This document shows, piece by piece, positions 1 through 64,000 of a DNA stretch of 64,000 bases. The notes under the pieces were generated by a model. It saw only the letters and a list, made by a program, of their open reading frames with translations, did not search any database and was not told the DNA's origin. Origin of the DNA: Centroscyllium fabricii (taxonomy: Eukaryota). A program made the position numbers and the translations under genes. The DNA lies in assembly GCA_051313645.2 (NCBI GenBank), contig JBNRSN020000026.1:78306001-78370000 (forward strand). The letters are read 5' to 3'. Numbering within the stretch: the first letter of the stretch is position 1; the number at the start of each line of letters is the position of its first letter.

Positions 1-11
1 ATCTATCTATC

Positions 12-512
12 NNNNNNNNNNNNNNNNNNNNNNNNNNNNNNNNNNNNNNNNNNNNNNNNNNNNNNNNNNNNNNNNNNNNNNNNNNNNNNNNNNNNNNNNN
101 NNNNNNNNNNNNNNNNNNNNNNNNNNNNNNNNNNNNNNNNNNNNNNNNNNNNNNNNNNNNNNNNNNNNNNNNNNNNNNNNNNNNNNNNNNNNNNNNNNNN
201 NNNNNNNNNNNNNNNNNNNNNNNNNNNNNNNNNNNNNNNNNNNNNNNNNNNNNNNNNNNNNNNNNNNNNNNNNNNNNNNNNNNNNNNNNNNNNNNNNNNN
301 NNNNNNNNNNNNNNNNNNNNNNNNNNNNNNNNNNNNNNNNNNNNNNNNNNNNNNNNNNNNNNNNNNNNNNNNNNNNNNNNNNNNNNNNNNNNNNNNNNNN
401 NNNNNNNNNNNNNNNNNNNNNNNNNNNNNNNNNNNNNNNNNNNNNNNNNNNNNNNNNNNNNNNNNNNNNNNNNNNNNNNNNNNNNNNNNNNNNNNNNNNN
501 NNNNNNNNNNNN
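12..512. other. Assembly gap (N run)
   Basis: Continuous Ns, preceded by (ATCT)n. Confidence 0.99.
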
Positions 513-575
513 TCAATTCAATTCAAATAGCTTTATTGGCATGAATGGTATCAACCGTTGTTGCCAAAGCATTGT
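513..575 (-). mobile_element. 3' end of a non-LTR retrotransposon (Rex1/Babar- or CR1/L2-like) with (TTGAA)n tail
   Basis: Minus strand reads TGCTTTGGCAACAAC...CATGCCAATAAAGC followed by TTGAATTGAATTGA, a typical fish LINE terminus; lies between two gaps. Confidence 0.55.
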
Positions 576-612
576 AACATAAATAATACATTAGTGGAGC
601 ATTGTAACATAC

Positions 613-755
613 NNNNNNNNNNNNNNNNNNNNNNNNNNNNNNNNNNNNNNNNNNNNNNNNNNNNNNNNNNNNNNNNNNNNNNNNNNNNNNNNNNNNNNNN
701 NNNNNNNNNNNNNNNNNNNNNNNNNNNNNNNNNNNNNNNNNNNNNNNNNNNNNNN
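613..755. other. Assembly gap (N run)
   Basis: Continuous Ns. Confidence 0.99.
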
Positions 756-1484
756 TACACACGTACATTATAGATGAGAATTGTAAGATGACTGGAATAA
801 ATTAATGCAGACATCTATCTGCTACACGTTACATCCATACATGTAAACATATATTGCAAAAAGGCTTTGACAACCACAATTTAAAAACGAAGGGAAGTAT
901 TACTGAATCAATTATAAAATTTGCCATGAGGAATTTACATCCAAACAACTAATAGGGACATTTTAATGAAATGTATTTAACTTGCAGACAATTGCATGCT
1001 AAACAAAATACCTTTAAAAGTTATATGTATATATATAAATCTCTGATAATAAGATACATATTTCACCATACTGGAAAGAAAAGCTGATCAATGGAATCGG
1101 GTGTTCAGGGTAGATGCCATTTCTGGCAATGCAACAAGGGATAATTAGATGGGAGGAAGGAATGCTCGCCACCTTAAAAGCCTGCTCTTTAAGCTGGTTC
1201 GGTGGAAGGGCTGCCATATTAAAAATAAATCTATGTTTAGATGCTTTAACACCTTCTTATCAATGAATGGGGTTACGCGGCCGTTTGAAATTGCTTTTAC
1301 TGGACTAGATGGAAATAATTACAGTATCAGCATGCCGTACATTAGGACTAATATAATATCAATTATTTTCACTTCAATATATGTTTTACAAACACAAGAG
1401 ACACAATCGCATACAAAGAGAAAGCAGGAATGAGCCTTGCATGGTGAAGGAGGAGGAGTTTGGAAGGTGTCTGTCATTATCGGA

Positions 1485-1675
1485 AATTCAGTGTGGTGCG
1501 CTGCAATAAAATAATATGACCGTTGTAAAAGTTTATAGGGTATAAATTTCTGAAGGTTAAGAATTGAACGTCTGTAAAACAAACACAGCAAAGGGGAAAC
1601 TTTCAGGACCTATTAAATTAAACTCACAATTGGAGGTGGCAAGTAATAAAAATATGGCTTTGTGTTTTATTTCTG
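1485..1675. promoter_or_regulatory. Candidate Cdx/posterior-Hox site cluster (enhancer-like element upstream of Hoxb8)
   Basis: Dense GCAATAAAA, GTTTATAG, GTATAAAT, GTAATAAAA and TTTTATT motifs within 190 bp. Confidence 0.45.
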
Positions 1676-2252
1676 AGGGGTAATATATAGGAACTGGATC
1701 TTTTTACAGGGAAATTCACGGTGAATATTGTGGTGTAACCAACATGCCTTTTAGACTCTGAAGCAAGCGACGCCCTCTTTTGTTTTACTTCCTAACCATC
1801 TCAGGCTGCCAGAAATTACTGCAATAAAAAGCTATACAGAATCTGGCGAGACGTCTGGAACAGGGCCTTTGGATGTGTTTACAACCCCGCGCCCATGCAT
1901 GGGACTTTATTCTAAAGCAGAATGCCCAATTGTTTAGTCTCGAAGGTGGAGACAATAGAGTTCTGAAAGCTTTCTTTCCCTCCCTGTTTTCCTGTTTCTT
2001 CCTCTTCTCTACTGCCCATTAGGAATTTAGGTTGTTAGCAATCCGCTCGAGCACTGCACTACGGATGTGGTTTATTGGGACTGTCTACGATTGTATTTGA
2101 CGACGTAATTGAAGAGCTTGAACATTCTTCCTTCGCCGCGGTTTGGGTCTAATGAATTCTTTATAGTCAAGATTTTATAGCTCTATTGCGCATATTTGCT
2201 AATGCTTTTTCACCCCGTGTTTTTTTAAAGTCCAGAATACTTCTCCTTGACT

Positions 2253-2266
2253 CCAGTAGGTGGCAG
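2253..2266 (+). promoter_or_regulatory. CTCF site (Hox 8|9 interval)
   Basis: CCAGTAGGTGGCAG matches the CTCF core CCASYAGRKGGCRS. Confidence 0.75.
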
Positions 2267-5200
2267 CATTGTTCCACCAAACTCAGTCATGGACTTCACC
2301 GGACCTCAGTCCAAGGACCCGGGATTCAGTAGATTTAACACACACATAAAAAGCATACAGCCCCTGCCTCGATTCTCCCCTGCCATTTTTGCTCCATCCA
2401 GTCGCGCAATATTTTAAAAAATAAAATATTTAAATACGCTTACTAAAACTTTTCCCCCATCAGCTATTTTGCGCAGTATAGGTAAAATGTCACTAAAGCA
2501 CATCTGAAATGTATCTTCATTACAAATGTGTTCATCTGCGCCACGTTTTATGCAGGTTTATTTCATTTCAGAGTGCTTCATCAACCTGAAAAAAACACAG
2601 AAAAAAAATAAGTTCGTCCATGTACGACAAGATAGTGCACAGTATGAGGCTGAAGTCAATAAATAAAAGGAGACGGTTCCATTATAGCGAAATCACGAGG
2701 TTTGCTACACTTGGGGAAATATATAAAATGTTAAGGATTCAAACTTTTAAATATGCGTTCGCACAGCTAATTACCTAACAACCCGTGTGTTTGACTTGCA
2801 GCTGGCTGTGCTAAAACGATGCATGTATTTGGGAAAGTAATTTGCTATAGTTCTGTAAAGCCATACGTTACGTCGAAAGATGTTATAAGTGTACATTTTC
2901 ATTTCTGGATGCTCAGCTTCCAAATGAACTTTCAACCCCGTTACATTTCTCACGTCCCAGTGCACACACTTTTAGATTCAATCTGCCCTAGACAGTTGTA
3001 CATATATTGATTATTGTTTGTGTGACTGTCTTCCTTTCAACAAACCATATACCACACATTTTCAGTGTAATGGCCATCGGCTTGGACATTTCCTCTAGAC
3101 TTGTTTCCAGACCTTGCTGATTTATTCTTTCTCAGACTTTATTGATTTCGTATTTCTCTGTTGCACGATTTTAGAAGATGCACAGTTTAGGTAACCACCC
3201 CTCTAACTGTCTGCCCCTGTATTTCAATCAAACTGCAGTCCTGTTTTACATATAACAGAAAGGGATGTGTTTAACAGCCCCCGTGCAATAGGACTTGCAC
3301 AGAACAGAACTGACTGCAACATTATTATCTAAAAGCAAAACTGGAATTCCGTCCAAGATAAAGGCAAGACTATACTTCAATTAGGATTGTTCATTCACTG
3401 CTTCTGTCCCTGTTTCTGTCTCGGTTTCTTTTTTCGTTTCTGAATTTCTCTGTCTCATTTTCCTGCACTATCATATTTTTCTTATAGATAACACGTTGTA
3501 TATAATTGCAGTAAAAGCAGAATATCGCACACGGACGCCGAATGCAAGCATTTTTTTGTGATACATTTTTTTTACTCTTTAAAGTCGTCACATGATTCTC
3601 CCACGAACTGCAGACATAGAATGAGGTCTCTATAAACAGGATTACCATTTTGCAATTGGAATCCCACTGTATTGTACCTCATGTGTATGCGAATGCTTGT
3701 TTGTGTCTATGTATATGTGTGTGTGTGTGTGGGGGGGGGGGGGGGTTACTTACCTCTCTGTTTCCACTTCGTGCGTGTATATATAGTATATTAGTTAGGA
3801 ACATAACACGCATGAGGTTTTAAATTTCAAGTTTGCAAAGTTTGGTAATTCTTTCACTTTTCTGCAAGATACCAGCTTTCTATTAATTTCTGATTCCAGT
3901 GCTCTGCTGTGCATCTGCTAAAAGTATCTACAATATCTCAACTGATTAAGGAGGCAGAGGTTTACATACAAAAACACATGCATCATTCTTTCGTTACTCC
4001 ATCTTCTATAGCCGGCAACAGAATTACACATGGATGGAAAATGAAATTAAAGATCCAGCACCAACACCTCCTAGAACATTCTGTCTCGCCGTGATGCTGC
4101 ATATTTATCAAAAGACTAAAGTTGTGCCGAAGTGCGGGAAACCTACTTCAGCTGCATGCATATAATGTCTTCAGAAACACATGTAACCCCATCGGTAAAC
4201 AGACTAAGTAGAAGTAAGTTTATTTTCTGAATAGATTTGGAATTCCATCTCCTCAGTATTTGCAAGTGTAATTGTGTCTGTGTGCAGGATAGGTGTATGG
4301 GACATCAAAGTACGCACACACGTGAATATATATATGTGTGTGTGTGTGTATAGAGCGAGTAGGAGAGATTTATTAATGGAGATTTTCAAATGAAATTCAC
4401 AATATGCTTTTATAGCTAAACTTAGGAAATATATATTAATACTTTCTAACAAAATTGAATTACATCCATAAAATGATGGACGTTGCTGATAAAGGGATTA
4501 CACACATTAAAAGCACAAGGAAGCATAAAGACCAATATTAAATAAACAGACCAGAGCCAACTAAAGCACGTCACGGCCGCAATACCCAATAAAACAACCA
4601 CGTGGGTCCTCACGGGCCGGACACTTGGCAAGTTGTAGATTTTATCTTTTTTGCCGTCAGAAATCATTTTTCTAAAAGCCTCAAAAAGTCTTTAGATAAT
4701 TAACCAGTTAGAATAACAAGTAGCGAGATGATCGCGTTTTGACAAGGTATTTTTTGTGTGCGAACTTCGCGGTGTTAATAAGTATCTGGTTGGTCTATGG
4801 TGCAGTTATATTGCATTCCTAAAACATCTTTATGTCACTTTAAATCCTAGTATTTGTTCCGTTATATTTAACATTATTTCCGGTAAATTCGAGCCAAATT
4901 TAAGCTGAATTTAATCAGCTATAAGCGATTGTATGGACCATTACTAAAAACGAAAGTAAAAGTTAATCTAACTATCGGAAAGTTGTCCTGTAATCTTAAG
5001 GATAAAAATAAAGTCATATTGAATGATTCTAATCTTGAGTCAGAGAAGCCCCATGTACGAGTGCTCGGAGAGGAGAAACTTTGAAGAGGAACCTTTCAAT
5101 GAATGATTACACCATTAGGCTTAATTCAATCCCATTCCTGACACATTTATTTGTTCCGAAGGCTCATAATATTTACACAAAAAACAGATAATTCATACAC

Positions 5201-7200
5201 AAGAACGTTCGCAGAATCGAATCATTTTTGAAAGTTGCTAATGCTTCACACGCTCTACGCTTTTTGAAATGCCTGCCAACATAGTTTCATCACAGCATCC
5301 TTATTCGGGGTTGTTTGATCAGTTGGTTACATTTCATTTGCAATAAGTTAACAACATTTTCTTATTTTCATTATCTTGCTTCACTCAGTAACTTTGGACA
5401 GACGATGGTACTTTCACAACACCGGTGCGTTCCGTTTCTCGCCATCTGACTTATCCCTTAATATTACAGAATAGAATGGAAACCTGCAGCCCAAGAATCA
5501 TCAGTTTTTCTGCAACACTCACTTATTGAGAAATTATATTGCAGAACATTTGTTTATATATTATAGAGAGAGAGCCGGAGAGTGATGCATAGCTAAATAA
5601 ACAGATTGCTAGGCAGAGACTGAAAGATATAAAGATGCATACTAATTATATGAATATGTAAAGTTTCAATATTGTTATATATTGCGTGTGCTGATTGTGA
5701 TAGTAGCTGGATAGTCATTTATTGGCACAGCTACTCGAAGGTTTCATTTACACCTTGCATCCAAACAAGTTCTGTTTTAACTAACTTTTAAACTGTTATC
5801 AGGGCATAGACTCAGTTGATTTGGACCAGACTTAGGTTTATACATGGGCATTCCGTGTGCTAACGCAAAATAAGCCATTTGCAAATAATTGAAATGTATG
5901 ATTAGATTTAGTATGCTTCGGGAGATCTCTCAAGGTGGGACAGATCGATTGTAACTTATTGTTGACTTCTTCACAAAATCAGAGTACCAGATCCGTTGTA
6001 TAGGGAAGGGGTTCGGCATTGCAATACTGGGCTCCATGTTAGCTGGCGATAGGGAACTAGCTTGCTTTCAATTGTCAAAAATAAACCATAACACTTAAAA
6101 ATAACACAGGGTCACTATAATTCATGATTATGGCGTTCCGTTAGTGTGTTAATACTAAATGATCAGTTTGAAAATATGAGCCAGAATTACACCTTCCCTC
6201 AAGTTTACCCCCGATTTTAGAATGTAATGTCAACTCGTTGTAATTAATTTCAAGTATACACATGCACACAAATATATATCAAATCTACATAGCATTTTAT
6301 GATAAAAAAGGAAATGGATTCGAAGCAAGTTCACGCTCGCCTTTAGTGACCTTTCTGCTTTCCTGAATAAACCGTTTATTTGGAATCACTGAACTCGCTT
6401 TCTGTAAGAAACCTTTGCGTCTGGGTGGGAAACGAAAACTATCTTAACGAGCTCAAATTTGCGGTGTAACTTGTCACCCAATAACAAACAGTCCGTAATT
6501 TAAAAAAAATTATTAAGTGCTGCAGCTTTGTAGAAAAAACAAAATTGTTTCGTGTTTAAAAATAGTGAGCATGAATAGAGCGTCCACTTCAACCAACCTG
6601 TGTTTTACTACTCCGCACAGAGCGTCTCGTAAAAACACTAACTGCCGTTCACTGCATGTTATAAACAATAACAGGCTGTGCTTTTATTGCGCTTTATAGT
6701 TCCTTAATCTCTTTCCTATAGTTCTCAGATGACTGTTACTGTTCCAGGGTCCGTCCAAGCACCAGATAAAAGGCTTTATTAATAATAGGAAAACGGATCA
6801 TTAAATTGTTAAATACCAATAGGTTCCCCTATTCCTTAAGATAAAACAAATTTTTTAATAAATTATCTCAAATAATTCGCCTTTGAGTGTTGCTGGACAT
6901 GTCGCGGCGTTGCAATAACCTGAGAGGAAAAATAGCAATTAGACCCAAAGTTGATGGTAATTAGATTTCAGGTTTGCTACTGTACTTCCTCATCTTGTTG
7001 ATGTAACTCTGACCTTTAAAAGAGTCGCATATTCTCATTAAATGGTTTGGAAATTAACGTCTGGCTGTCTACCCTTTACTTCACAGCAGCATGGATACTT
7101 CCCCTTATCAATCTTTGGGTGGCGTATGTATTTCAGCCGTTGTAAAGCGGCTGATATCTCGGTAATGAACATGGTTGAATATATTAATCCGCATATTCCC

Positions 7201-7280
7201 CCCTCTCTGTCTTTCCCTCATTCCCTCTCTCTCTCTCTCTCACCATTCCCTCTCTCTCTCTCTCTCTCTCACCATTCCCT
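7201..7280. repeat. CT-rich repeat with duplicated CACCATTCCC unit
   Basis: (CT)n interrupted twice by caccattccc, upstream of Hoxb8. Confidence 0.9.
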
Positions 7281-7584
7281 TTTCACGCGGTGCAGTGTCC
7301 GTACGGAGTAAGCGAAGCCAATAGGATGTGGTTGAGGTAATAAATGCAAATTATCATGAAAAGAGACGGCAAAATATGAAACAACTCATTTGTGCTGAGG
7401 TAAATCACAGAAAACTGTTTATGAGTGAACCTCCTGACGAAGATGTGATGCCAGGACATTGTATGTTCAGATCAATAAGATGAAAGCTTAGTCTTTAAAA
7501 AAAAAAAATTCTTGGCTTGTTTGTTTGTGTGAATACCAAACACTAAGTTCCCTCGGTTGAGCAGAACGCTCATAGTCCTTCCCA

Positions 7585-8011
7585 ATGAGCTCCTACTTTG
7601 TGAATTCGCTTTTTTCCAAGTATAAAAGTGGGGAGACTCTGCGCCCCAATTATTATGACTGTGGGTTCACCCAGGAGCTGGGCGGCAGACCCACCGTGGT
7701 TTATGGACCCGGGACCGGCAGCAGTTTCCAACATCCCAGCCAGATCCAGGATTTCTACCACCACAGCGCGGCCACTCTCTCCACCTCGGCGTATCAACAG
7801 AATCCATGTGCGGTGACGTGTCACGGGGATGCGAGCAGCTTCTACAGCTACGATGCCCTGCAAAGGCAGCCTATTTTCACCGCCCAACAGGAGGCCGAGC
7901 TGGTCCAATATCCCGACTGCAAGTCGACGGCGAACAGCCTGGGAGAAGAAGCAGAGAATTCAGAACAGAGCTCCTCACCGACACAGCTCTTCCCGTGGAT
8001 GAGACCGCAAG
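7585..8011 (+). CDS. hoxb8: Homeobox protein Hox-B8, exon 1
   Basis: [26 protein letters not shown] start; LFPWMRPQ hexapeptide; donor G|GTGAG at 8012. Confidence 0.96.
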
Positions 8012-8109
8012 GTGAGCCTTTGACAGGAGCCAGCAAGAAATAAAGAAACAGAAGGAAAGCGATTAAAACACACACATTTTAAAAAAAAACACAGAGAGGT
8101 TCATTTCCT

Positions 8110-8260
8110 GAGCCAATAAAGGCGATGCTGAAACTTTAGTGTTTTACGATTCTAAACTTCAACACTTGTAAAATACTTTACACTTTAATGATCCTGAAGG
8201 CGGGTTTTTAAGTGTGGTATATATCTTGCTGTTTGTAGTTTTATTGCAGTTTTATGGCGT
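8110..8260. promoter_or_regulatory. Hoxb8 intronic homeodomain (Cdx/Abd-B class) site cluster
   Basis: CCAATAAA, TTTTACGA, TTTTATTG and TTTTATGG within 150 bp. Confidence 0.5.
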
Positions 8261-8363
8261 ATTTTCTTCCTACGGTGTTGACTAATGTTTAATAGTGTTT
8301 GGATCCTGTTTTAGAACCCCTGGTATAACAGCGACAAAGCCTCCATGAGCTCACTCTCTTGTT

Positions 8364-8407
8364 TCTCTCTCTCTTTCTCTCTTTCTCTCTCTCTCTCTCT
8401 ATCTCTC
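8364..8407. repeat. (CT)n microsatellite forming the Hoxb8 polypyrimidine tract
   Basis: Direct reading. Confidence 0.9.
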
Positions 8408-8430
8408 CCCCCTCCGCCTCTGTTTACTAG

Positions 8431-8714
8431 TAGCTGCAGGAAGACGCAGAGGAAGGCAAACGTACAGTCGCTATCAAACACTAGAACTTGAAAAAGAATT
8501 TTTGTTCAATCCATATCTGACTCGCAAACGGCGGATCGAAGTGTCACACGCACTGGGACTGACCGAGAGGCAGGTCAAAATCTGGTTCCAGAACAGAAGG
8601 ATGAAATGGAAGAAAGAAAATAATAAAGATAAGTTTCCCAGCAGTAAGTCCGAAATAGAAGAGACTCCAAAGGAGAAGGACGCGAAAGAGGAAGAAGAGG
8701 AGGGAAAAGATTAA
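8431..8714 (+). CDS. hoxb8: Homeobox protein Hox-B8, exon 2 (homeodomain)
   Basis: (V)[72 protein letters not shown]; stop TAA at 8712-8714; start may be 8431, 8434 or 8440. Confidence 0.95.
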
Positions 8715-9085
8715 TAGTAATATTAATAATAAAAATAATAATTTAAACAGAATAAAACGCTAACACGACGGGGAATGAATAGAGCAATTTAGACGGTTTT
8801 TAAATAGTGCGGGTGTGGGAGGCAGAACACATTTTACTGAGTATTGTTTGATACAACATATTGTACGGAAATGAATGGAGGTGTAGATTAAAAGGAACAT
8901 TTCAACTTTTTACCAGATATATACGTGTTATGTAACATTCTAGCTATTTTAAGTGGGTTCGTGTAAAAGTATTTGATGTGAAGTCCATAGAACAATGTAT
9001 TAGTGTGTGTGTGTTGAAATCCTGCTGTAGAACATTGAAGCCGTGTGCACTACTTCAGCTAATGACCATTAGCTTCCAGAAAGAT

Positions 9086-9107
9086 CCTGACAACATGAAG
9101 CTGCCTA
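9086..9107 (+). promoter_or_regulatory. miR-196 extensively complementary target site in Hoxb8 3'UTR
   Basis: CCTGACAACATGAAGCTGCCTA pairs over all 22 nt with miR-196a UAGGUAGUUUCAUGUUGUUGGG (4 G:U pairs). Confidence 0.9.
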
Positions 9108-9860
9108 TTTAAGCTTAAGCTGTTTTAGAACGTGTTCTTGTTTTACCTCTATGTTGTATTTATAAGATTGTTTTCTCCAGTTGGCATGTGCAGAAGTAAA
9201 GGCTGTTTTTTTTTTACAAAACAAGAAGAAAGTGATCTTTAACTTTTAACTGTGAGGAAAAGTCTACTGTATGCGTGAATTGCTTTTATTGGGGAGGTGG
9301 GGGGGGGACCGGTGATGCATTATTGTTAAACACCAGATTGGCCTCTATTGTTTCAACATGCAGGCGGCGGAAAAGGGTAACAATAAACTTTGCAAGCGAA
9401 AACAGAACTGTGAAATTGCTCGGCTTTTTTTTTTATAGAATTTATTTGAATGAAAAGGTTTGGCAAAAAAAAAAGAAACTGCACACATTGCGTCGAGTAC
9501 GAGATGGACAAATGCACAGAGAGTTAGACAGTTAATGTTGTTGAAAAGTGAGCATTAAAATATCAGTAACACATAGCCTTGGCACCTGACTCAATTTGTC
9601 GTTGTGACCTTTTTATTAGCGGCCTGTTTATGTTTGCAGTTCACTTGACTCATTTGCACTCATAATTCCTCCCTCCCCGCCGCCCCCCACCCCCGCCCCC
9701 GCCCCTGTAAAAGAGAGGACAAGTGAAACTTCGCTCTGAAATACCTGTGGCCAATATTAAGGGTAGATATCTGGTTTTGTTTGCTTGTGTGAAAACTAAT
9801 GTTGTAGTTTTTGCAAAATAACAGATTCTGAAATCTCTCCTCTGGCCAGTGACCGATATT

Positions 9861-9968
9861 AAAGAAAGACCTGCATTTCTACAGCGCCTGTCACAACCAC
9901 CGGGCGTCTCAACGCGCTTTACCGCCAATGCAGCACCTTTGGGGTGTAGTCACTGTTGTAATGTGGGA
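9861..9968 (-). mobile_element. Truncated DeuSINE-type (SacSINE1/AmnSINE1-like) or L2 3' tail, diverged copy
   Basis: aaagaaagacctgcattt...gcgcttt...gccaatg...gtgtagtcactgttgtaatgt is colinear with the copy at 33056-33168 and with the recalled DeuSINE tail. Confidence 0.75.
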
Positions 9969-10267
9969 GAATTAAGAATTAAGAATTAAGGTAGAAATCG
10001 ATTCGAAGAACTTGTTAGAACGCAACCGAGTCCCCAAAAAAAGCTGTTTTGAAAAATGCGTTTCCCAATGTAAGCTACAGAAAGCCAATCGATTTATTTT
10101 TTAAACCCCCATCTAAAACTTCGAGCCACCCAGCCTAGAACCTGAAGTCGCATCCTATTCACCTGCTATTTAAAGTTAAGCCACAATATTACTTGGATGC
10201 AGGAATTTTGCTTTTGATGAGAGAAATGTTTCCATCATCCAAGGAAGCAGCGGGTAGCCTGGCTCTC

Positions 10268-10301
10268 ATTGGTCGGCCGTGTCACGTGCCGATATCACGT
10301 G
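10268..10301 (+). promoter_or_regulatory. Hoxb7 promoter: NF-Y box plus two CACGTG E-boxes
   Basis: ATTGG-N10-CACGTG, then a second CACGTG, about 130 bp upstream of the ATG. Confidence 0.7.
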
Positions 10302-10421
10302 CCTCGGGAGGAAAAAGGGGGTTCTTCCAGTGTAAATCTGGACTCTTAATTCCGTAATATATCACCGTACCTCGTAAAACCGACACTGAAACGTCCCGGC
10401 CTACAAATCACCGGCCAAATT

Positions 10422-10821
10422 ATGAGTTCATTGTATTATGCGAATGCTTTATTTTCGAAATATACAGCCGGAACTTCAGTTTTTCCAACCGGGGTATTTT
10501 CCGAACCAACTTCTTGCGCTTTCGCCTCCAACTCCCAGCGGCCGGGCTATGGCTCAGGGTCGGCTTCGTACGCAGCCACTGTGCCGGCTTTGTACACCAC
10601 AGCTAACAGCCTCCACCACCAGAGCCCGACCATGTACACGTCTCCTTACGGCCTCAACGCCAACTCCTTTAACATGCACTGTTCATCCTTCGATCACAAC
10701 ATCTCATCAATGATGTGCGGCGCGGGGGACTCCTGCAAGCAGAGTTGTAGCAAGTCGGAGCAAAGAGAGGCAGACCCCCAGTCCGAGAACTTCCGGATCT
10801 ACCCTTGGATGAAGAGCTCAG
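10422..10821 (+). CDS. hoxb7: Homeobox protein Hox-B7, exon 1
   Basis: [14 protein letters not shown] start (Hoxb7-type); [11 protein letters not shown] hexapeptide; donor G|GTATGT at 10822. Confidence 0.96.
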
Positions 10822-10867
10822 GTATGTGAAAAGTCACAGAAGATGAAACCTCTTAGAGGGACCGTGA

Positions 10868-10990
10868 ATTACTTTATTGCATTATGGTGCCCTGTTCATT
10901 TATGACGTTCACCGAAGCAGGGGTATAAAATGCAATGTGCTCCCCCCATAAGCAATCAAGTCGCTGAATTGGATGTGTAATAGCTGCTTG
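10868..10990. promoter_or_regulatory. Hox7 intron homeodomain-site element (HB1-like)
   Basis: TTTATTG, CATTATGG, ATTTATGA and GTATAAAA just 3' of the donor, where Hox7 introns carry a conserved element. Confidence 0.45.
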
Positions 10991-12163
10991 TGAAAAAAAA
11001 TTCAAAGCCACCTTAAAATAAAACAGGAAATAGTGGGCTGCAAAGTTGTGCATTAAAGGGTAAATATATTTGCACACTTCAAAGGAACGTTTATTCTTGT
11101 CCTCGTAAATTTTCACCAATCTGTGCTCTTAATTTCCCAAAAAAACAATGATCCCGGATAATCCCTTGAGACTTAATTGGCCTCTTTTTTTAAACCTTTT
11201 TCTGTTTATTTCCATTAAATCCTGTTGCAATTCCGCTTCGGTTCAAAGTTTCTCTCTGTGTTTCTGAGTTGCATCGCGTTATTGGGTGTTGTGGCTGCGG
11301 CTGGAACGGGAGGGGGGCGAAAGGGGGTGGGGGCGGTTGGTGAATGTAGCGGCATACAGCAGGGATGGCAAGAAGATGACAAATGGAGCCTACAAAAAGT
11401 GCGCAAAACTAGCATTAAATATTTAAAAAGATATTTCAGTTCAGTTGGAATTACCTCAATGCGCAGTCTATCGTTGCTTTGGCCCCAGTCAAACCAATGC
11501 GGCAGTTTGTGCTTGTGCAGCATGTAAGGTTAGGAGGTGGGGGGGGGGGGGGTGAGCCCTCAGCACCATTACCCCATTTTAGCAGCTCTTTCCAGCCAGC
11601 CAGGCGAGAGGGCTGTTTCTCTGCCTATTCCACATTTGTTGTATTTCCTCCCGTATGTTGAAGAATTGCAAAGCTGACGACCCAGTACTGAATTTGGAGA
11701 TTGGTGCTTCCCAGCAGAGCCGGGTAGACAAAGTGCACCACAGTGTTATGCTCTGAAACACATCGCAGTATCCATTTTCTAGCTACCTGTCAGTTTCAGG
11801 TTACATAACGTTAATTCACCAAAATCCAGAGAGGATGTAGGAGAAAGATCATCCATCAATAGATTACAGTTGTTAAACTAACGCAAATATCCTTCTTTAA
11901 AAATAATAGCAAAATAGAAAATTAATATGTTTTGAGTCTCATTATATGACTGGTTTCAAGCCTGCAAATGCTGTGTAAACAGTTTAAATACTTCCACATA
12001 CAGAGATATCCTTCGTCCTTCTTTATAAAGCATTAATACAAACTTTATATTGATTGTAATCAGTTAGTTTCCGACATGAATTTATTATATCTGCCAAGGA
12101 GATATTCGGAATAAAATGTTAAAATTAGTGGCAATGGTGAACTGTAGGAAAGGGTAATGCTGA

Positions 12164-12493
<330 letters not shown>

Positions 12494-12597
12494 GAAAAAA
12501 ATAAACTTCTAAAAACTTAAAAAAGAGGCATAAACTTAAATGACTTTTTTAACAAATGGAACGATTTGTTCCTCATTTCTTAACACTGAAACAGAAT

Positions 12598-12605
12598 ACT
12601 ACCTA
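12598..12605 (+). promoter_or_regulatory. miR-196 8mer seed site in Hoxb7 3'UTR
   Basis: ACTACCTA = match to seed nt 2-8 plus A1. Confidence 0.75.
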
Positions 12606-14324
12606 AATCTGTGACTGTTTTACTTGTAGTTTGTTTTGTACAGATTAGAGGGGATAACCCAAATCTATATTGTACAAGTGCAGTTATATATAGTCTGTGC
12701 GTTAGCATTTTTGATGTGGTGAATTTGCCGTTGCTGTAATTAGCCTTGCTTTACCATGTGTATTTAAAGGATAACATGTCAGTGACTTTATATTTGTTAC
12801 TGTATCGATGTCATTTCTTGTCAGTAAGAAATAGTTTCGAAAAGGAGCTGTGTGTAGTCACAACCCGTGTACAGATTATTAATGTGTGTCTCGTATAAAC
12901 TCCTGTTATAGTTAAATATATAAAATGGTGTTCTGGTGGAAGTGTTGAGTGTAACTTCTATGTACATTTTTTGATATTTAAAAATGGACCATTTATGTCT
13001 GTTCAGTTGAGTTTTTGCGCTTTAATATGAAGGATGTGAACTGTTCTGTGAAATAAAATTAGTTTTTTTTTCGTTATTGTGCCTCGCTATCAAAGCTTAT
13101 ATTTTGTACCACACACACACAGTACAATCATAACATATCCCTCAACGAAAACATAAAACGCCGAGACTGATTTTATGAGTCAAGACCAATTCCTCTGCCA
13201 GACTAACCCAATTAATGGAACATTTTCGTTCTGACTAATTCCCAGTTTTGCGCCCCAGTGTATAACACTCGACTCTTTAAAGCTCGCTCTCCTGATTCAG
13301 CAGAACTCGACAATTACACGCAACAAAGGGACTGGAAGCATCCCGAACCTTGGCGTGGGAGGTGTAAACCTCTCTATGTCTAAATAAAGATATAACACTT
13401 TGTGAAGACAGTGTAGCTGGATTAGGCGTCGGGTGTCAAGGCAATGTATTTCAGCGGGTGCATAGTTCGAAAATTACTCCTGCATGATGCATTTAATATA
13501 TGCATTGTACGTAAATACACTTTACATGTCTAACATATCTGCCAATGAAATATTTTTGTCGAAAAGCAAGGGTAACTATTCTTCTAACACACATTAACAA
13601 TATATGACATGGGTAATACAATTTTCACATACAAGCGATTGTAATCTTTTGCATAATAATTAACTAGTTCTGTTATTTTAAAAATCTGACGATTATTATA
13701 ATTTGAATGTTCTCTGATGGTGTTCCAGGCGCATTGCGCTTTGTCGACACTGGAGGTAAATTCAGTCAATTAACCAGGGCTGGAGATTCCGGTCGGCTCA
13801 CCTTCGCTTTTGCCCCTTTCAGTTTTGGGGTATATAGGACGAGTGAATCCTTCTGACTTGATCAAAAGAACCCGGTCTGCTTTTATATTAAAGACGCGCC
13901 GTTGTTCCTTCAAAAGTAAATGTCAGGGTAATAGGGATTAACATTTATTTTTGAGAAAATAATAAGTCGAACTGTGAAAATCGTCTTTTAAAATGAAGCC
14001 AGGCAAATTTCGTTAAACGAAACGTTTAATCTACTTCTGATAAACTAAATTCATAATTTTACATCAGATGTTTCAAATTGCGCGGCTCGCAGACGCACAG
14101 AAAGAGGAAAAAGTCCAGAACTATTTGCTTTTCGCAAAAGCTATTTTTTAATTTTATGCAGTTACCCTTCTTTCTACGGAAAGGGAGGGGGGTGAAGCAC
14201 AAGGAGAATTGGGCTGCGATATAATCTGGCATGAATAAAAAGACAATCCATGTAAAGCTTGACGTTTTGTAAGACAGCATTTAATTAAAAAAAATATTCT
14301 TTTTGCCATTTTGCTTTAGCACAA

Positions 14325-14510
14325 AACATGGCGGCGAGGGGGCCTGTTGTTAGTAGTCATGAAGAAATGCAATAAATTCCTTGTTGTTTTATGAAAATTT
14401 ACAACTTTGTGATAGAACTTTATGAGTGGATCGGTCCTTCGATTGGCCGCTGCCGGTCATGTGGATAGCAACCGTGAACATGAACTTTTTATGATTTCCC
14501 ATGTGAGTAT
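14325..14510 (+). promoter_or_regulatory. Conserved Hox7-Hox6 intergenic element (four-cluster-sequence type), candidate distal promoter
   Basis: YY1-like AACATGGCGGC, CTCF-like CGGCGAGGGGGC, GCAATAAATTCCTTGTTGTTTTATGAAAATTTACAAC block, ATTGG-N11-CATGTG. Confidence 0.7.
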
Positions 14511-14620
14511 ATTGCAGTATTCTTTTGGCCACCGTACCTTGGGTCGGTCCTGTGTCCTCCTCAGGGCTTCTATCGGGTTTTTTTTCAAACTTTGATAGTT
14601 ACTACTGGAGGTGCAAACAT

Positions 14621-14660
14621 ACACACACACACACACACACACATACATACACACACACAC
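14621..14660. repeat. (CA)n microsatellite
   Basis: Direct reading. Confidence 0.95.
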
Positions 14661-15727
14661 AAAGTAAACACGACTTTAAAAAAAAAAATCTACCACTTGT
14701 CTGTCGATTGGGAATTTCAGCAATGGATGGACTGGCGCGAGTCTCAATGATGTGGATGATATCATTTTTCAAAGAGACTCGAATTCCGATTTCCCGTGTA
14801 AATGACAGCTGCATGAACCCGGCCAGTCTGCGGCCGCAGGTTAACCGACGGCTATCCGTTTGGGACAATATTGTCGATGAAAAAAAAATCGCGCTGGTTC
14901 CAAAGTGAGAGGCGGCAGATCGAAACAAAATCACAGATGATGCTGCAAAGGGGTAAGGCCAATGAATATTTGCACGTTATATAAAATTGATGTTTTCCCA
15001 AATTCGACGAAATGATTTTTGTGCTGTAATTCAGCAAAAAAAAAATCCTCGTGGAAAATAATTAGAGACTTGTTGATGTCAGTTGGACAGTATATTTATT
15101 GTATTTTATTCTAATGAGCCTGTGTTTAGAGACTGTAATGTGATGCAGCTGTGAAAAATTATTTCTTCAATTTCACTGAGACCGTGAGGTTTTTGGCATG
15201 GCCTTTCTGTTTTATATTGTCTGTTACATAATCAGCGAGCCAGTTATCCCGCGTAACTGTGGCTTGTTGACAAATCTATAGTTGTGTTTGGGGACGAGTG
15301 TTCTGTTACATGGTAATGTTAAATGAGCTTGGTGATTGTCAATCTTTTCTCGAGGGTCGCTCATTGCGTGAACAGTTTTATCGGGAGCTGCAATTAGGGC
15401 CGGCAGTGTCACCGAGAGTGACGCACTGACGTATTATAATTGTGTTGTAATAGTGCCGCTTTTCCTCCTATTGTGTCTCACGATTGTTAATAATTTGTTC
15501 TGAGTCGAGCATTCGGTGCTGGAGTTACAAACTCATACGCTGACGCTGTGCGACAGGTTTTTTTTTCTGTTGGAGAGCATTAGGGTTTCAACTTACACCC
15601 ATAGTGGATAACAGTACCATGATATAATATAAGATGGCGTTTAGATGATCGTGGTTTAGAATGTTTAGCGACCAAGAGGCCCAGTAGCTCTGCACTGATA
15701 TCATATAAATCTGCCAGGGCTTTTGCT

Positions 15728-15755
15728 GGGGGGCGGGGGGGGGGGGGGGGGGGGG
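15728..15755. repeat. Poly-G tract
   Basis: About 27 G with one C interruption. Confidence 0.95.
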
Positions 15756-18700
15756 CGAGGGTTCTGGCTCTCTGCTGCCACCTTGCGTTCCACTTGGCCG
15801 AGGAAGTCGGCAAAAATGGAGCAAAAGGCGACCCTGCTGCATTGTATCTGCAGAATATGGAAAGGAACTGAGCGGCATAAACCAGCACCGACGATGTATA
15901 TTTATGTATCGTCTGGGTGTGTGCCTGTGCATGCGTATTTATATATAACTAAAAGTTCGCAGCGATTTTCATTATTGGTCTCTGTGCTTTTCAGTAGCGT
16001 GCTGCCTATTTGCTTTTTTCCTCCATTTCTGTCTGTCTCAATGCAACAATTGCACTAACTAGAATGGAACTATTCGTAATGTGGGGTTACGGGGATAGGG
16101 TGGGATGTGCAGGCTCGATAGGGATATGGGGACAAGGCAGGGACGGGGTACTGGGTTTGGAAGATCAGCCATGATCTAATTGAATGGTGGAGCAGGCTCG
16201 AGGGGCCGAATGGCCGACTCCTGCTCCTATCTTCTATGTCTATGTCTATATTAATTGTTTTTGATTTTATTTTGTTGGCCGGTCTGTTCAAAGAAAAACA
16301 TAAGCTCAGAGTATTTGAAAAGGGGAAGATATAGTACACCGCAACCTTGTCGCAGTGGTGTGCACGAGTGTAAATTTGATTGTGATGGTCTGTTAGCGGC
16401 TCTCCCAAATGCTCTACTGTAATAGCAGCCAATTCCTATTGAACAGATGTGCCTTTTGGAAGAAATTCCAGAGTTATTGACGAAATCGAATTTTGTGTCA
16501 AAGTTAATCTGCAGTTGCGATTGGTAAAATGCCTGTGCAAACACATCTCATAGGAGCAAATTCCTGGCTGCTTCCTAATAGCAGTAAGTTGATAGCAAGG
16601 CCTGAATTTGCTGTTTATCCCTGCACAGATAGCAATGCTGCAAGTCAGTCCTGTTATGTGCAAGGCCTGTCATGTAAAGCGTAACCAGACCGCTTATAAA
16701 CGAATTTCTGTCTTTGATGTCCCGACCTATTGCAATAAACAAGATCCACAAAACTTCCAACGCCCCCTTTAATTTTACCTTCCCACACATTGAAAGGGGA
16801 TTTTAAGCTCTTTCCCTGACAAAGAGATGTTGAAATTGACACCCAAAGTAAATGGCGATCTGCGATGACCAATAAAAGGGAACATTGTTAGGGTGGTGGG
16901 AATATCTATCTAAGACTTAAAGCTAAAATATTTGGTGAAAAGAACAACTATCAAATTGTATTCGAAAATATGTCTGATTCAGCAATCAAAACTTAGATGA
17001 AAACATTTATATACCGGATTTATTTAAATGACAACTATGAGATTCCTTGGAAACTCAGCGTTGGAACAATTGTGCTGGGAAATAATTATAATCTTACAAT
17101 TTTTGTTCTGTCTGGTTTTATAATTCCAACTCTGCTTATAATGAACTTATTTTTTTTAAATAATTATGAATAAATAAACCAAATCTTATATTGATTGGAA
17201 CGCACCCTTGTAGCTTACAGGAATTGAGGCGATAACATCAGACGGTATCAATCATTTAAAAAATGACACAATTAAAACAAAATGAATCTAAAGTTACAAT
17301 AAAGCTATGTACTTGGGGACCAAACGTCTAAAAAATTGAAAGAAAGAATGTTAAGCAAAAGAACCTGAACACCAGATAGCAACTGATTTGAGTCGGTTGT
17401 CTCCGAGTACTAATGTTATTTGAAAGGTTGCAATGTATATGCAGAGTCTTCATATCATTGCTCTTTAAAGCTCTCTTGGAAATTAGAACAAGGAAGTAAA
17501 AAGAATAGAAAGTAAAAATCTAAGATTTAAGTTGGAGACACTTGGTTTGAGTGCAGTAACCGTCTCTTCAAGAAGTAATGCCAGACTGGGAATCCAACAG
17601 ATAGGAAAAGTTTCGTCTATGCTTACTCACCCTGCTCAAACAGACACGTTTACAGAACAAGAAAACTACCCGCATCTGAAAATGAGCCAGTACCAAGAGG
17701 GAAGCCTTTCTTTAATTTCTGCCATGTGCTCACTAATCAGTTTATGATTCTTTGAAACAGATGTTTGAAACCAGGAAGTGGTGCGTTCCAGAGGAACTGC
17801 TAAAAATAAATCCTAAAGTCCAACGCAAACTCTCTGACACTTGTAACATTTAATAGTTATAAATGGTAAAATAATTATACCTTTAAAAATATATTTATGC
17901 GTTTTCATATAAAGTGAAAATGGCTAAAACTTGGTTTGATTTTTTTTAAACTCGCTAATCACACATATGGACACAACATGTCTGTATTTTTTGACTAAAA
18001 ACCATCTGGTGAATTTCATGAATAAAGTATAAAGATTTATACATAGAAAAGCTGAAATTTGAATAAAATACACATTACGAAAATTCATATATTACAATAT
18101 CAAACTATTTTATTTCTATAACGCATAGTTTAAGAGTACAATACAACATAGATCAGAAGAGCAACATTGAATGTTATCTAAAGTACTGTGCACCAATCTA
18201 TAAATATAGGCGTGTATCAGTTTACAGTCTGTGTAGTCCTGGATATCAACCGGCATCGATTAAGTACTTAATGTAAGTGACTTCAAGTATTCGTACATAT
18301 GTGTTTAAATACACGGAATAGGTCTGTAAATGGTGTACTCACTGAGCTAAACAAAGTACATATAAATATCGCCATACTTCTGTCAGCCAAACCCGTTCTT
18401 GCTGCTTTTGGGCGCAGACACTGTTTTGTTCGGTCACTGTCTAACAAGTTGGGTTTCTAATGAATTTTAAGCCATTTTCTGTGTTGTTGCCCGTTTGTCT
18501 TTGATACCAAACTTTTTTCAAAAACTCTTCGCAGATGTTATTCCGGGAACTTTTAAATATAAAATTGTAGATTCTTCGTAGCGAATGTTTGTGTCCAATT
18601 CTGCTGCTGACGCCCTCCCGGGTTTTTGGTCCAGTTGCATTTTTCTCTTTGGAAAGTTTCTTCCGTTCGCTTTGTGGTTTCAATTAAAGATTAAAAGTTG

Positions 18701-19492
18701 GTATTTTGATCCCCTTTTCGAGTGCCTCAAAGTTAAACCGCATCGCATTCTTACACAGCGAGAAAACTGTAACACAAGCACAACAAACGACTATCAGGAA
18801 CTCCTCAGTGCATAATACACACGCAACCGAGATATTTATACACACACCATGCAATATGCGAACGAACCTCTTATGGTAAATAACATGGGGAGCTGGAAAT
18901 ATCAATAGAAACATTTTATATGTAAAACAGACCGAACGCATCTTCAATTACACAATCACAATGCAAGCCAGACCGGTAAGAAACCTCCGATTGAAACGGG
19001 AAGAAGCAATAAAATCGAGTTAATAAGTGTTTAGTGAATTATTATCGGAATGCACGGATACTGGATGGAGTGTTATTGGTTCAGTTTGAGGGGTAGATTG
19101 TTTCGCTGCTTGCACGGGCTTGTAAACTAATGTTAAATAGATGCAGAACTGTGAGCATTCTTATGCTTTTTTTTATCGCTTTCGCTACAGAGTGAATCTG
19201 AAGATGCTGTGTTTCTGTTGATTATTTTTCTCTTTCTCTGTCTCTGTTTGGGACGTTTCTCCATCACATGTGCCGGTTTCTGCTAGCATTTCTGATTCAT
19301 GGATAAGTCCCTCATGGGTGCTATTTTCCTATCAAACAGTATTGCCATTGGTCAGTGGATGATCAGATGGTTATATTTCCTGCTGTCCTTCCTGGCACTT
19401 GGCCATCCCGAATCAAACCCATCTCGGTAACTGCTAATAGCACAGGCACTTGGGCTAATACATAACAAATCATAACAGAGCGCAGCCAACAA

Positions 19493-19925
19493 ATGAGTTC
19501 GTATTTTGTCAACTCGACTTTCCCGGTGACTCTTGCCAGTGGGCCGGAGTCCTTCCTTGGGCAGATTCCGCTATATTCCTCCGGTTACGACCCTATAAGA
19601 CACTACCCGGCCACATATGGGGCTACAAGCATGCAGGATAAAAGCTACCCATCACCCTCTTACTATCAACAAGCCAACGGCGCGTATGGGTGCAACCGGG
19701 CACCCTGTGATTACGGTGCCCCCAGTTTTTATCGGGAAAAAGACGCTCCTTACGGCGCCTCCTCCGCCAGCTCCAAATACCACTCACTTGAAGACCCAAC
19801 GCATTTTAACCCCGACCAACGCAAATCCGAGTGCGCACAAAACAGAATGTTATATGGAGAGGTGGACGATCAGAAGAGTTCGCTTCCCGTCTACCCCTGG
19901 ATGCAGAGAATGAACTCAAGTGGGG
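19493..19925 (+). CDS. hoxb6: Homeobox protein Hox-B6, exon 1
   Basis: [32 protein letters not shown] start (Hoxb6-type); VYPWMQRMNS; donor G|GTAAGT at 19926. Confidence 0.96.
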
Positions 19926-20494
19926 GTAAGTTTGCCCTTCAATACTTTTTAGTTTCACATATTTGTTGAAAATAAAAACTTTATAACGCATGCTTACATT
20001 GAACATAGTGAGAAAGAGCAGAGATGAGCACTTAATCCCTTAAACCCCCTTTCTTAGAGCCGAGCATTTAACATTGAATGGTTTCAGGAGAGTTTAATAC
20101 ATGTCACTGTGTCGGGTTTCACGTTAAAATATGAATTACTGCCTATTTAGAGATTCGGAATAATTCATTAAAAGCCAACGTCTGGAAGATAAGCATAATA
20201 TGTTTGTGTATATAAAATGTGAGTCTGGTCTCCACTAACTATGGGGCAAGATCACTTGTTCTTTCCTGAAGATTTGAAAGCACAGCTGCCAGGCCCACCG
20301 CTTATAAAGTCTTAATCGGACAGAATGTAGCCATAACATGAATGGGAATCATGACTTATAGCGTTTCAGATCGAAAGTGCTCATCAAACAGTCTATTATT
20401 AAACTGAGTAGCTTAACATACAACGTCCAATATAATCAATGTGATTCACTTGTTATTTATCTGCTTCAGTATATTTCCATATTAAGTGTAATAA

Positions 20495-20815
<321 letters not shown>

Positions 20816-22939
20816 AAACCACAAGAGATAGAATGAGAAGGGAACGCTGTGCAGTTCTTTATTTAAAAAAATGAATAATGAATATTAAAAGTTTACATTG
20901 TGTTTGCTGTTGCACCAGTGGAATTGTACATTTCTGGATGTGTTGTAAAATTTATTATGGAGTTATGCATTCCTTTGGTCTAGCTAGGCAGGCATTGTTT
21001 TCACCTTGGTGTCAATAGTTTAAATACACTGGGAGTATTCCATGAATTCTGTATCTCAAGTGAGCTGCTGCAATATTGTGAATTTTCTTTGAGGTTATTC
21101 CCAGCTCTCTAGCTAATTAAGGTGGATGGGTTTTTTTGTGCACTGTGAACACCAATTTATTTTATGTATGTATGCGTGCGTGTGTGGAAATGTGTATGCG
21201 TGCGTGTGCAAATTACACAATGAGGTCTAAATATTGTATTTTGGATGGTTTTCGCGAGGAAAATAAAAGCAAATTGTCCTAAGAATTGAGTAAGAGGTTA
21301 TTTTTTTATTTGTGTTTTTGGTTAAATGACCGTGATTGTGTTTGTAGCGTGTGTAATGAATTTTTTAAAAACTGAAGCATCCGTATCTGGAATGATAATA
21401 AAAGTTTTTCTAAAAAAAATCAATACTGTGTATTTTTCAATTCGAGAATCATAACGTGCATTGATGATCTGAGAGAGAGAGAGATGGTAGAAAGACTAAC
21501 ATTTTCAATATCGCTACTCATTGCTTATCTAAGTCTAGGTTGCAATCTATCACAAAACAAAAGTTGACAATCCTCATTGAATTTCTCGTAATTGATTTAT
21601 CTCTATGATTTCCCTTCAAAACTTATTTAAATTTCATTCCAGTAATCAGCTTACTGCCGCTTCTAAAATCAGACTGGATTATACAAACACTACTTGGCAT
21701 TGGCTAGGTTTGCAAAGCTTTGAAATTCACAACCAGATTGTTTATTACAGAGAGAGAAAGCGAAGGATCTTGCGGCTTTTAACAACTGCCTGTCTTGGTT
21801 TCAATTATTTTATTCACTGTTACACGGTAGCCGTCTTGTTAAATGCGCGACCCATTTATGCCATCGTCTTGGTAAGGCGCATTTTTAAAGAAGGGGTTTG
21901 AGTGCAAACGTCCTGTAGTCGTAACTATGCAGCCCGCAAAAATCCACCAGATTCAGTCTGGTAAATATTCGCATTTAAATCCTTCCCCACACAATAATAA
22001 AACATTTTGCCACAAAATACTGAAGTCGCTCTGCTAATTATTCACCGAACCCTCTAGGAGGTGAGTTTTACTGAAGGACTTGTGCCGATCCGGTAAAATA
22101 TCGTCTAACGATCCTGAGGTTATATGTATACAAAATACAGAGGAGAGGATTCGTCTCTCCGGAATGTCAATTAATATTATTCATTTAGCATTTAAGTCAG
22201 AATAATTACACGGTAATTTTAATAAAGGAGATTAACTCCGAATAGTCGAGGTGGTACAAAGTAGTTCAAACGTGTATTTTCTTGAGTTAACTCCTTCAAA
22301 ACAGAGTAATGAAAATGAATGTGCTATGCGCACAGCCCATGGAACATAAAGGAGTGCACCCAAGGTATAAATTATAACTTTCTAAGATTCAGTCTGCCCC
22401 TTGTCTCGAAAGGATCTGTGTAATTTTAAGAACACAGTTTTTTTTAATGGACAGCATATTTTATTCGCACACATTACCACATTTCAGAACGAACTTCAGT
22501 CCCGCAAACACACTGGAACTATAACATGTAGCAAACATTATAGCTCACATCGACAGCACCAAGCGTAAGTCAATGAACGCGTACATTTAACTGACTAGTC
22601 AAGGATGGCAAGTTAATTGTTTTTAAATGTATCTGGTCAAAAAACGAAATAAATTGCTCCACTCCAAGTACAGCTATAAAACGTGATTTCCAATTCAATT
22701 GCAAGATAATTGAATTGCCGTTTTATGCTTAGCATTTTTGATTTTTTATAGCGCTTTTAAACAAATGCATTGTCAAAGGTTAAATAAAATAGGTAACAAA
22801 CTGTAATACAATACTATAATTTATTGGTTTTGAGGTAGGTACATTTAAACGGTAACTTTCTGTTGTGTTATTATTAATATAATAACACCAAATGTTAATA
22901 TACAAACAATGACTATAATTCGTGTAATTTAGGCGGAGC

Positions 22940-22953
22940 CCAGTAGGTGGCGC
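22940..22953 (+). promoter_or_regulatory. CTCF site at the Hox 5|6 boundary
   Basis: CCAGTAGGTGGCGC matches the CTCF core, about 290 bp upstream of the Hoxb5 ATG. Confidence 0.8.
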
Positions 22954-23009
22954 ACTCTGCAAACCTGGCCACCATTTGGAGCCTTGCATTCACATGGCGG
23001 AACGATTCT

Positions 23010-23130
23010 CGGATCGTCATTATTTGTAACCATAGAGCATGAATTACCCCTTGAGGTCATCAGTGAGAATTTACGACTGGTCAACAAAAGCACGTGATTC
23101 CGACTCGCACCCCCCATATTTGGCCGCATA
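23010..23130 (+). promoter_or_regulatory. Conserved Hox5 upstream/promoter element
   Basis: CATTATTTGTAACCATAGAGCATGAATTACC..TGAGGTCATCAG..TTTACGACTGGTCAACAAAAGCACGTGATTC, recalled as shared by Hox5 paralogues. Confidence 0.7.
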
Positions 23131-23238
23131 CAGAAGCGAACGAAGTACAGTCATTTCTATAATTCATTAATATATCATAAATCGTGCAGGACTGGGTTAT
23201 AACGACTAACAACCACAAATCAACCCAAAAAAACCCAA

Positions 23239-23773
23239 ATGAGCTCTTACTTTGTAAACTCATTCTCCGGTCGCTATCAAAATGGCCCGGATTATCAGTT
23301 ACTTAATTATGGGACGAGCAGCTCCGAGAACGGACCATACAGGGACTCAGGCACCATGCATTCGGGCACTTACGGCTACAACTACAATGGTATGGACCTT
23401 AGCATCACCCGTTCAGCCTCATCTAACCACTTTGGAGTGGTTAATACAGAAAACTCCAGAAGCTATCCTCCAGCTACAGAAACCAGGTTCAGGCAAGCAG
23501 CGAGCTGCACCCTCTCATCTCCAGAACCCCTTCCTTGTTCCGGCAAAGACAGTCACGGAGCCAAGGGTTCCCCATCCGACCCGACTACCTCCTCTAGTTC
23601 AGCAAGTAATTTTACAGAAATGGACGAGGCCGGAGCATCCTCGGATACCGAAGAGGGCACTCAAGCCAACAACAACAACCATCCCAGGGCACAGCAAGAA
23701 CCAACACAAGCAACAACACCAGAGCAGCAACCACAAATATTTCCTTGGATGAGAAAACTGCACATTGGCCATG
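23239..23773 (+). CDS. hoxb5: Homeobox protein Hox-B5, exon 1
   Basis: [25 protein letters not shown] start; QIFPWMRKLHIGH; donor G|GTAC at 23774. Confidence 0.96.
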
Positions 23774-24205
23774 GTACACTTTCAATTTCTGTTTTATCAC
23801 TCTAAATATTGCTCTGTGGTCAGGTAATTCATGGCGTCCTATTGTGCAACCTGGGTGACAAAAAATGTGAACAATTTGTGTTTTATTGCTCGACAGAAAC
23901 TTAACTAAACATTTTCCGCAAATTTAATTTAAATCTGTAAACCACAATGTTATAACGTGCATGGAAAAAATAATGCGCAAGTCGACCAACAAAATTCGGC
24001 AAATATTAAAATAATCGTCTATAATGCGGATAAATTGTAAATAGTTTATGATATCTATGATGCTAGTGTACAGAAAGCTGTGATTTGTATTACACGATCA
24101 GCATAATAACAAAGAGCACTGTGCAGTCACCCTGGACAGTCAGCTTTGCTGTGACCCATTTTCCATGGGTCTGTTTGCAATTTCAGACATTTAAAAAAAA
24201 AGGTA

Positions 24206-24264
24206 TGTGTGTGTGTGTGTGACTGTGTGTATCTGGTGTGTGTGTGTATGTGAGTGTGTGTGTG
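24206..24264. repeat. Imperfect (TG)n in the Hoxb5 intron
   Basis: Direct reading. Confidence 0.9.
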
Positions 24265-24519
24265 CAGATAATTAGAAGCACAGCCGTCAAGACACAGGTT
24301 ACATAGTCAGACAATGAAAAGGAAAATGATAATTAATAGCAATTCAGATTGGGGACAATGTACTTTCATTTTGACATATATGGCCGGAGAGGCCCCGGGG
24401 AAGGGGAATGCTACAACTTCCAAGGTCTTAAATTCTGATTTTTTAAAAATGAATCTTTTTTTTAAAGGGGATAGATAATTTAGCATGGATAAAAAAAAAC
24501 TGCCTGTATTTATTAACAG

Positions 24520-24770
24520 ATGGTGTGGGTGGACCGGACGGGAAAAGAGCCAGGACTGCTTATACTCGTTTTCAAACGTTGGAGTTGGAAAAAGAGTTCC
24601 ACTTCAACAGATATCTAACCCGGCGGCGGAGGATAGAGATTGCTCATGCTCTGTGTCTCTCAGAACGGCAGATCAAGATTTGGTTCCAGAATCGACGGAT
24701 GAAATGGAAAAAGGACAACAAGCTGAAAAGCATGAACATGACGGCCGGAGCAAGCGCCTTCCAACCCTAA
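24520..24770 (+). CDS. hoxb5: Homeobox protein Hox-B5, exon 2 (homeodomain)
   Basis: Acceptor CAG|24520; [19 protein letters not shown]...[10 protein letters not shown]...SAFQP; TAA ends at 24770; about 261 aa spliced. Confidence 0.95.
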
Positions 24771-26289
24771 CACACAACATGTACAAATAACAGACACCCC
24801 TGCATCAGTACTGTACAGCGAGGCACCTTTTCCCCGCGTGTTGTTAAATATTAAAGACGACCTAAACTTTTCTGTGGTACTGCTAATAATTTTTTCTTCT
24901 TTTTATTCTGTTGTGTTGTCCTTTCGCTGTTAAATGCTTATTGCTGTCTTACATATGTCTGTGTCAGTGAACTGTTGGTGCTTTCTGGAAAAAAAGTAGC
25001 ATGTTTTTTTGTGGATTGTAAATGGTATAACTTATTTATAATTGACACAAGTTGTACAATTTGATCTTCCTTCCCTCCCCCACGCTGATAAAAAGCTAAA
25101 CTCTTTGCTGTTGCACTATCGCCTTTCAACAATATATACACCTTGTAAGTTTCTGTCCTTATGCTGTCCGTGATTTTAAGCAACGTCCGTATGTCGAAAT
25201 TCCATGTAGAATTCTAATCATTGTTAATACATGTGGATAGATTCTAAAATCAGCGATGATTGTACACGATTATTTAGTGAGTTATAATGGTTGTAAATAA
25301 TACAAAAAAAGTTTATAATGTTGCCTATAGCTAGTCTGTAATGGGCAGAGTGATGAATGGCATATTTTCTGTGGAAATCAACGACAACTATGTCGAGCTC
25401 CCGCAGTATGTTGCCAACAAGCTTTTTGTATCTGTTTGTAGCTTAATTCGAAATAAAGTAAAAGTTTCTCATAACCAGCCCTGATCTCTGTGGTGTAATA
25501 TGTCGAGTGTGTATAAGCTGGCATCTTATCACTTGGTGCAATACGGGTTCTACAGCATCTGGGGAATCCCTATTGTTAGTATCTAGTACAATAAATATTA
25601 TCAGGCGTGTTACATTTGAATATTGCTACGTGTTTTGTGATATCTTAACTGTGCATTTTATGAAGGCACATTAACAGCGTACATAATGATTTTTTTTATT
25701 AATTAGCATCTATGATTGCTTCTCGTTTTTATATTTTGTAATTAATTCTATAAACTATTATTAGAACGTAACTTTACCTGGCTCTATTAGGTAACCTTTC
25801 ATCTTAAACCCTAAAGGTTATCTAACTGTTACTGATTTGCGTGCGCCGCTGGGTGTATCTCTCTTATACTTTGAAGACGGCATTTGTGTTGTTTAACTTC
25901 TTTGATTTGGACATTTCTGGATCTAACTGAACTCGGCATCCTCTGGTTAAGCATTTCCACAGGATTGTTTTGTATTCGCTCTTGTTGAGTATATTCGATA
26001 AAAGGGGTCCTCAGACTTGGTTTCTACGCCATGCCCCCAGAGAGTTGTACAGTAACAAGATGTACTGTTTAGAAGTTTGTCTATACAACAAACTGCACGC
26101 GCTCTTTTTGTAAATCTGGCTTCATTTGTGTGCAACAGGTAAACCTTAGTTTAAACTCAACTTACCAAAAGAACGTCCACGTGCTTATCTGTAGTTGATA
26201 AGTCACAGAGCAAATGTTAGCTCTATCCTGCTCCCCTTGTGAATATAGCAAACTACATATACAAGAAGTCGGTATGACATTGGGATGTC

Positions 26290-26450
26290 AAATGAATTGG
26301 GTATTTATCTCAAAGTTAGATCGTAAAAATCGCCCATACCGCAGGCAGATACCCCTACTGGCTCTCAAAAGTCACGTGGGGTCGTTAAAGTTAGTTTTAT
26401 GGTTGTGGGGAGTTGACAAGGTACAATATATTTCACATTCTGTATAATGT
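26290..26450. promoter_or_regulatory. Conserved element 3' of Hox5, candidate bidirectional promoter
   Basis: ACTGG-N11-CACGTG followed by GGGTCGTTAAAGTTAGTTTTATGG..GGGGAGTTGACA; TCGTAAAA upstream. Confidence 0.6.
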
Positions 26451-29400
26451 TAGTGACGCTGAACTTTATCTGGCTGGCTTTGCAGTGTGGAAGCGGATAA
26501 TGTGACTAGTCTTCCAGAGGAATCGAGCAGGCCTCCTTTACCAGACCTGCCGGTCCCAAAATCTTTAGCGACTGTAATTTAAACTCACATGGAACTGTAC
26601 AGCTCAAAGTAAGTTATGTTACATTATAAACCACGGCGTGTACTGCATCTGTCAGCAGGGCTCGCAGGAGCTGCCAAAATGAAGGGGAAAAACTCTTTAA
26701 TAACGTTTAATTGGCATTACTGCGGATATTGTAGCTTTTCTAACTATATTGGTCTCTGCTTTAACCAATGCAGTGGGCCCAAACTGTAAAGAAACGTAAG
26801 ATATGGTGGACGGGAGCAATGGGCCTACTTCCTAGCGTTTGATTAATTTACTTCAGTAGATTTAAATGTTCCGAATGTTTTATTGGGGTGACATTGAACT
26901 GGAATAGAGTATATAGATATATATCGGATCTCGTTTGTTTGAAAGTATCGCGGGGCTGTACTTTCTGGTAACCTCTCGTCTTGCGTTCTGCAAACTCATT
27001 GCCTGGTTGAGAATTCGTTTGTTACCTGTCTGTAACACAATGACAATAATTTACTTTGTGTTTTGCTTTTGATTTGATAAGCTGTGTTTCGGATCAAAGA
27101 AGAAAGCGCCGTGTCCTTTAAATATGAATTTGAACTATTTAGCTGTGGGGAAGGGTGGTGGGGGGGGGGGGGGGGCGGTTGCTCAAACGTGTTCGCACCT
27201 CTAGTTGTTAATCTGATGCAAAGTTTACTCCAGTTAATAGTCCAGATACAAGACGTGGTTCACCCTGGATGCAGGCTTTTCGTTTCTTCCTTAACTTCAT
27301 TTTATTTACAAAATATCAATAACTTTTTTTTAATTTCCTGTAATAATTATTGTGCTGTAACACTGGCGGTTCAATACTGTCCCGTGTGGATTAATGTAAT
27401 CTTATATAGTCTGTTTACGTATATTGTTTAAAAAGGAAATCGGCCTTTTGAGGAAGGCTGTGCGCAGTCAAGGACATCTTTTATTTTTAAAACACTTCCT
27501 TGGTTTATCAGTCTTCCAAATGTGAACACTCCCACTAACTGAATGCAGAATGAATATTAATTATGTTGCTTGTTAAACTAAGAGTCAAGTTGATCGCCAG
27601 TGTTTTTAATGCTTAAAATAAGGGACATCCAAATATATGTTAGTATCTATATCGTAAGCTTTTGCAAATATTAAATGAAAAAAGGATTCTTATTCAAAAG
27701 CATCCATGTTACAGTGGGGTCTAATCTCAAAATGATCCTTAATAATATTTTGACTAAACTGCCCCCCCCCCCCCCAACCTCCCAATACTGCCTCACCTTC
27801 GACATCTCCCACTCTTGTTTTCGACGCTCGATCAGTAGGTTGGAGTTAGGCTGGGTTTTCTGACTCTGGCCTAAGTAAACTATCTTGTGAATTCATAATG
27901 CATTCAAGGTGCGCAAGGGAACAGCAGCAATGTTAACCTGCCCTCGAAAGTCGAAGATACATGTGTAAAAGTGGATAGAGGTGTATTTTCTCACCCCCAT
28001 CCAATTGTAAAATAAGTATTTGATCAACTAGCAAAATATTTTCAAAATATTAAGTGCTCCATACTTTCTGTAACTGTTCTGGATTCAAATGCGAAACTAA
28101 ATCACTACTTCGAAATTACAGTCTTTAACTTTTACTGCTGTCAGTTTAGAATTATAGACTTTTAGTCTCTATAAATGTCATCGTTTTGAAATGTGACTCT
28201 TAAGTACGACTAATTGAAAGTTGCACAGAATTGTATACGAACATTTTTCCTTTGGGGGTTGAAGTTTAAGTGAGAGACAGGGGAATAGGTGCTCTATCAA
28301 TGTGTTGGGCTAAAGATATTCTTAACACAAACGGATATCCTTTGATCCCACAATAAAGAATTATCCCAAACAAGTACAGAGACTAGCGTTCTAGAATATA
28401 GTTCGTATTTTATTTATGCACTGCACTTACTGTGTTACAGTGCTTGGATACTGTCACCGTTAGCTTTTATCAAGAGTAAAATTGGAAGCATTGTCACCCT
28501 TACTGTACTAGACTTCCCGTCACGCTAATCTGGTGACTGTCTGCAAATTTTGAGGTTCATTGTAAAGATTACTTGTGCATTCACAAAAGCAGTCTAAGGA
28601 GAAATGCAGATACATAAGAGGAAAATTATACTTTGACATTTCTCATCAGTAAATGTCAAGTTTCTCACCCTGTGATAATCAGTGTTGTGGCAAAGTCCTC
28701 GAAGCCGTCTGTCAAGTTTTTTTTTAATTCTTGCCGTTTCCGGTCTGCAGTTTGAGGGGGGAGGGGGGAGCTTTTTAAATCAATGTTAGGAGTCAAAAGT
28801 TTTTTTCCTCTCTCTCAGAATTTCGAAATGTTTCTGTCATTTTTTTTATTGCTTCTCCGCGCTGATAGCTCAGGAAATCCAATGGGTAAACAGGAAAACA
28901 CATCCCTGACGGAGGAAGTACATTGTGGTCTTGCGTTCCATTTCTCATTTTATTCCTAGTGCCCGGTATAACTGAACGCGTGTCCTTCAGTGTTCTGCAG
29001 CAAAATGGGGAAAAAGCAACAATTAATGCAATTCGTTTTAGAATTTCTAAATACCTATTTTACACGTGGAGTTAGAGCATTGCGGCCAAAATGGCTCACG
29101 GTTTTGTGTTTGGGCTAAACACTTTATTTGTAGGTTTTATTGTTTTCTTCAGAAGCAAAATAATCTGTCAATTTCAGATCCGCTTCATACACCACCACCC
29201 AACTTCCATTCTTTTCAGCCTTGATGGTGTCCTACACTTGGCCCTTCACTTAGCTTTTTTCAATCTGATTTAAAGGCAGGATGCTCAGGAAATACATTAG
29301 TGTAATAGTTTCTGATTAGTGTGAGAAAGAAGCTGATAGAGCACACACAATTACAAAAAGAGACAAGAAACTACGGGCTCTTTATAGATATTGGTACAGA

Positions 29401-32400
29401 AGTAACAAATACCCATCCTGACCAAGAAAGCCACAGCTAGGTGTAAGAAAGAGAATGCCAAATAGCACCAAATATATATGTAGGTTCTAATTGTCCCTAT
29501 TGTAGAAGAAATACTGATTTAGGTCCCAATTGGAACTAACTCAGTTAGTGCGGAAAAGCCTTGCAAATAATTCATAATTAATTATAAAACACAAACAACC
29601 ATTCAAGCCATTCCCAATCTATTTAAGGTTATCAGGCCTCCCTTCCTCTCTGTAAATCGACGCAGGCACAAGCGTTTATACCGTGAATCGATAGTCAACT
29701 GTAACATTAATAACTTGGCTGCAGCGAAAGTGGTTTCGTTTCTTGCCCCCTTCTAACACAGATGTATTTGCTGCTGCTACTATCACAAGCGAATTATCTG
29801 TTCCATAGGATCGATAACCATCCCTATCAGGTTAACTGCACAGTCTAAAGGTGATGCATTCTCTTTGTTTAGTTTTTTTTAATAAGTGGGATGCATCTGG
29901 CGCGTTTATAGGCACTGGATGGATTTGAGGACCGGGTTAAGGGGAAAGGGGAACAAAAGGCTGTCACATAAACGCGCGACGGAGTCATAAAGGTGTCAGA
30001 TGATTATATCGCCGTATTAAACATCTAGTTGCAGAGACACACAGATAAAAGCATTCGGATCCCATACGTTATCATTAACTCTTCCCCGCGGTTTCTACCG
30101 TCAGTAACAGGGATCACTTCAGGCCACAAACCGGCACCCTATTCCAGAACGCGCGACCTAAGCGAGACCAGCATACACATCATGGTCTAATTAAAGGCAA
30201 CACGGGCAGAAGGTGAGATCTTAAATTACAGAGCACTGTTATTTTCGATGCATCTCCTTCACTTAATAAATTGAAAAATGAAAGAAAAAACTATAAACCA
30301 CGATATAATTGGTATCAGACTGCATAATAATTCTGCTAATCTAGAAAAGGCTCTCGTCTTTTTATGGCACGCAGGCCGTGCAGATTTGTTAACCCCCATT
30401 ACTTATACCAAAACAGATAGGTTGATGCCTGACATTTGCAGTGCGATTGAGCGAGACATTTCACAACACAAAATCTTATTCGTTTAGTTTGAAAAAGTAT
30501 TACAAATATCCAGAACTGTTTTGTATAGTATTCGTTCTCTGTCATTTACAGTCCAATACCCTAACTTAATTGAATTGAATTGAATTCAGGTTAATTTAAT
30601 TTTAGATTACATTTAAGCTTCCGAAATATTACACAATCTGATGACAAAGATAATCTAAAACCCTTGTTAATGCTTCATCTCTTGAGGGATTGTCCTGATG
30701 ACCTGCTTCTTCATATTAAATATGCTCCGCTTTTATTAAACAAGGCACGATAGCTGCCAGTCTAACGTCACACGGAGCGCACGGTATACACAAGCTGACA
30801 ATGCTTTCGAAAAACTCATGCTGCAAATAACTTGTGATCTGTTGCCGCGATAAAAATCCGACTTAAAAGCAGAATTTGAAACAAATATGAACAGAATCTG
30901 GGGAGCTTTTCACACATGCAACGTGTCAGACCCACCACCAGAGCCCGCTTCAGACCAAGTTCATAGTCATTATGCGTCTCCTTTCTGCCACAAAGCTTAC
31001 CAGCCTTTCCATTGCAGTTAATCTGGCAGAACAGTGTCGGAGGAGTCTGTTTGATATCTCCCCAAAATGTTCTACTTATGCACTATCAGTAGTTTCTAAG
31101 TGCTGTTGTCATTTAACTCTTCAAAACTCACCCTTTCAGTTTGTATATTTTTCCTGACGAATAATGATATAAATTCATTCAAACAGAGCCGGTAAGAAAT
31201 AAAAATATTCTTGAAGAGTTCAAACCCAACTTTCAAGAAATTCCAGTGTCTCAAAATAAAATCTTTCGATTTCTAAATTGTATGTATTAAGTGGAGCAGC
31301 GCTAAGTTTAAAATAAAATCGAGCCTCGTGGGGGGAAAAGCAAAACTGTACAGCAATACTGTCTGAGGATTGTGATGTTGAAACTGTTCACGGGGGCTTG
31401 TTAGTACAGCATTATAGCTAAGGGGTCAAAAAGTGGAGGGTCAAAAGTTTACGTCGTGCGTGACTTGCTGTTGTCTGCTTAGATAGACCCAGTTCGATGT
31501 CAATGGTAAAAGGGGTGATCTTGGCTATCGGCGCAGATGAGAAAATGATACCGAGGTAAGATGTGGAAGTGGAGGTCGAGCTTAGCAATGGACAACAATC
31601 TACAGAGTATGTAAAATAAGACGAGGGAGAGAGGGAGAGCGAGAGACAGACAGAGAGAGGTTGGGGAGGTAAGGCCGGGGGGACTAACAATCCTGACCAC
31701 GATCTGTGCAAAAACAGGGAGGATTAATTGATCTCTTTTATAGGACACACTGCACAATAAATAGAAACCACCAGATCCACGGCGGAAAGGGCTGTGGTAT
31801 AGGTTATAAGAGACTTTGAAAACACAAATGGACGAGTCAAATAATTCCCGCCAGATGTAATCAGCTTTCCTTTCAAAAACATTTGAGAGTCAAGTTGTAT
31901 GGAAATAGAAGCACTTTATTTAAAATTGGTGACGTGACGGAAAAGGATGAATAGCAAATGTCTGTTGTTGTATCAGGGCAAAAGGACACGCGATGAGCCG
32001 AGTATAAATTACACAACTTAATGTGAAAATGACACATAAAATAGCAACATGTGCACATTCGCGATGTTTTCAAACATATATAGTCTTGATATGTATAGAT
32101 AGAAATGGAGAAAGATAGAGTCAGAAAATCAAATTAAAGTAGAGACAGAGTTTTCCATTTGATTGAAGAAATGCTGGATTTCAAGTATCATATAAGGCAT
32201 TAACTTAAATAAAGGGCGGAACGCGAGACCCTAGAATTATATTGCATATTATCAAACAGGAAATACCTTAAGTTCTTTCATTTCGCCCATGTACTTGCTT
32301 TAGCCCCCACCCAGTTACCCGCTTATAGATTCCCAGGATAAAGTTTATCTCTTTGCGCCCATCCATGAAGATTCGGAAAATTTCGATAAAATTTTACAAA

Positions 32401-33055
32401 CGGAAAAAAGAATAAGCTTGATCTAGTTTCTTCCCATAGGTTCAGATCAAATGTCAAATGAACTCGATGTCAGTCTCCTTTATTATCACCAATACGCCTG
32501 TTTCTGCATCCTATCTCACGCCATTGCACCATTTTCAAAAAGTTACGCAAAAAATCTACAAGCCTTGGGCCCTAGTCTTTTCATTTAAACAAAGTAAGCT
32601 ATTTAAATCTGCCTGCGAGGCAGTGTATTTGGGGTCGCTCTGCGCACCGAACACGTTTTAAATCTGTTTACACTATAGTTACTCTGTAATAAATCTGTTC
32701 AAAGTAAATATATAGGCTCTTAAATTGTGAATGTTTGAATGAGGAATTTGTGTAGCAAACTTCTAAAAGTATTTCCAAACACACATTTATGGGCAATGAG
32801 GGGGGAACTCGGGGCTGCCTACTCTTGAAGTCACTTCTTTCTATTTTCTTTTGCTTCCACATTGAAACAAGTGTATTTTCTAATAATATAAGCATGAAAT
32901 CACTATGTCTACTGCATACATTTTTTTACATTTTGTACAAAGGCCACAGTTATGCATTTAAATTACCATGGATAACATTTAAACTACTCGATTTTAAGGA
33001 ATTTTGCAATGGTTGGCTTATGTGGATGTCTTAACATAACTTATTTGTGCATTGT

Positions 33056-33168
33056 AGAAACAAAGAACTTGCCTTTATATAGCGCCTTTCACGGCCTCAG
33101 GACGTCCCAAAGCACTTATACAGCCAATGAAATACTTCTGAAGTGTAGTCACTGTTTTAATGTAGGGA
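33056..33168 (-). mobile_element. Truncated DeuSINE-type (SacSINE1/AmnSINE1-like) or L2 3' tail
   Basis: Minus strand reads CCTACATTAAAACAGTGACTACACTTCAGAAGTATTTCATTGGCTG...GCTTTGGGACGTCCTGAGGCCGTGAAAGGCGCTATATAAAGGCAAGTTCTTT, closely matching the recalled DeuSINE 3' tail. Confidence 0.85.
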
Positions 33169-34472
33169 TTATATATTTACTTTTCCCCCTCTGATATAAA
33201 ATGAACACAATAAAACTTTCTGCATATGAAATATTTTGTATCGGTTTAAATTCGGTGGCAAACTGTGTTACCTATATTCTGCGTGGATGAAAAAAATCAG
33301 ATTCACTTGAAATCACATTCGTCTTCTTTTGCTTTCTTTCGTGAAATTGAGTGTTCAGAAGTTTTCTCTATTTCATATAAACGTCTCATCTGATGCTTGT
33401 TTATATTAAAGCCTTAAATTCGCTATTTTAAGCCAAAGCAGTTTCTGTAACTTACAGGGTTCTTTGGGGGGGGGGGGGGGGGATAAGTCACCGTCAACAC
33501 AAACAGTAAACAGCAGCATGGGGTTGTTTATATCATCTAATGCCATCGATGAATGTGTTATTATGTGCAATGCCCAACAAAACATATGATTTAAACAATA
33601 AATTACACTGAAAACATCGAGCTAACAACAATGAATTCAATAGGTGCAGCTAAACACGCCATTTCCCCAACCTTGACTGAAACATTCACTCAAAGCAACA
33701 TTCACCATACACTTCGCATGAAATTGAAATTTCTACTTTATATATTAAATAATATGCTGGAATTGGAAAATATTTGAACCTTTTTTTATTCCTGCATGTT
33801 TAACACTGCACCGACACGGTTTCACTAATTTGTTAATAGATAGAAAGTACATCAGGAGAAAATGGAGGCCAAATGAAAAACAATTTGAGCATCTTTGAAT
33901 ATAAGTTCATCGAGAAATTTGCTGACATTTGCCTGGAGGGGGTTGTGTCGAGTGAGGGGCCATACTCGTTAGTTTTAATTAGAAAATCCTCTGACGTGTT
34001 AAAACAATCGTTTTCAAGAAATTACATTAATTCTCTGTTACACACACATATAAAATGTGTAATGTGCTGGGGCTTTTTATTCGACTGACGCCTTATCTCT
34101 TGATATTATTCTTTGACTAATTCAATGTAGTAATATGTGAAATAGGTAACTGTAAAAAAAGAACATTTTATATTAATGCAACCTAAGCATGCACGAGAAA
34201 ACAGACCTATTAATTACTTTTGTTATTCAAATTGGAATCTGCGTACGTAACTGCCTATAGAATCCTAGAATTCTGACTTCTATAATAAATATTTGATGCT
34301 AATGGAATCACAAAACATGCTATGCTTGAGAGAATTTCCAGAGCCTTAATGCTGTTTTGGGTAAATTCCTGCCTTGCTATTTTTCTCAAACGTAATGACC
34401 TGAGCAAAATTCAATATGACTGAGAGACCTATCCGTACTATAGAACTTGTAGAGGGGGAGAGTCCAAGAGCG

Positions 34473-34489
34473 GGGTGAAACTCAGGTCA
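34473..34489 (+). promoter_or_regulatory. DR5 RARE upstream of Hoxb4 (B4U / Hox4 5' RARE type)
   Basis: GGGTGA aactc AGGTCA, located upstream of mir-10 as in other Hox4 loci. Confidence 0.85.
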
Positions 34490-36587
34490 AAGCGTCTAAC
34501 AAATATTAAAATGTACTCGGACGCACGGCACGCCTTGGTGTTTAACAAAGACTGTCAGTGTATGAGATTAATACGAAAACTGAAGGGAGAAAACAAAATG
34601 TTCACCAGGCCGGTGCTCGGCCACTTCTTAAAAAGCTGCTAGGCTTTTCGAATGGGGGAAAATAGAGGGCTGCTGGAAAGCGTTCCTCTAACTAGATGTT
34701 ATCAGTGCAAGAACAGACAAAGGAGAACCAATATGTTTATGTTGAAGTTGGTATTTTAGACCTCTCTTCGATTTTTTTTTTGCAAAGCCCAAACCGACGC
34801 GTCCTGTAATGTAGAATTTGAGAATGTAGAGGGAGAAGCACAAAGGGTTTTTGTGTGTGTGTGAGAGGGTATGTATGTGATTTAACGCAGTCGGAAATCT
34901 TTCTTAGGATGTTGGAGTAACTTGGTGGCATTTTAGCCTTGAACTAACCCCAACATATATATCTAGGATGGAGGGGTGGGGGCGATGTGGAGAGACGTGT
35001 GTATAAGTGTGTTTAAGACAGAATACCACAATTTAACCTTGCAAAATAAATGATCAGAATATGTGGTTTAAACACTGGTAATTCTAAATGAATTGCAATC
35101 ATTTAATTATCACCGTGTTTCTAACCATATGAACGATGTTGATATTTATGTCAATACAACTCGTTTTTTAATGCTTAGTATGTTGGCAGCATTTGCATGT
35201 TTACTTGTTTAAGTCACTATCCTTGGCAGCAGTGAGTCCTTTACTACAGTAAGGTTGAGGCCTGCGTTTCACTTCCCCTACGGCAGGCCACAAACAGGAG
35301 GGGGAAAAGGCCTCCCCCATCTCGCTGCTGTTTGCATCCTCTGTTAGGATAGCAATCTATAGCGAGATTCCTTTGAAATGCAGAGCAGATAGGGGACAGT
35401 AAATATATTCATCTTCCAAACTTCCGAAATGTCGACATTTTTATTACAGCGAGTCAAACAAAGCACCGGGTTTATCTTTTATGAAAAGACACATTTGAAA
35501 AGGCTTTGCATTTCCTATTTAACTGCAATGATGGCCAATACACGTTTAAAAGACACAACTGTAAGGGCCAAGGATATTAGATAAGAGTAACATTATATAA
35601 AATAATTCTTGGTTTTTTTTGGAAGATTTTAAAGATGGTGATTAACATTATCGTGAAGTTAGACCTGCAAGAGAGAAGTTTTTTAAGTCATAAAGTCTTT
35701 TCACATGCGATGGGTGCGCGGAGTGAGGGCTCTGCATCATTTTCGTGTTTTATTGCCATCACCGGAAATCTTTGATACAGTTTGCATGTTAAACAACATT
35801 GTCCCTATTCATAAAAGTGTTTTGTGTTGAAGCCATTTGGTATTTATGTTCCTCCGTCGTAAATGGATTTAGATTGGCAACGTTTTTAATATAGAATTTT
35901 ATGGGCAATTTATGGCAGCCATTCTATTTAAGAAAGGAAATTCACACTGTGTGTGAAAAGTACTGAGGTCATTTTAGTTGGCCGTTTAGTTCCCACTACT
36001 TGGGCGACCTGCTACACAAATATAAATCAGCCAAGTACACCACAGTTACGTTCTTTCTTTTACAAGAATTTATCACGGGGGGGAGGATGCCTGGTTTTCC
36101 CAATGTCTACTGTAAGATTTATACAGCCACTGCGTCGCGGCTCATCCACTGCTCGTGAATAAATTAAATATAAAGAAAATTTCTTTGTCTCTGTTGCAGC
36201 TGTAAGCAAACTTTTGGAAAAGTAGTATCACATGTGACTTGGCCTCCTTTGCCACTGTTTGATATAAACGCATGGGTGTTTACTTGAGGGTGATTCAAAG
36301 TTGGCCCTGGAAGTGAATGGTTTGGATTCTTGTAGAATACTTTGTTCAGAATTAACTGGCTTTGCTTTCTATACATTTGCAAAACTGTACTACTCACATT
36401 TCAATGTATATAAAGATACATCCATTGCACAGCAAATCACTGCAAGAAATCAGAGCAACGGACCCTCACTCAAGTTGTGTAGATACATATATAATACACA
36501 TATTTTTGTACATTTGCTTCAATAGAGTGTGTACATTTACATGGATGCTTTTGAACGTCTCTGAGCTACAAAAATGCTGCAAAGTAT

Positions 36588-36680
36588 CTGTCTGTCCTCT
36601 ATATATACCCTGTAGATCCGAATTTGTGTTGACAAAGTTGTGGTCACAAATTCGTATCTAGGGGAGTATGTAGTGGACAC
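36588..36680 (+). ncRNA. mir-10a: pre-miR-10a hairpin (5p 36606-36628, 3p about 36647-36668)
   Basis: TACCCTGTAGATCCGAATTTGTG equals mature miR-10a; complementary arm CAAATTCGTATCTAGGGGAGTA; canonical Hox5-Hox4 position. Confidence 0.97.
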
Positions 36681-37950
36681 AAACGCTACAACAGTCACCC
36701 GGAAGACAGAGGAATATGCTCACGTCTAGAATCTTCTTTCTACAAATCGATAATATATCTAAATAAATAAAATCGAAGCATGTTCATCTACCTGGTTCTG
36801 CGGGTGAGATTGCTGCCTGTAATGGCGTGGTGTCCTTTCTCCTTTTTTTGTCTTGTTGCAAGTACTCTCGCCACTCTCTGGTGCTGGATTAGTTACGTCA
36901 TTTAAATATGGAATGTAACTGTTACCTTTTTCGATAATCCCGCGCATTCCTCCGTTTAGAAATGGTCAGATTTAAAGGGTTTGTTATGACTTAGAAATTA
37001 ATCATTTCGACCCCCTCCCTCCCCCCACACACGCATGTCGTTTGTTGTGCATGGAATTACAGTCTACAATACATTAAAAGTATATGATCATCTTCAATTA
37101 TTTAATTCCAGTTATTTGTGTCTTTTTCCCTCGGTTTTATATGTATCATTGTAAATAAAACTTAAGTTATTTGCGTGATACTCTTAATTAATCTCTGAAA
37201 TTCACAAACAGGGGGATTTGAACAATAAAAGGATGTTGCAGCTCTGTTGCAATATATATTGCATTTGTAATTGAAGCCAACGAAAGAGATTCAATGTAGC
37301 AACGAGACAAGCGTGTGCTAACGTTCCTCCGGCAGTTTGCGATGTTTTAAATCGAACGTGGGCAACTTCGTGAGGTTGGCACCTGTGAAATGTTTCTATC
37401 TTATAATTATGCCTCTTTTAGGGATGGTTCGAGCGGGATCGTTTCAGCAAGGGATATTCTGGGTGAAAATCGCCCGTCTAATGCACTGCTAAATGTAATT
37501 TGTTGACTTGGGTGCCCTGAATTAGTTGATGAATTTTCTATTGATCCGAAGCAGCCCGATTTATCTTTGCCAGCCCAAACGCCTTCCCCCTTCCCCAGCT
37601 CTGCAAAGGCGTTAGCATGGCGATTACAGAAAGATTTACAAGGCTCGATAGATTCTAACATATCAGACCCTATTTTATGCTTTTTAAAAACTGACTCAAT
37701 TAATTTTGGGGGGAGTGATATATCGACGAGCAACAAACCATTGATGCACATAACATAGAAACATTTGGTCGACTTCAAGTCTGTTTAACGGACCTGAAGC
37801 AAGAAGATCCTATTTGTAAACTTGCAAAGTTTCAGGAATAAAAAAGAAGCACATATTAAAAGCTGTAATCAAAAGCTGTTTAGGGGAGAAGGCTGGGAGC
37901 ATTCAACGTCCAATTCTATTTCCTTATCCGGGAATCGAACGGGACCTGCT

Positions 37951-38010
37951 ATTGGCTGCCTGTGTCACATGAACGCCTAACTTTGTTCACTTGACAGTAA
38001 AGTAGGAGGG
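37951..38010 (+). promoter_or_regulatory. Hoxb4 promoter element (NF-Y box, E-box, conserved Hox4 block)
   Basis: ATTGG-N10-CACATG followed by CTAACTTTGTTCACTTGACAGTAAAGTAGGAGGG. Confidence 0.7.
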
Positions 38011-38083
38011 TTTTAAGGAACAGGAAAAAACGGCTGGGTTAGAAAAAATTTTGAGTTATTTTGCATTTCAGATATTAAAGGTC

Positions 38084-38489
38084 ATGAGTTCCTTTTTGAT
38101 TAACTCTAACTATGTGGACCCTAAATTTCCACCGTGTGAAGAGTATTCACAGAACAATTACCTACCAAGTCATTCTCCGGAATACTATACCCGGGCACGG
38201 GAGCCCGGGTTCCAGCATGAGACGATGTACCCGCGGTCAGCGTACAGCGAGCAGCCCTACTCGTCTTGCAGCAACCTCCAGGGCTCGGGCGAGCAAGTGG
38301 TAGCGCCTAGGGGTCCCGTGCAATCGCAGACCGGCCTGCAGAGCCACTTAGCCAAGCAAGGCCACCAGTGTGTCTCGGTGACTCCCAGCCCACCGCCCTC
38401 TTGCAGCCAGAACTTCAGCAACCAAAACACTCCTTGTTCCAAAGAGCCTGTGGTTTATCCGTGGATGAAGAAATTACATATAAACTCCG
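38084..38489 (+). CDS. hoxb4: Homeobox protein Hox-B4, exon 1
   Basis: MSSFLINSNYVDPKFPPCEEYSQ start; KEPVVYPWMKK; donor G|GTGAGT at 38490. Confidence 0.96.
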
Positions 38490-38544
38490 GTGAGTCGTTT
38501 GCCTGGGCTTTTTACCACCTGAAAGCCCGGGATCTATTGCACCC

Positions 38545-38625
38545 ATTGTAAATAGCCATTCTTTAGATTTACGATCGCCTATCTGGAGGTCAGTAATCAC
38601 ATCCTCCATAAATTTTTATTGCAGT
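38545..38625. promoter_or_regulatory. Hox4 intron HB1-type element
   Basis: GTAAATAGCCATT, TTTACGAT, GTAATCAC and CCATAAATTTTTATTG at the start of the intron. Confidence 0.7.
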
Positions 38626-38820
38626 ATCATTACACTTCTGGCCATGTGCCTTTGATGTGTTGTGTCCTAGCCGCTCAGATCTCTTTGAACATCAGTTAAT
38701 GATAGAAGTGAAGTTTTACATTTTTCGTACTCGAATGCTTACTTTAAGTGCACTAGTTCTATTCCTTGTGAGATTCGTGGTGTTCAGTCAGTTATTTCTG
38801 TGTTGTTGCTTTTTGTTCAG

Positions 38821-39140
38821 TGAACCCTAATTGCAAAGGAGGGGAAATCAAGCGCTCCCGCACAGCTTACACGAGGCAGCAAGTTCTAGAGCTGGAGAAG
38901 GAGTTCCATTTTAATCGGTACCTGACCCGGAGACGCAGGGTGGAAATAGCCCATACTCTCTGCCTGTCAGAACGACAGATTAAAATATGGTTCCAGAACA
39001 GGCGAATGAAATGGAAAAAGGACCACAAGTTGCCAAATACCAAAATCAGGTCTACTACAGGCTCCTCGTCCTCTGCAAGTCATCAGTCGCAAGGAAGCTC
39101 TCAGAACCAGGAGCCAAATGGACCATCGGCCATATTATAG
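38821..39140 (+). CDS. hoxb4: Homeobox protein Hox-B4, exon 2 (homeodomain)
   Basis: Acceptor TTCAG|38821; [68 protein letters not shown]; about 241 aa spliced. Confidence 0.96.
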
Positions 39141-41937
39141 CTGCTCTTGTGGGAGAGAAATTGGTAGACGTGCGCAGAAGCATAGGATTTTAACTGAAAG
39201 ACTGTTTATTTATAATGGCAAAGTCTAAACTGTAAATACTCTGATTTCGCCCACTCTTCTCGCCCCCTCCCCCATAAGTAATATTGTAGATTGCAGTTTT
39301 CGGAAGAGATTGGCAAAGATGAATCCTCGTTTCATCTTTAATCACGCCAAAGCCTCCCCATTTGTCATGTTTACTTGGTGGTACAAAGGATGAACTCTAT
39401 GCCTACGATTACCTCGACAGCAAACGAACACTTTAATAAATGAGGCTCCGTTTCGTCAACCTGGAATGACAAACTGTCTTTTATTCACACAAACAACAAA
39501 CCCACAACAAGAATGTTGAAACAGTCCAGCAAGATGGCCCTTGTGGTTTTAAGCTTGGAGTCATTTTCCAATGGGGTTTACAAAAAAGAAACATTTTGGG
39601 TATTTCCTTTGGAATACAACACTGACATGTACTCCATTTCCTCAGATGTTTTGATCCCAAATATATTTCTTTCGGTGCCAATAAAAATGTATGTAGTTGG
39701 ACTTTAAAAAACGAACGTGTACAAAAAATCATATGTAGGAATAAGTTATGTCAGCAAAGTTATTTAAAGTGGTTATTAAAATGTTGCATGTGACTTGTAC
39801 AGCCACGATTACAGTACTTGCCTCTGGCCTCAGTGTTAACAGAATGTACTTTTCCAGAAAAAAAGTGAAAGTTTAGGTAGATAAACTGTTTTAATTTCTT
39901 CATCACTCTTTATGACATTCCAAACTATCCAGCTTCTTCGTTCGGGCCCACAGGAGTTTGTATTTTCGTTAGCAGTCTATGTCCTTGCATTGTTCTGTAT
40001 GTATTGATTCTCATCCAGACCAAAATACGTGTAAATAGTAATAAGCGAAATAAATTTTTTCAAGGTCTATCTTTTCCTTTGTTTATTTATACCTAGTCTA
40101 CTGGACAAATCCTTGAAGCAATAGGACCTGGTAACATGACTGCAGATTTCTCTAAGCTCATCTATCTGTGTAAGTTGGCCAGGGTGATAACAAAGGACAT
40201 TGGCTTGGTGGAAAGAAATGGCAAAAGGGGTACACCTCAGAGCAAATACAACGCTTATTCTGACATTGTCAGAGGCGTTTACACCTGCTTGTGAATATAG
40301 ATGCATTGCACGGTATTACAACGGAGTAATAACTTTGAAAAATGCTTTTTGTTAATCCAGTATGGTTATCTGTTGTCCCTTGATTGTTTGGCTTCGTTAC
40401 CATGTTCTTTTTTCTCTTTTGCAACCTTTAATCATATAACGTTAAGTCCATTTCTATCATTTATACAGTGCCTCTTAGCATTTTTCCTTTGTGCATGTGT
40501 GTTTGTGTATTAGAAAGGGATTGGACAGTGTAATGGTTCAAGCTTTGACAAGCAAATAGATAATCAAGAAGACAAATGACCTCTTTTGTCAGATGAAGCT
40601 CCGTATTAATTTTAATTTTCTTTCGTACAACACATTGCATATGCAATCTGGGATCAGAAAATGCAGCATATACCAAAAGAAAAGCTAACTGGAGTGTATA
40701 TCAATGCAAAACACAATATTCTAGATTAGGGTGAAACATTGGCTGACTCAAGACTTTAGTTCACTGATGCACGTGTTTTGCTTCAGTCCTGCAATTTAGC
40801 AAATACTGTTGCAAAACTGCATTTTGAAGTCATAACTGAACGATGTGGTAATCCCACCCTACCCCACCCCCATCCCTCAAACATAATCCTTTCAAACGCA
40901 ACCTGCAACACATCATTGATGAGAACACGGTGCAATGTGCCCTTTTCTAATGAATGTTTATAGAGTGTATTTTTCAGCATAAACCCCCAATATATATATG
41001 TACAAGAAATTTCACATATTCAATTGTAACAAAAGAGACACACGAATAAAGTGGGATTTTTTTTTTACGTTTTGCCTTTGGAGACAACAGAAAGATTTAC
41101 AATCTGTTGTTTATGTGAGAAAATCCTCTCTCACCAATGTATACATGTTTTGTCCTCCCCGCCCCCACCCAGGAGATCCCACGAAACTGAACCCATCTGA
41201 AATGCAACCTTGCCAAGTGTAACATTTTCGTTAAGCTATGTAATTCTGAAATATTTTGAGGAGTCATTACTTTGGTTAATAATATAAGAATTATTCATTG
41301 AATCGCCGACAGTGGCTGTTCAGTTTTCTCTATTCATAGACACAGATAACAGGCCAGCCAGCCCTACACCCTCCGCCAGACTGTTGCCAAAGGCTCTGAA
41401 TGCAAGCTATAGAGCTAAAGTTCACAGGCATTATTTGTACCCAGAGAGGTTCTGAAAATGCGAGAATTAACTTGAAATCATTAATCACCGCTCTCTTTAA
41501 ATACTTCTCCCATTGTTGCTCAACAGCAAATCTGGATGGCTCGTCCCGGGGAAAAGTGATGCGCGTCCTGGAGGGTTCTTTAAAAATATGGGCAGAGCGT
41601 GGAATTTCTCAGTCACATCGAAAGATTCCCTCTCAAACATGATTAAAAATCATGAAAATGTTCAGATCGGGAAAACGAAAAACGGTGAAACGAAAGGTAA
41701 CAAACAAAGTCAATCAATTTCGTCACTTTGAATCGCTTTGTTGTTCTTTTAACAATTAAATGTGAACACATACTCGCTGTCTGCAGCCTGGAATACGCAG
41801 TCAATTCATAGACTGGAGAATCTGCTTATAGTTTGTGTTTTGTGCTCCTTACATTTCTGTGGTGTTTTCTTTTAAAACATATATGAATCTTACGGAATAA
41901 AATCAGCGCGTTGGTTGGTCAGCGGGACGGCCGAAAG

Positions 41938-41954
41938 GGTTCACGGAAAGGACA
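41938..41954 (+). promoter_or_regulatory. DR5 RARE 3' of Hoxb4 (early neural enhancer position)
   Basis: GGTTCA cggaa AGGACA, about 2.8 kb after the Hoxb4 stop. Confidence 0.8.
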
Positions 41955-44094
41955 ACTTTTCTATCCGATTAGCTGTTTTTATACTAGCAGTCTGACCTCT
42001 GAAACCCTTGACCTTTAAGACATGACTCTGTTCTATCTGAACATTCTCAATACTAAAGGATAAAAAAAAAACACCAGGGTTACCCCTCGTTCACTCCATT
42101 TAAAATCTGTGCAGCGTTGCTGAAGAGTGTCGGTTCTGTTAGGCTTGTCCTGTGTGCAATCCCTTCCAACTTGCATTAGAAAAGATAGACAATCTTGAAT
42201 GTTTGTGTTGAAATCCCTCTTTTTTAATATTTAGTGATAGGTAAGAGTGGGTTGTGGAATGAGGTTTAGGTATATCTTGCACTTTGCAATCACATCTAAG
42301 GATGGCCTCCAAAAATCCACCTAATGAGAAGAAAAATGGACCATTACTTTGCTCTCAGCCTATCTGTCTTTTCTCTACATTAGAGTCAGTAACATTCAAT
42401 ATGGACTGGCCTTGCAATTATATTCAAACTTTTTTGGTGCATTCATTATTAGAATAGGATTCCATCCTGATTTTTCTATCTTTGAATGTGGGTTATTTAC
42501 GGGCAGTGAGTAGTGGGTAAGAGAGAGAGGGAGGGAGGAATCGTGAGAGAAATTCTGTATGTACAATGTGTTGGGCTTTTTACGCTAGTTTATTATTACC
42601 AAAGTCAAATTGCAAAATTTACACTGACACTCCAGTTGTCACCTTATTGCTACTCCGTGTCTTCCTTGTCTAAGAGTATAAAATAGATATCACTTTTTTT
42701 TACGAATTTAGAAACAATTACCGTGAAATACACGTTCCCGTACCTTTACTAAATTCTCCAGCTCTAATTTATGAAGGCACCCATTGTGCTTCTCTGGGCA
42801 ATAGAAACACTCGTGAATGCAATAATTCACCATGCGGTTTAGAGAAATCTTCGAAATGTGCATTAAAAACAAATAAACGAAAAAATTGCCTTTGTTAGAT
42901 GAGAAGTCCCCACCCCACAATCCTTTCCTTTTTCAAATTATTTGGGTGGCTTTTATAAACAAACATAGTTTATTTTCTTTTTTTTTTAAGCGCCTCTATT
43001 TTTCTAACATCATTTTCGAAAGCAATAAATATGACGGATGAGATGGGTAAGAATATCATTAAATTATATTATTATAAATTTCTGAAATCGGTGGTGTTTT
43101 CTGGCGAGAACAAAGGCTGAGTCCCAGGTAATATTATGGACTACTAGGGATGGATTTTTAAAAAATTGTTACGAAATAATCTCTAGTGCTATTGTCAATA
43201 CACCTACCGCAATTTACATTGCGCTGTAGGAAGCACCCGCAGAGAGAATATCCAAACATGACGAAGTTAGACAGCACTGTGTCAAATTGTTTCTCCGGGC
43301 ATGTTCCTTGCTAAGATTATTGCTTTTTTTCAAAACATTGCTGTTACCAGAACAAACATAACGAGGTTTCCCCCACCCCTATGTGCAGCTCCTTGACCAA
43401 AGCAGCGATTTGCTGTCCCTTAACACAGATTTGTTCCGAATCGCTTTATGTTACAAATGCAAACATTTTTGGATTTGACTTTTTTTAAAGTCTTATTATT
43501 CTGCTAACTGCTCGAGATTTTTTCCGTGACCTTTATGTTGCTGGTAGCGACTGATTACGAGCTTTGTAACTGGAGGAATATAAGTGCCCGCGTGTAAGTG
43601 AAAAGGGAACTTGTTAAAAAAAAATAGTCGCTCCACAGTAATACAAAACCAACCGTGCGACAGAAAATGAGATGAAGGGGAAAATGGACAATATAAAACT
43701 TGGAAATTCAACATAGGAAACAAGCAAACTTGTGGTGAAATGAACCAAGCAGAAGTCTACTACTGTGGCAACGAGCTTCTGGCTCCAATCGTGTAGACTG
43801 CCTCGGCACCACAAAAGATAGACATGTAGGTTGTGAGTCTGAAGAAGCGTTTCAGGATTCAAAGGATGAGACTTAGGAAAGCCCTGATTGCATTGATATA
43901 GTCACACTTCTATTAAGTTCTCGACTTATAGGAAATCATCCGAACCCCACTGTTTAAGCAGAATCGCGAGCAAGGTATGAATACAATTTTGAGAAGCCCC
44001 CAAAAAATGGGGAATGAAGAAGAATATGAAAGAATGTCTCCGCTCTCCCAGTGGAAGGTCACACTTCTCCTTGGAGTATGAATTTGAAATCCCC

Positions 44095-44296
44095 CCTTCC
44101 CCCTCGATCACGTGACTCATTAAATAATTAATGCAGCTGTTGCTGAATAGATATGTATTCGCCGGTAAATCGCCGACATGGTCTCACTGTGTCTGACGTG
44201 AAATTCTACTGTCCTTTTAAAAACAAGCCTATAACTTGAGAGAGAGGCTGGAATAAAACAATTTGGGAAGAGAGACACACCGTGGGCTGGATTATT
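44095..44296 (+). promoter_or_regulatory. CR3-like Hox-responsive element / distal Hoxb3 promoter with non-coding exon ending at a GTAAGT donor (44297)
   Basis: CACGTG then TCATTAAATAATTAAT tandem homeodomain sites; strong downstream donor; position between b4 and b3. Confidence 0.6.
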
Positions 44297-45414
44297 GTAA
44301 GTACAGCTGCAGTGCCTCGTGTCTCTCTATGTAAATATTATGTGTGTTATTTATGTTTTACAAGACTGTCATAACATTTGACAAATAGTGCCTTTCCTTC
44401 TATTTTTCAATTTACCACGGTGGTATGTTTGTTTATTTCCCCATTTTCATTGATATTTTTTTGTGGGAATGTTTTTTTCTTCTTGCTTTCTTGATTTATT
44501 GCGAAATATGTCAGCTGCACTATGGATACCATTGTGTGTAAGTTGTGTGTTGTTTATGTTCGTCCGCGTGATAAATCATGCTCTTTGAGAATGATGTGCA
44601 AGTGATGATATTCAGGAATGAGGAAGGTTGTAATCCTCTCCCCAGAGTTGATTATTGCGGGCCATTTGGAGCAATAGATCAGAGGATAATATGAAAGCTA
44701 TAGCTGGGGGTCTTAAATTACAGCATCCGTGATTACCAATTATGGATAGTTTTGTATGAATTCTTTAAAACACAATGCCTCATTGGAATAAAAACGTAGT
44801 AAAGGAGGCGCTTTGGGTGACCAGAAATGAATTGCAAAACCCAATTTTGAAAATGAGCGAGGACTAACAGACTTCTACAACGCCTCGCTCCTTTTATTCT
44901 GCGGTTGGACGCCAGCCAGTCAAGTTGAAGCCATTAATAGCAGCGTAACATTTAACACCGATCGTTAGTGCAAACCTTTATGTAGTAAAATTAGAATAAC
45001 TCAGTGATTGGCATTAAATATTAATGGTTGCAGCAGGCAAGGAACATCAGTATTGAAACACGCGTGCCTCTGAAAATACCATTACCTGTCAACTGAATGG
45101 CAGTCTTTTGCTTATTGAAGGATATTTAATGGTCGTTTTTAATTATGATTATCTGAAGTGTTTTTAAGTGTTTGTTTTGATAATTACACAGGGCTTCTTT
45201 GAAGTTATCAGTGGTATCTTGTGTCTGTTAGCTCAACAAAGATGAAAAAAACCTCAAATGCTTATTAACCATTTCATTGTTTAATGTACAATATGCAGAA
45301 GTCAATGGCAGGCAATATTATTTGAGAACTAACCACAAGTACATTGAACAAATTGAGAGTTTGCTATTTTATATTATAACTATACCGTACCTGCCTTTGT
45401 CCTTCACTATTTGA

Positions 45415-45467
45415 TATATATATATATTGCATGTAGTCATATATATATATATGTATTATATATATAT
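45415..45467. repeat. Imperfect (TA)n
   Basis: Direct reading. Confidence 0.85.
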
Positions 45468-48400
45468 GTTACTTTAAGTAAAGCTAGACAGTCATTGAAC
45501 GGAATGACAAAGTCTATATTTGCTTTTAACAAATTGTGCTACATAATCTGTTTCCCTCACTCACTGAATAGCAGTTATGTGCTTGTAAATGAGAAAAAAA
45601 ACAATGAAAACTCGGAGTTGCTCTATGATTGACAGGCCTTCGGGATGTCGATTTTCTTCATTTGCCAAAAAAAGGCTCGTGAGAAAAGAGAAAGGGAAGG
45701 CAGTAGTAAATCGATATCAGAACACAATTGGATATTGCTTAGCTTCCAAAGCAAAGATGTGTAAATTTCTTTGCAAGTCTGACCCTGGATTCAATTGAGG
45801 CTTTATTAATTGATAACTCCCAGCACCAAAATGGAAAAATAATGTGACTCGATGCCCTCAACACACATGAATCATTCTCAGTAGCATTGCATTCGTTCAG
45901 AGGCGCTGATAGCAATATGTAATTTTTTCCCAGAAATAATTTATGCCACGGAAAGGCGAATTACACTCTTATATTCTGAAAATGTTAAGGCTTAAAGGCT
46001 GTTTGTTCTGTCCGTAGAATTTACAGCCCCCTCTTTAAATACGGTAACTACTTTAAAAACAACCCTGACAATGCCTCGCTGATTCACTCAGCCAAAAGCC
46101 CCTCCTAAAGGCTTTGTTCCTTCGCCTCTCTTTAACGAGCGCTTCACTGACTTCTATAGAAAGCAAAACATAAAGACTGGGGTTAATATATTTTAAAACT
46201 GGAAAGACGCTGATGACACCGTACTACTGAACGAAACCGCGCTGTTGTGTTGAACAATATTTTGTATATTATTCCTTTCAGTTCATGTTGAAATGTATAT
46301 CAAATTATCTACTAATTTTTCTCTCCTGCAGATCACATTCCACTACATGAAAGAGCAACAACATTGCGCGAACACGAAGGAAAATTGCTCAAGTTTTGTG
46401 ATTTCTGGACTCTTTTCACCATAATATTTCTCTCGCTCTCTCGGTCCATCAGCTGACAGAATTAACTTTGTGAACGAGTCTAAGATTTATTTGTGGTGTT
46501 TCATTTCAGAATTGCTTTGCTCTCTCCCTTATTTACATCGTCCTTGGCGTTGATATCCTTCAAACTGGGCAGATATACTTTAAATAAAATCCTTTTAACG
46601 GGATGATAATGCATTGCGGGTTGCGAGGAAACAATCCTACGTACACTCGAGAGTAACCGTTGCTCTCATAAGATGGCTATTTAATGCACAGGTAATTAAA
46701 GGCCTCATAATAAATCATGTCTCTTCCCCCTGTTAATATATTTTGCTGGGCCGTGCATGGCTATTTCAAATTGATGGAAAATTACGACCTTTTTTTTCCT
46801 TGAGAACCCTACCATAACATATCTGGGCACCTTGCAGAAGAGTGGGCGAGGGTGAAATCACGTTTATATGTCCTAATATTTGAACGGTGATAAGAACCAC
46901 AATAAAGTATACACCGCTACAATGTATAAACAAATAGCCCTTTAAAATGGACCAGATGGCGTAATAATACATAATTTGTTCATACATAGAAGGGCAAGAT
47001 TGTAAAAAGCATTTAATGGAAAATTAATGTTCAGAATGGATCAAACACACACGATAAGGTCACAAATACAATGCTACAAACAGGCCATATTTCTGTTCTG
47101 GTAATCTTTTGTAAATTAAAATTTGTAAACATTGACAAAGATAGCCCAGATAAGTAAAATCGCGGTTAATGTGAGTTTACATGTTCAATGCAAATGCACA
47201 TATTTTCTTAAAGAAAATAATATATAATTGAACGATCAGCACTGTAGGTAGGTATGCAGTGTTCCTGACTTTGCAACTCATGGCGTTTCAACGCCTCTCA
47301 ACAAACGATCAAATTAGCTCCAGTAAAGACAAGGTAATAAATTATATTGCTGCTGCTCCCTGCTCCCAGACTGGCTATCAGAAAAGTGAAAATGCAATAA
47401 CTCTAACCTCTGACCTTTCACTGATAATACAAAACGAAACTAATTTTGAGGCGCTATTCACTTGAAGGCTCCAACGGTATATAGTTCTGTTTTAATAGTG
47501 ATGATGATTTTTGATTGTTATTATTGGGGGGAGGGGCGTTCAATGAGGGCTTCAAATCGCCGAGAAGCTAGTATTTCTGATGCCAAATTTCCCATGTTTT
47601 CCCCATTCCTTTGTGTTGAAATGCGGTCGGTCTCTAAGGAGCAATTGTCCGAAATTGTTGCAATTGTAAGAACAAAAATAGGATAAGGTGGTGCCCTGTT
47701 CGCACTCCGTAGAGGTTTGAGGTTTATTTGCTTGAAAGTAATGACTGTAATCATTTTTTAAATCACATTGACATTGTTAGGAAATTGATATAGTGCGACT
47801 GTATCATTGTGCTCAGGAACTAACATTGCCTCTATTTAACTCTCTCTCTCTCGTTGTTGCTTCCCCTCTGTATCTTCCTCTCTATTTGTCGCTCTCCCAT
47901 TCTCTCTCTTTCTATATCTCTTTTATTCACTCTCGTCCGCTGCTATATATCACAGCATATTTAATTGGCGTGGTCGGTATTTAAAGGCAGGAGTCCTGCT
48001 ACTGTTGCTCTGCCAACCCTGAGCTTATATGGCAGTCATTTCCAACATCCATCGACCAGGCCAGCTCCAATTGGACACGTTAACTCACATCGTTATTTTG
48101 TGTTCCATTTAACATTCTGCCGTAATCGTTTGGCCTCCATTGGCAATCTTTAAATCATGTTGGATTTGTAATAATACAATGTTTTTATTGGAGTTCGTTT
48201 TGAACAACATATCCAGAATTAAGCTTCTGAAATAACCAAACTGCTCGCGTTTTTCCTGATGGTCCGTTCAGGCAGAGGCCTAGTTGTGCAACGACTGTAT
48301 AGAACTTCCCAGTACTGCTGCTGTTTGAATTCATTCCTGTCAGGCGAACCCATGCTTCTTTCGATGATACTCTCGAGATTTTCCAGAATACATTAAAAAA

Positions 48401-48732
48401 AAATCTACCAGGGTCCAATAAACATTTTTCCTCCCGTGGGGGCGGGGGGGGAGCGGGTAGAGCTGAGCTCCACCACCTGTGATGAAATAGCAAATTCAGT
48501 GATCTTTTTCCAGGTTCCATTGCAATGATCCAACAGGTAAGGGAACCACGGAAACTGCAGTTTAAACATCCCCCCCTCCACCTCCTTGCAACTCGCCATG
48601 AATTCCAGGCTTGATATAATTAATGGCCCATAGTTTGACCTGAGAGAGAGGTCCCCGGTTGGTTTCCGTGAACTATTGCTGACTTTTTTGTGTGTAACGG
48701 ATTGAGACAGACGTGGCCTCTCGCACCAACCG

Positions 48733-48786
48733 CCCCCCCCCCGCCCCAACCCTCGCCGCCCCCCCCCCCCCCCCCCCACACACACA
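48733..48786. repeat. C-rich tracts plus (CA)n; G-quadruplex potential on the minus strand
   Basis: Several C runs including one of about 19 C. Confidence 0.85.
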
Positions 48787-51700
48787 CCAATAATAGTGCT
48801 TTTTTTGCAGAAGGCGGTGAGGAATACTTCAGGAAACTCTTTTCCTCCTCAAACTTCCGAAAGATCTTACAAACAGTTAAACGTTTGGTTTGGGTCTACC
48901 TTTGATGGCTGTTGACACCTCCGAGTTCGTGGAAGAAGCTTCAAACGCATTTTTATATCGGGTGTTATCCTCCAGATGAATGTGCACATGATTTATGACC
49001 CGGGCAAACAATGTTTACCTATTGTACTCGCCACTTTTTAAGTTCCCGAACTAAAGTCCCCTCAACTGTTGGCCGGCCTTAAAGTTCTTCAACTCAATCT
49101 CTTGGCCTTTTAATTGAAAACATTGAGAGAGAAAATGTGTCTCTTTTAACTTTCAAGAATTGTTTCATCTCCACTTTTATTCCATCTGAAGGTGATTTCT
49201 GTTTTACTAAACACTGCGGAGAATATAACTAGTATTTTAGCCTACAGCAGAGTGACTTACTATCACTGGGAAAGCGTGCGCCCCCTTAAAATAGCAGCAG
49301 AACATGCTGGACCATTCGCTCATTTATGGAAGTACAACGTTTTGTTAAACGGAAAAGGTTTTAATAGGCTTCCATTTCCTTAGGCATCTGTAGCCAGATA
49401 GACGACCCGCGATAACGTGGCTTTTGATGTTCGCAGAAAATTGCTTTCCATTAAATTCCTCTCTCCCCCCTTTTTTAACAAATCATTTTACGTGCTGCGG
49501 ACAGCCTCCAGCCAGAGGAAAATGCAGTAAGTGTTTGGTATGCCGAGGAAGATAGTTTGAACTGCAGGCGTCAGAATGGATCTAGAAATAATCAAATTGA
49601 ATTTTATCGTTCTTGGCACACAAGCAGAACTAACTGTTTTACAGCATAGGGCTCTTTTTATGGGTGATAATATGCAGCAATCTGCAAAACTCGAGTCATC
49701 TTGTTTCCTCGATACCTTTTTTTCTTGTTGACAGCCAAAACAATCTAAGCCATTTAGAGATTCTTACGTTCAAGCCGAAATGTTCTTTATACGTGCTGGG
49801 CTGCACAGCATTTGTTAAAAGGGCAGTGGCATTAAAACGCTTGTTTTTACTCTTATTAAAAATTAACTCTTTCCTGTTGCACAGCCTATCCTGGTGCATT
49901 ATCTAGCAAGTTAAGCGAGGTGTTTGTCACTGCAATTCCGCTCAGCTTCGCAGATCAAAGGCCCTCTGTTCCTAGTTGTACAGTAACCCTATTGATCTCT
50001 CTCTGACTCATGCCAGGCATTCTCAACCCCCCCAAAACTGCGCTCTCGTTAATTTAAATCAATATCTTTATTTATTTTAGTGTGTTATTTTTAGGTTTCC
50101 CTTAATTTCTCAGCCGTTTGAAAAGTAAAATGAAGAGCAGGGGTACAAGGCAAGTTGCTGAGCACAAAGCGCTCCATAGCACGTCACTGTGTTGCAGGTC
50201 AAGTGTCACATTGAACACAAGTTATGCATTAATAGGTCAGATGAGAAGGTACATTTGGAAACGCGCCAGTGTACATTATGCCACACGTTTTGCACGGCTG
50301 GCATTCACTATTATAGTAAAAAATTATTTTAATATGGAAAAACGCATTATCTAATGAAGGCGACATTTTGTTTTACATTTTAACACTCCGGCCTAACATA
50401 AGACGCCTGAACACATTCCGATGGGTGCATAGCGCACCAACACATTGCAATTTGATGAATAGTTGTTGTTTGAAATCACAATTCAAGCGACACCTAAATA
50501 AAAGATTCAAACTAGTAAGCATGGTGCAATATATATACGCATATATTACATGTTTTACGACGGTTCCATAAATTATGATGTGAATTATGCTATAAAAAAA
50601 ATGTTTATATGTAGCTTACAGTAAATATACCGAGTATGAACATAAAGTACTTCCTTAAATCAGAGACATGCTGTTAATTTTACTATCGGATCTATGACCG
50701 CATTGCTAAAGGACGTGCACTGCTGTGAACTAATCCTTTGCTTGTTAAGAATAAATAAGGCGTTTAATTTTGGAGTCACCCAGTTCTTTGAAAGGCTGTG
50801 CGTGGGTGTAAAACCAAGCCCACTATCACAGGCGTTTTACAGAGCAGAGTGGGGAGACCACAGGTTATCAGTGCTGATCCAAAACAGGCGTCCCAGCAAC
50901 GCTTGTCTTCTCAAAATTCAAACTGCTGGTTTGCCTTAACAGAGAAAGCTGGAGAGGGGGGGAAAAAGCAACAAAAAAAAGTTACTCAAACTTCATTCTG
51001 TCCCTGTCCTGGATTTCTTGGAAAAAGCTAATTATATCATTTTGGGGTTTAATAAAAAAACAACCTACCTTTGCAAACAGCTTCTACCGAAATAAGATTG
51101 TAGAGTATCTCTCGTCATCCGCTATAAAGAGAGAAGTTTCTGAAATGCGTGAAGCTGTAAGTTTCAGCGATCCAACACTAAAAAAATGAAGAGTTCAATT
51201 AACAATTGCTAAAGTCTGTATAAAATGGGGAAACGTTGACGTACTGACCACGTGAATGCATAATCCAAGCGTATTACTCTGGCATTTGGGTGGAAGGCCT
51301 TCGCCTGTGTCTCCGGGCTGTGATCACCCAGTCAGTACTCAGATTATTTACAGAAGGCCATTTAAAAAACAAATCGGGTCAGGGGGAAGAGGTGCGTGCC
51401 GTCCAATATCTCTTATAAAAGGATTATATGCGATCGCAGAGAAAGCCCGGAATAGTGGGACGGATTGTTATTTTGGAGTCATTTCAAACCGCCCCGTTGA
51501 TTGATCATTAATGTGGTGAGTTATTACTATTCAAGGAAAGGTCATTCAGAGAGAGGCTTATATCTGTCACAATGAGCCAAGACATATTTTATTTCTTTTC
51601 CTTTAGTTTTTTTATCCACTTAGTCCAACTGCAAATGTTTAAATGTCCTCCTGATACTCAAAGACTGTAAATTAGTTCAAGGGGAGAACGATACTCGCTG

Positions 51701-54700
51701 CATTTTACTCAGCTGTGAGTGAGCGTGTGTGTGTTGGACTCAGGAGCCCTGAGTCAGACCCCTCTTCATGCGTTGATAGCAATACTCTTTTCCGACCCCT
51801 TTTTATTCTTTGAAAGTCCTCACATTAATTTAGCAAAAGAAGATACAACGAATTTTAAACATAGCCGTTCATGACACCCAATAATTCATGAACATTTGTT
51901 TCCCAGACAAGGTAAATAATTTATGAGTTTGGCAGCGAAAAACTAGCCCTTTTTCTCCCACCGCTCGAATCCTGCCCACGAATAAATACCGCGAAAATCC
52001 ATTAAAGTTAACATATGTGTATAATTTAACGCATTTTAACGTTTTATATGAAAACACGAAAGGCTTTCGTTCATTATTTAGTAGCAGGTGAATCCCTGCA
52101 TTTTCCCGCATCCCCGTCTTTCTCCTTTGTTCTGTTACGGTGGTGGCGTTTAGTCACATATAAGTACTTAACCTTTATTATTAACATTAGTCGAACTATA
52201 TTACTTCTCCGTTTCTCCCAATCGCATTTAACCATTTATAAATATTTATATATGTAAGTAATTCGATAGTAAACGAAGCTACAGATTCAACACGCGTAAC
52301 TGTTGCCGCTTTTGGATGAAACAAATCATTTTTACACTGGGAGGTCACAAAGGCTGGTGTGCGTAATCTTTCCGAAATTGTTGCCTTTTGGGGGGAAATG
52401 TAACGAATGTTTTACTCCAGACCAATAACAGAAGCCATACACAAAATAATGTTTTCACTATTTTCACTATTAAAGATATCAGCGGCCCTGCTTTAGTTTT
52501 TTTATACAGGGGAGCTGGGATATAATGAAACAATTGATTTTATAATATGAATCCAATTTTCAAATCATTCAATGTCGTCATTCGAATTTTGTATTACCGC
52601 TCAAAATAAAATAACAAATAAAGACACATTGGAAATTTGAAACGCTTTAAAATGACGTATACCTTTAATATATGATGTTTGTTGCAGGCCCGGCATTTAA
52701 CCACAAGCCTATTTGATCCAGATATTAAATAAAACTGGCTAAATGTTGTGTGTTTTAACTAAAGATAGACTACCATTAGTTCGGAGACACTAAAACAAGG
52801 CAATTAAGTGCCCTCCGTGAAGTGTAGGGTGGTAAATATACAATTAATTTATCAACCACTTTGAGAAAGAAAACCACAAACATATATGAAATACAACTTT
52901 ATTTAATGATTAAGCACAAATACATGAGCAATTTCAAAAATATACACAGCATTTTACTTAAGTTAATAATGTCAAGATTCTGGTTGGGTGAGCAGACCAA
53001 CATATAAGTTAAAGGTATTTACACGTAATGTTTATATTTGAGCACATTACGGTGCCCATTTCTAATATATTATTAATAATGCATATTGTATTCCTAATTC
53101 CTGACGCTCCACTTTTTGTTGCTTCTTTCTGTCATTTGCTCTGTCGATTTCCTCAGAGGTCGTGTGCAACGAATTCGATTTTGTAACGATTTCCTTGATC
53201 GAAGGTTTGTCTTTTTTTTCCTTTTTGCAGTCTTCGCTTTTTATAAAGATCCCATCAGCAGCTACACCTTGGATCGGGAACTAGCAGCATTATTGCGGTA
53301 AGTCAAGCTATATTTATTTAACACCTGAACCATTTCCCACAGTTCAGTGTCCTGTTTATTAATAGATAGACAGAAAGATAAAGCTATCGTTAGATAAACA
53401 GACATAAATTATACAGAGTTGGATACTATGCACATTGTTCAAGCTACATAACTCCTTAATATCGCAGGCAAAGTTTTCAATTGCCAAAGTTTTTTTTGTT
53501 AAGGTCCAATTTAGATTAAAATCAGATATTTTGTTGGCAACGATCTGGAATCACTTGTTCCACAAGCACAATACAGACAAATGTTACAATTGTATTATCA
53601 TTTTCAACTATACTTGGTACTTTAAAAAAATCTTACCACCACATAAAAGATCAAATTAAAACCTCTATTTTCAAAATATGGTTTTCATCTAGAAGCAGAT
53701 GTAAAAAAAAAGTTCATTGTTGAGATCACCGAAGTGAAATTGAATCTTCCCCCAGTCGCGGAAGGAGTTTACAGGCAAAACAATAGGTGCAGGAAAAAGT
53801 GAGAAGTCGTCCAGTTATAGAAGTTGCAAAGTTATATATTCAGCCACCTCGCGATGGAAAAAAACAACAAACGATACTGTCTGACATTCCCTTTAGCCTG
53901 TTCTGCTTCTAAGCGGGAGGAACTTGTTTCTTAGACGGCCAGAATCCGAGTCTCACTCTGTGAAGTTATACCTTTGGCAGCTGAGCAGTGTGTTGCAGAA
54001 AAATCACTGCACGTTAAAAAAAAAATCAACCTTTCCTCTCACTTATTCGGAACAGAAGTGAAGCATTGTCGAGTGCCTGGGACTTCTGAATTGCTTCTTT
54101 AACAATCGCCCAAAAAAGACATAGTTTGCAAAAAATAAATAAAAGAATAGTATGAAGGCGTTAAAAAGTTGCGGAGTTGGAGATTCTTTCACCCGTCTTC
54201 CTCCTACGCCGTACAGGCTCTCCTTTCATGTACCTAACTAGTGCAACATCTATCCCTTTTACACTGTTTACAGCTATGGTGCCATGAAGTCATAAATCTT
54301 GCGCGGCCATAAACGACAGAAGCAGTGGCATGCATAAAAAAGGGCTTAAGTTCCAAATTCTTTTCCCATTGGCTTTCACTCATGTGACAATTCTCTCTCC
54401 ATTGTCGGGAGAGCATTTTTTTTTATTTTAATTTTTAAAAAATCACCATAAGTGTCCAAGCAAGTGCAACACACAACCCACATTAAAAGTTTAGAGAGAG
54501 GCTGTTGCATCGAGTGCGTTGCCCCTATGTTAAATACAACAGGATTATCCTCCTCCTCCCCCTTCCTCCCCTTCGCTGCGTCCATTTTCTTTTCTTTCTG
54601 CCGCACCCAGTCTGGCCCAAAAGTTTTTTTTTGGCGAGGGGGGGGGGGGGGGTCATGAATAAATTATTAATTAATGATTCGGACCACGAGTTAAGTAAAC

Positions 54701-55457
54701 AATGAGGATAGAGGGAAACCTATTTCTTCGCGGAGTTGTGTGACGTGAAGTTCACTTTTTTATGATTATTATTATAATATCTTGCTTTAATAATATTTTG
54801 GCTGGCGAAAGGTTTCACTTCGCCGGAAAAATATATTAGCATAAACTGACACATAATTGCCAAACACGCGAAGCAAATAGCGAGCTTGGCATCCCAGTCT
54901 AGGCCTAGTCCACCACGTCGCTAATTAGCATAATTTTTCACTTGTGACGCTGTGTTTCGAGGGGATTAACACTCGTTGCCTGCCCAGCATTCAAGAAAGA
55001 AATCGTATTTTTCCCCTTAAAACCGTGCTTTTAATATTTTGTGTATATATCTATATATAGATTCATAACAAACATACCGAATATATGGGTTTTCTATCTA
55101 GTTCACTCTGCCCTGTAGAGCTGAGAAACCATTGTTATCTGTGAGCAGGGCGTACCAGTCTAGGGCTCAATAATATCAGGGCTGTCCATTCAAGCCTTGA
55201 GCTTTCTACAGTTCTTTGAAGCTGTACCATCTCGCCTTTCTTTGCCGTTGCCTTCAACGAGTGAATTTCAGCGCCATAACCAGCTGTTTTATCTTTCCTT
55301 TTTTTATATATGTGTAAAAAAGAATTTGGCAACTCCTGCTTATCGATTGCGTGGTGAATCTGAAATATTATGTCTGGCTCTGCTTCTATCGTCAGTGGCT
55401 AAGGTAAGCTGGACTCAAATAGGCTATCACTCGTGAATGGCGGAGTATATGTCCCAG

Positions 55458-55502
55458 TGATTTATGACCATATGACTTCAATCTCGGTTCAAGAAGAGTT
55501 CA
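55458..55502 (+). promoter_or_regulatory. Hox3 upstream DR5 RARE with adjacent Pbx-Hox site
   Basis: GGTTCA agaag AGTTCA at 55486-55502; TGATTTAT at 55458-55465. Confidence 0.85.
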
Positions 55503-58500
55503 CAAGCTATAGCTTCCTTTCACGCAGCGACTGTTACACATTGCATCTGAATTCAACACGGAACCCGTTCCCTGTGCCTTTTTGGGGGGCTAATTTGGAG
55601 TATTTTTCAAAACCAAGCTCTCAGTTGTGATTTGAGACATATTTACGTGGGCGTCTTACGGTGCTCTATAATTTAAGGTGTATGACGACTTCCCCTATTG
55701 TTGTCCCATTAGCTAGGATGGTTCTTTTCTGTATATTTTACACATTTTGGGGCAATCAAATGGCCCCTTCGCTTATATAGCACTGCGAGGACTTGGGGGC
55801 TGCAGGTACCGTGTGTCCGGGTTATGGAGAGAGAAATCTTAGCACATTACTCCTCAAGCCCCTGTGTTTCTCCGAAACATGGTGGCAAACGGCGACTGGA
55901 GCGCGCCTGACTTTTCTGGCTTTGTTCAATGTTTCTCAAAGCACCACTTGAAATAGGAACGTCCATCTATTTTGCTGTAAAATTCTAGTTTTAGTGGCCC
56001 GCTTCAGCTCCGTTAGTGTCTTGAGCTTCCTGCAGTGCAGCCGTGGCACCCGGCTGAAGACGGGTCATTTTAATAGAATTTATCATTTTTGTGTGTGTGT
56101 GTGTTGAGAAATAAAACTTTGCAACGTTTTCTCTGTGGCAAAGGGAGAAAATAGCATTGCTCTGGCCCGGCCCCGAATGAAAAGCCTGAAATTTCAGTGT
56201 GTATTTTATCTTCTGATTGTAAATAATAAGGAACTCTGGCCCTGCCTTGCAGAACAAAGCTATTATCCGACTATCGCCTGTAACCCCGCGAAGTACACAT
56301 GTAGCTGTAGACTACAGAATTATAAAATTCGATGTTACCATTTTTAAAGTATGTATTTCGAAGCACGGAGTCCGTAAATGACGGCGTTATATATTTTTTT
56401 AGAAATCCATTCCCTTTTCCTTTCCCAGAAATGTGCATTGATTTGAATGAATGCTTTGTTTTCATATTTTAATACAATTTTCAATCTTTTACTTGGCAAG
56501 TTTACTCTGAATAAATTAAATATAATTTTAGCGCAAAATGTGAGAGCCTATACCATAATAAACATTCCACGAAGCAAAAATCGATTTTGTGAACACATTT
56601 TAATTCTCTCTTTCAGAAAGATAGATCTTTAATATATTTCCAACCCCGTATCGTCTGACAGTGAATCCTTCGCTGAATTAAACTATAAAAAAACAGAAGT
56701 CTCTTTATAAATATTAAATCCTATTTAACACGGGAGAGAAATATTGCATGCGACATAGACAGGCATTTGCATTGTGAGGTGTTTGCATTTAATCTAATAA
56801 TTTTGTTTTACAATATCATTAATCAGCACCAGACACTAAAATTAACATTTCGAAATGGCGAGTAACATATATATTATATAAAAATTGGAAATACGTGCAA
56901 GTTTTAGAAATAACTCGGCGGTTCTCGAACGTTTCTCGCCGAGTTTCTGCTGTGCGGTTTATAATTCTGGCAATTGCTTCGGATCGTGTTTTTTTTAAGG
57001 TGCATCAAACTGAAACTGTACTTAAAACAGAAATTTTAAAATGCGGAGCGAGTGTGGAGCAGAACTGAAAACCCTGCATATTTCAGGAGTGTCGGGATTG
57101 TGCCGGGGCCGCCTCGCCGTTCACTCTGAGCCGCTCCGGGAGTCCTTCGTCCGATTTTTTTTGAAACACAAAAAAAAAATCTTTATTGGTCGGCTGACCC
57201 CCCTCATACATCAAACTATAGAGCACCTTCCAAGACAGTACCTATTATCCGTTTTGTTTCTTGGTTAAGAGAAAGGTTCAAATGCTGGTCATGGAGAACA
57301 CAAACCCCTGTTTTTCTGGTTTGAAATACTTTGTCGATCCATCATGGATAGTTAAAGCTGTGCCGGGGAAGAGGAAAAGGGTCCAAAAATATCGCCGCAA
57401 GGCTAAGCATGAGCCGACCAAAAACAGTATCCAGTTTACACATGGGCAGAGAAAGGCAGAAACAAAAGCCCTTACTTCTTCACCTTCGCCTTGACAAAGT
57501 AATACATTCTAAAAGGCCACGTTAAATACATATGCATCTATATATTCAGAATGCCATGTAACCAAACTTAAATCAAATGGTTAAGAGAATCTGATTCCTG
57601 TGTATATATTGGTCGTTTTGATTGTTTCTTAGCCCGACATAATTTGTGTGATTTTTCTGCGATTTTTGCCGACATTATCAGGGCTGTCTTTTAGCAGTAA
57701 CGAGAGATGTGAATTTTAGATTGCCGCGTTAAGCAAGAAATTATGGTGCCTATAAAAGTGTGTTTCCGATTAGAGTTTCAATACATGGCTACTGAAACAC
57801 CCATAAGTTTCCTTCTATTTAAACCAGATGTTTTCAGGGTAAATCGCATCCCGCCATGTTCGCTGTACGTTTAAATGTTGAGACTTTGGCAGCTCCGTTT
57901 CATATCAATAAATGTAAACCTAATTTTAGGCGGTAGGTCAGATTTTTAATCTAGAATATTGACAGCATGGCACTTAATCAAGCAAGGGGCAATAAAATCA
58001 AATGGAGCGAAATTTTGGGGGTATATTTTAACTGGGCTGATTGTGAAAGTTTATGAAACTGCCTGTGAGATAGCAAACCCGAGTTAGTCTGAAGTTTTTT
58101 TCATAAATAATTATCATTTTTGGAACATTGCCTAAACCAAAAGAATTTAGCTGTGAGCTGATGCCGAATCTGATCTCTGTTAAAATAGTTCTGCAGAGGG
58201 CTATATAAATTTGTCGTTTTCGACCCGAGCTCAAAGCAAGAGTGGGCCTTGCCCCCCTTCTCGTCCTCTGCAGTCCCAAATAGCCAGGAATCGGGATCAG
58301 CCATGGCATCTGCGGTGCCTGTTTGGTGAAAGCTATTCATGTCATTTGCTTTTGAATGTGTAAGATGGATCCACACCCGTTCCACTATTATTCTGTGATT
58401 CTTCTAACCTTAGGTCAACTGCCAGGAGGTTATTGGAAGAAAACGTCACGTGAATCGGGGTGCCAATGTTATTCGATAAGGGTGTCAGGACCCTGACAGT

Positions 58501-58529
58501 TTGTGAAATAAATATTGGGAAACTCCGAG

Positions 58530-58944
58530 ATGCAAAAAACGACATACTACGACAACTGTACTCTATTCGGTGGATACACATACCAGGGAGCAAATGGTTT
58601 CAGCTATGAAGTGGCGCAGGAACCCTATCCACCATCTTCTCACGTTGAAAGTGATTACCAGAGGTCGGCCTGTTCCCTACAGCCAGCTGGTACCAGTGCT
58701 CCGCACCCCAAATCTAAAGACATCAATGGGAGCTGCATGCGTTCGACCCTCCCCGAGCACCGCCAACCTCCACCTGCCTCACCTCCCCAAAACCCCAGCA
58801 GCAACTCGACACAGCCAGGCACCAGCAAGACTCTGCCCAAGTCTTCCCACACCTCCACACCCAGCCTCACCAAGCAGATATTCCCATGGATGAAAGAGTC
58901 ACGGCAAAACTCCAAGCAAAAAAATAACAACTGTCCCAGCACAG
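58530..58944 (+). CDS. hoxb3: Homeobox protein Hox-B3, coding exon 1
   Basis: MQKTTYYDN start; [19 protein letters not shown]; donor CAG|GTAC at 58945; upstream acceptor TAG|58414. Confidence 0.95.
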
Positions 58945-59762
58945 GTACACCAGCTTTCTTTTTGCAGCTCCAGGTACCCACGCATCAAATGAAAAGGCGG
59001 CACGATTATTTAAATCAAAGCATTCAAAAAAAACACGATTTTCAAATATCTGCAGCACGTTAAAGCCTTTGTCGATAGATTGTTAACATTAAAGCATATT
59101 GGCCCGCCCCGCCCCCACCCCCACCCCCACTTTTTCCAATTTCTCAAATAGTTATTATTCTGCTTTGAAACTGAAACATGTTGTAGCATGTAATTGCAAT
59201 AAATATATACACCGTGTCACTGCTTCGAAACAGCTCAGAATGCACAAAGGTCACGTACTGGTGATCGTGAAACCAGAAAGTTGACATGACATCAAAAAAA
59301 GTGAAGTATTAAAAAGCAGATAATGCAAGAAATTGCTACAAACCTAGAACTACTGCGAATGCCGCTTCTGAATAGTAATATTAAACACATCGGATATAGC
59401 AGCTCTTGATTATAAGCATATTCTTGAATGGGCCATAATTATATAATGGTGTTGCGTCTGTTGCAAATCATCATTTGCCCTGTCCTCTATAAATGTATCA
59501 ATTCAACTGTAGAATATATTGTTCTGAACATTGTGTCAATATGATTATGATTCAATTTTCTGAGCTCTGGGGATACCACGTTATATTTCTGATGTTGGAG
59601 GGGGCTGGGTGGAACTTTTAATAACGATTGATGTGAAAATGATGGTCCTTGATGTGTTAAAGGTGTTTTTCTTTCAAGATTTATTACATTTATCTGGCGA
59701 GTTTTCTTGTTCAGATGCGTACACTTTTAAAGAGGTAATTATTTTTATTTTATTGCTCACAG

Positions 59763-60532
59763 CTGAAAATATCAGTGGGGACAAAAGCCCGCCGGGTTCC
59801 GCCTCAAAGCGAGCGCGCACTGCCTACACCAGCGCACAGCTGGTTGAACTGGAGAAAGAGTTCCATTTTAACCGTTACCTTTGCAGACCTCGCCGAGTGG
59901 AGATGGCGAACCTGCTCAACCTCAGTGAACGGCAGATCAAGATCTGGTTCCAGAACCGCCGGATGAAGTACAAGAAGGATCAAAAGACGAAAGGCATGGT
60001 GAGTTCTTCCGGAGGGCCGTCGCCCACGGGCAGCCCCCCGCTTTCCGTCCAGGGCCCCGCCGGCTTTGTCAACGCCATGCACCCGCTTGCTAACAACTCT
60101 GCCTATGACGCCCCTTCACCTCCGCCTTTCAATAAACCTCATCAGAACGCTTACGCCATGACCACGAGTTACCAAAACCCGATGAAAAGTTGCCCAACTC
60201 AGCAGCAGAAGAGATATCCTGGGACGGCTCCAGAATACGACCCCCATGCACTACAGGGCAATGGCAACTATGGGACATCAAACATGCAGGGCAGTCCTGT
60301 GTATGTTGGCGGGAACTATGTGGAATCTATGTCGGCTTCGGGGCCTTCTCTCTTCGGCCTCAATCACCTTCCTCACCCTGCATCCACAAACATGGACTAC
60401 AACGGTGCTGCTCAGATGGCTCCCAGTCAGCACCATGGACCTTGTGACCCACATCCAACCTACACAGACCTTTCATCGCATCATCCTTCTCAGGGAAGAA
60501 TTCAGGAAGCTCCCAAACTGACCCATCTGTAG
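59763..60532 (+). CDS. hoxb3: Homeobox protein Hox-B3, coding exon 2 (homeodomain and C-terminus)
   Basis: Acceptor CAG|59763; [28 protein letters not shown]...[23 protein letters not shown]...[13 protein letters not shown]; about 394 aa spliced. Confidence 0.96.
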
Positions 60533-60832
60533 CAGGCGTAAGCAGGGAGCTTCACTGAGGAAAAGTAAACAATGAGTTCTCCTTTCCTTTTCTCATGAAA
60601 TCTCTTTGACCCATTCCCTTAACAGTGTCTTCTTCTTCATGTATGCTGGCTTGTATTAATATATGTTGCTTACATTGTCCCCTCACCCAACCACCCCTCC
60701 TATATAGAGCATGCCTGCTCCACCCACCCCTCCCCCACCACCCACCCCATTGCAATCTTTAGGCTCCATCAGTACTTGGTCATGCAAAGTCCTAAAGGTT
60801 GTACATTTGTTTCTTCTTGGACTTAACGTGAA

Positions 60833-60840
60833 ACAGGGTA
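60833..60840 (+). promoter_or_regulatory. miR-10 8mer seed site in Hoxb3 3'UTR
   Basis: ACAGGGTA, upstream of AATAAA at 61431. Confidence 0.75.
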
Positions 60841-63800
60841 AATGAACAAATCTTCTGTCCTTTGAAAAAAGCAAAAGTGAAGACATTTTTGGTATTTGCT
60901 GATGCTTGGTTTCCTCTGGACACCTGTATTGCACTTATCGTTTACATTTCAATGGGTGAACCAACTCATATGAGGCAAGCAACTCTAACTCGGCCTTGAA
61001 GGAATCTTAAAACTGATTAGCTGGTGCGTCTTTCAATATGTGTGTATTCTGGTGAACATTCAGATATATTTATTGATTAATGCCAGGAAAATATTTCTTC
61101 TTTTTTGTATTATTTATCCCCAACAATACGTATTTATATAAAAAAAATAAAAAACTGTACTTTTTAGTATTTACCTGTCGAAGCGGTTGTATTCATGTCA
61201 CTGTAAGCAAGTTTATTTTAGTTAATGTAAACTAGAACAAAAATGTAGTTTTCTGTTGCCATTGTACCTACAAATAATGTAATTAGTTATATCGAAGGCA
61301 TGGGGACAGAATAGGACAGTAATTGTATAGTCTTGATTTAGAAACATATAGCAAATCCTCCCTTTCTGACACTCCTTGCCTTCTTCGTAGTTATTTTCCT
61401 TGCTAAGAGTTGTCTGTCAAACAATTCTGGAATAAATCTCATGTTAACAGATTTTGTTGTATGGATTATATATTAATGATCGTAACATGAAAATCTTTAT
61501 ATTTATATGTATATATTATATACAACCATCAGAACGTCATTAATAGGCTGTTTACATTAGCGTCTTAGACAACTGTGATGGCAAAACTATTCAAATCACA
61601 CATTTGAAGCTCTCTCTGTCTCTCTCTCTCCCACACACAGACAATCACACATACACACAGTGGCATGAATAGGAAGCTCTGCCTCGGTTATATTTTATTG
61701 CCTAATCATTCCTCTGCTGTTCTAAATCTCCTCTATTCTAATATCAGAAAGGGGGAGAGGGGATTTGTGTGAAGCGGGTAGTGCTCGGATTAATGCCACG
61801 TTCAAAAACTAAAGAATGAAGCACTTTTCCAGCTTGTAAATATCTTTATTACCAAACAAGGTCCAGAGACTTACACAAACATTCAGGAATTAAGGGGTAA
61901 AAAGTTTCCATCCGGTGTAAGGAGACACCACGTGCTGTCTGGGCCGAGTAGTTATTGGACCTGCAACAGAAACAAAGACCAACGCATGAGCAGCCTGCCA
62001 AAGTACACAGACCTCTCCAGTCCATTCCATTCAAAATGCACGATATTTTTTCTTGGTCTGGCAATCAACTCGTTTTAAAGTGATGTTATCATAGCAGGAT
62101 GTGCATGGCTGTGTGTGAGAATGGATTTTACACTCAAGATTTCTATAAACCCTAAAACATGGGAAATAATGGGGGGGGGGGGGGGCGGATAACAGTGTTA
62201 ATCGCCTTGACAAACTAATTTGATTCCCAAGTTATTCCGTTTCTGATAGGAAATTTCAGAATGTAGATATTTGAAAATATTTGACACGTTTACTATTCGA
62301 ACAGAACTTTTACTGTGCTTTTTAAATGAAGTTTATTGGATTTAGCGTGCCCTAAAACACCGTGAAGCACAACTTTTATAGTAACCACTGCAAGCATATA
62401 ATCACACTCACACATTGTAACAATAGGTTTTAACCTCTCAGAGACCCAGGGAAAGCAAAGCACATAGTGATTCTGATTACCTAATCATATAAAACACACA
62501 TTTATTTCTAACAACTGCTAAAAGTTAATTTTACCTCCCAGCGACGTTTTGCATTGATTCATTCTTTAAACTTTCTGTGCACTAATTATAGAATTGTTTA
62601 AGCAGTAAGAATGATCTTTCGCATCGTTCAGTCTTGGTTCAAGTAAAATTAATTGTGGAATATAACAACAAAAAATGTAACAGTTTTGTTTTAAGTATAC
62701 ATACTTCGCAAGGCAAGAGTTCACTGATATGTTGTGATTCCTGTAATACCAGTAACAAAAAATCGAATTTATCACGGGTTTAGATGTGAAGACATCGAGA
62801 GTTAAAGTGTACATCAGTTATAAGTTCAGAAATCCTATGTAGTAACATTGATAATCATATTTAGTATTTCTTTAACTAACGTTCTCCACCTTGAAACACA
62901 ATTCTGGTCATTTGACCATCACCTGTGATTTTTGTAAAACTTAGATTAGAATATTTTAATAAACTTTTTTTTGTGGATGTGTGATATCAAAATGAAAGAC
63001 AAAACTCCTTCAATCAGTTCCTAATCATATACACAATGATATGGATCAGTTAAAAGCCGCCGATCTGTGTGAAAGTTTTGCTGGGCTCGTATAACAATCC
63101 TCCAGGGTTTTCCAAATACAATTTTGCAGCTGATGTCAACCAGATCTAAAAAGATTCGGCGCCAAACTGTTCGATTTTCGACCTCTCGCCGCCCATGAAG
63201 AAAAAAAAAACAGCTTCCCAGCAAAATAAAATCTGTATAACATATTTTGTTCTTGATGGCGAGCTACAGAAATGCTTCAATCATTTGGCGTTCTTCAGAT
63301 CTCAAGTGAAAATTAACCTAGTATTTTAACATGCAGAAATCAATTTCATTTATTGAAGCTGTTTAATTCATTGCATTAATATGTGTATCGCTGTATTCTA
63401 CTCAATGCATTCTAGACTTGTCTTCAGCGTCAGGAGTCGTATTTCACTGTTTATATTCGATTCAATTAAATATGTGTATATACCAATGTATACTCTGTGC
63501 ACAAAAACAATATCAGAACCGACTAGAAAATATTTAACTTCATCACGTTTTTTAACTCGTAAATCATTTCGAGCAATTTACTGCTATTTAATAAGGACCA
63601 AACACTTTCAGGACGAGGGCTAGGCATCATCTTAAGCTCACTGTGAAAATAAATCTGTAGCTACCAATTCAAAACAAAACGGCACGCCATGTTACAGCCT
63701 ATCACGTCACATTTTAACCAATTATTCCTCAGCCAATGCTCCCGGTGCAACCCTCACACTAACGTTGCTGCTAATTTTAGTGGCCGTATCCCACATATTT

Positions 63801-64000
63801 ATAAATCTATCAAATATTCTGTTTTTTCAATTATTTTCTTACTGATTTAAGAATAGATTTCTTTCTTTCTGAAGAGTGACTCAGAGGCCTGTGAGGACCC
63901 GCGCTTAAATACTTGCACCCACACACGTTTTGACAAACAAAGGTTTCTAGGCCCCATTGCACGAATTCACTGCGCGTCCCACACAGTGTTTATAAACCAA

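Follow-up and report, generated by a model that had tools for sequence, protein, structure and literature searches.

The 64-kb stretch of DNA analysed here (the window) belongs to a HoxB cluster whose genes, recognised by six-frame motifs, lie on the plus strand in the order Hoxb8, b7, b6, b5, b4, b3. Between the end of the Hoxb5 mRNA and the mir-10 hairpin that precedes Hoxb4 lies a conserved core, flanked on each side by an outward-facing GTAAGT donor (Table 1). An earlier note had read this arrangement as a candidate two-way promoter of ancient origin, giving an antisense RNA over Hoxb5 and Hoxb6 and a long sense RNA spanning mir-10a and Hoxb4. The motifs on which that reading drew, namely ACTGG, the CACGTG E-box, TTTTATGG and a donor hexamer on each strand, are all found exactly where they had been placed, with the donor G lying 208 nt to the left and 236 nt to the right of the E-box. 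Scans also returned RARE-like sites at 31438, 34473, 41938 and 55486, away from the promoter core.

Table 1. Features along the two arms of transcription and within the core (a slash marks the exon-intron boundary of a donor; X1, X2 and X3 are sequencing runs described in the text)
Feature	Position	Strand	Basis or remark
Antisense exon 2, between Hoxb6 and Hoxb7	18109..18766	-	junction acceptor 18767-68; 3' end predicted from AATAAA 18109-18114
Antisense GT-AG intron, 7,399 nt, over Hoxb5 and Hoxb6	18767..26165	-	one contig, one run (X3)
Hoxb6	ATG 19493	+	six-frame motif
Hoxb5 coding region	23239..24770	+	six-frame motif
Hoxb5 mRNA end	AATAAA 25452; contig end 25468	+	adapter-bearing contig end in X3
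Antisense 5' splice site, TTG/GTAAGT, G at 26165	26160..26165	-	plus strand reads ACTTAC; paralogous donors at -237 (HoxA) and -230 (HoxD)
Antisense (HOXB-AS3-like) exon 1, minimal extent	26166..26271	- (inferred from GT-AG polarity)	X3 contig; X1 contig begins 26166
Conserved promoter core	26273..26485	.	paralogues: HoxA, 79% over 213 nt; HoxD, 76% over 96 nt
ACTGG-N11-CACGTG	26357..26378	+	ACTGG at 26357, E-box 26373-26378; same spacing in all three clusters
TCGTTAAA, degenerate CCATTAAA CDX site	26382..26389	+	2 of 8 letters differ; motif named in PMC8330917
TTTTATGG element	26395-26402		motif location
CCATAAA, CDX1/2-type site	26396..26402	-	unchanged in three paralogues; PMC8330917
Probable sense non-coding exon 1	26465..26608	+	extent per X2 contig; X1 contig ends 26608
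Sense 5' splice site, AAA/GTAAGT, G at 26609	26609..26614	+	paralogous donors at +221 (HoxA) and +216 (HoxD)
mir-10 hairpin	36599..36674	+	Rfam RF00104, E 1e-18
Hoxb4	38084	+	six-frame motif
Hoxb3, predicted last acceptor to ATG (ATG 58530)	58414..58532	+	predicted destination of long sense RNA

Within the core, CCATAAA and TCGTTAAA form a pair of CDX-type sites on opposite strands, the former exact and the latter degenerate. The second of these sites reads TCATTAAA in the HoxA copy of the core and is an exact CCATTAAA in the HoxD copy. The donor hexamers by themselves are weak evidence and say little, because the window holds 16 copies of GTAAGT and 8 of ACTTAC (24 over both strands) and donor-like sites of similar score stand close by, CAT/GTGAGT on the minus strand at 26588 and CAG/GTAAAC on the plus strand at 26139.

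Transcript-like contigs at the two donors

Nine sequencing runs cover the stretch; none of the nine is on record as RNA and three were guessed to be RNA. Over 24800-27140 we compared these three (X1, X2 and X3, from two studies) with one of the other six, the DNA run X8. The contigs come from related species, are 90-99% alike and carry no strand, start or level; the DNA control is from a different relative than the organisms of the RNA-guessed runs, and parts left uncovered in X2 and X3 were not counted as silence. In X3, Hoxb5 ends just past its AATAAA, with adapter letters, a sign that this run is RNA.

Contig ends in these runs fall on the two donors. In X1, the limits of one contig are precisely 26166 and 26608, and the adjoining contigs, which reach to 26195 on the left and start at 26579 on the right, each overlap it by 30 nt, the mark expected of a branch in the assembly graph at both donors. 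In X2, a contig covers 26465-26608, immediately downstream of the core, and in X3 a contig covers 26166-26271, so that exon contigs flank the core (X3 stopping at 26271, X2 starting at 26465), which is only a hint of divergent starts. Across the three RNA-guessed runs, 4 of 14 internal contig ends lie exactly at 26166 or 26608 (the count excludes two short pieces derived from another locus, and the naive P of about 5e-10 treats ends that are non-independent). The DNA run, by comparison, crosses the whole of 24800-27140 as one piece. X1 and X8 also match 26419-26454 over 36 nt, but this match stems from another locus and was set aside. Contig depths of 30 and 5.8 on the two sides of 26608 in X1 are not taken as expression levels.

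As for the antisense arm, the X3 contig is preceded by 29 loose letters that have a single match in the window, at 18738-18766 (0 in 100 shuffles), and the letters that follow that match are CT, that is, an AG acceptor on the minus strand with a pyrimidine-rich tract. The contig thus joins 26166 to 18766 across a canonical intron. In this way the antisense RNA that the earlier note had proposed over Hoxb5 and Hoxb6 is supported, at the very donor at which it had suggested looking, by one contig from a related species, with the strand taken from GT-AG polarity. No ORF longer than 54 aa occurs in the modelled antisense RNA, which is predicted to be non-coding. TATA-like matches point to no consistent start site: they occur on the minus strand near -120 from the E-box in all three copies of the core, but the X3 exon extends past them.

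It could be argued that the related species differ in their DNA at these points or that the breaks and the join arose in assembly, given that the RNA nature of the runs was guessed and that the DNA control stems from a different relative. We give this explanation hardly any credence, as the breaks coincide with donors that had been predicted beforehand (the 4 of 14 ends above), X3 also has contigs inside the skipped part (in the Hoxb5 3'UTR and at 25892-26190) and the DNA of another relative (X8) shows no break.

With regard to the sense arm, the 26609 donor is probably in use: contigs of two studies stop at 26608, where the DNA run is continuous, although we grade the stopping of contigs from two studies at one place as a weak hint. 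The further course that had been proposed for this RNA, over mir-10a and Hoxb4, leans on the parallel with zebrafish, because the contigs show the sense donor without an acceptor. A long sense RNA splicing past mir-10 and Hoxb4 into Hoxb3 is predicted by analogy, and the mir-10 hairpin would be intronic within it. Sequence prediction offers candidate downstream exons with donors at 44297 and 55404 (the one at 55404 has an identical counterpart in HoxA), followed by the acceptor at 58414. A sequence scan yields 26 acceptor-like sites ahead of Hoxb4 and 13 from 39.2 to 45 kb, too many for a choice among them.

Read-through from Hoxb5 may also supply the sense donor, because X1 cover is unbroken from the Hoxb5 3'UTR through 26608. 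Taken to its extreme, this would make the promoter a one-way element, with the core driving the antisense RNA alone and the 26609 donor serving Hoxb5 read-through towards Hoxb4 and Hoxb3. Besides the continuous X1 cover, polycistronic Hox RNAs are described as common (PMC1831499), and the main text on the human counterpart of this promoter (PMC8330917) does not use the word 'bidirectional'. We nevertheless consider a one-way promoter unlikely: X2 has a separate contig beginning just downstream of the core, X3 shows a functional poly(A) end of Hoxb5 at 25468, the distance from donor to core is kept in all three clusters that carry the core, and the corresponding zebrafish transcript is described as beginning 3' of hoxb5a. 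We continue to favor a promoter that fires in both directions.

Paralogous copies in HoxA and HoxD

The same genome carries a HoxA cluster (A7-A2) and a HoxD cluster (D8, D5, D4, D3, D2), each on another contig. The presence of groups 5 and 2 in HoxD suggests that the DNA is that of a cartilaginous fish. When 26230-26480 was compared with the 7.2-Gb genome, three matches were returned: HoxB itself, HoxA and HoxD. A 19-base pattern built on the E-box, TTAAA and TTTTATGG likewise occurs at three places in the 7.2 Gb, in the same three clusters, and its reversed control at none. Neither of these two whole-genome searches returned a HoxC (fourth) copy of the core, which does not prove its absence. 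The E-box lies 1602, 1599 and 1587 nt past the Hox5 stop in HoxB, HoxA and HoxD, respectively. The three copies scarcely align beyond the core, and antisense exon 2 gave no BLAST match in HoxA or HoxD.

Strong outward donors are present on both sides of the core in all three clusters, scoring 8.2-10.0 bits on an approximate donor matrix. Among random triples of centres, 0, 1 and 8 per 100,000 had both donors agreeing within 30 nt at scores of at least 8, 7 and 6, respectively, these thresholds having been set post hoc with the data already known. None of five other tri-paralogous blocks, RARE-like ones included, had a two-sided donor pair, and three of the five had a donor on one side at threshold 6. 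The keeping of the donor pair across three paralogous clusters suggests that the two-way cassette arose before the vertebrate genomes were duplicated; its layout would predate both rounds because, in any two-round tree, three of the four clusters together reach back to the root.

These comparisons bear on a further alternative, in which the core would be a CDX/E-box enhancer that gives rise to short eRNAs in both directions, with GTAAGT words on either side by chance. The frequency of such words (24 on both strands in 64 kb) and the donors of similar score nearby in other orientations speak for it. We regard it as very improbable, and as already largely refuted by the 7.4-kb GT-AG join; also against it are the base-exact contig ends, the donor pair in three paralogues, as opposed to none in the five other blocks, and the location of the RARE-like sites elsewhere.

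The proposed promoter and its known counterparts

Given the above, we regard the element as the likely orthologue of the HOXB-AS3 (Hoxb5os) promoter, one that probably works in both directions, with an antisense exon spliced from 26165 over Hoxb5 and Hoxb6 to 18766 and a likely sense exon running to the 26609 donor and predicted to continue into Hoxb3. A plausible scenario for its action would be that: (i) CDX proteins on the paired CCATAAA and CCATTAAA-type sites, together with a bHLH-zip factor on the E-box, open the core of about 200 nt, as the motifs suggest; (ii) polymerase II starts outward on each side of the core; (iii) U1, recruited by the strong 5' splice site that lies 100-150 nt into each RNA, protects long elongation; (iv) the antisense RNA supports, in cis, the expression of Hoxb5-7, as in human cells; and (v) the sense RNA serves as pri-miR-10a and as a Hoxb3 isoform with posterior expression, like that of zebrafish. 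U1 bound at a 5' splice site favors long elongation as a general mechanism.

We lean slightly towards a broader proposal, namely that the conserved unit would be a two-way cassette of about 450 nt, consisting of the core and one outward 5' splice site per strand and placed 1.6 kb past the Hox5 stop, that was kept and is used in HoxA, HoxB and HoxD, predates both vertebrate genome duplications and in every cluster links a Hox5-6/7 antisense RNA with a long Hox3/miR-10 RNA. If true, HOXA-AS3, HOXB-AS3 and a HoxD antisense RNA would be one ancestral unit, and the cassette would be an extra constraint binding the middle of the cluster together. That the spacing of both donors, beyond the factor-binding core, is still kept in three paralogous clusters after more than 450 million years suggests that long transcription coupled to splicing has been selected for in both directions, and the two GT dinucleotides provide simple targets for telling a role of the RNA from a role of the DNA element.

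The observation with which we started is exact and the reading placed on it largely right, and most of it is known. The arrangement was rightly called ancient, yet for the antisense RNA and its promoter this age is already in print, with elephant shark among the species (PMC8330917). What the present data do for that published Hox lncRNA promoter is to confirm it in a further early-branching jawed vertebrate, with the exact antisense junction, and the modest addition is the retention of both donors in three paralogous clusters. In the literature covered, largely open-access papers, we found no statement that this promoter is two-way, that it has a HoxD paralogue with conserved donors or that the donors are conserved across three clusters. 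Genome-browser annotations place HOXB3 and HOXB-AS3, as well as HOXD3 and HOXD-AS2, head to head.

Precedent for the sense arm comes from zebrafish hoxb3a splv2 (BK005082), described as having a non-coding first exon between hoxb5a and hoxb4a and as giving an RNA that spans miR-10c, hoxb4a and hoxb3a (Woltering and Durston 2008, Phua et al. 2011; PMC2148072, PMC3185001). The two systems share a first exon 3' of Hoxb5, with a donor that is probably used here; they differ in that support here is limited to the first donor, the later exons (44297, 55404, 58414) being predicted. The likeness is one of position. Hadrys et al. 2006 is reportedly the study cited for the zebrafish hoxb3a long transcript. 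In the mouse, a long Hoxd3/miR-10b transcript is reported to arise from the Hoxd4 P2 promoter (PMC3185001). Like P2, and like the HOXA-AS3 promoter, the element described here lies between Hox5 and Hox4 and would give long sense or antisense RNAs, P2 being a candidate for its HoxD copy.

Three elements are reported to be common to all four Hox clusters (Matsunami and Saitou 2013), and tetra-paralogous conserved non-coding Hox sequences are attributed to Matsunami et al. 2010 as cited in PMC3595034. As with those sequences, ours is a non-coding block common to paralogous clusters, but only three copies were found in this genome. A so-called 'four-cluster sequence' lies between Hox5 and Hox4. 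The promoter core may be one of the three elements common to all four clusters. Further Hox context is available in PMC1449890, PMC8293171, PMC3750649, PMC2080641 and PMC8334257.

The closest comparison is with HOXB-AS3 itself. According to Degani et al. 2021 (PMC8330917), the human RNA starts about 900 nt past the HOXB5 3' end and ends between HOXB6 and HOXB7, its orthologues reach back to elephant shark, and its promoter is 73-80% identical to that of HOXA-AS3, bears tandem CCATAAA and CCATTAAA sites and was concluded to predate cluster duplication. The same paper presents knock-down in human cells as suggesting action in cis on HOXB5-7, effects described as small in a reviewer's report published alongside it, and leaves open whether the RNA or the DNA element has the role. 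Its main text never presents the promoter as two-way and mentions no HoxD paralogue of it: the word 'bidirectional' is absent (0 occurrences), and the five mentions of HOXD all concern other matters. Figures S1 and S3 of the paper (shark gene models and first-exon donors) may already show the donor described here. Our element agrees with HOXB-AS3/Hoxb5os, as described there, in its position about 0.8-0.9 kb past the Hoxb5 mRNA end (25468 here), in a spliced RNA antisense to Hoxb5 and Hoxb6 whose end lies in the Hoxb6-Hoxb7 interval, in oppositely oriented paired CDX sites and in its identity to the HoxA promoter (79% here versus 73-80%); it differs in that one CDX site is degenerate and in that HoxD here has a copy with the core and both donors.

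Contig cover and additional donors beside the putative two-way promoter

In a run from a related species that is guessed to be RNA, a single contig covers all of 25469-26195, the interval that separates the Hoxb5 poly(A) site from the antisense donor. This cover may represent read-through, unspliced antisense RNA or DNA. There is also a further strong minus-strand donor to the right of the promoter core, at 26588 in the HoxB copy and at +252 from the E-box in the HoxA copy, and such donors could be used by antisense RNAs that start further downstream.

Copies in other Hox clusters and matches elsewhere

Whole-genome searches with the promoter element itself found copies in HoxA, HoxB and HoxD only and none in HoxC. 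HoxC has been lost or has decayed in sharks and rays, and this search result fits with that. In the HoxD stretch of the same genome, the D8-D5 interval is without a group 6 or 7 gene.

Two short segments of the window match non-syntenic places, one in HoxD (33062-33149; 77%) and one, inverted, in HoxA (16163-16245; 89%); both are probably repeat fragments within Hox clusters. Separately, 36 nt of the window (26419-26454) also match an unrelated locus in two runs from relatives, one guessed to be RNA and the other DNA.

Candidate promoter, exon and retinoic-acid elements towards Hoxb3

Coordinates of conserved features in the window and of the HoxD stretch
Feature	Location	Remarks
DR5 retinoic-acid-element-like sites	34473, 41938, 55486	conservation of the surrounding blocks extends to HoxA and HoxD
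DR2-like site	31438	within block 31424-31546, which HoxA also has
Second CACGTG-N5-TTAAA block	44038-44302	conserved with HoxA
391-nt block	55177-55556	80% identity to HoxA
HoxD stretch	G000:C1377, ~121.728-121.777 Mb	D8, D5, mir-10, D4, D3, D2

The second CACGTG-N5-TTAAA block lies 3' of Hoxb4, and a GTAAGT follows 190 nt downstream, at 44297. It resembles a repeat of the layout 3' of Hoxb5, a promoter with a short exon, and is possibly the distal Hoxb3 promoter. The 391-nt block contains an invariant AAG|GTAAGC donor (at 55404) and is a probable Hox3 5'UTR exon adjoining a RARE-like site. The DR5- and DR2-like sites are probably the known Hox4/Hox3 RAREs.
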